Positions 1 to 31,497 of a stretch of 31,497 nucleotides of DNA are shown one piece after another. A model generated the notes under the pieces. The model saw only the letters and a program-made list of their open reading frames with translations. It did no database searches and was not told where the DNA came from. The stretch lies in IMG/VR virus record IMGVR_UViG_3300026543_000083, positions 1-31,497 of that record; one strand, written 5' to 3'. How positions within the stretch are numbered: position 1 is the first letter of the stretch; each line of letters begins with the position of its first letter. A program made the translations under genes and the position numbers. Source of the DNA: a virus (Duplodnaviria > Caudoviricetes).

Positions 1-73
1 ACAAGAAATTATTCTACATTAGAAGTGTTTTATTTAATTGAGGTTCGATATGTGTCAATGAAAATTAGATTGG

Positions 74-586
74 TTATATTGTTACAGTTATTGACCATGA
101 GAGATTCTTTATTGTATGATCTTTTACATTCTCACCCATTTCTTCTAAGATGAATATGTTCATCAAACATTGGAATTTAGACCACTGTTTGTTTACACCA
201 TGTAATAATGTAAATGTAATTGATTTATTATCTGTTATTTTTTTCATCTTCATGTCTGCAATCATACACCATTCCTGAAGCCTTCTCTCAAAGTTTTTTA
301 ATGAAACCACTTCATCTGAAATTTCCCATACAGAAAATTTTCTTTCTGCATGTTTTTTGGCATTTTCCTCGACCCTTTTTGGATCACCAAACATGTCTCT
401 GAGTAATTCTATTTCAACTATCAGCGAATCCTCTTTTGCCTCAAAATATTTTGCATATTTATCAAGAATTCTGGCATAGTATGTTGCAACATGTGGAATG
501 TTTCTTTTCTCTGCACCTTTAGCGAGTTTTTTAATTGAGGATTTTAACACCCTGACACTGACTTGTTCTCGTTCTTCATCTACCAC
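74..586 (-). CDS. Putative transcriptional regulator (RHH-like N-terminus plus alpha/beta C-terminal domain)
   Basis: N-terminal QVSVRVLKSSIKKL..YYARILDKY fits a strand-helix-helix pattern. C-terminal TLLHGVNKQWSKF resembles thaumarchaeal hypothetical regulators (from memory). Confidence 0.5.
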   Translation of the reverse strand: MVDEEREQVSVRVLKSSIKKLAKGAEKRNIPHVATYYARILDKYAKYFEAKEDSLIVEIELLRDMFGDPKRVEENAKKHAERKFSVWEISDEVVSLKNFERRLQEWCMIADMKMKKITDNKSITFTLLHGVNKQWSKFQCLMNIFILEEMGENVKDHTIKNLSWSITVTI

Positions 587-616
587 AAATTTGGATTATA
601 CAGCTTATACTTAACC

Positions 617-671
617 TTCCCGAATGTAACGCAGGTCAGCAACCTTCAATGAGGTGTATTGCATTCGGGAA
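617..671. promoter_or_regulatory. Inverted repeat between divergent genes
   Basis: TTCCCGAATGTAA (617-629) and TTGCATTCGGGAA (659-671), 12/13 complementary. Confidence 0.55.
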
Positions 672-701
672 CACTATAAGCAATCCCTCATTACATGATT
701 C

Positions 702-899
702 ATGAAACAAGAAACAATTTTTTCAGAACATGATGATGTTGAAGATGACTACAAAACATGTCCCTACTGCGGACAAAACACAATCCCTTTCAAGATGGGA
801 GTTTGCATCTGTGGAAGACAGGTAGGCAAAATACAGTATGTGAATGATCCAAAAAAGTATGTAAAAAATTACTACTCATATCGTGGAGTTAAACAATGA
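702..899 (+). CDS. Zn-ribbon microprotein
   Basis: CPYC...CICG; ATGA overlap with next gene. Confidence 0.75.
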   Translation: MKQETIFSEHDDVEDDYKTCPYCGQNTIPFKMGVCICGRQVGKIQYVNDPKKYVKNYYSYRGVKQ

Positions 900-1201
900 C
901 TAGACAAAAATCAAAAGATGGTGTTGATCTTGTGGGATACATAAGAAATACTGGTGAAGATCTAGATGTTAATGTCTCAAAGAAAATACAATTAACGTGT
1001 AATCTTTGTGGGATTGAATCTTGCAGACATATCAACGAACTTACAAGAATGGAAAAAACAATAATTGCAAAGACAGCATTCCCATCATGGGGTAGAAAAT
1101 CTGAAGAATTGGCTGTGAAATTTGCACTTCCTGCCGCATGTATTGCAATTACAATGGGTGGTGTTGGTATAGCTCTTCTAGTGTGGGATTTTCTAACTTG
1201 A
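896..1201 (+). CDS. Zn-binding protein with C-terminal membrane anchor
   Basis: CNLC..CRHI motif; hydrophobic FALPAACIAITMGGVGIALLVW tail. Confidence 0.7.
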   Translation: MTRQKSKDGVDLVGYIRNTGEDLDVNVSKKIQLTCNLCGIESCRHINELTRMEKTIIAKTAFPSWGRKSEELAVKFALPAACIAITMGGVGIALLVWDFLT

Positions 1202-1335
1202 CTATTTACAAATGCCCATGTGGGGTGATACTGGTGAATCATTTTTGCGGTCCCTGCAATATGGTAAACCCTATTGGAATCTGCCTTTACTGCCCTGAAT
1301 GCAAAAATCATCCAATGGATATGATACCATGTTAG
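1198..1335 (+). CDS. Cys-rich microprotein (45 aa)
   Basis: TTG start overlaps upstream TGA; CPC..HFCGPC..CLYCPEC..H. Preferred over the track start at 1138. Confidence 0.6.
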   Translation: MTIYKCPCGVILVNHFCGPCNMVNPIGICLYCPECKNHPMDMIPC

Positions 1336-1641
1336 ATGGAATGGCCTTGTACAAATTTAGGCATGAAAATAAAATTGTTGAATTGGAGTGTGATAAAGTT
1401 GAGGTATAGAATACATGACAAATCATCTTTGGTAAGTGTCTTGATAGATAGGCCTGCATTTGATGAAGCATTTTGTGGTAAAAATCCTAACAGCCCAATA
1501 AATGGAACATTGGAAATCTCACAAAAAAAGTATATTATCAAAAAGTACGTTGAATTACAAGGAAACTCATATTCTGAGAATGAATTTCATGCAATAGAGA
1601 GGGATCATTTTGCTGATGTGTATGTGGAGGATTTGAGATAA
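1336..1641 (+). CDS. Hypothetical protein
   Basis: ATG directly after the previous stop; operon-like packing. Confidence 0.6.
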   Translation: MEWPCTNLGMKIKLLNWSVIKLRYRIHDKSSLVSVLIDRPAFDEAFCGKNPNSPINGTLEISQKKYIIKKYVELQGNSYSENEFHAIERDHFADVYVEDLR

Positions 1642-1643
1642 TA

Positions 1644-1835
1644 ATGACTTGGAGACATTGTAGAGATGTAGATTTAGATTGTTTGATTGATCAATCAATG
1701 GATATGATAAAGTCTGGATTAACCCCTAAAATTATAAAAGAAAAAATCATCTTTGACATAAAGGGTAAGGTGATCATGGACAAAAATTCCAAAAAAATAT
1801 TTTTTATTCTTGAGGATGATAACTCTAATCTTTGA
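1644..1835 (+). CDS. Hypothetical protein
   Basis: GGAGG upstream; 2 nt after the previous stop. Confidence 0.6.
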   Translation: MTWRHCRDVDLDCLIDQSMDMIKSGLTPKIIKEKIIFDIKGKVIMDKNSKKIFFILEDDNSNL

Positions 1836-1914
1836 TTAGATCAAACATAATCAAGGTTTTCATCCATTAGATATAATAATCATCAATGTCAAAACATGTA
1901 ATTAAATATATCCT

Positions 1915-3003
1915 GTGCCTAGAAAATGCATGAGAAAAAGCAAAGAAGACTTCTTTGAGCATATTGATAACAAGGACATTAAGACAATCAAGGCATACAG
2001 AATACGAATTAACAATTTTGAAAAATACTGTTTTGAAAAATTTGGCAATGAAGACATTCTATCTCAATTTACTGACAAGGATGATCAAGTAGATTTGTTT
2101 CAAAAATGGGTAAATTGGAATACTAAGAGACGTGCCCCCTCGGCTGTCTGGAATTTAGCAGCTTCTCTTCGAAAATATACGTATTATCGAGGCTGGCAAT
2201 TAGCTCGAGGTGATCTAAGTGATCTAATAGAATTGCCTAAAAAACCAGAAAAAGAATTGTATGGCCTACGAATCCCTGATATACATTCAATTTTTTCAAC
2301 ATTGAACTTTAATGACACATTGCTACATTGCTTTGATGCTGTTTCTGGTACAAGAATTGGTGAATCCGTCCAGCTAAGAAAAAGACACTTTCTATTAGAT
2401 TACGATAGAATAGTAGTAAAAATTCCCTCACATATTGCAAAATTTAGGAGAGCGAGAACAACTTTTGTGACAAAAGAAATTGGTGTAAATCTTCGAACTA
2501 GATTGAAAAAATTAGATGATGCTGATTTAGTATTTGGTACAAAAACTTTCAATGTTAAAGATGATAGAGAAATAATTGCCAGTGCAATTCATAGCTCCAG
2601 TACTGTAAAAGAAGACAATCTAAGACGAGTCTTGATTAAGGTTGGTCTTGATATGAGATACGAAGATACTGGTAGATATTGGATCAATACACATTCATTC
2701 AGAGCCAGATTCATTACTAAAGTTTCAAGACATGATCCTAATTTAGCTAAATTATTTGCAGGTGAGAAAGGATATCTTTTACAATATGATAGAATGGATG
2801 TAGAAGAAAAACTAGAACATTACATGGAGTTTGAACCCTCATTATACATCTTTGATCAAACCATTAATGAAGAAAAGATTAGAAAATTAAAAGAGGCCAA
2901 TATGAAACTAGAAGAACAGTCCCAAAGATTAGATAAACAAGACATACGTATTGCATCTCTGGAAAGAAATTGGATTCGAGATAACGTGAAATCTACTTCT
3001 TGA
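1915..3003 (+). CDS. int: Tyrosine recombinase/integrase
   Basis: Box I GTRIGE, catalytic K in AKFRR, box II HSFR, candidate nucleophile Y in GYLLQY; C-terminal coiled coil. Confidence 0.9.
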   Translation: MPRKCMRKSKEDFFEHIDNKDIKTIKAYRIRINNFEKYCFEKFGNEDILSQFTDKDDQVDLFQKWVNWNTKRRAPSAVWNLAASLRKYTYYRGWQLARGDLSDLIELPKKPEKELYGLRIPDIHSIFSTLNFNDTLLHCFDAVSGTRIGESVQLRKRHFLLDYDRIVVKIPSHIAKFRRARTTFVTKEIGVNLRTRLKKLDDADLVFGTKTFNVKDDREIIASAIHSSSTVKEDNLRRVLIKVGLDMRYEDTGRYWINTHSFRARFITKVSRHDPNLAKLFAGEKGYLLQYDRMDVEEKLEHYMEFEPSLYIFDQTINEEKIRKLKEANMKLEEQSQRLDKQDIRIASLERNWIRDNVKSTS

Positions 3004-3009
3004 TAACGA

Positions 3010-3372
3010 TTAGATTTGTTTAATTCTATCTTTAAATTTCAAAAGTTCTGGTAATGTCAATGCGTAATGTATGTGATCACAATCTGGACTTTCATCTAGA
3101 TCACAATATAATTTACCATTTTTGATTCTAATCTCAACTAAGCGAGATTTCTTAGCAGTTTCATCTTTCAGAGATAATACGTCTGATTCCATTGACATGA
3201 AGCTAATTTTAGGTGCAACCATTTTTAGAAACTCATATTTTTCAAAATTTGCTTTTACAATATCGTTTGCCAGTTGTTTGATACTGATGTTAGTCTTTTT
3301 TGATTCATTTGTGATTAACTGGTATAATTCAGGATCAAAATCTATTGTTTGTGTGCCTTCCTTACGAGCCAT
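3010..3372 (-). CDS. Putative repressor: RHH-like DNA-binding domain plus Cys/His metal-binding motif
   Basis: TQTIDFDPELYQLI..SIKQLANDIV fits RHH; LYCDLDESPDCDHIHY at C-terminus; divergent from the early operon. Confidence 0.65.
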   Translation of the reverse strand: MARKEGTQTIDFDPELYQLITNESKKTNISIKQLANDIVKANFEKYEFLKMVAPKISFMSMESDVLSLKDETAKKSRLVEIRIKNGKLYCDLDESPDCDHIHYALTLPELLKFKDRIKQI

Positions 3373-3478
3373 AAATTGTACATGTACTTACATGTATTAA
3401 TTCTTATTGACCAGATAACGACTAAAAACTGAGTCCATATTAATATACATGCTAGTCCATGTACTAAACTGTACAAGC
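3373..3478. promoter_or_regulatory. Divergent promoter/operator region (putative lysis-lysogeny switch)
   Basis: GTACATGTAC 3378-3387, TACATGTA 3389-3396, TACATG 3446-3451, CATGTAC 3458-3464, TGTACA 3470-3475; TATA-like TATTAATATA 3438-3447. Confidence 0.6.
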
Positions 3479-3619
3479 ATGGAAATATCAACTGTTAATG
3501 TCAAACCAGAATATCAGAAGAAATTTGATGAAATTGTTGCCATTACCAAGTTATCTAAAACATCCTCTTTAGAATTTTGGATTGATGCAGATTACAAAAA
3601 GGTGGTACTCAAGAAATGA
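3479..3619 (+). CDS. Small RHH-like protein (46 aa), Cro-analogue candidate; not in the ORF track
   Basis: MEISTVNVKPEYQKKFDEIVAITKLSKTSSLEFWIDADYKKVVLKK; ATGA overlap with next ORF. Confidence 0.7.
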   Translation: MEISTVNVKPEYQKKFDEIVAITKLSKTSSLEFWIDADYKKVVLKK

Positions 3620-3789
3620 GTATTCAAACACAATTCAGATGGGAGTGTATTCATGAAAATGATACTAAACATGAAATTGTATTAGAACATGAAGGATCTA
3701 AACATCCTGCAAAATTTTGTAAAAATTGCATTGAAGAGATAAAATCATTTCAAACTGTAAAAATCATTTCGGAGGTTCCACTAAATTGA
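3616..3789 (+). CDS. Zn-binding microprotein (57 aa); not in the ORF track
   Basis: MSIQTQFRWECIH...FCKNC...; coupled at both ends (ATGA, TTGA). Confidence 0.7.
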   Translation: MSIQTQFRWECIHENDTKHEIVLEHEGSKHPAKFCKNCIEEIKSFQTVKIISEVPLN

Positions 3790-4052
3790 CCCCCAGAGAA
3801 ACCCAAATCAAACTAGCTCAGAAATTCTATCTAAAGATTCGTACAATGCATGAAGATTGCATTTACCTTCAATCAATATCTGATGTTTTGAAATTAGACA
3901 TGACAGGAATTAAGATTCCATTTTATGAAATTAATATGGAGTTGCGAAAATATCAAGACTCGGCTAGAATGATGGAGCGTGATCTTGATGAATCTCAACA
4001 GAAACATTTCGTCACAAGAGAAAACAGAATGTTAGTGGATGGTGGAATTTAA
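3786..4052 (+). CDS. Hypothetical helical protein
   Basis: GGAGG before TTG; coupled. Confidence 0.7.
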   Translation: MTPRETQIKLAQKFYLKIRTMHEDCIYLQSISDVLKLDMTGIKIPFYEINMELRKYQDSARMMERDLDESQQKHFVTRENRMLVDGGI

Positions 4053-4055
4053 CTG

Positions 4056-4199
4056 ATGTCCGTAAAGCAAAAGAAATTCAGGTCAAGATATGCAACTCCA
4101 AGAATTAAAAATTGTGTAAACTGCAACCAAGAAATTTACGTTTATTATAATTGCTATCCAATTTGTAACAAATGTTTTGAAAAGGAGAAATCAATTTGA
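4056..4199 (+). CDS. Zn-finger microprotein (47 aa); not in the ORF track
   Basis: MSVKQKK...CVNC...CNKC; TTGA overlap with next gene. Confidence 0.7.
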   Translation: MSVKQKKFRSRYATPRIKNCVNCNQEIYVYYNCYPICNKCFEKEKSI

Positions 4200-4387
4200 C
4201 TCAACAAATTATCTCTGTACAAAATCATAAAATTAGAAAGATAATCAAAAATAACTCTGTGGAACATTTCTGCAACGAATGTAATACTCACTATTCTCAA
4301 CTAAGCTGGGTTAAAGAAGACCATCCAGGAATTGATGTAAAAAAGTTTAGTGAAATTGATTTGAGCAAGGAGGATATTTTCTCTTGA
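4196..4387 (+). CDS. Small Cys/His protein
   Basis: HFCNECNTH; AGGAG upstream; coupled. Confidence 0.65.
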   Translation: MTQQIISVQNHKIRKIIKNNSVEHFCNECNTHYSQLSWVKEDHPGIDVKKFSEIDLSKEDIFS

Positions 4388-4539
4388 AATGCTCAGCAGG
4401 AAGTGAAGGTTTGGTTAGAATCATCCTGCTTTGTTGTGATGATATTTTGGAGGACAAATCCACGAATGATTTGAAAACATCTCTTGAGTTGATCAGGGAT
4501 CAATTAGAGATGATTGGCCAGATGGAGGGTTATGCATAA
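4384..4539 (+). CDS. Hypothetical microprotein (51 aa); not in the ORF track
   Basis: TTG start after GGAGG; ends in TAATG overlap. Confidence 0.6.
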   Translation: MKCSAGSEGLVRIILLCCDDILEDKSTNDLKTSLELIRDQLEMIGQMEGYA

Positions 4540-4883
4540 TGCCTTCACGTGAAAACAAAGACACAGCAACTCAATATGATAAGAGAGTTCAGGCTTCCAA
4601 AAAAGTAAACTTGAGATTCACTCATGAATCATTTACACATTTTCAGACTCTAAATGATGAGGGAATATCCACCCATGAAGGAAAGATAGATCCTGACAAT
4701 CCATTAAATGACACCTGTGATTGTGACTCATTCCTGTATGGCATGGAATTCTTTAGAGTATCTGAGGATTCAGAAAAGATAGAATCAAGATACGTAAACG
4801 AACACGGTGAGGTTTTCCAGTGTAAACATATCATTCGTGCCAAGTATTTTCGAAGTTTTAGACCCAAGGAGATTGTATCATAA
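4539..4883 (+). CDS. SWIM-type zinc-finger protein
   Basis: TCDCDSF...CKHI (CxC-xn-CxH). Confidence 0.75.
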   Translation: MPSRENKDTATQYDKRVQASKKVNLRFTHESFTHFQTLNDEGISTHEGKIDPDNPLNDTCDCDSFLYGMEFFRVSEDSEKIESRYVNEHGEVFQCKHIIRAKYFRSFRPKEIVS

Positions 4884-5461
4884 TGTCTAATGCTGATCTT
4901 GTAAAGTCTGATTTTTCCATAATGGATAGTGAAGATGAAGCACAAATTATTTCCTCTGATGATGATTTGAGAAAAGCACTAGTCTATGATCTCAGAGGAA
5001 CCAAGCAAATCACCTACATTGGATTAAAGTATCTTGTATTGAAAATGAGCCAGTCTGATCAAGCTCTGCACATTCTAAAATCAGAAGTTCAATTGGACAA
5101 GGATGATCCTGAAGACAAACAAATGTGGTATTGGCGAAGTATCGTACGAGTAAAGAATCAAAAAACTGGATTAGAAACTGAAGGAATTTCAGAAGCTCCA
5201 TACTTTGAGGTTGTTAAATATGATAAATTTGGAAGAACAAAGGCCATATCCAAAGCAGAAAGAAACGCATGGCGAAAACAAATTCCTGAACTTGAAATCA
5301 TTTCATTGTTAAAAAATGCAAAGGGTGAACGTACTCAGAAAATAGAAACTAAGGAATCAAACTACTCTGCTGGAACTTTGGATAAAATCTGTAACTGTGA
5401 TGAACCATCCATTGGAAAATCTTCAGGCAAATGTTTGAGATGCGGAGGAAAATCCTCTTGA
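4883..5461 (+). CDS. Rad52/Sak-like single-strand annealing protein with C-terminal Zn ribbon
   Basis: ITYIGL..., TEGISEA..., TKAISKAERNAWRK; C-terminal CNC..CLRC. Confidence 0.55.
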   Translation: MSNADLVKSDFSIMDSEDEAQIISSDDDLRKALVYDLRGTKQITYIGLKYLVLKMSQSDQALHILKSEVQLDKDDPEDKQMWYWRSIVRVKNQKTGLETEGISEAPYFEVVKYDKFGRTKAISKAERNAWRKQIPELEIISLLKNAKGERTQKIETKESNYSAGTLDKICNCDEPSIGKSSGKCLRCGGKSS

Positions 5462-5784
5462 ATCAAACTGTTAAACTAACACAAGAACAAAATGTCCAAA
5501 TTTATTGTGTAACACACGGTCATGCTGATTACATCTGGAATTGTTTTGGGTATGTCCATTGTGGAAGATGTGGTGAACAGATAGGAGATAGATTAGCTGG
5601 TGTATTTGATACAACCAACAAAATATGGGTGGGACATAAATGCGATACATGTGATGGATTAAAGAAAAAACTATCATCATTGGACAAGAAAATCATATCT
5701 AGATTAGAAAAACAAAAGAATTCATTTTATGATTATGAAAAAATTCTGAAAGGAATTACTTTCAAGGAGGAACTGACCTCTTGA
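5458..5784 (+). CDS. Cys/His-rich Zn-binding protein
   Basis: CVTHGH, CGRC, HKCDTC; TTG at 5458 overlaps the upstream stop (track start 5431). Confidence 0.7.
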   Translation: MNQTVKLTQEQNVQIYCVTHGHADYIWNCFGYVHCGRCGEQIGDRLAGVFDTTNKIWVGHKCDTCDGLKKKLSSLDKKIISRLEKQKNSFYDYEKILKGITFKEELTS

Positions 5785-5933
5785 TTACACATTTAGATAT
5801 TCATTTTATCGCACATGGGGAATGTTCTGTAAATAGAATAAACTCTGTGCTGTTTATGGGGATGAGTCCTGGCCATTACATTTCAGATACAAAAATCTGG
5901 AATTTTGGCAGTTACACAAGTTATGGAATATAA
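5781..5933 (+). CDS. Hypothetical microprotein (50 aa); not in the ORF track
   Basis: AGGAGG plus TTGA overlap; fills the operon gap. Confidence 0.5.
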   Translation: MITHLDIHFIAHGECSVNRINSVLFMGMSPGHYISDTKIWNFGSYTSYGI

Positions 5934-5936
5934 AAA

Positions 5937-6140
5937 ATGAGTAATATTAAAAATGGTTTTGTTCAAACTAAACTAACAACAGAACAATTGAAAATATTTA
6001 TCAAATATTGTATCGATAATAATATGACTCCTTTCAGACTTCTAAGGCTATGTGTATGTGAAAAATTTGGAATTCCTGAAAATACACGAACCAAAAGAAC
6101 ACCTGATTTGGAACAAATTCTAAAAGAACTAGAAGATTGA
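5937..6140 (+). CDS. RHH-like DNA-binding protein
   Basis: FVQTKLTTEQLKIFIKYC..TPFRLLRLCV pattern. Confidence 0.6.
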   Translation: MSNIKNGFVQTKLTTEQLKIFIKYCIDNNMTPFRLLRLCVCEKFGIPENTRTKRTPDLEQILKELED

Positions 6141-6514
6141 GTCTTAAACTAGTAGTAAAGAAAGGACAAGTTACTTGTCCATGTTGTCACACTGAACTAA
6201 ATGTAATATCCAAAGTAAACGGATTAGGATCAAAACCTCATGGTAACAAGCATCTCAGAAAGATAACAAAGGGTATCAAGATGGAAATAATCTGTGCCTA
6301 TCTGAACAATCCTGTACTGGAATACACCACAAAACAAATCATTCAAACAATCAACTCAAAACGCTCCATTAATAATAAAATAGAAAGATCAGCACTAACC
6401 AGACCTCATTCTGAACTGGTTGATGCTGGAATTGTAATTACTATGCGTAAATTTGGCTGGGATTACTATTACAAAATCAACGTAGCGAAGGCAAAGGCCG
6501 TGTTAAACGAATAA
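6137..6514 (+). CDS. Zn-ribbon plus winged-helix protein
   Basis: TCPCC N-terminus; YTTKQI..SELVDAGIV..YYYKIN wHTH pattern. Confidence 0.7.
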   Translation: MSLKLVVKKGQVTCPCCHTELNVISKVNGLGSKPHGNKHLRKITKGIKMEIICAYLNNPVLEYTTKQIIQTINSKRSINNKIERSALTRPHSELVDAGIVITMRKFGWDYYYKINVAKAKAVLNE

Positions 6515-6759
6515 TGCCTTCTGAAAATTTTAGTTCTGTCTCCTTGAAGAAATACGCTTTGGAGAAAATGCAGCTAAAATATCTGAAAAACAAGGAATCT
6601 CTTAGAGAAAAAGGCATCAATAGTCTATCAGGATATTTCACTTACATTGCTCAAAAAGATGTAGATGAAACAGAATCTTTGAGAAATATATCTAAAAAGA
6701 TAACAAAAACACCTGATTTTATAAAAATTCCTAAAGAATACTTTCCTTTGGATTTCTAA
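6514..6759 (+). CDS. RHH-like DNA-binding protein
   Basis: FSSVSLKKYALEKM..GINSLSGYFTYI. Confidence 0.6.
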   Translation: MPSENFSSVSLKKYALEKMQLKYLKNKESLREKGINSLSGYFTYIAQKDVDETESLRNISKKITKTPDFIKIPKEYFPLDF

Positions 6760-6762
6760 ACA

Positions 6763-7197
6763 ATGAATAATAATCTAGTTACGTACTTACTTACTTACTT
6801 ACGTAACAATAATAATAATAATAAAAGAAAACAAGAAGGACATACAACACAAATTATCTATAATAAAGAAGATTGGATGAAGTTCAAACATATCTTAGAC
6901 TATGAAGCAACCAACCCTAACAGAATATTTTGGTCTGTTGTGGAAATAATTCTAGAACAGTTTGATCAGAAAGAACATTCCCTTGACAAATTCCTTGAAG
7001 AAGTTGAACTTGCAACCCCTAACATAGATACTGAACCAGAAAAGGTCTTGAAATATTTACAAACCATATCAATAGAAAAAGTAAAAGAGTATGAGGAAAC
7101 ATTCACTAGAAATCTAGTGTACGCAAGAGCAATAACTCAAGGTGAAATTGAATTGGATAACTATCCTCAGCTATGGAGACAATTTATGACTAAATGA
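6763..7197 (+). CDS. Hypothetical protein with a microsatellite-encoded N-terminus
   Basis: LVTYLLTYLRNNNNNN followed by an RHH-like segment; T-tract after the stop. Confidence 0.65.
   Translation: MNNNLVTYLLTYLRNNNNNNKRKQEGHTTQIIYNKEDWMKFKHILDYEATNPNRIFWSVVEIILEQFDQKEHSLDKFLEEVELATPNIDTEPEKVLKYLQTISIEKVKEYEETFTRNLVYARAITQGEIELDNYPQLWRQFMTK
6778..6822. repeat. (TACT)4 framed by an 8-bp inverted repeat, followed by (AAT)5
   Basis: GTTACGTA 6778-6785, TACT x4 6784-6799, TACGTAAC 6800-6807, AAT x5 6808-6822. Confidence 0.9.
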
Positions 7198-7231
7198 TTT
7201 TTTCAATTCACAATAAAAAACTAAGAGACTA

Positions 7232-7444
7232 TTGAGTAAAGTACAGAATAATCAAAGGGTTAGAAGCCGAATAGAAAAGAGAGTGGATAAATTATTTCGT
7301 AATCTCTATGTTGGAACAGATTGTCAAACAACTTTCAAAGTGGGTGAAGTATGTGATATGCTAAAAGATTGTTATTCATTTCAAGGCTCTGATTGTGATA
7401 AGGGAGATAAAATTCTTCAACTAACCGAAAGGAGAAAGTGTTAG
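7232..7444 (+). CDS. Hypothetical protein
   Basis: 70-aa ORF, TTG start, overlaps next gene. Confidence 0.6.
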   Translation: MSKVQNNQRVRSRIEKRVDKLFRNLYVGTDCQTTFKVGEVCDMLKDCYSFQGSDCDKGDKILQLTERRKC

Positions 7445-7653
7445 TTATGATTTTACCTAACAAACTAATTCAATTAGATAATCAAGAACTTAGTGCTATT
7501 ATTTGGGTTATGAATAAACTAGATTCCGAGTATTTAGCACATGGTAGAAACGGTTGTTATCTTGACCATTATGAAAAGAAATTACTTGCTAAACTAAGAA
7601 AAGAACAGAAACGAAGAAATGAAAATAGCCTATTAGAGGGAATGAAAACATGA
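7438..7653 (+). CDS. Hypothetical protein
   Basis: AAGGAG upstream of GTG. Confidence 0.6.
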   Translation: MLVMILPNKLIQLDNQELSAIIWVMNKLDSEYLAHGRNGCYLDHYEKKLLAKLRKEQKRRNENSLLEGMKT

Positions 7654-7681
7654 GTCACATTACACTTCGAGGTAATGGTAA

Positions 7682-7852
7682 TTGAGTAAAGTACAAAATA
7701 AAAAAAGAGATACGATGATGAACGGTAATCTAACTGGTAATGAATCTGTGGTTTCTATTGTATGTAGAAATTGTAACAAAAAAATTGGAAAATACACAGG
7801 CAACGGATTAGTATATGCAATGTGTGATTCCTGTTTTGAGGGATGGGATTAG
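7682..7852 (+). CDS. Zn-finger microprotein (56 aa); not in the ORF track
   Basis: MSKVQNKK...CRNC...CDSC; GAGGT upstream. Confidence 0.65.
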   Translation: MSKVQNKKRDTMMNGNLTGNESVVSIVCRNCNKKIGKYTGNGLVYAMCDSCFEGWD

Positions 7853-7874
7853 ATGGCAATCATGAGAACAGTAA

Positions 7875-8216
7875 TTGAGTAACATCCAAGACGAAGAAGC
7901 AATAATTGGTGTACATCATTCAGGTGTAATACTTCATGAAGGAGAAAATACATCTCTGGGTACAAGTCGTTGCTCAAAATGTTCAAAGAAAATTCATTGT
8001 TATGTTACAGTGGATAGAGACTCAAATGAGGCTAAATTCCATGATACATGCTCAAATAAGGACTGCGAATGCAAGTGTAAAACACATTATTCATGCAAGA
8101 TTTGTGGTCATCTACACCCATACGATCAAAACTGCAACAGTGTAGAGATTGAAATTAGTAGTAATCTCGAATATGACAAAATATTCAACAAAATAATGGG
8201 TTATTCTAAAAAATAA
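7875..8216 (+). CDS. Cys-rich multi-Zn protein
   Basis: CSKC, C..CECKC, CKICGHLH..C. Confidence 0.7.
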   Translation: MSNIQDEEAIIGVHHSGVILHEGENTSLGTSRCSKCSKKIHCYVTVDRDSNEAKFHDTCSNKDCECKCKTHYSCKICGHLHPYDQNCNSVEIEISSNLEYDKIFNKIMGYSKK

Positions 8217-8413
8217 TGATTCACGCTACCATAGATTCAACTGAGCTAGAAAAGAAAATGATCATAACAATAAACTCACAGGAGTCTCATGTCAATTTAC
8301 TGTCAAGGCAACATGCAGAATCACTATCAAAAATAAATAATCTGGAAATGGAAATTAAAAAACTCAAAGACGAAAACCAAAAGCAAAGAATGGAAAAACT
8401 AAACCAGTATTGA
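8216..8413 (+). CDS. Coiled-coil protein
   Basis: Heptad-like C-terminal half; coupled both sides. Confidence 0.65.
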   Translation: MIHATIDSTELEKKMIITINSQESHVNLLSRQHAESLSKINNLEMEIKKLKDENQKQRMEKLNQY

Positions 8414-9330
8414 GTCTTACATCAATTAACATTCCAACTTCACGAATTCTAGTAGGGGATGTCTTGGAAAAATTATCCATCATCCCAGAATTTACAATTG
8501 ACTGTGTAGTTACTTCAGTACCTTTCTTTGGAGTAAGAAATTACAAAGTAAATGGACAGTGGGGATTGGAAAAAGATCTTGGAACTTATCTGGATAGAAT
8601 GAATCTCATGATGGCAAAAATTTGGAGAATACTAAAACCAACAGGTTCTGCTTGGATTGAAATTGGTGACAAGCGAGACAAGAACGGATGGCTTGGAATT
8701 CCAGAAGAGTTTGCAACGAACCAAAGAAGAAGAGGATGGGGAATCATATCAAAACCAATCTGGTACAAGAGAAACGCAATGCCATTATCTACAAAGAAAA
8801 TGTATTCGCCAAAGTATACTAACATCTATGGGTTTTCAAAGAATGAAAAATATTATTTTGATTTAGATTCTGTAAGAATTCCACCAATAACAAAATCAAA
8901 ACCATTCAATGTTAGAGTTAGGGATACTGCCAAACCAAAATTCCTACAAAAGGCATCTGAAAAAGAAAAACGTGCAGACAATACACTGGGGGCAAATGGA
9001 AAACCGTTACGACATTATCATGGATTTAACGGCAGATATGATCATGCAAAAATTATCAAGAAAGGAAAGAATCCTGGAGACCTATTTGACATTACAGTAA
9101 AGCCATTCAAAGGATTAGACCATTATGCGACTTTTCCTCCAGAACTTCCAGAGAGAATCATCAAGGCATGCTGTCCCAAAGGTGGTATTGTATTGGATCC
9201 ATTCATGGGTTCAGGCACTACAGGCATGGTTTGTGAGCAATTGAATAGAAGATGGATTGGAATTGAGCTAAAAAAAGAGTTTGCAGAGTACGCCATTACT
9301 ACAAGAATAGGAAAAGGAAAACTTGTCTAA
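8410..9330 (+). CDS. Beta-class DNA amino-methyltransferase (N4-C/N6-A) with variant motif IV
   Basis: VVTSVPFF at the SPPY position, WRILKPTG, HYATFP, LDPFMGSGTT, WIGIEL. Confidence 0.9.
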   Translation: MSLTSINIPTSRILVGDVLEKLSIIPEFTIDCVVTSVPFFGVRNYKVNGQWGLEKDLGTYLDRMNLMMAKIWRILKPTGSAWIEIGDKRDKNGWLGIPEEFATNQRRRGWGIISKPIWYKRNAMPLSTKKMYSPKYTNIYGFSKNEKYYFDLDSVRIPPITKSKPFNVRVRDTAKPKFLQKASEKEKRADNTLGANGKPLRHYHGFNGRYDHAKIIKKGKNPGDLFDITVKPFKGLDHYATFPPELPERIIKACCPKGGIVLDPFMGSGTTGMVCEQLNRRWIGIELKKEFAEYAITTRIGKGKLV

Positions 9331-9742
9331 TCAAGAACAATTCATAGGCAGAGCAGAAAAGATAGTCAAACAATTACTCCAAAATCCATTTGGCATTAAA
9401 ACGATAATGCCACAGGTTCCAATAGTCACGCTAATCTCATATGAGGAATACAAGTTCTTTGATCCTGAAATAAGAAAGCACAAGTTTGACTTTGTAATAT
9501 ATCTAAACAACGGACGGAAAATTGCAGTAGAGGTAAACTACAAACACGGGCCAAAGGCTGACAGAAAATCAAACAGAATATTTGAGCCTGTACTAAAAAA
9601 CAATGGGATAGCATTACTTACTATTGATGATCACTCTTGCAGAACACTGTTCAATCAGAATGGAAAAGGCATTCACCAAACAACAACAGATGACGTAAGG
9701 GACATCTTAGATGCCTTTGACACGTCAGAGATTACACTATGA
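9323..9742 (+). CDS. PD-(D/E)xK-like nuclease
   Basis: GRAE..., KFDFVI...IAVEVNYKH. Confidence 0.65.
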   Translation: MSNQEQFIGRAEKIVKQLLQNPFGIKTIMPQVPIVTLISYEEYKFFDPEIRKHKFDFVIYLNNGRKIAVEVNYKHGPKADRKSNRIFEPVLKNNGIALLTIDDHSCRTLFNQNGKGIHQTTTDDVRDILDAFDTSEITL

Positions 9743-9815
9743 GCGATTCAACTTGCGACGGCCTAACAGCATTCTGGTTACTTTGTGACCTTTTGGAAAT
9801 TGAAGATATAGAAAA

Positions 9816-10196
9816 ATGAGTAATAACCAAAAACTAACCGCACAACAAAAGCATGTGCAGTCAACCCAGAGATGGAATGAAAACAATTCAGAATACTTTG
9901 CAAAACAAAACAAATTACGTTCCAAAAAAACTTGTTTAAAAAACGCAATTCCAAAAATGGAGCTAAAAATCATTCAATACAAACTAAGAATTAATTTAAT
10001 TAATAATCAACTTGCCGAGAACTCCAAATGTAAACAGCAGACAAAGCAAGACCCAAAGAAAGAACATGTACAGCTAACACAAAAACCAAAAGAATCTACA
10101 ATATGTCACATTTGTAATATTCCTTATACCACCAAAGAAAAACTATTGAGACACAATGCAAGAAGACACACTACAAACTCTTTGGAGGAAAAGTAA
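9816..10196 (+). CDS. Basic protein with C-terminal C2H2 zinc finger
   Basis: CHICNIPYTTKEKLLRHNARRH. Confidence 0.75.
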   Translation: MSNNQKLTAQQKHVQSTQRWNENNSEYFAKQNKLRSKKTCLKNAIPKMELKIIQYKLRINLINNQLAENSKCKQQTKQDPKKEHVQLTQKPKESTICHICNIPYTTKEKLLRHNARRHTTNSLEEK

Positions 10197-10197
10197 G

Positions 10198-10341
10198 ATG
10201 GTTACAGCATTAAAACGTCCTGATGGTTCAGTATTCTATCTTTGTGACTATTGTGAAAAGGAAGCATTTGGTTCAAACGATATGAGTGTAGTTCTTGATC
10301 ATGAGGATGTTGAACATTCGAATAAGGAGAAAGACAAATGA
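10198..10341 (+). CDS. C2H2-like microprotein (47 aa)
   Basis: ATG 10198 after GGAGG; CDYC...HEDVEH. Confidence 0.65.
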   Translation: MVTALKRPDGSVFYLCDYCEKEAFGSNDMSVVLDHEDVEHSNKEKDK

Positions 10342-10817
10342 TCGAAGAAGTAAAGCAACTGAAACTCAGGTACAAAATTTACATTCACCGTTATCCTGAT
10401 GACAAAAAACGAAACAATCAAACTATCATCATCACTTCTTGGAAAACCAAAAAGAGTGAATATCATGAAAATCAAATTGATTTTTGTTGTGATTCATTCA
10501 AACAAGCAGTTGGTTACGGATATATTGTAATTGTAACAAACAAACAAAACTTTCAACATCTCAAATACGATGAAAGAAAAGAAGAGTTCAAGGAACCTGT
10601 TATCTGTCTAAGAACATTTGATGAACAGAGTGGATATGATAGAGATGAAGGATTGGATGAATGGAATTTACCAATATCTAACTGTCCTTTCTGTACTGCA
10701 AAAATTGAAACTGAATTAGTAGAAAAGAAAAGAATCACTCACACTTGCAAGAAAGTCAAGAAGACATACGAATCATGTGAAGATGAAGTTACCGAGGAGG
10801 ATCTTACAGTTGTTTGA
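10338..10817 (+). CDS. Hypothetical Zn-binding protein
   Basis: FCCD...ISNCPFC. Confidence 0.7.
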   Translation: MIEEVKQLKLRYKIYIHRYPDDKKRNNQTIIITSWKTKKSEYHENQIDFCCDSFKQAVGYGYIVIVTNKQNFQHLKYDERKEEFKEPVICLRTFDEQSGYDRDEGLDEWNLPISNCPFCTAKIETELVEKKRITHTCKKVKKTYESCEDEVTEEDLTVV

Positions 10818-10917
10818 GAAAGTAACCATGTTCACTGTTTTTTCTGTTGTGTACACTGTTGGATGTATCATGTCTTTTCTAATTGGTGTTACGTATGGAG
10901 GAATGTTTCTCAAATGA
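10810..10917 (+). CDS. Single-pass membrane microprotein (35 aa); not in the ORF track
   Basis: GAGGAGG 10794-10800, TTG start, MFEKVTMFTVFSVVYTVGCIMSFLIGVTYGGMFLK, ATGA overlap. Confidence 0.6.
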   Translation: MFEKVTMFTVFSVVYTVGCIMSFLIGVTYGGMFLK

Positions 10918-11207
10918 CAGAACGACAAATGACCAAAGGTGACAAACCAGTTGCAATTGGAATCAGTAAAGCACCAGAAGATCCTGTTGAAAAGAAAAAA
11001 TGGGTTAGCGATATGGCTAGGATGCAAATCTCAATGTGGTTAGGTGACAAATGTTTCTGTCTTTACTGTAAGCATAAATACAAATCAGTTGAGGATTTTT
11101 ACGAGAAAAGCCCACACCAAGGACACACCAAAGACATGTCATTTGTCTGCAAGTCTTGTTATCCAAAATACAAAACGGCTCTTAAGGAGAAAAGTCAAAA
11201 TGATTGA
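10914..11207 (+). CDS. Zn-binding protein
   Basis: CLYC...CKSC; ATG 10914 preferred to the track start at 10863. Confidence 0.65.
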   Translation: MTERQMTKGDKPVAIGISKAPEDPVEKKKWVSDMARMQISMWLGDKCFCLYCKHKYKSVEDFYEKSPHQGHTKDMSFVCKSCYPKYKTALKEKSQND

Positions 11208-11592
11208 CGATATCGTCTACCTAAAAAAGGCTGTAAGATTAGGCACACAATCACACGGTCTTAACATTCCGAGACTAAACAAAATCATTGATACTCTACA
11301 AGAAAAGGCAGAGAAATGGGATTTATATTTAGAAAAAGGTTCTGCTTCTGAATCATTTTTAGAAGAAGAAAACAAACGGCTCAAAGATTTTATCAAAGAA
11401 AAAGACCTTTACATTTTGTCGCATCCACATGAATACAAAGAGATAGTAGAGAAGATAAAGACCGGAATCAAAAAACTTGAAGAATACAAAACAGCAGTTA
11501 ATGATGAAACTAAAGATTATCCATACATAAACATAGAATCAATTATCAAAGAACTCAAAGAACTACTAGCGACAAAGGAGGGGAATTGTTAG
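11200..11592 (+). CDS. Coiled-coil hypothetical protein
   Basis: AAGGAG then ATG 11200, preferred to the track start at 11044. Confidence 0.65.
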   Translation: MIDDIVYLKKAVRLGTQSHGLNIPRLNKIIDTLQEKAEKWDLYLEKGSASESFLEEENKRLKDFIKEKDLYILSHPHEYKEIVEKIKTGIKKLEEYKTAVNDETKDYPYINIESIIKELKELLATKEGNC

Positions 11593-11799
11593 ATGCCTGA
11601 ATTAAAAAAACTATCCGAAGAGCAACTTGTAGAACTTCATTCCAAGGTTATGAAAATGAGAGATGAAGTATTGACTTTAGTTCAAGAATATGATTTTGAT
11701 GCAAATGCACTAGTTTCTAAAACATTTGAAAATGCAATTGCAACAGAATTTGGAAGAAAATATCTGAAAAGAGTTACAAAAGGAGAAAACTGTCAATGA
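11593..11799 (+). CDS. Hypothetical helical protein
   Basis: GGAGG upstream; abuts the previous stop. Confidence 0.7.
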   Translation: MPELKKLSEEQLVELHSKVMKMRDEVLTLVQEYDFDANALVSKTFENAIATEFGRKYLKRVTKGENCQ

Positions 11800-11984
11800 C
11801 TTTGGATTGTATTGATCCTAACAAATGGGATGGTAAAACATTTCTCACCGAAGATGGTCGAGATTGTGCAAATTGTCTTTGTTATGCTATGTTCTGTAAT
11901 GGGGAATGTTGGCTATGTGAATTTAGAAGTTTGAAATCCAGAGGCTATGATATTTCCAGTCTGACAAAAGGGGTAGGTAGTTAG
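11796..11984 (+). CDS. Cys-rich microprotein
   Basis: CANC..C..C..CWLC; ATGA overlap. Confidence 0.65.
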   Translation: MTLDCIDPNKWDGKTFLTEDGRDCANCLCYAMFCNGECWLCEFRSLKSRGYDISSLTKGVGS

Positions 11985-11995
11985 GTATTACAGTA

Positions 11996-12169
11996 ATGGA
12001 AAAAACAAGAATCTGGCAAGTAGATTACAACAATTATGTAAAAGATAATGTAGTTGCAAAAACTGTAATTGAAGCCATTGAAAAATCTTTAGAAATAAAC
12101 AAAGAAGATTCTAAAGAATGCAACAAATCAACAATCACGGAGGTTAGTTTACTTGCAGAAGAAGACTAA
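11996..12169 (+). CDS. Hypothetical microprotein (57 aa); not in the ORF track
   Basis: MEKTRIWQVDY...VVAKTVIEAIEK...; followed by a T-tract. Confidence 0.65.
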   Translation: MEKTRIWQVDYNNYVKDNVVAKTVIEAIEKSLEINKEDSKECNKSTITEVSLLAEED

Positions 12170-12208
12170 CCTCTATTTTTTCTTAACGACTACTGGGGTA
12201 GATTGTAA

Positions 12209-12451
12209 ATGAGACTGAATAGAATTGATTATTTCTCTGAAATTAATACTGTAATGAATTATTTTGGTATGGTTGACAATTGCCAAAATCTAAAATATTC
12301 GATCGATTTTTCAATGCAAGCTATGCCAAAAATCGAGAAAACCATCAAAGATGAATTACATAATCCAGAAGCGATAGAATTATTCGAGGATTTGGAAAAA
12401 ATATTCTTTCCACATAGAACGACAACTGCTGGAGAAAGTACCCATGATTAG
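12209..12451 (+). CDS. Hypothetical protein
   Basis: 80-aa ORF in operon orientation. Confidence 0.6.
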   Translation: MRLNRIDYFSEINTVMNYFGMVDNCQNLKYSIDFSMQAMPKIEKTIKDELHNPEAIELFEDLEKIFFPHRTTTAGESTHD

Positions 12452-12557
12452 ACACCCATGCACCGCCAACGATTCACTGACAGACCTCTTTGACATAGAT
12501 GAGTTTGGAAATGAAAAACTTGTATTCTGTAGTAATACAGGAGTGTGGGAAGATTGA
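12444..12557 (+). CDS. Hypothetical microprotein (37 aa); not in the ORF track
   Basis: GGAG plus ATG; TTGA overlap with next gene. Confidence 0.45.
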   Translation: MIRHPCTANDSLTDLFDIDEFGNEKLVFCSNTGVWED

Positions 12558-12745
12558 CAAAAAATAAAGAAAGTAAAGATGTGATTGTGTTTAAGTCTGA
12601 AGCAGAGATCGAGTTTTGTTCTAACGAAGACATTGCTACAAAAGAAATAATATTTCCTTCACACAAGGAATTTGAAATTAAATGTACATTTGATATGACT
12701 AAAGAAATTGAAGAGTTTTTCTTTGGTAAGGATCCATTACAATGA
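12554..12745 (+). CDS. Hypothetical protein
   Basis: TTG 12554 in frame with the track ORF starting at 12545. Confidence 0.55.
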   Translation: MTKNKESKDVIVFKSEAEIEFCSNEDIATKEIIFPSHKEFEIKCTFDMTKEIEEFFFGKDPLQ

Positions 12746-12888
12746 CAAATGAATTATCTTGTAACATGTGTGGAAAGAAATTGAATACCACTGAAAAAGA
12801 ACATAGTAGTTGGCTTCATGGAATGTGTTTAGATTGTAAAGATGATGAACAGCGAATGGATAACGAAATCAGGTTCATGCGACAATGA
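12742..12888 (+). CDS. Zn-finger microprotein (48 aa); not in the ORF track
   Basis: CNMC...CLDC; ATGA overlaps both ends. Confidence 0.65.
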   Translation: MTNELSCNMCGKKLNTTEKEHSSWLHGMCLDCKDDEQRMDNEIRFMRQ

Positions 12889-12986
12889 AAGACAAAAGTC
12901 TCTATCACCATCCCACACACCACTACTGGGTACTGCAAAAGAACGGTACTAGATTATGCGGTTGTGGGAAAATAAAAAAACAATAA
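12885..12986 (+). CDS. His/Cys microprotein (33 aa); not in the ORF track
   Basis: HHPTHHYW...CGCG. Confidence 0.45.
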   Translation: MKDKSLYHHPTHHYWVLQKNGTRLCGCGKIKKQ

Positions 12987-13005
12987 AGAAAATCATAAAA
13001 AAATC

Positions 13006-13016
13006 TTATTAAGAAA
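13006..13016 (+). promoter_or_regulatory. First copy of the putative late-gene motif TTAWTAAGAAA
   Basis: 49 nt before ATG 13055. Other copies at 18248, 19776, 19805, 21361, 23607, 28999, 29947 and inverted at 17002. Confidence 0.65.
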
Positions 13017-13054
13017 TTAAAAATATGTAAATCTAATCATTCAGAAATTGATTC

Positions 13055-13393
13055 ATGTCAGTAGCCATTCCTCTTCTTGCTGATGATACAAGAATCAAAG
13101 AAGACATTGCAGAAGTTGGAACAACAAATACAGTAATCTTAGAGAAAATTAAACGATCTAATGAAGATGCAAGTATGGAAATGACTGCATTATTTTTAAA
13201 CAACGTTGACACTACCGTTGCAGCATCACTACTGCCTGATTGGTTTGTAGCAATTACTACTGAATACGCCACTTCTCGTTTTTGGGTAAAATCAACTGGA
13301 ACTGCACAAGCAACAGAGCAATCACAGGAAGTCTATAAAAAAGCACAAAGAATACTCATACAAAGATTCCAACCAGTGGAGAGCAGATCATAG
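13055..13393 (+). CDS. Putative head-tail adaptor-like helical protein
   Basis: Size and helical pattern (IKRSNEDASMEM..LPDWFVAITTEYATSRFW) recall HK97 gp6/SPP1 gp15-type adaptors; inference only. Confidence 0.4.
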   Translation: MSVAIPLLADDTRIKEDIAEVGTTNTVILEKIKRSNEDASMEMTALFLNNVDTTVAASLLPDWFVAITTEYATSRFWVKSTGTAQATEQSQEVYKKAQRILIQRFQPVESRS

Positions 13394-13395
13394 CA

Positions 13396-16290
13396 ATGTC
13401 CACTGCAACAATTCTCAGCCTTACCCTAAAACCAACAGTAGACGGAACTGAATTAATTGAGATCTCAGAGAATGGTACCGGAAGCTTCAGAACACCCCTT
13501 TCTGCAATAGTGGCAAACTATCAATTATTATCTGAAAAAGGTGCAGTCAACGGCTATGCTGGATTGGATGCCTCTCAAGAATTACTATTAACTAATTTCC
13601 CGACAGGAACAGGACTTCAGGTATTAAGAAGAAATGCTGGCAATACTGCATTAGAATTTGCCACAATATCCAGTGGAGGAATCACATCAATTAACTCAGA
13701 TACCACTCCAGCCCAGATACTGGCAGGAACTGCAAACAGAATTAGTCTAGTAGATGCTGGAGATACACATACTTTTGATATTGATTCCGGTTACGTAGGA
13801 CAAGCATCAATTACCACTCTAGGTACTATTACAACTGGTGTATGGAATGGAACAGATGTACTATTTACAAATATTCAGGATATCACTACTTCTAGATTTT
13901 TGGGACGTGTCACTGCGGCAACTGGAGTCATAGAAGAACTAACTGGAACTCAGGCCACCACTTTACTTGACGTATTCACCACATCCTTGAAAGGTTTGGT
14001 ACCTGCAAGTGGAGGCTCTGCTACTGAATTCCTCAGTGCAGATGGCACATTCAAAGTTCCAGCAGGAGGTGGGGATATGGTACTTGCAGATGTTCAGACA
14101 GTTACAGGTGCAAAAACATTCCTTGATACTACATTCTTCTTAAGAAATGTGGCAAATACATTCAGTGCATCTTTTGTTAACACAATTACCGCCAACAGAA
14201 TTTACACATTGCCAGATTTGGCAGGAACCATTGCATTAACTTCTGACTTGACTGGCAAATTTGATACCGCTGGAACTGGATTAACCAGTAGCGGAACTAC
14301 TGTAAACGCAATTGGCACAACAAACAGAATTTCTGTATCTGCTGATGCAATAGACATTTCCACATCTTATGTGGGTCAAGCATCCATCACAACACTTGGA
14401 ACTATAACTACAGGTATTTGGAATGGAACTACAATTGCAATTGCGAATGGTGGTTCAGGTCAGACAACACAACAAACTGCCATTAATGCATTAACAAATG
14501 TAGCAGCAGCAACAAATGAATTTGTACTTACTAAAGACACTGGTACAGGGGATGCAATATGGAAAGTCGCTCCTGGTGCTGGTGGAGGAATCACATCAAT
14601 CAATTCACAAACAGGGGCAACTCAAACTTTAACTCAACAAACAAACAAAATTCTAATTAATTCTGCAACCAATGATCATGCATTTACACTGGGAACGGAT
14701 GTTGTAACAATTGACAAAGCCAATACTTTTGAAGACTTTGTACAGACATTCAAGGATAATTCACTGCACATTGAAAATCCTGCAGGAACTTTTGATGTAG
14801 TCTTTCAAACAAGTGCAGAAATAACCAGTGATAGAATACTTACCATTCCATTATTGGGTGCAAATAGAACAATGGTTGTAACTGGATTAGCGTCTCAAAT
14901 TACACTGGGTACAGAAGTTACAGGTGCCATTACAGATCTTTCTGATGTAACTGCCAAAACTGGAACTGGAACTACTGCAGTATTTGATACATCACCAACA
15001 ATTGTAACCCCAACTATAGCATCCTTTGCCAATGCTGCACACAGTCATCAAGATGCAGCAGGTGGTGGAACCTTACTTTCAACAAGTGCATTGAGTGACA
15101 CTGCAAATCTTGCATACCTTAATACTGCTAATGTGTTTGGTTCAGCAAATCTTCAAACCTTTACACACGCAGCAGGCGGGGCAGGAATAGGTCTTGCACC
15201 AGTTGCTGGTGACGTTACCACTCCTAACAATGGTGAATTCTGGTATAACTCCACATCTAACAAGTTCAGAGCCCGAGAAAATGGTGTAACTGTGGATATG
15301 ATTGGTGGAGGTGGAGCTAGTCCATTAACTACACAAGGTGATTTATTCACATTCAGTACAGTCGATGCTAGGCTTCCTGTCGGTACAAACGGACAGGTAT
15401 TGTCTGCCGACTCCGCAGAAACTACCGGATTGAAATGGGTTGCTGCCGGTGCAGGGGACATGATTTTAGCATCTGTCCAAACAGTAACTGGTGCTAAAAC
15501 ATTCGCTGACAATGCATTACTTGTTCAAAACCCAGCAGAAACGTTTGCTTACACTTTACAGGGTGCCGCAATAGCCGCCGCTAGAATATTGAATTTACCA
15601 TTAATCACCGCCACTGACACCATTGCAGTTCTAGGTCTTGCCCAGACTGTCACTGCAATCAAGACCCACACAGTAGGACAAATATTCAACACTTACATAG
15701 AGTTTCCAACTGGTTCAGACCCAGCAGTACCTGGAATAAACATTGCAAGGCTTTACTTCAAGAATGACCCCTCAGATGGCGAAGCCCACCTATTCACTAG
15801 AAATGATGGTAAGACTTGGGATATCACTAATTCCCTTAACGAAGGAGATACACACATGAGCGTTTCAGATTCAGGCAGTGGTGTAATTTCATTTAATCCA
15901 GATGGATTACAACGAGGCCGATTTACGGGTTCTAATTTCTCTCTTAGAAATGGAACTAATTTGGACTTGGAAGGAAGTAACGTAGCAAATGTAGGACTCA
16001 TTACAATGGAAAATCCGGCAGACAATCAAATTTACATAATCACTCCTGCAGCAATTACTGCCGATAGGATTCTCAATCTTCCATTAACTACTGCGACTGA
16101 CACTCTTGCCGCCTTGGGTGTTGTCCAAACATGGGTTGCAGCTCAAACCTTTGATCATGCCGGATTCATTCTTAATCCAGCTGCAGGAGATCCAGCAACT
16201 CCAGTGGATGGACAAATCTGGTATAATTCAACATCTAACAAATACAAGGGAAGAGAAAACGGAACAATTGTAACATTCACTACAACTTAA
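13396..16290 (+). CDS. Virion fibre protein with internal repeats (964 aa)
   Basis: T/G/A-rich; duplicated GGITSINS, YVGQASITTLGTITTG.WNGT, GDM.LA.VQTVTGAKTF, RILNLPL.TATDT.A.LG and G..WYNSTSNK...RENG modules. Confidence 0.8.
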   Translation: MSTATILSLTLKPTVDGTELIEISENGTGSFRTPLSAIVANYQLLSEKGAVNGYAGLDASQELLLTNFPTGTGLQVLRRNAGNTALEFATISSGGITSINSDTTPAQILAGTANRISLVDAGDTHTFDIDSGYVGQASITTLGTITTGVWNGTDVLFTNIQDITTSRFLGRVTAATGVIEELTGTQATTLLDVFTTSLKGLVPASGGSATEFLSADGTFKVPAGGGDMVLADVQTVTGAKTFLDTTFFLRNVANTFSASFVNTITANRIYTLPDLAGTIALTSDLTGKFDTAGTGLTSSGTTVNAIGTTNRISVSADAIDISTSYVGQASITTLGTITTGIWNGTTIAIANGGSGQTTQQTAINALTNVAAATNEFVLTKDTGTGDAIWKVAPGAGGGITSINSQTGATQTLTQQTNKILINSATNDHAFTLGTDVVTIDKANTFEDFVQTFKDNSLHIENPAGTFDVVFQTSAEITSDRILTIPLLGANRTMVVTGLASQITLGTEVTGAITDLSDVTAKTGTGTTAVFDTSPTIVTPTIASFANAAHSHQDAAGGGTLLSTSALSDTANLAYLNTANVFGSANLQTFTHAAGGAGIGLAPVAGDVTTPNNGEFWYNSTSNKFRARENGVTVDMIGGGGASPLTTQGDLFTFSTVDARLPVGTNGQVLSADSAETTGLKWVAAGAGDMILASVQTVTGAKTFADNALLVQNPAETFAYTLQGAAIAAARILNLPLITATDTIAVLGLAQTVTAIKTHTVGQIFNTYIEFPTGSDPAVPGINIARLYFKNDPSDGEAHLFTRNDGKTWDITNSLNEGDTHMSVSDSGSGVISFNPDGLQRGRFTGSNFSLRNGTNLDLEGSNVANVGLITMENPADNQIYIITPAAITADRILNLPLTTATDTLAALGVVQTWVAAQTFDHAGFILNPAAGDPATPVDGQIWYNSTSNKYKGRENGTIVTFTTT

Positions 16291-16314
16291 ATAGATTAAT
16301 CATAATTTATTATT

Positions 16315-16587
16315 ATGGCATTAACTGGTGTGGAATTACAAAGGGTCGTAGATAGAATGATTGGAGCATCAGTTCATAGAATAGAATTAATTGAAGAGGA
16401 ATCAGTTAAAGTAACCAATTCTCAACTAGTAACTTCATTCACTATAAAGGATATACCAACTGAAAAGAAAAAACATCTTAGGATAATTGTGGAGGGTGTA
16501 AAATTTATTGCTAGTGAATTGAATGTTGACTTGACACAGATAGCTACTCCTACTAGAACAGAATTAGAAACTCGTAATTTTATTTAA
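16315..16587 (+). CDS. Hypothetical protein, possibly fibre-associated
   Basis: Small ORF directly downstream of the fibre. Confidence 0.6.
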   Translation: MALTGVELQRVVDRMIGASVHRIELIEEESVKVTNSQLVTSFTIKDIPTEKKKHLRIIVEGVKFIASELNVDLTQIATPTRTELETRNFI

Positions 16588-16637
16588 TATTGTTATAACA
16601 AACTTAATTAAATTTGGTTCCGTGAATAAACCATACT

Positions 16638-16997
16638 ATGGATTCACAGATTTACAAGGTATTTTTGGACACTCCTTCGGCACCACTATTATTCGTATTC
16701 AAGCAATCACCAGACCTACGGCCAAAAATTGGGGATTCAATAACTAGACCGCTAACTTTTCAGAACTTTAGAATAATGAGGGATGAGTTTGTAAGAGGTG
16801 GTTTAACCAGGGTTACAGATTCTGCCCTCACAAGAGTCACAGATTCAGGATTAATCAGAGTGACTGATGGAACAGGAAGCATAGAAGAGGTAACACACAA
16901 CTATTTCGTACTTCCTGCAAATGATCCTCAGAGAATCAGCACATGGACTACAAGCAGGTTTGCAGATGACCAGACACTAAGACAATTATTTAGATAA
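16638..16997 (+). CDS. Putative head-closure-like protein with a triple RVTD repeat
   Basis: RPKIGDSI..NFRI pattern; TRVTDSAL-TRVTDSGL-IRVTDG. Confidence 0.45.
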   Translation: MDSQIYKVFLDTPSAPLLFVFKQSPDLRPKIGDSITRPLTFQNFRIMRDEFVRGGLTRVTDSALTRVTDSGLIRVTDGTGSIEEVTHNYFVLPANDPQRISTWTTSRFADDQTLRQLFR

Positions 16998-17058
16998 CTA
17001 ATTTCTTATTAATTTATTAGACATATTTTTATCAAAATATTTTTTGTTGTAAACTACT

Positions 17059-18264
17059 GTGGTAAAGATTCCTGTGGCAAGGATGATAGAGGTAACGAAA
17101 GTTAAAACTCATCCAAATAATGTAAAAGAACATCCAGAAAAACAAATCAATAATCTCATGCAGCTAATCAAGTGGGTTGGTTTCAAGGATCCAATCGTAC
17201 TGGATAAACGAAATGAACTGAAAGCAGGACATGGAAGACTCATTGCAGCTAAAAAATTGGGAATGACTGAAGTTCCGTATGTATTGTTAGAAGGACTTAC
17301 AAAAAAACAAATGGACTTGTTCATCTACATGGACAATCAAATTAATGAATCTCCCTGGATAAAAGATAACGTAGAGCTAATCCTAAAAGATATTCCAATG
17401 AAAGACTTGGAGATGTTTGAATTGGACTGGGACGATATAAGAAAACCAGAGTATCCAGAAGAAGAGCCAATACCTGAACCACCTACAAAACCAAAAGCAA
17501 AACTAGGTGACATCTATCAGTTGGGAAATCATAGAGTAATGTGTGGAGATTCTACTAAAGACTTGGATGAACTACTTGATGGCATAAAGATAGATCTGCT
17601 ATTGACTGATCCCCCCTATGGAATTAATATTGTTCATGGCGGAAGTGTGGGAATTTCCCCCAATCTTGGTTTTGTTGGATTTGAAAAAAAAACAAAATCT
17701 CGTTTAATTGAAGGTAGAAAATATAAATCAATAATAGATGATGACAAACCTTTTGAACCTGAGTTTTTATTATCTCTAGCTAAGACTATGATAATTTTTG
17801 GAGCTAATCACTTTGCTAGTAAACTTCCTGATAACAGTCATTGGCTTGTATGGGACAAAAAATTAGAGGGAGGACTAGATCATAATAATTTTTCAGATGT
17901 AGAACTAGCTTGGACAAATGTAAAGAAAAAATCATCATTAATCTATCGTCATTTATGGTCTGGTCTATTAAGAGCAGGAGACAGAAAAACAGAACTAAAA
18001 GAAAGAGTACATCCAACTCAAAAACCTGTAGGACTACTATCAGAGATCATCAAAGATTACTCTAAAGAGAACAATACAGTACTAGATTGTTATCTAGGTT
18101 CAGGCTCTACACTAATTGCCTGCGAACAGACAGGAAGAACATGTTTTGGAATGGAAATAGACCCAGTATACATTGACGTAATAATTCAAAGATGGGAAAA
18201 TTACACAAATCAAAAGGCTAAACTGCTACCAAAAGAATCTCTAAATCTTATTAAGAATCAATAG
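17059..18264 (+). CDS. ParB/Srx-domain DNA N6/N4-methyltransferase fusion
   Basis: GFKDPIV..AGHGRLIAA (ParB); LGNHRVMCGDST, TDPPY, HPTQKP, LDCYLGSGST, GMEIDP. Confidence 0.92.
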   Translation: MVKIPVARMIEVTKVKTHPNNVKEHPEKQINNLMQLIKWVGFKDPIVLDKRNELKAGHGRLIAAKKLGMTEVPYVLLEGLTKKQMDLFIYMDNQINESPWIKDNVELILKDIPMKDLEMFELDWDDIRKPEYPEEEPIPEPPTKPKAKLGDIYQLGNHRVMCGDSTKDLDELLDGIKIDLLLTDPPYGINIVHGGSVGISPNLGFVGFEKKTKSRLIEGRKYKSIIDDDKPFEPEFLLSLAKTMIIFGANHFASKLPDNSHWLVWDKKLEGGLDHNNFSDVELAWTNVKKKSSLIYRHLWSGLLRAGDRKTELKERVHPTQKPVGLLSEIIKDYSKENNTVLDCYLGSGSTLIACEQTGRTCFGMEIDPVYIDVIIQRWENYTNQKAKLLPKESLNLIKNQ

Positions 18265-18302
18265 AAATCTTAATAACTTTATCAAGTGATAGAATAACAG
18301 TT

Positions 18303-18755
18303 ATGAGCAAACTATCGATAGCCAAAGAAAAGGCTATGCGTGAATCCTTTCTGAAATATCCTACAAAATCAGATCATGATATAGCAAAAATTGTAAAGAT
18401 TAGCCAGCCCACAATATCAAAATACAGAAAAGAACACGCATTAGCAATAGATGCCGAGTTCATATCAATTGTAGCAGGCAAATTCATCTTTGAATTCGGA
18501 CAAGCCATACAGCATTGGAAATTACTCATAGAAGAACTAGAAGTACTAAAAACTGGAAAGAAAACAATAATCAAACAAAACTCAGAGACTGGCGGATTCT
18601 TCAAATCAGAAGTAGATTTGGAACCGATGGACAAATTACAATTAATAAAAGAACAAGCAACACTACGATCAAGAATATTATTCCTAGCAAGCCAAGGAGA
18701 AGTAAGAGAGGTAATTAAGGTGATGAGGTCTGGACAGCTTCCAACAGCTACTTAG
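18303..18755 (+). CDS. terS: Putative terminase small subunit
   Basis: N-terminal HTH (SDHDIAKIVKISQPTISKYR), helical body, position directly before the terminase ATPase. Confidence 0.6.
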   Translation: MSKLSIAKEKAMRESFLKYPTKSDHDIAKIVKISQPTISKYRKEHALAIDAEFISIVAGKFIFEFGQAIQHWKLLIEELEVLKTGKKTIIKQNSETGGFFKSEVDLEPMDKLQLIKEQATLRSRILFLASQGEVREVIKVMRSGQLPTAT

Positions 18756-19779
18756 CGATGCCAAGAAGGCCGGTATTAGTAATAATACTGAGCAGTCAGA
18801 AACATCATTATCATCTATTGAACTATGTAACTTTCTAGGAACATTACCCTTCTGGTGTGGCAATAATACACTACACAAAGAGAATCCAGACTATCAACAT
18901 ACTGCCAAATGCTGCACTACCCACATTGTAGGTTTACCGAGACATCCAGCAACAAACGAAGAGATGCCACTCACACCATACCAAGTAGATTTTGCAACTA
19001 AGGTAATCAACGGCAGACTCAAGTTTGGGGATGCCACAGCCCAAATGAGAAAGGCCCTAAAGATGCACATCAAAAAGGGTAGGCAGATGGGCTTTACTGA
19101 GATAGTATTACGTCTTATCTTACATCTCACATTCTCAAGGTATGCTGGCGCCAACATAGGAATAATGGCAGCTACTAATGGCTCACTAGCAAAGAAAGAT
19201 CTGAGAAGACTTGCCCTTTTATTCAAATCAATTCCTATTGTAGTTGAACAATGGATTAAATCAAACACACTACGAATCGTTAATGGAACGGTAGTTGAGG
19301 CGTTTGCAGCATCAGAAGAAGCAATGACTGGTGATACAAAATACAAAGCCATTTTGGTGGATGAATCTGCAAAATGGAGATTAGTAGATGACACACCTGT
19401 GTTTAACTCCATTCTACCTATAGTTAGAACAAATGGCTGTGATCTGTATTTGGTATCTACTACAAAGGGGCCAGTTAAGATGTTCTATAAGATAGACATG
19501 GATCATGATGAATCAGACTGGGTATTCTTTGTGTATGATATTTGGAAAGCAGAAGGGAACCTCTACACTAAAGCTGAAATAGATGAAATGATAGCATCAT
19601 CTGCTGAAGACCCAAGCCAGGAATATCTATGTGAGTATAGTATTGGCAAGGATTCAATCTTTGGTAATGTATCTGCAGAGGACCAACAGGGAATGAGTGA
19701 ATGGCTAAGTGATGATGATGGTGATGATAACTATGACGAAATAAAAGACAAGGATGGGATTCATTGGCATGAAAATTAA
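18730..19779 (+). CDS. terL: Terminase large subunit, stand-alone ATPase domain
   Basis: LTPYQ adenine motif, KKGRQMGFT deviant Walker A, ILVDES Walker B, VSTT motif III, QEYLCEY linker. The frame is open from 18727; CTG at 18730 follows GGTGA. Track start 18964. Confidence 0.85.
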   Translation: MDSFQQLLSDAKKAGISNNTEQSETSLSSIELCNFLGTLPFWCGNNTLHKENPDYQHTAKCCTTHIVGLPRHPATNEEMPLTPYQVDFATKVINGRLKFGDATAQMRKALKMHIKKGRQMGFTEIVLRLILHLTFSRYAGANIGIMAATNGSLAKKDLRRLALLFKSIPIVVEQWIKSNTLRIVNGTVVEAFAASEEAMTGDTKYKAILVDESAKWRLVDDTPVFNSILPIVRTNGCDLYLVSTTKGPVKMFYKIDMDHDESDWVFFVYDIWKAEGNLYTKAEIDEMIASSAEDPSQEYLCEYSIGKDSIFGNVSAEDQQGMSEWLSDDDGDDNYDEIKDKDGIHWHEN

Positions 19780-19825
19780 TAAGAAAATAATTCAAGATTT
19801 AACCTTATTAAGAAATTAAAAATTA

Positions 19826-20377
19826 TTGAAAACTCTTAAACTGTTAATTGGCGACCCAGCTAAAACAAATGATCCTTTTGGTGTTATAGGATTAGAAGGA
19901 ACATATCCTGAAAAGAAAATCTACACAAGACATGCAAAACAATTCAAGAGAGAACCATACAGAACAGTAGCTGATCATTTCTATAACATGCACAAAAAGA
20001 TTAACTTTGATCTAATGATATTAGAAAAGAACTTTGACTATGAGAATATATCAAAGGCATTTGCACATCTGCCAATTACTTACGTATCTACATCTTCTAA
20101 TCTAACTAAACAAACAAGAGCTAAAGGGTATAGTGTAGACAAACCATTCATGATAAAATGGTTAAAGAAAGAATACAAGAAACATACTGTACAGTATCCA
20201 ACAAATCAATCAGTAGACATGCAAGAACTAATCAATCAACGAAACCAGATAGTAGGGATCACTGCACCATCTGGACATGTATCATACAAAGCGCAAAGGA
20301 GTAGACATGATGATTTATTTCTATGTGAGTTAATAGGATGCAATGCAATTAGAATATGGTGGGATCAACAACAATAA
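19826..20377 (+). CDS. Terminase RNase H-like nuclease domain, intact active site
   Basis: IGDPAKTND, ILEKN, RHDDLFL. Confidence 0.8.
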   Translation: MKTLKLLIGDPAKTNDPFGVIGLEGTYPEKKIYTRHAKQFKREPYRTVADHFYNMHKKINFDLMILEKNFDYENISKAFAHLPITYVSTSSNLTKQTRAKGYSVDKPFMIKWLKKEYKKHTVQYPTNQSVDMQELINQRNQIVGITAPSGHVSYKAQRSRHDDLFLCELIGCNAIRIWWDQQQ

Positions 20378-20490
20378 TGAATCACACAAATTCTCTTTTT
20401 GATATTTTTCAGATGTGGAGATATCTAGACTACCGAAAAGATGTACCCTATAGGAAAGAGATACTATTCATACTGAGGACTATGCCATGA
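20377..20490 (+). CDS. 37-aa linker ORF; not in the ORF track
   Basis: MNHTNSLFDIFQMWRYLDYRKDVPYRKEILFILRTMP; TAATG and ATGA overlaps with both neighbours. Confidence 0.5.
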   Translation: MNHTNSLFDIFQMWRYLDYRKDVPYRKEILFILRTMP

Positions 20491-21215
20491 AGAATCAACT
20501 AATCGTAGCACTATCCTACACAAAACAAAGAACAATGTTTGGTATGGTCGGCATAGAAGTAGACCCTTCAAAAAGAATTGCGTTTGTCAGACTAGCAAAA
20601 CAGTGGAGAAGAGATGACATGAACTCTATCCCTGGAGATATCAAAGAGGCTTATTCAAAAGTAAAATGGCATATTACTTTTGCAGATCAATTGATTGGAC
20701 AGCACCTGATTCGCTCTATAGAAAACGCATTACACTTTGAGGTAAGCACAATCACCACACAAAAGAATCTCAAGGACCCTGAAGATATCGAACTAATCAA
20801 AGTAATGGATATGACAGAGATGACACAGCTAACCCTATCACTAAAGCAGGAACATAAGATACAGTTCCCTCCAAAGAACCCTAGTCATGACATGATTGAT
20901 TTAATCAAGCAGATGGAGATGTTTACAGAACACACTACAGAACAGGGAACAATATCATACTATGCACCAGGAGATGAGTTGGATTGTCTACCAAGAGCAC
21001 TAATGATCTGCTGCTTTGTTGGGAGGATGTCTTTACAGCATGGAGAGATGCCAATGATAATCAAACGTGGTGGAGAAGACTTGACACAAAACAATACTCA
21101 TGACGATTTAGACCAATGGCTAAACGATACCTTTGGTGGCAATGAATCTCTTAGCGAATACAACATGAACCGAATCAGCAGAAAGAGACTGTATGAGACA
21201 AAGAAAATGTTTTAA
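20487..21215 (+). CDS. Second terminase nuclease-like paralogue, degenerate active site
   Basis: Colinear similarity to 19826-20377; the first catalytic Asp position reads VALSY. Confidence 0.7.
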   Translation: MKNQLIVALSYTKQRTMFGMVGIEVDPSKRIAFVRLAKQWRRDDMNSIPGDIKEAYSKVKWHITFADQLIGQHLIRSIENALHFEVSTITTQKNLKDPEDIELIKVMDMTEMTQLTLSLKQEHKIQFPPKNPSHDMIDLIKQMEMFTEHTTEQGTISYYAPGDELDCLPRALMICCFVGRMSLQHGEMPMIIKRGGEDLTQNNTHDDLDQWLNDTFGGNESLSEYNMNRISRKRLYETKKMF

Positions 21216-21409
21216 ACCTTGTAAAATTAATTACAGTAATGCAAAATAAAATATTGAGATTCATTTCACCACGAGATTGTATATCTATGCTATTGTTACA
21301 AAATATCATAAATAATCTACCTACAGGAAATGAAAAATACGAGCATGTTACATTGAAAAATTAATAAGAAAATAACATTCTTTATTTTAATTCATTAGAG
21401 ATTAACTGC

Positions 21410-23065
21410 GTGTCACAAGAAGAAGCCACGCTTGACGATAAAAACCTCAATCAACTAGAAGGACTTTCCATAGTCAAAGTACGAGACATTGAATACAAAA
21501 TAAACCTAGATGACTCCATTTGGAAGGCAGGACCAGTAAAGTTTGCACAAATACCTGCATGGCATCAGAACGGCCAGATAAGACCAACAAGTGCAAGAGG
21601 ACTTGCTACATCTAACAATACTAAATGGCTAAAGAAGATGGCACCATTTGAAAACTTTCAGATATTCCCCAGTGTAGACCCATATCCTTCAGAGTTACGA
21701 CAACTACTCAGAATACTAAACGAAGAAAACCCTTGGATAGTAAAGTCACAAGAGATAATTCAAAAACTTGTAGTTACAAAATTTACAACAGAAATGGTTC
21801 CACGTGATAATTCACAGATGAATCCAGACGAATTAGAGAAATGGCAAGACACACCAATAGAAGTTGAATTCTTTGATGAAAAGGTTACACCTAACCAAAT
21901 CAAAAAATGGATAGATAATTTTTCTCAAACCTTAGACCTTAAGGATTTACTATATGATGCGTACATGTTTGCACGAGAACAAGGAAGAACTGCAATTGGA
22001 ATGTTTCCTGAACAAAGAGATGAGGATGGCAAATATCAGATGCCTCAAGCATTACGATTAATCAGACCAGAATTACTACGAAGACCAATTGTATCATTTC
22101 AAACATCAGAACTAATTGCAGTGGAAGTTACTGGACTAACAAGTAACGGATCACGCTTTGATGCAAATAGACTCATCTACATACAGAAAGGAAAAAATTT
22201 AGATTTGTTCTCTGACTTTTACGGAAAGAGTGACATACGAGCACTAGCTGATATTGGTAAAGTTGGACTTGTATTGTATGGTAGGGACTATCTAGCTGCA
22301 ACAATCAGCACTTGGCACACACCATACATATTCAAGCATACAGTTCCAGGAAAAAACTTTTCAGAAATTAACCAAATCATGGATCAATTCAATATTGACT
22401 TGGCAAACAATGCAGGAAAGGATATTTCCGTATCATACAATGTTGAATTATTAAACCCAGGAGGATCAAACCCTGGCGACATTGCAGGACTAGTACTAAT
22501 TGATAATCAACAGATTGAAACAATTGCTGGTAGAACTGGCATCCCATTATTCTTGTTATCCAAAGGAAAAACTGGAAACATGGGAGGCAACGCAAACCAG
22601 GAAGAAGCTGACGGATTCATAGAAAACGAGATTGACCCAGAACAGGAAATGCTAGAGCAAGTAGTGGAGAGGCAGTTCTATGATAGAGTATTAGCTATAA
22701 TGTTTGATGTAGAGCCAAGAGATGTTACTGATGTTCCAATTAGATTATTACATAAATTTGAAAATGCTGTAATTCAAACCGAGGTAGCCCCTGAGAAATT
22801 TAACATGACAATGAATTTGATGGATAGGGGATTAACTACTCCAGAAAAGGCAATGGACAAGTTAGGACTCTCAGACATGCTAATAGGTGACACTTCCTCT
22901 ACTGGTGGTGATACTACTCCAACTGTAAAGACCTGGCCAATCTCAAACAATTTTGATAACCATCAGGAAACAATGCACAATGCAAAGTTAGGATTACTTG
23001 ATGAGGCCCGAGAGACACTAAAGCTGCAAAATGTCGAAAGAAGAAACAAAGCAACCGCCGTTTAG
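21410..23065 (+). CDS. Portal protein
   Basis: 551 aa after the terminase genes; LRLIRP, LIYIQ..DFYGKSDI, IAGRTGIPLFLL, GLTTPEKAMDKLGL patterns. Confidence 0.85.
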   Translation: MSQEEATLDDKNLNQLEGLSIVKVRDIEYKINLDDSIWKAGPVKFAQIPAWHQNGQIRPTSARGLATSNNTKWLKKMAPFENFQIFPSVDPYPSELRQLLRILNEENPWIVKSQEIIQKLVVTKFTTEMVPRDNSQMNPDELEKWQDTPIEVEFFDEKVTPNQIKKWIDNFSQTLDLKDLLYDAYMFAREQGRTAIGMFPEQRDEDGKYQMPQALRLIRPELLRRPIVSFQTSELIAVEVTGLTSNGSRFDANRLIYIQKGKNLDLFSDFYGKSDIRALADIGKVGLVLYGRDYLAATISTWHTPYIFKHTVPGKNFSEINQIMDQFNIDLANNAGKDISVSYNVELLNPGGSNPGDIAGLVLIDNQQIETIAGRTGIPLFLLSKGKTGNMGGNANQEEADGFIENEIDPEQEMLEQVVERQFYDRVLAIMFDVEPRDVTDVPIRLLHKFENAVIQTEVAPEKFNMTMNLMDRGLTTPEKAMDKLGLSDMLIGDTSSTGGDTTPTVKTWPISNNFDNHQETMHNAKLGLLDEARETLKLQNVERRNKATAV

Positions 23066-23360
23066 TGGGTTACTATCCATTCTGCTAGGAGTTGGATTCT
23101 CAGCAGCATTAGCTATTGCAATTACAGAAGCTACAGGAGAGGAAGAAAAGATTCCAGAATTTCTAAAACAAGACAAGACTCCCGTAATCTTCATGACTCA
23201 GATGGATAGTAAGGTTGATGATAAAATTTGTCTGCCACTAGAGGGAACAGTATGGGATAAAGGAGATACAAACCGCCCAAAGATTCCAAAAGATACACAT
23301 CCAAATTGTAGATGTTTTTACATTGATGCAATTACTGGTAGAAACTTGGGACAGTTTTAA
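23031..23360 (+). CDS. Minimal MuF/SPP1 gp7-like head morphogenesis protein
   Basis: DSKVDDKICLPLEG...IP..THPNCRC; follows the portal. Confidence 0.8.
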   Translation: MSKEETKQPPFSGLLSILLGVGFSAALAIAITEATGEEEKIPEFLKQDKTPVIFMTQMDSKVDDKICLPLEGTVWDKGDTNRPKIPKDTHPNCRCFYIDAITGRNLGQF

Positions 23361-23401
23361 AAATTAATAATCTTTTTAAACTTATTTGATGCTTAATCAA
23401 C

Positions 23402-23593
23402 ATGGCATTTGTTGAATGTGTGCATGAAGATTGTAAACAACAATTTGATATTTCTGCAGATATTATATTCAATTTAAAAAATGCAGTCTTTAATGGAAGA
23501 ACTGGTTCTCCACAATGGGAGGCTACTTGTCCTCATTGTAAACGTGCTAATTTTCTCTCAGTTAATCTGGAAATAAAATCTATATCAAATTAA
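23402..23593 (+). CDS. Zn-ribbon microprotein
   Basis: CVHEDC...CPHC. Confidence 0.7.
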   Translation: MAFVECVHEDCKQQFDISADIIFNLKNAVFNGRTGSPQWEATCPHCKRANFLSVNLEIKSISN

Positions 23594-23659
23594 TTTAATT
23601 TTAAAATTATTAAGAAAATAGTTCCATTTAAAATTCATTAACTTAAAACAAAAATTACT

Positions 23660-23974
23660 GTGGCAGTTGAAGGTTTTACAATACTTGGTAGTGTATCTAC
23701 TACAATCTCATCAGGAGAAAATGCATTTGCATCTGACATTACTTTTACAGAGAAAACTCCTGTAGGTTTTGCAAAAGAGATTCAAGTTCAAATCTATGCC
23801 GCTGCATCTTCCGTACTTTCAGTAAGACGTAATGGAACAGATTACCCCATTAACAATAACGTTGCAGTGATTGGCGCTGTCACATTTACAATTCTTGTAC
23901 TAAGTACAGATGCGCTAAACATCAGGACTACTGGTACCACAATCCCCCTGGACGTTATCATAGCTGGTGGGTAA
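23660..23974 (+). CDS. Small beta-rich virion protein (spike-base candidate)
   Basis: Alternating hydrophobic beta pattern; late motif upstream; precedes the fibre. Confidence 0.55.
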   Translation: MAVEGFTILGSVSTTISSGENAFASDITFTEKTPVGFAKEIQVQIYAAASSVLSVRRNGTDYPINNNVAVIGAVTFTILVLSTDALNIRTTGTTIPLDVIIAGG

Positions 23975-23976
23975 AA

Positions 23977-24162
23977 ATAGTATCAGAGTCAGCCCACACT
24001 TGTACCGTTCTGACAGTCTATCAGGGCCATCGAATAGCCAGACCGCAGAATCCTTACTTTACTGGTACTGGTGCAGGAGGTTCGGGACTAATGCTGTTTA
24101 CAAACGGAGGAATAATGGAATTCACTTCTGATTCGATAGACATGGAGTTTACAGATGTCTAA
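23977..24162 (+). CDS. Cryptic 61-aa ORF with triple M(L/E)FT repeat, probable ATA start; not in the ORF track
   Basis: IVSESAHTCTVLTVYQGHRIARPQNPYFTGTGAGGSGLMLFTNGGIMEFTSDSIDMEFTDV; fills the gap exactly and overlaps the fibre start. Confidence 0.5.
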   Translation: MVSESAHTCTVLTVYQGHRIARPQNPYFTGTGAGGSGLMLFTNGGIMEFTSDSIDMEFTDV

Positions 24163-27100
24163 CAGAAAATGGACTGGTGAGCCAACAAAAGCCAATCCTA
24201 TAAGTGGCGATAAAATATTGATTTTGGATTCTGAAGATAACAACAATAACAAGCTAGCCGAGTTTGGAAATCTATCAACTGCTCTACCTAACTGGTCTAC
24301 AATTGTAGCCATTCAAAACGTAAACTTTGGAGGAGTAAATCTAATTGATATAAACCAGCTCAGAATTAAAAATCAAGGAACAGGTATTGACTCACTTATC
24401 TCTTCTGATGATCCATTAGAAGTGCTTACAGTATCCGGAACACTGGATGCAAACTCATTAAGATCAAGCGGTAACATTATCGGCTTTGCTACTGATGCGT
24501 TACAAACAGGGAGGGTAACGGATGTAGTGGCATTCGCTGATGCAATCAATGTTCATACTATAGAGGATCTTGCATACGTGCCATCCCCTACAAACAACAG
24601 TATTACGTCATTGAGAGTCCTAGGTGTTGATAATCCAACAATACTCAACGTCTACAAGAATGACATTGATTTTCTAGGGGCAACATCTGTTGTATTCAAC
24701 GCAGATAAACTGTTCATAACTACTGCCACTGAAATTATTGTAACTAATCTTTTCAGTGTTAGTGATCCTGTCATTTTTGGAAGAAGCGGACCGATAGGCA
24801 ATGTAATGTCAGACATCATCATAAAGGGCAAATATGCGTATGTTGTCCCACATGACACCGACGAGTTCAAGGTTCTGAGTATTTCAGATAGCTTTAATCT
24901 TACTGTCATTGCTACACTTCCACTAACCAGAAATGTTACACAGATGTATGAAAATGGAAGTTTCATTTACATGACATCAAATATCGGAGGAGGTGTATTC
25001 ATAGTTGACATTACTAATCCACTTGCCCCTGTACTGGTTAATGATTTCACTGATGTTACTACATTACCAGTAACGTATGGAATATCAATTGCAGGCAATC
25101 ACATGTTCGTATCAACACATGAAGGCCTTAGAATCTATGACATTGTAGACAAGCAGAACATATCGGAGGTTGGAAGTGTGATAGACAATTTAGTACACAC
25201 AGACTTGGTTGCAAGTGATAATCACATATATCTATCAAACCTTGTCAAGACAGTAGACGTAACAGACTTTACATCTCCTACAGTTGTCGGTTCGACATCA
25301 TTTGTAGAGACAGGACTTTATCTTTTTGGAAAGAGTCTGTATGCCGTTGGGAATGGAAATTTCAGTGAATATGATATTACAGGAGCACAAATGCCTGCTG
25401 CAAGCATTGGATCTCTACACTGTGCATTTATAGATGTTACAGGTACAATGGCCGTAACTGGTAGTGCAGATTTCCATGATTCGATACATGTAGGGGCCGG
25501 AGGAATACACACCGATGGTGCGCTAACTGCCTCAAACATTTGCATGCATAACAACAACAGGATAGAATGGGACAATGTAGCAGTAGATGACAAGTTCGGA
25601 TGGACCGTAAATGCAAATGACACAATGGTAACGGATGCATCTATTCTGAATATCTCCCCCAATCCAGTCGCAACCCCAACATTAAGAATGCTAGTGGATG
25701 CTCAACTTCCTAACAATTCACCGATAGGATTGATTGAGGCAAGAACATTATCCAGTCTGGGAGGGGAAAAGCAGTTTGCCAGAATACAATTCTTCTTGGA
25801 GGATTCTACAAATGCAACGGCAAACGGCTCCATATTTTTCACTGCATTACATGACAACAGCACCATAGATTACATCAAGATCAATGATGGCTCAAATGAC
25901 CTTGTAAAGATTAGACGAATTCTGGATATGGAATTCCATAAGATTATCAATGTTACAGATCCTACGGCATCAGGTGATGCAGCAACTAAAAATTATGTGG
26001 ACACCGAAATAGGTGCAATTATTCATCCTGATAATAGTGATTGGGCTACCTTCATCGCATCACAGGATGTAGACATTGATGGAAATACAATAACAAACAT
26101 AGGCAATGACAAGTTCCTGGAATGGAATAGTTCACTAGGAATTAAGATAAACACAGGAAATGATTTAGAAACAAATGCCCAGGATTTCATAATGAGCCAG
26201 TTGGGCGGTACTCCTAAATTCTTTTTCAAGAGACTAAAGGCATTATCACCAGGAAATGTTATAGGTAATTTCAGAATGGCTGCACATAACAGTGTAGGTG
26301 CAGAAATTAACTATACACAGATGAGGTTTAGAATGGAGGATGATACAAATGGTTCAGAGCATGGATCTTACGATTTTAACTTACTTCTAAATGGATTACC
26401 AACTGATGCACTTCAAATTAATCCAGATAAAGAAGGTACGGTAAAATTAGGATTACCACTAGATGCAAATACTAATTTTATTATAAATCTTAAAGACCCT
26501 GTAAATACTAAAGATGCTACAACTAAAGTTTATGTTGATAATTTAGATACTGCTAACAGTGCCGCAGATCAATTATATGCGGATACTCAAGATGATTCTC
26601 ATTCACTTGCTGATCGAGCATATACAGATTCACAAGATTCTCTATTAGACCCATTATGGGCTAGCCATGTGGCAAGCCAAGATGTAGATTTAGATAATAA
26701 TAGGTTGCTTAATGTCACTTCAATTAGTGGTGTAAGTGATGAATTACAAGTTATAGCTAAAGATTTCAAGATAAATAAAACAGGAACCAGTCAACAGATG
26801 TTCTTCCAAAGAGATGAAATAATGAGTAATAACCAAACCATTGGTATTATCAGGGCAGAGTCACAGGATGCGGGAGGAACATTAAGACCATTTGCAAGAA
26901 TTAGATTAAGAATGATGGACAGCACGACAGGTGCAGATCATGGTTCTATTGAATTCAATACTAGATTCAATGGTGGAAACAAAGACTGGATATACATCAA
27001 TGATCTCGGTGATGGATTAATTAGGATGAAGGAAGATACTCACTTTGAAGATAATGATATTACTAACGTTAATTCATTAGGTGTAACAACAGTCAATAGT

Positions 27101-28960
27101 GTTACATCTAACATAACAACTGGAAACATAACAACTGTAAATGCAACTACAATTAATGCAACTGGTATAATTACAGCAAATGATGACATCATTTCAAAAA
27201 CCATTGGATCATCCGCAATAATTACAATGGAAAGAGATGAACAAATTGTGGGTACATTAGGTCAACTTAATTTTGAAGGACAAAATGATAACTCAGACAT
27301 TGAAAGATTTGCAAGCATCATAGGAAAATCAGAAGTGATTACAGCAGGATTAGAAGAAGGATTTCAACAATTACGTGTTTTGCATTTAGGCAATAACACC
27401 AACATGATTGAATTAAATGAAGGTGGTTCTGGTGAAACCAAAATTACTGTCCCTTTGGATATGGATGGTCAGGAAATCAAGAATGCAATTCTTGAAAATG
27501 CGTCTGCTAATTACACCTATGTAAAAACAGAAGAAGATTTTGGAGTTATACCTACAGCAAGTATAAGTGCCTTTGGGGATGCAGGGTCAGGGGTAATCAA
27601 TGTTTCATCTGTAGGACATGGATTAATTACAGGAAATAGAGTCACAATATCTGGTACTACATCATACAATGGAGACCATGATATTATACGAGTAAATGCA
27701 AATTTATTTACCATTGTTGATACATTTGTAGCCACTGAGACAGGAACATTTGCAGCACTAAAAAGACAAACTCACACAGTAGGCAATGAAAATATAATGT
27801 TTTTTATACTTGCTGACATCACTTTGAATAATCCACTTCTGTTCACTCCTACAAACTCAGAGGATGTTATGGTTGTATTACACACTGATGAAAATGAATT
27901 CAATTCTATCACAGTAGCATATACAGACACAGCATTAGGTTCCCCATATCAAGGAAAGGGTATCTTTGCATTTTCAAGAAAGAATATCAGAACTATTGGG
28001 AATGCTACATTATCAGCAGCAAACATAAGATCTTTGGATATGGAATTCACAAGTGTGGCATTCGAATTCTCAATATTTGTAGATGATACAGCAGTAGACT
28101 TGGAACTTGCTGGAATTGAGATTAAAGATGCACAACTTGTGACGTTAAAAAATTCTGGTTTCTATGGTTGTGTTGGAATAGGTCATAAATTTACAAATGT
28201 TGCAATGCTTGATATTCTAGATTGTGCATTTGGTACTGATTCAGGTATTACTACTTCCATGATAGAGATAGTTGATACAGTAAGACCTACTTCAACAAGA
28301 TTTAGAAGTTTAGATATGGGCATTTTGTTTTTGTCTGGAAAATCTGCGTTTGACATATCAAGTAGTTTAGATTCAAATTCTAGAGTATCTGTGACTAACT
28401 GTTCAATTCCAGCAATAGCAGACTTGTTTAACAGTGGTGGATTGGATGAGACAGATGTTAGAGTACTGGCACAAGACAACATAGGCCATAAATCCTCTCT
28501 AGTTGCAGGTGGATGGAAAGTGGCAGGTAACACTACTGCCACAACTATCGCTACAGTTGGAACGTATGTAGACTTTGACTTTACCAGTTCCAATGCCTCT
28601 GCTCTATCATTCAATGAAAGTTTGATATTGAATAATGCTACAAATGGTGAGATTAAACACACAGGCAAAGAGCCAAAAGTCCTACATGTACCATTACAGG
28701 GATTTTACACCACTACAGCAGCAGTCTCAAAAACATACAAAATTAAACTACAGATAGATACTGGAAGTGGATATGCTGATACTACTGACAACATTGAAAC
28801 CCCCTTTGATATTTCTGCAACTGGTTCAAATATCAGAATTGCACATAATGTATTCGTAAACGAAGGCGATTTAGTGAAATGGCAGATAACACAGGTAAGT
28901 GCAGGTGCTATATTCAGCCCAACATTTGAGGATGGAGCTAATGAAATACCTAACACCTGA
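24155..28960 (+). CDS. Large multidomain fibre/adhesin (1601 aa)
   Basis: LVIVD-like propeller repeats (VFIVDITNPLAP, GLRIYDIVD), DAATKNYVD/DATTKVYVD trimer-stalk motifs, four beta-domain repeats, HGLITGNRVTISGT domain, beta-helix-like and jelly-roll-like C-terminus. Confidence 0.8.
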   Translation: MSNRKWTGEPTKANPISGDKILILDSEDNNNNKLAEFGNLSTALPNWSTIVAIQNVNFGGVNLIDINQLRIKNQGTGIDSLISSDDPLEVLTVSGTLDANSLRSSGNIIGFATDALQTGRVTDVVAFADAINVHTIEDLAYVPSPTNNSITSLRVLGVDNPTILNVYKNDIDFLGATSVVFNADKLFITTATEIIVTNLFSVSDPVIFGRSGPIGNVMSDIIIKGKYAYVVPHDTDEFKVLSISDSFNLTVIATLPLTRNVTQMYENGSFIYMTSNIGGGVFIVDITNPLAPVLVNDFTDVTTLPVTYGISIAGNHMFVSTHEGLRIYDIVDKQNISEVGSVIDNLVHTDLVASDNHIYLSNLVKTVDVTDFTSPTVVGSTSFVETGLYLFGKSLYAVGNGNFSEYDITGAQMPAASIGSLHCAFIDVTGTMAVTGSADFHDSIHVGAGGIHTDGALTASNICMHNNNRIEWDNVAVDDKFGWTVNANDTMVTDASILNISPNPVATPTLRMLVDAQLPNNSPIGLIEARTLSSLGGEKQFARIQFFLEDSTNATANGSIFFTALHDNSTIDYIKINDGSNDLVKIRRILDMEFHKIINVTDPTASGDAATKNYVDTEIGAIIHPDNSDWATFIASQDVDIDGNTITNIGNDKFLEWNSSLGIKINTGNDLETNAQDFIMSQLGGTPKFFFKRLKALSPGNVIGNFRMAAHNSVGAEINYTQMRFRMEDDTNGSEHGSYDFNLLLNGLPTDALQINPDKEGTVKLGLPLDANTNFIINLKDPVNTKDATTKVYVDNLDTANSAADQLYADTQDDSHSLADRAYTDSQDSLLDPLWASHVASQDVDLDNNRLLNVTSISGVSDELQVIAKDFKINKTGTSQQMFFQRDEIMSNNQTIGIIRAESQDAGGTLRPFARIRLRMMDSTTGADHGSIEFNTRFNGGNKDWIYINDLGDGLIRMKEDTHFEDNDITNVNSLGVTTVNSVTSNITTGNITTVNATTINATGIITANDDIISKTIGSSAIITMERDEQIVGTLGQLNFEGQNDNSDIERFASIIGKSEVITAGLEEGFQQLRVLHLGNNTNMIELNEGGSGETKITVPLDMDGQEIKNAILENASANYTYVKTEEDFGVIPTASISAFGDAGSGVINVSSVGHGLITGNRVTISGTTSYNGDHDIIRVNANLFTIVDTFVATETGTFAALKRQTHTVGNENIMFFILADITLNNPLLFTPTNSEDVMVVLHTDENEFNSITVAYTDTALGSPYQGKGIFAFSRKNIRTIGNATLSAANIRSLDMEFTSVAFEFSIFVDDTAVDLELAGIEIKDAQLVTLKNSGFYGCVGIGHKFTNVAMLDILDCAFGTDSGITTSMIEIVDTVRPTSTRFRSLDMGILFLSGKSAFDISSSLDSNSRVSVTNCSIPAIADLFNSGGLDETDVRVLAQDNIGHKSSLVAGGWKVAGNTTATTIATVGTYVDFDFTSSNASALSFNESLILNNATNGEIKHTGKEPKVLHVPLQGFYTTTAAVSKTYKIKLQIDTGSGYADTTDNIETPFDISATGSNIRIAHNVFVNEGDLVKWQITQVSAGAIFSPTFEDGANEIPNT

Positions 28961-29047
28961 TACTATGTAATGATGATTATCACCTAGCAAAAGAAAAATT
29001 AATAAGAAAATAAATATCATTATTTCAAATAACAATCTGAATTATTT

Positions 29048-29953
29048 ATGGTAAGCAGCAAACAAGAATCATGTGTTCAAAATATTCTATCTAAAAAATT
29101 ATCTCCTGGACAAACTGCATCAAAGCAAGATTTAGCAATTACATTTTCTGAATGCAGAGACAAACAAGCTTCAATGTCTTTACAAAATTTAAAACTAAAA
29201 CTTGCATCAGCAAAAATATCTAACATACTAAGACATCCTTATCTTACTGCATCACTAAACACTGAATTTGTTCCAGATCCTATAAAGCAAGCAGAAGGAA
29301 ACTATGCAAGTTATTTTTTGTTACAAGGCGATACAATTAATGGACGAGAATGGGGAGTCACATCTGAATCAATTCCTGCAAACATTCAAACTTTCATTGG
29401 TAGACCACTAGTAGCTACGGGTAATAAATTCGTCAAGGATTCACCGTATGGAGTACAGTATCTACACCCAAGCATTACGCATTTCATGCAAAAATCACCG
29501 GAATTAGTAGCTGGGCTAAACCCAATGAACATGAATGATATTTTACAATTCCAAGACAAATTTAAAATCGGAACCATTAGCGATGTATTTTTTGATGGAA
29601 CAAAAAATGTATGGAATAGTGTAGTGCGATTAGCCGACGGTGTTGAAGCAAGTGATCTTCCTCCATTTTGTTCTCCTGCATTGTACCAGCTTGACATGAC
29701 AGAACGTGAAGGCAGTCTAACTAAATGGACCGGACTACATTTGGCAGCTCTTGACATAAGACCAGCTTACGGAAGCATTGCTTTACTTAATGGAACATGT
29801 CATGGAACTACAAGTACATGCACAACACAGTTTGCAGGAAATCAAAATATGTTAACATCAGATATTATAAAAATTGCAGCTCAGTTATCTACACAAAACA
29901 GAAACGTAGACAAAGTTATTATTGCAAAAAAGAAAAACAAAAAAAGTTATTAA
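29048..29953 (+). CDS. Putative prohead maturation protease
   Basis: INGREWGV..FIGRPL..HP...FCSPAL...GLHLAALDIRPAYG resembles HK97/assemblin-clan proteases; position before the scaffold. Confidence 0.7.
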   Translation: MVSSKQESCVQNILSKKLSPGQTASKQDLAITFSECRDKQASMSLQNLKLKLASAKISNILRHPYLTASLNTEFVPDPIKQAEGNYASYFLLQGDTINGREWGVTSESIPANIQTFIGRPLVATGNKFVKDSPYGVQYLHPSITHFMQKSPELVAGLNPMNMNDILQFQDKFKIGTISDVFFDGTKNVWNSVVRLADGVEASDLPPFCSPALYQLDMTEREGSLTKWTGLHLAALDIRPAYGSIALLNGTCHGTTSTCTTQFAGNQNMLTSDIIKIAAQLSTQNRNVDKVIIAKKKNKKSY

Positions 29954-29996
29954 GAAAAACAATGAGCTTATATCTTAAAATCCGATAGATTCAATC

Positions 29997-30614
29997 GTGA
30001 GAACAAAAACACAAATTTTGAAAACAGCATCTACACTAAAAGAATTTTCAACTAAAATTAAATCTGCTCAAATTGGTGAGACATTAACTCCTGAAACTGT
30101 ACAAGAGATTGCACAAGAAATAATGGAAGTTGCATCAGTTGCAGCAGAACTTGCAAACGAAATTTCAGAAGGTGTTCCAGCAGAAGAAGAGTCTCGAGAT
30201 GCATTAGGTGATAGAGGAGAACAAGAAGGACCTGAACAAATCGAAGTTGCAGCAGACGAAACAGACGATGAAAAGAAAAAGAGAATGCAAAAAGAAGCAC
30301 AAGATAAAGACAAAGATGAAGATAAACAAAAAATTAAAAATTTAGAGGCAAGTTTACAAAAAATGCAAAGAGAAACAAAACTTGCAAAACTAGCACCAAA
30401 GTATGCTAGCCTATTTCCACAATCAATGCATGAAACTAAAATGAATGAAATTATTAATTCAAAACAATCTCTACAAATTGTAGAGGCAAAAATCCAAGAA
30501 GCCAGTGATATTATCAGCAATAAAACAATGGTAAAGATTGCATCAATGACTGATTCAATCTATGACTTAGATACAACAGAAGGAGGCGAGATTGATATCT
30601 CGGGTACAATTTAG
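29997..30614 (+). CDS. Putative scaffolding protein
   Basis: Highly charged, helical/coiled-coil; between protease and capsid genes. Confidence 0.7.
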   Translation: MRTKTQILKTASTLKEFSTKIKSAQIGETLTPETVQEIAQEIMEVASVAAELANEISEGVPAEEESRDALGDRGEQEGPEQIEVAADETDDEKKKRMQKEAQDKDKDEDKQKIKNLEASLQKMQRETKLAKLAPKYASLFPQSMHETKMNEIINSKQSLQIVEAKIQEASDIISNKTMVKIASMTDSIYDLDTTEGGEIDISGTI

Positions 30615-30616
30615 AT

Positions 30617-31177
30617 ATGTCTACTCAATTCCCAACTGGTCCAACCAGGCAAGTACAGGCAGGAGATACACCTGATCTTAATGATGGATTACTATCAAGA
30701 ACAATAGTAGCATCCCTAAACCTTGCAAGAGGAAATGCATGTCTTTTAGTAAATGGAGAGATTGTACTCTCAACTCTTGCTTTAATGGCTGCAGGCCATG
30801 CACCATTTGTACCAATTGAATCAGTGGATAATACTGGTGATGGATTGGAAGCATCTGGAGTTGAAGCCCCACAAAGAGTAGCCTTATTGCTTGAAGCATC
30901 TTCAGCAGCATTAGATCCTGGTGAGTTTGTAAAACCATCAAACAATGCAGATGGAACAGTAGAGAAATGGGTCCCAACAACTGATGCTCATTTTGAAAAA
31001 TATGCAAAATATCTCGGTAAAGAAGCAGCATTATTGGATAGAGACACATCAACACCATTTGATGAAACACTAACTGTCGGTATTGTTCCAGATCAAACAT
31101 TAACTCCAACTGCAACAGCAGCTGACAATGTTGGATGGTTCCAACTAATGGAAGCCGGAGGAGGAGCAGCAACATAA
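30617..31177 (+). CDS. Putative capsid decoration/cement protein
   Basis: Beta-tulip-like pattern (LARGNACLL..ALDPGEFVKPS..GTV); position before the capsid gene. Confidence 0.55.
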   Translation: MSTQFPTGPTRQVQAGDTPDLNDGLLSRTIVASLNLARGNACLLVNGEIVLSTLALMAAGHAPFVPIESVDNTGDGLEASGVEAPQRVALLLEASSAALDPGEFVKPSNNADGTVEKWVPTTDAHFEKYAKYLGKEAALLDRDTSTPFDETLTVGIVPDQTLTPTATAADNVGWFQLMEAGGGAAT

Positions 31178-31179
31178 TC

Positions 31180-31497
31180 ATGACTAACATAATCGAATCA
31201 AAACTCAGAAGAAGTTCAACTGAACAAATCTGGTTAAACCCCGTAGACAACCAAGTGTGGTCTACAGTATTCCAGCCAGAACATGGCTTTACAAACGAAG
31301 TCGGAGCATACAAAATCTATGATCCAGCAGTTGCATCTCATAACAGAGGTGTAATAGAGAAAGCATCAATTGATGGCTCCCTAACACAAAACTTGGTGGA
31401 TGGTTTGTCAAGTCCATACCATGACTCAACTCTAAGAGAGGCCTCAATGCATTATGATTCACTAATCAAAAACAGCAGAGTAAAAGAAGCAGCAATG
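31180..31497 (+). CDS. 5' part of a probable major capsid protein (truncated by window end); not in the ORF track
   Basis: GGAGG then ATG 31180, open for 106 codons (MTNIIESKLRRSSTEQIWLNP...VKEAAM). Identity is from position only. Confidence 0.55.
   Translation, partial: MTNIIESKLRRSSTEQIWLNPVDNQVWSTVFQPEHGFTNEVGAYKIYDPAVASHNRGVIEKASIDGSLTQNLVDGLSSPYHDSTLREASMHYDSLIKNSRVKEAAM

What the first reader, a model, noticed from the sequence alone, without database searches (positions are those of the whole stretch)
18730..21215. Three-part large terminase: stand-alone ATPase, active nuclease and degenerate nuclease paralogue
Seen: the ATPase ORF ends soon after the QEYLCEY linker in an acidic tail. 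A 46-nt AT-rich gap with two late-motif copies follows, then two colinear homologues (HAKQFKR/LAKQWRR, VSTSSNL/ITTQKNL, KKHTVQYP/QEHKIQFP, LINQ..SGHVSYKA/LIKQ..QGTISYYA, RHDDL/ELDCL). Copy 1 keeps the acidic residues (GD..D, E, DD). Copy 2 has Ser at the first Asp position and a C-terminal extension. Established: TerL is normally one ATPase-nuclease chain whose C-terminal domain cuts DNA and in several phages contacts the portal. Inference: cutting and structural or portal-docking roles are divided between exchangeable subunits, which could switch the motor between cleavage and translocation. I do not know of a described case.
Basis: partly seen in the sequence, partly recalled or inferred. 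Interest (0 to 1): 0.85.

Follow-up and report, generated by a model that had tools for sequence, protein, structure and literature searches.

The report
Three-gene archaeal virus packaging motor
A virus that likely infects ammonia-oxidising archaea encodes its DNA-packaging enzyme, normally one protein, as three separate conserved genes: a motor, a predicted DNA cutter, and a copy of the cutter that has lost two key catalytic residues and likely serves as a docking part, which would let the cutting and docking jobs be studied apart.

Summary
Real and lineage-wide, not an assembly error. The large terminase is three genes: ATPase (18730-19779), N1 (19826-20377) and N2 (20487-21215). All 15 closest viral loci have the same three separate genes in this order, with ATPase-N1 gaps from -14 to 1,143 nt. 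Both N1 and N2 models match terminase nuclease domains best (Z 16.6, 14.7). N1 keeps the full acidic active site. N2 lacks the equivalents of G20c D294 and D429, yet is under purifying selection (dN/dS 0.04-0.16). Relatives with a split ATPase and one nuclease carry the catalytic site together with N2's hairpin and C-tail, so the two copies have divided the features of a single-copy form. The ATPase tail is longer, with a second acidic-Trp motif, where two nucleases occur. Best reading (0.55): N1 cuts, N2 is the non-cutting motor/portal-docking subunit. That role is inferred from analogy (SPP1, phi29) and moderate covariation. 'Exchangeable subunits' is untested. Host is likely Nitrososphaeria. 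Nine literature searches found no description. This scan noted a similar three-gene terminase before, on other DNA (actinobacterial prophages).

The parts
18303..18755 (+). Likely small terminase subunit (150 aa, N-terminal HTH); overlaps the ATPase start by 26 nt
   Evidence: phrog_2538 terminase small subunit E 0.002; position; tblastn relatives upstream of the ATPase in 5 of 15 loci
18730..19779 (+). Stand-alone TerL ATPase, 349 aa, likely CTG start; Walker A K116-G-R118-Q119, Walker B D211-E212 (motif labels from general knowledge)
   Evidence: Pfam Terminase_6N E 1.3e-6, phrog_2 E 2e-12; K116, R118, Q119, D211, E212 invariant in 22 of 22 aligned
19618..19779 (+). ATPase C-terminal region from QEY: acidic tail with two Trp (W325, W346), candidate tethers for the two nuclease subunits (inferred)
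   Evidence: 44-71 residues in 21 of 22 two-nuclease loci, 28-33 in single-nuclease loci
19776..19815 (+). Two copies of TTAWTAAGAAA (19776-19786, 19805-19815); the first is 50 nt before the N1 start, the spacing seen before other structural genes; promoter or activator site is inferred
   Evidence: starts: 6 of 7 plus-strand copies lie 49-53 nt before a start codon
19826..20377 (+). N1: stand-alone terminase nuclease domain, 183 aa, intact acidic site (D10, E67, D163; D16, H161, D162), basic loop K155/R158/R160, no C-tail, pI 9.5
20487..21215 (+). N2: terminase-nuclease-fold paralogue, 242 aa, with S10 and C167 at two catalytic Asp positions, D67 and D166 kept, acidic hairpin/loop, pI 6.1
21036..21215 (+). 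N2 C-terminal tail (residues 184-242), low-confidence in the model, variable; candidate portal-binding segment (inferred)
   Evidence: pLDDT about 56-65 from residue 191; tail-portal covariation
21410..23065 (+). Portal protein, 551 aa, with a motif copy at 21361-21371, 49 nt upstream
   Evidence: Pfam Phage_portal E 1.9e-7, below the curated cut-off; phrog_12 E 0.00056

Best explanation
The large terminase of this virus lineage is encoded as three separate genes, and the two nuclease-fold genes likely divide the two jobs of the normal nuclease domain: N1 is predicted to cut the DNA, and N2, which lacks two of the three catalytic acids, likely stays on the motor as a non-cutting subunit that would link the ATPase to the portal. 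Shown: three separate conserved genes, the fold of N1 and N2, the residue losses, purifying selection on N2, and split single-nuclease relatives that carry both feature sets. Inferred history: fused TerL, then fission into ATPase and nuclease, then duplication with subfunctionalisation. Inferred mechanism: the ATPase acidic-aromatic tail replaces the covalent linker, with one motif per nuclease subunit; N2's conserved surface contacts the ATPase, its variable tail contacts the portal; N1 is engaged for the initiation and termination cuts.
For: Architecture: 15 of 15 loci from the single-protein ATPase scan (14 distinct sequences) have ATPase, N1, N2 separate and in order; the profile scan gave 20 such loci of 27, 1 single-nuclease locus and 6 distant (24-27%) ORFs of 556-580 aa. 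Folds: N1 Z 16.6, rmsd 2.6, 155 aligned to G20c nuclease; N2 Z 14.7, rmsd 3.0, 153 aligned to D6E, Z 14.3 to G20c. Active site: N1 D10, D16, E67, D162, D163 invariant in 119 of 119; N2 has Asp at position 10 in 0 of 112 with a residue there and non-Asp at 167 in at least 119 of 120; G20c D294N, D347N and D429N have the lowest activity (PMC5389553, passages). Selection: N2 dN/dS 0.04-0.16 in 8 of 9 pairs, one saturated. Partition: of 63 columns conserved in 36 active long-tailed proteins, 17 are kept by N1 only (the catalytic ones among them), 13 by N2 only, 16 by both, 17 mixed; residues after the last Asp column: median N1 22, N2 73.5, single-type 61.5. ATPase distances track N2 (r 0.67; partial 0.54) better than the adjacent N1 (r 0.51; partial -0.20) in 18 loci. 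Tail similarity tracks portal similarity (partial rho 0.38, 0 of 2000 permutations) more than the core does (0.10) in 26 loci. Precedent: the SPP1 nuclease domain binds the portal and D266N/D321N still packages (PMC3592435, passages); phi29 uses a vestigial nuclease domain (PMC7672431, abstract).
Against: N1 and N2 track each other (r 0.86) more than either tracks the ATPase, which fits an N1:N2 pair or plain linkage. The tail-portal signal is confounded by relatedness and by the tail lying next to the portal gene, and it is not significant when only N2-versus-single pairs are used (rho 0.11, 410 of 2000 permutations). The ATPase-tail contrast probably reflects one evolutionary event, and has exceptions: L063 (two nucleases, short tail), L008 and L019 (one Trp), and L135 (one nuclease seen, long tail with two Trp). 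The tree does not resolve N1 and N2 as sisters, so one duplication is not shown. N2 keeps D67, D108, D166 and several near-invariant Glu, and more distant N2-type proteins often keep the last Asp.
Confidence: 0.55

Rival explanations
1. N2 is mainly the partner and regulator of N1: an N1:N2 heterodimer in which the acidic, non-cutting copy holds, positions or silences the basic cutting copy, with portal docking done elsewhere.
For: N1-N2 distances correlate best (r 0.86, partial 0.82); N1 and N2 overlap by 4-11 nt in 10 of 19 loci; N1 net charge +10, N2 -4; RuvC-fold nucleases often act as dimers (general knowledge).
Against: Adjacency alone can give that correlation. N1 was exchanged or diverged apart from ATPase and N2 in L017 and L006 (nearest neighbours). 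N2 keeps the C-tail and hairpin of single-copy nucleases, which have no paralogue to pair with.
Confidence: 0.2
2. N2 is a decoy or inhibitor aimed at host defences that sense terminase, not part of the motor.
For: Terminase-sensing defences exist (an Avs3-terminase structure is among the fold hits; its biology is recalled). Earlier scan notes describe dead terminase-domain copies read as mimics (e1-6084428, e1-5324888; unchecked).
Against: N2 is present in 15 of 15 close loci, at a fixed place between N1 and the portal side, and is as constrained as the ATPase and portal; it lost the active-site residues a sensor might read.
Confidence: 0.08
3. N2 keeps an altered catalytic activity (for example nicking, or one of the two cuts) through a rearranged acidic site.
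For: D67 (D 117, E 3 of 120), D108, E111, E148, D166 invariant and E152, E164 in 119 of 120; several distant N2-type proteins keep the last Asp, and one keeps the first instead.
Against: The first Asp, which binds both metals in G20c, is absent in 112 of 112 close homologues; no N2-type row among the 117 classified keeps both first and last Asp; E164 and D166 are also present in active single-copy forms, where they lie beside the catalytic site.
Confidence: 0.08
4. The split is only apparent: an assembly error, or recoding/splicing rebuilds a fused ATPase-nuclease chain.
For: ATPase and N1 overlap by 1-14 nt in 10 of 19 loci; recoded terminases are proposed in Streptomyces phages (PMC10732093, passages) and trans-spliced ones shown in mirusviruses (PMC12768974, passages).
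Against: Gaps run from -14 to 1,143 nt, in all three frames, over 400 nt in 8 of 19 loci and often holding other ORFs. An independent contig has 360 nt of other sequence between ATPase and N1. The best 150 of 189 N2-profile hits are all 303 aa or shorter. No intein-like sequence is evident at the ends.
Confidence: 0.03

Closest known systems
One-chain TerL of tailed viruses (G20c/P74-26, D6E, SPP1 gp2, T4 gp17, Sf6 gp2; Pfam Terminase_6N + Terminase_6C)
   Same: ATPase motifs, RNase H-like nuclease fold (Z 13-17), acidic active site in N1, place between TerS and portal
   Different: ATPase and nuclease are separate genes, and there is a second, catalytically degenerate nuclease-fold gene
Nitrososphaera provirus Nvie-Pro1 TerL (FR725450.1)
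   Same: Only match for the ATPase among 50,697 GenBank phage records (27% identity, E 5e-7); same host class inferred
   Different: One 456-aa chain; no N2 match in that collection
Split single-nuclease terminases found here (L065, L071, L081-L085, L097, L098, L107; also L134-L136, L140 in Nitrososphaeria genomes)
   Same: Stand-alone ATPase with acidic-aromatic end, stand-alone nuclease of 200-260 aa, related portals
   Different: One nuclease gene holds both the catalytic site and the C-tail; the ATPase tail is usually shorter. Not found described in the papers searched
phi29 gp16 C-terminal vestigial nuclease (PMC7672431, abstract)
   Same: A nuclease-fold domain without activity that still works in the motor
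   Different: Fused to the ATPase, in a virus with no active paralogue of it (the latter from general knowledge)
Trans-spliced terminases of mirusviruses/alloherpesviruses (PMC12768974) and split-intein or bypassed phage terminases (PMC2677866 listing; PMC10732093)
   Same: ATPase and nuclease parts lie apart in the genome
   Different: Those are rejoined, or proposed to be rejoined, into one chain; here junctions are not conserved and a second nuclease copy exists
Three-gene terminase of actinobacterial prophages (earlier scan notes e1-5964586, e1-5931766; unchecked AI notes)
   Same: ATPase + altered nuclease + intact nuclease
   Different: There the intact nuclease is on the opposite strand and the altered copy lies beside the ATPase; no look-alike of N2 was found by sequence, so likely an independent case

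Membership tests
Large terminase (TerL) | Terminase-type ATPase domain with Walker A/B and linker | tested here: met
   Terminase_6N E 1.3e-6; phrog_2 E 2e-12; invariant K116, R118, Q119, D211, E212, QEY
Large terminase (TerL) | RNase H-like terminase nuclease fold | tested here: met
   N1 Z 16.6 to 5m1f; N2 Z 14.7 to 5oe8, ranks 1-14 all terminase nucleases; the single-copy relative L065 hits Terminase_6C at E 1.3e-6
Large terminase (TerL) | ATPase and nuclease in one polypeptide | tested here: not met
   Separate ORFs in the window and in 15 of 15 close loci; gaps -14 to 1,143 nt
Large terminase (TerL) | Catalytic carboxylates equivalent to G20c D294, D347, D429, in N1 | tested here: met
   D10, E67, D163 invariant in 119 of 119; register from aligned range 1..176 to 285..442, counted in from the ends
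Large terminase (TerL) | The same carboxylates in N2 | tested here: not met
   S10 and C167 at D294 and D429 positions (range 1..180 to 285..442); D67 kept
Large terminase (TerL) | Gene lies between TerS and portal | tested here: met
   phrog_2538 E 0.002 upstream; Phage_portal E 1.9e-7 downstream
Large terminase (TerL) | ATP-driven packaging, DNA cleavage and portal binding | not testable with these tools
   needs biochemistry
RuvC/Ydc2 Holliday-junction resolvase (for N2 or N1) | Fold closer to RuvC than to terminase nuclease | tested here: not met
   RuvC Z 10.2 against 14.7 for N2 and 10.6 against 16.6 for N1
Recoded, trans-spliced or split-intein terminase | Conserved junction (frame, slip site, intein or splice signal) that restores one chain | tested here: not met
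   Gap length and frame vary freely; other ORFs lie in the gap. RNA-level joining itself was not tested
phi29-type motor with vestigial nuclease | Inactive nuclease-fold domain fused to the ATPase, no cutting terminase | tested here: not met
   N2 is a separate gene and an intact N1 and a likely TerS are present; N2 may work like it without belonging to it

The most novel reading that the evidence does not exclude
A heteromeric packaging motor: the ATPase ring docks on the portal through non-cutting N2 subunits, while the cutting subunit N1 is a dissociable module held by a second acidic-Trp motif of the ATPase tail and recruited only at initiation and headful termination. The cut/translocate switch would be a change of subunit composition, not a domain movement, and the same solution would have arisen separately in archaeal viruses and actinobacterial phages.
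Probability: 0.3. Interest if true: 0.9.

Novelty: new variant of a known kind. Interest (0 to 1): 0.76.

Why it matters
How the terminase nuclease domain both supports translocation at the portal and is kept from cutting until the head is full is a long-standing question; in SPP1 active-site mutations often disturb both jobs (PMC3592435). Here evolution appears to have put the jobs on two genes, and fused, split-single and split-double forms all survive for comparison. The positions kept only by N2 give a short list of candidate motor/portal contacts. The family is also nearly invisible to annotation (N2 has no Pfam, PHROG or NCBIfam hit; N1 only weak ones), so these thaumarchaeal viruses may be misread as having truncated terminases.

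Tried and rejected
Complex prediction (ATPase 36-349 + portal 60-490 + N2): score 0.30 against a mark of 0.32, verdict 'no answer'; not used for or against. N1 was not in that job. Sequence searches of the PDB with N1, and with the N1, N2 and ATPase profiles, gave nothing significant. A search for longer (353-2000 aa) proteins with the N1 alignment found none among 7,048 candidates, which the tool calls weak evidence; distant fused relatives did appear at low scores. Sequencing runs: no RNA holder listed, best share of words 0.14; the four runs laid are contigs of relatives, and no near-identical record bridges the 46-nt gap of this strain. The idea that nuclease tails mimic the N-terminal arm of their own portal gave only a slight diagonal (17.1 and 16.7 against 14.1-16.9): not accepted. 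My recollection that Nvie-Pro1 TerL is split was wrong. The ESM Atlas returned Terminase_6C-containing clusters at 0.95-0.96, and BFVD returned terminases at 7-15% identity: consistent, no new information. Literature: searches found no description of a split terminase with a duplicated nuclease; 'split terminase' had 0 hits. The library lacks most subscription papers; the original Nvie-Pro1 and Marthavirus papers (recalled) were not read, and no supplements were opened. An earlier count said 16 contigs; the checked count is 15 loci, 14 distinct.
Full report
Setting. The window is a whole 31,497-nt virus record with a XerA-like recombinase (E 3e-6), two DNA methyltransferases and a head module: likely TerS (18303-18755), the finding, and a portal (21410-23065). 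The host is likely an ammonia-oxidising archaeon. Four of six genome-contig matches to the ATPase profile are titled Nitrosopumilus and two are the same sequence in a MAG titled Gammaproteobacteria. The only match among 50,697 GenBank phage records is the Nitrososphaera provirus Nvie-Pro1 (27%), and 19 of 401 genomes drawn from the class of the Nitrosopumilus MAG hold a match to the nuclease profile.

Observation. The three ORFs are as described. The ATPase (Terminase_6N E 1.3e-6) most likely starts at CTG 18730, where several relatives have Met. N1 and N2 are paralogues (25% identity, E 2e-10; profile probability 99.55%). The motif TTAWTAAGAAA occurs 8 times against 0.15 expected. Six of its seven plus-strand copies lie 49-53 nt before a start codon, one of them 50 nt before N1, which supports the N1 start. 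A close form of it is in the ATPase-N1 gap in only 2 of 19 loci, so it is not part of the conserved feature.

The split is real. All 15 loci found with the ATPase (14 distinct; 51-79% identity) have ATPase, N1 and N2 as separate ORFs in this order; in one (L020) the ATPase is itself frameshifted. The wider profile scan gave 27 loci: 20 three-gene, 1 with a single nuclease, and 6 distant ORFs of 556-580 aa at 24-27% identity. ATPase-N1 gaps range from -14 to 1,143 nt in all three frames, exceed 400 nt in 8 of 19 loci and often hold other ORFs (start positions chosen by homology). A contig from an independent run has 360 nt of other sequence between ATPase and N1. N2 has 180 relatives at 90% clustering within the lengths searched; of 189 hits among 50% representatives, searched without a length limit, the 150 listed are all 303 aa or shorter. 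This excludes an assembly error as the cause of the architecture and makes recoding unlikely. The exact junction of this strain was not bridged by near-identical reads.

Folds and active sites. Models were confident (N2 pLDDT 84.7, N1 90.9). N1 matches the G20c terminase nuclease at Z 16.6; N2 matches D6E at Z 14.7 and G20c at 14.3, with terminase nucleases at ranks 1-14 and RuvC at 10.2 (Foldseek agrees). Counting in from the ends of the aligned ranges, which assumes no gap in the first strand and last helix, N1 D10 and D163 fall on G20c D294 and D429, and N2 S10 and C167 fall on the same two residues. D294, D347 and D429 are reported as indispensable, D428 and H427 as auxiliary (PMC5389553, passages). 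N1 keeps D10, D16, E67, D162 and D163 in 119 of 119 aligned sequences (107 of the 120 listed hits, after dropping N2-type rows, fragments and the window's own, plus the window and 11 loci). N2 has no Asp at position 10 in 112 of 112 rows with a residue there and a non-Asp at 167 in at least 119 of 120, but keeps D67 and D166. Among 117 representatives of 170 aa or more, 70 had the full site, 25 lacked both end Asp and 22 were partial or truncated; several distant N2-type proteins keep the last Asp. N2 is not decaying: dN/dS is 0.04-0.16 in 8 of 9 pairs (one saturated), like the ATPase (0.07-0.16), N1 (0.06-0.22) and portal (0.06-0.15).

A single-copy form explains the pair. Many relatives have a stand-alone ATPase followed by one nuclease gene and, where the contig is long enough, a portal (L065, L071, L082-L085, L097-L099, L107); more distant split forms occur in Nitrososphaeria genomes, next to fused ones. 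These nucleases have the catalytic residues of N1 and the W40, G71-x-H73, hairpin and G162-x-E164 features and long tail of N2. Of 63 columns conserved in 36 active long-tailed proteins (two known single-copy loci and 34 representatives without genomic context), 17 are kept by N1 only, 13 by N2 only, 16 by both and 17 are mixed (40 sequences sampled per paralogue). N1 gained K155, R158 and R160 beside the active site, and the tail after the last Asp column has medians of 22 (N1), 73.5 (N2) and 61.5 (single-type). In trees N1 and N2 are each one clade (100/99 and 98/98) rising from an unresolved group of single-copy forms; their sisterhood and the root are not resolved. Fission followed by duplication and subfunctionalisation is the simplest reading, but the order is inferred.

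Hints about partners. (1) The ATPase region from QEY is 44-71 residues in 21 of 22 two-nuclease loci, with two or more Trp in 19 of 22. It is 28-33 residues in 14 of 15 single-nuclease loci (the fifteenth was mis-anchored by the script and reads 29), with at most one Trp in 15 of 15. Exceptions are L063, L008, L019 and L135, and the contrast may be a single event. (2) In 18 loci ATPase distances follow N2 (r 0.67) better than N1 (0.51), though N1 lies between them; N1 and N2 follow each other best (0.86). (3) In 26 loci tail similarity follows portal similarity (partial rho 0.38, 0 of 2000 permutations) more than core similarity does (0.10), but the test across classes is not significant (410 of 2000), and relatedness and linkage are not controlled. 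These are moderate, indirect signals.

Mechanism. In SPP1 the nuclease domain anchors the motor at the portal, and the D266N/D321N protein still packages (PMC3592435, passages); phi29 uses a vestigial nuclease domain in its motor (PMC7672431, abstract). I therefore read N1 as the cutter and N2 as the non-cutting subunit that links ATPase and portal, both tethered through the ATPase tail (0.55). Rivals: N2 as N1's heterodimer partner and regulator (0.2), a defence decoy (0.08), an enzyme with a rearranged site (0.08), a recoded or mis-assembled fusion (0.03).

Relation to what is known. A review describes TerL as one ATPase-linker-nuclease chain (PMC7617512, passages). Known separations are rejoined, or proposed to be rejoined, at RNA or translation level (PMC12768974 and PMC10732093, passages). 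Thaumarchaeal provirus surveys mention no split in the passages read (PMC6563490, PMC13573593), and Nvie-Pro1 TerL is one 456-aa chain. Passages of PMC4158269, PMC6393860 and PMC12484599 held nothing relevant. Nine searches found no description; the library is incomplete and supplements were not opened. Earlier unchecked notes of this scan report a three-gene terminase in actinobacterial prophages with a different layout, with no sequence look-alike to N2. Verdict: it works like a TerL, fails the one-chain criterion, and is a new variant of a known kind; interest 0.76.

Noticed in passing
L062 / G001:C1:33281-38055 (Nitrosopumilus MAG chromosome): ATPase followed by three nuclease-fold genes (N2-like, N1, N2-like) and then an ATPase-like ORF that also hits the primase large subunit (E 1.2e-7); no portal hit in the 56 kb fetched.
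   Followed up: partly
G001:C1 near 60502, 1241122, 1244885, 1248263, 1252185, 1257205: Six 75-aa frames; the three read begin like N2 and end like N1, i.e. repeated deletion chimeras of the two paralogues. P0275 also looks like an N2/N1 chimera.
   Followed up: partly
window 13006, 17002, 19776, 19805, 21361, 23607, 28999, 29947: Semi-palindromic motif TTAWTAAGAAA, mostly 49-53 nt before structural-gene starts and followed by an AT-rich TATA-like stretch; candidate site of a dimeric activator for leaderless transcripts.
   Followed up: partly
window 18856-18924 (ATPase residues 43-65): C43, H49, C61, C62, H65 are conserved in three-gene ATPases and missing in the single-nuclease ATPases L065 and L071: a candidate metal-binding insertion.
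   Followed up: no
N2 tails and portal N-termini (L017, L018, L019, L038, L054, L065; L010, L071, L082, L086): Short motifs (GP[LVI]; S[RK]K) appear both in nuclease tails and in the N-terminal arms of the same portal families; the scored test was weak.
   Followed up: partly
L063:7775-10462, L039:3190-5925, L040:3009-5744: Portal ORFs of about 900 aa; the L063 one has LAGLIDADG and intein hits. An HNH-like ORF lies between N1 and N2 in L063.
   Followed up: no
window 29048-31177: Three ORFs with no convincing Pfam or PHROG hit in the place of prohead protease, scaffold and a capsid-associated protein; similar blocks follow the portal in several relatives.
   Followed up: no
L002/L020:2286-3333: The ATPase is frameshifted near residue 177 while N1, N2 and portal are intact; sequence error or broken gene.
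   Followed up: no
window 1915-3003, 8410-9330, 17059-18264: XerA-like recombinase (suggests a temperate virus) and two N6/N4 DNA methyltransferases, one fused to a ParB-like domain just upstream of TerS.
   Followed up: no
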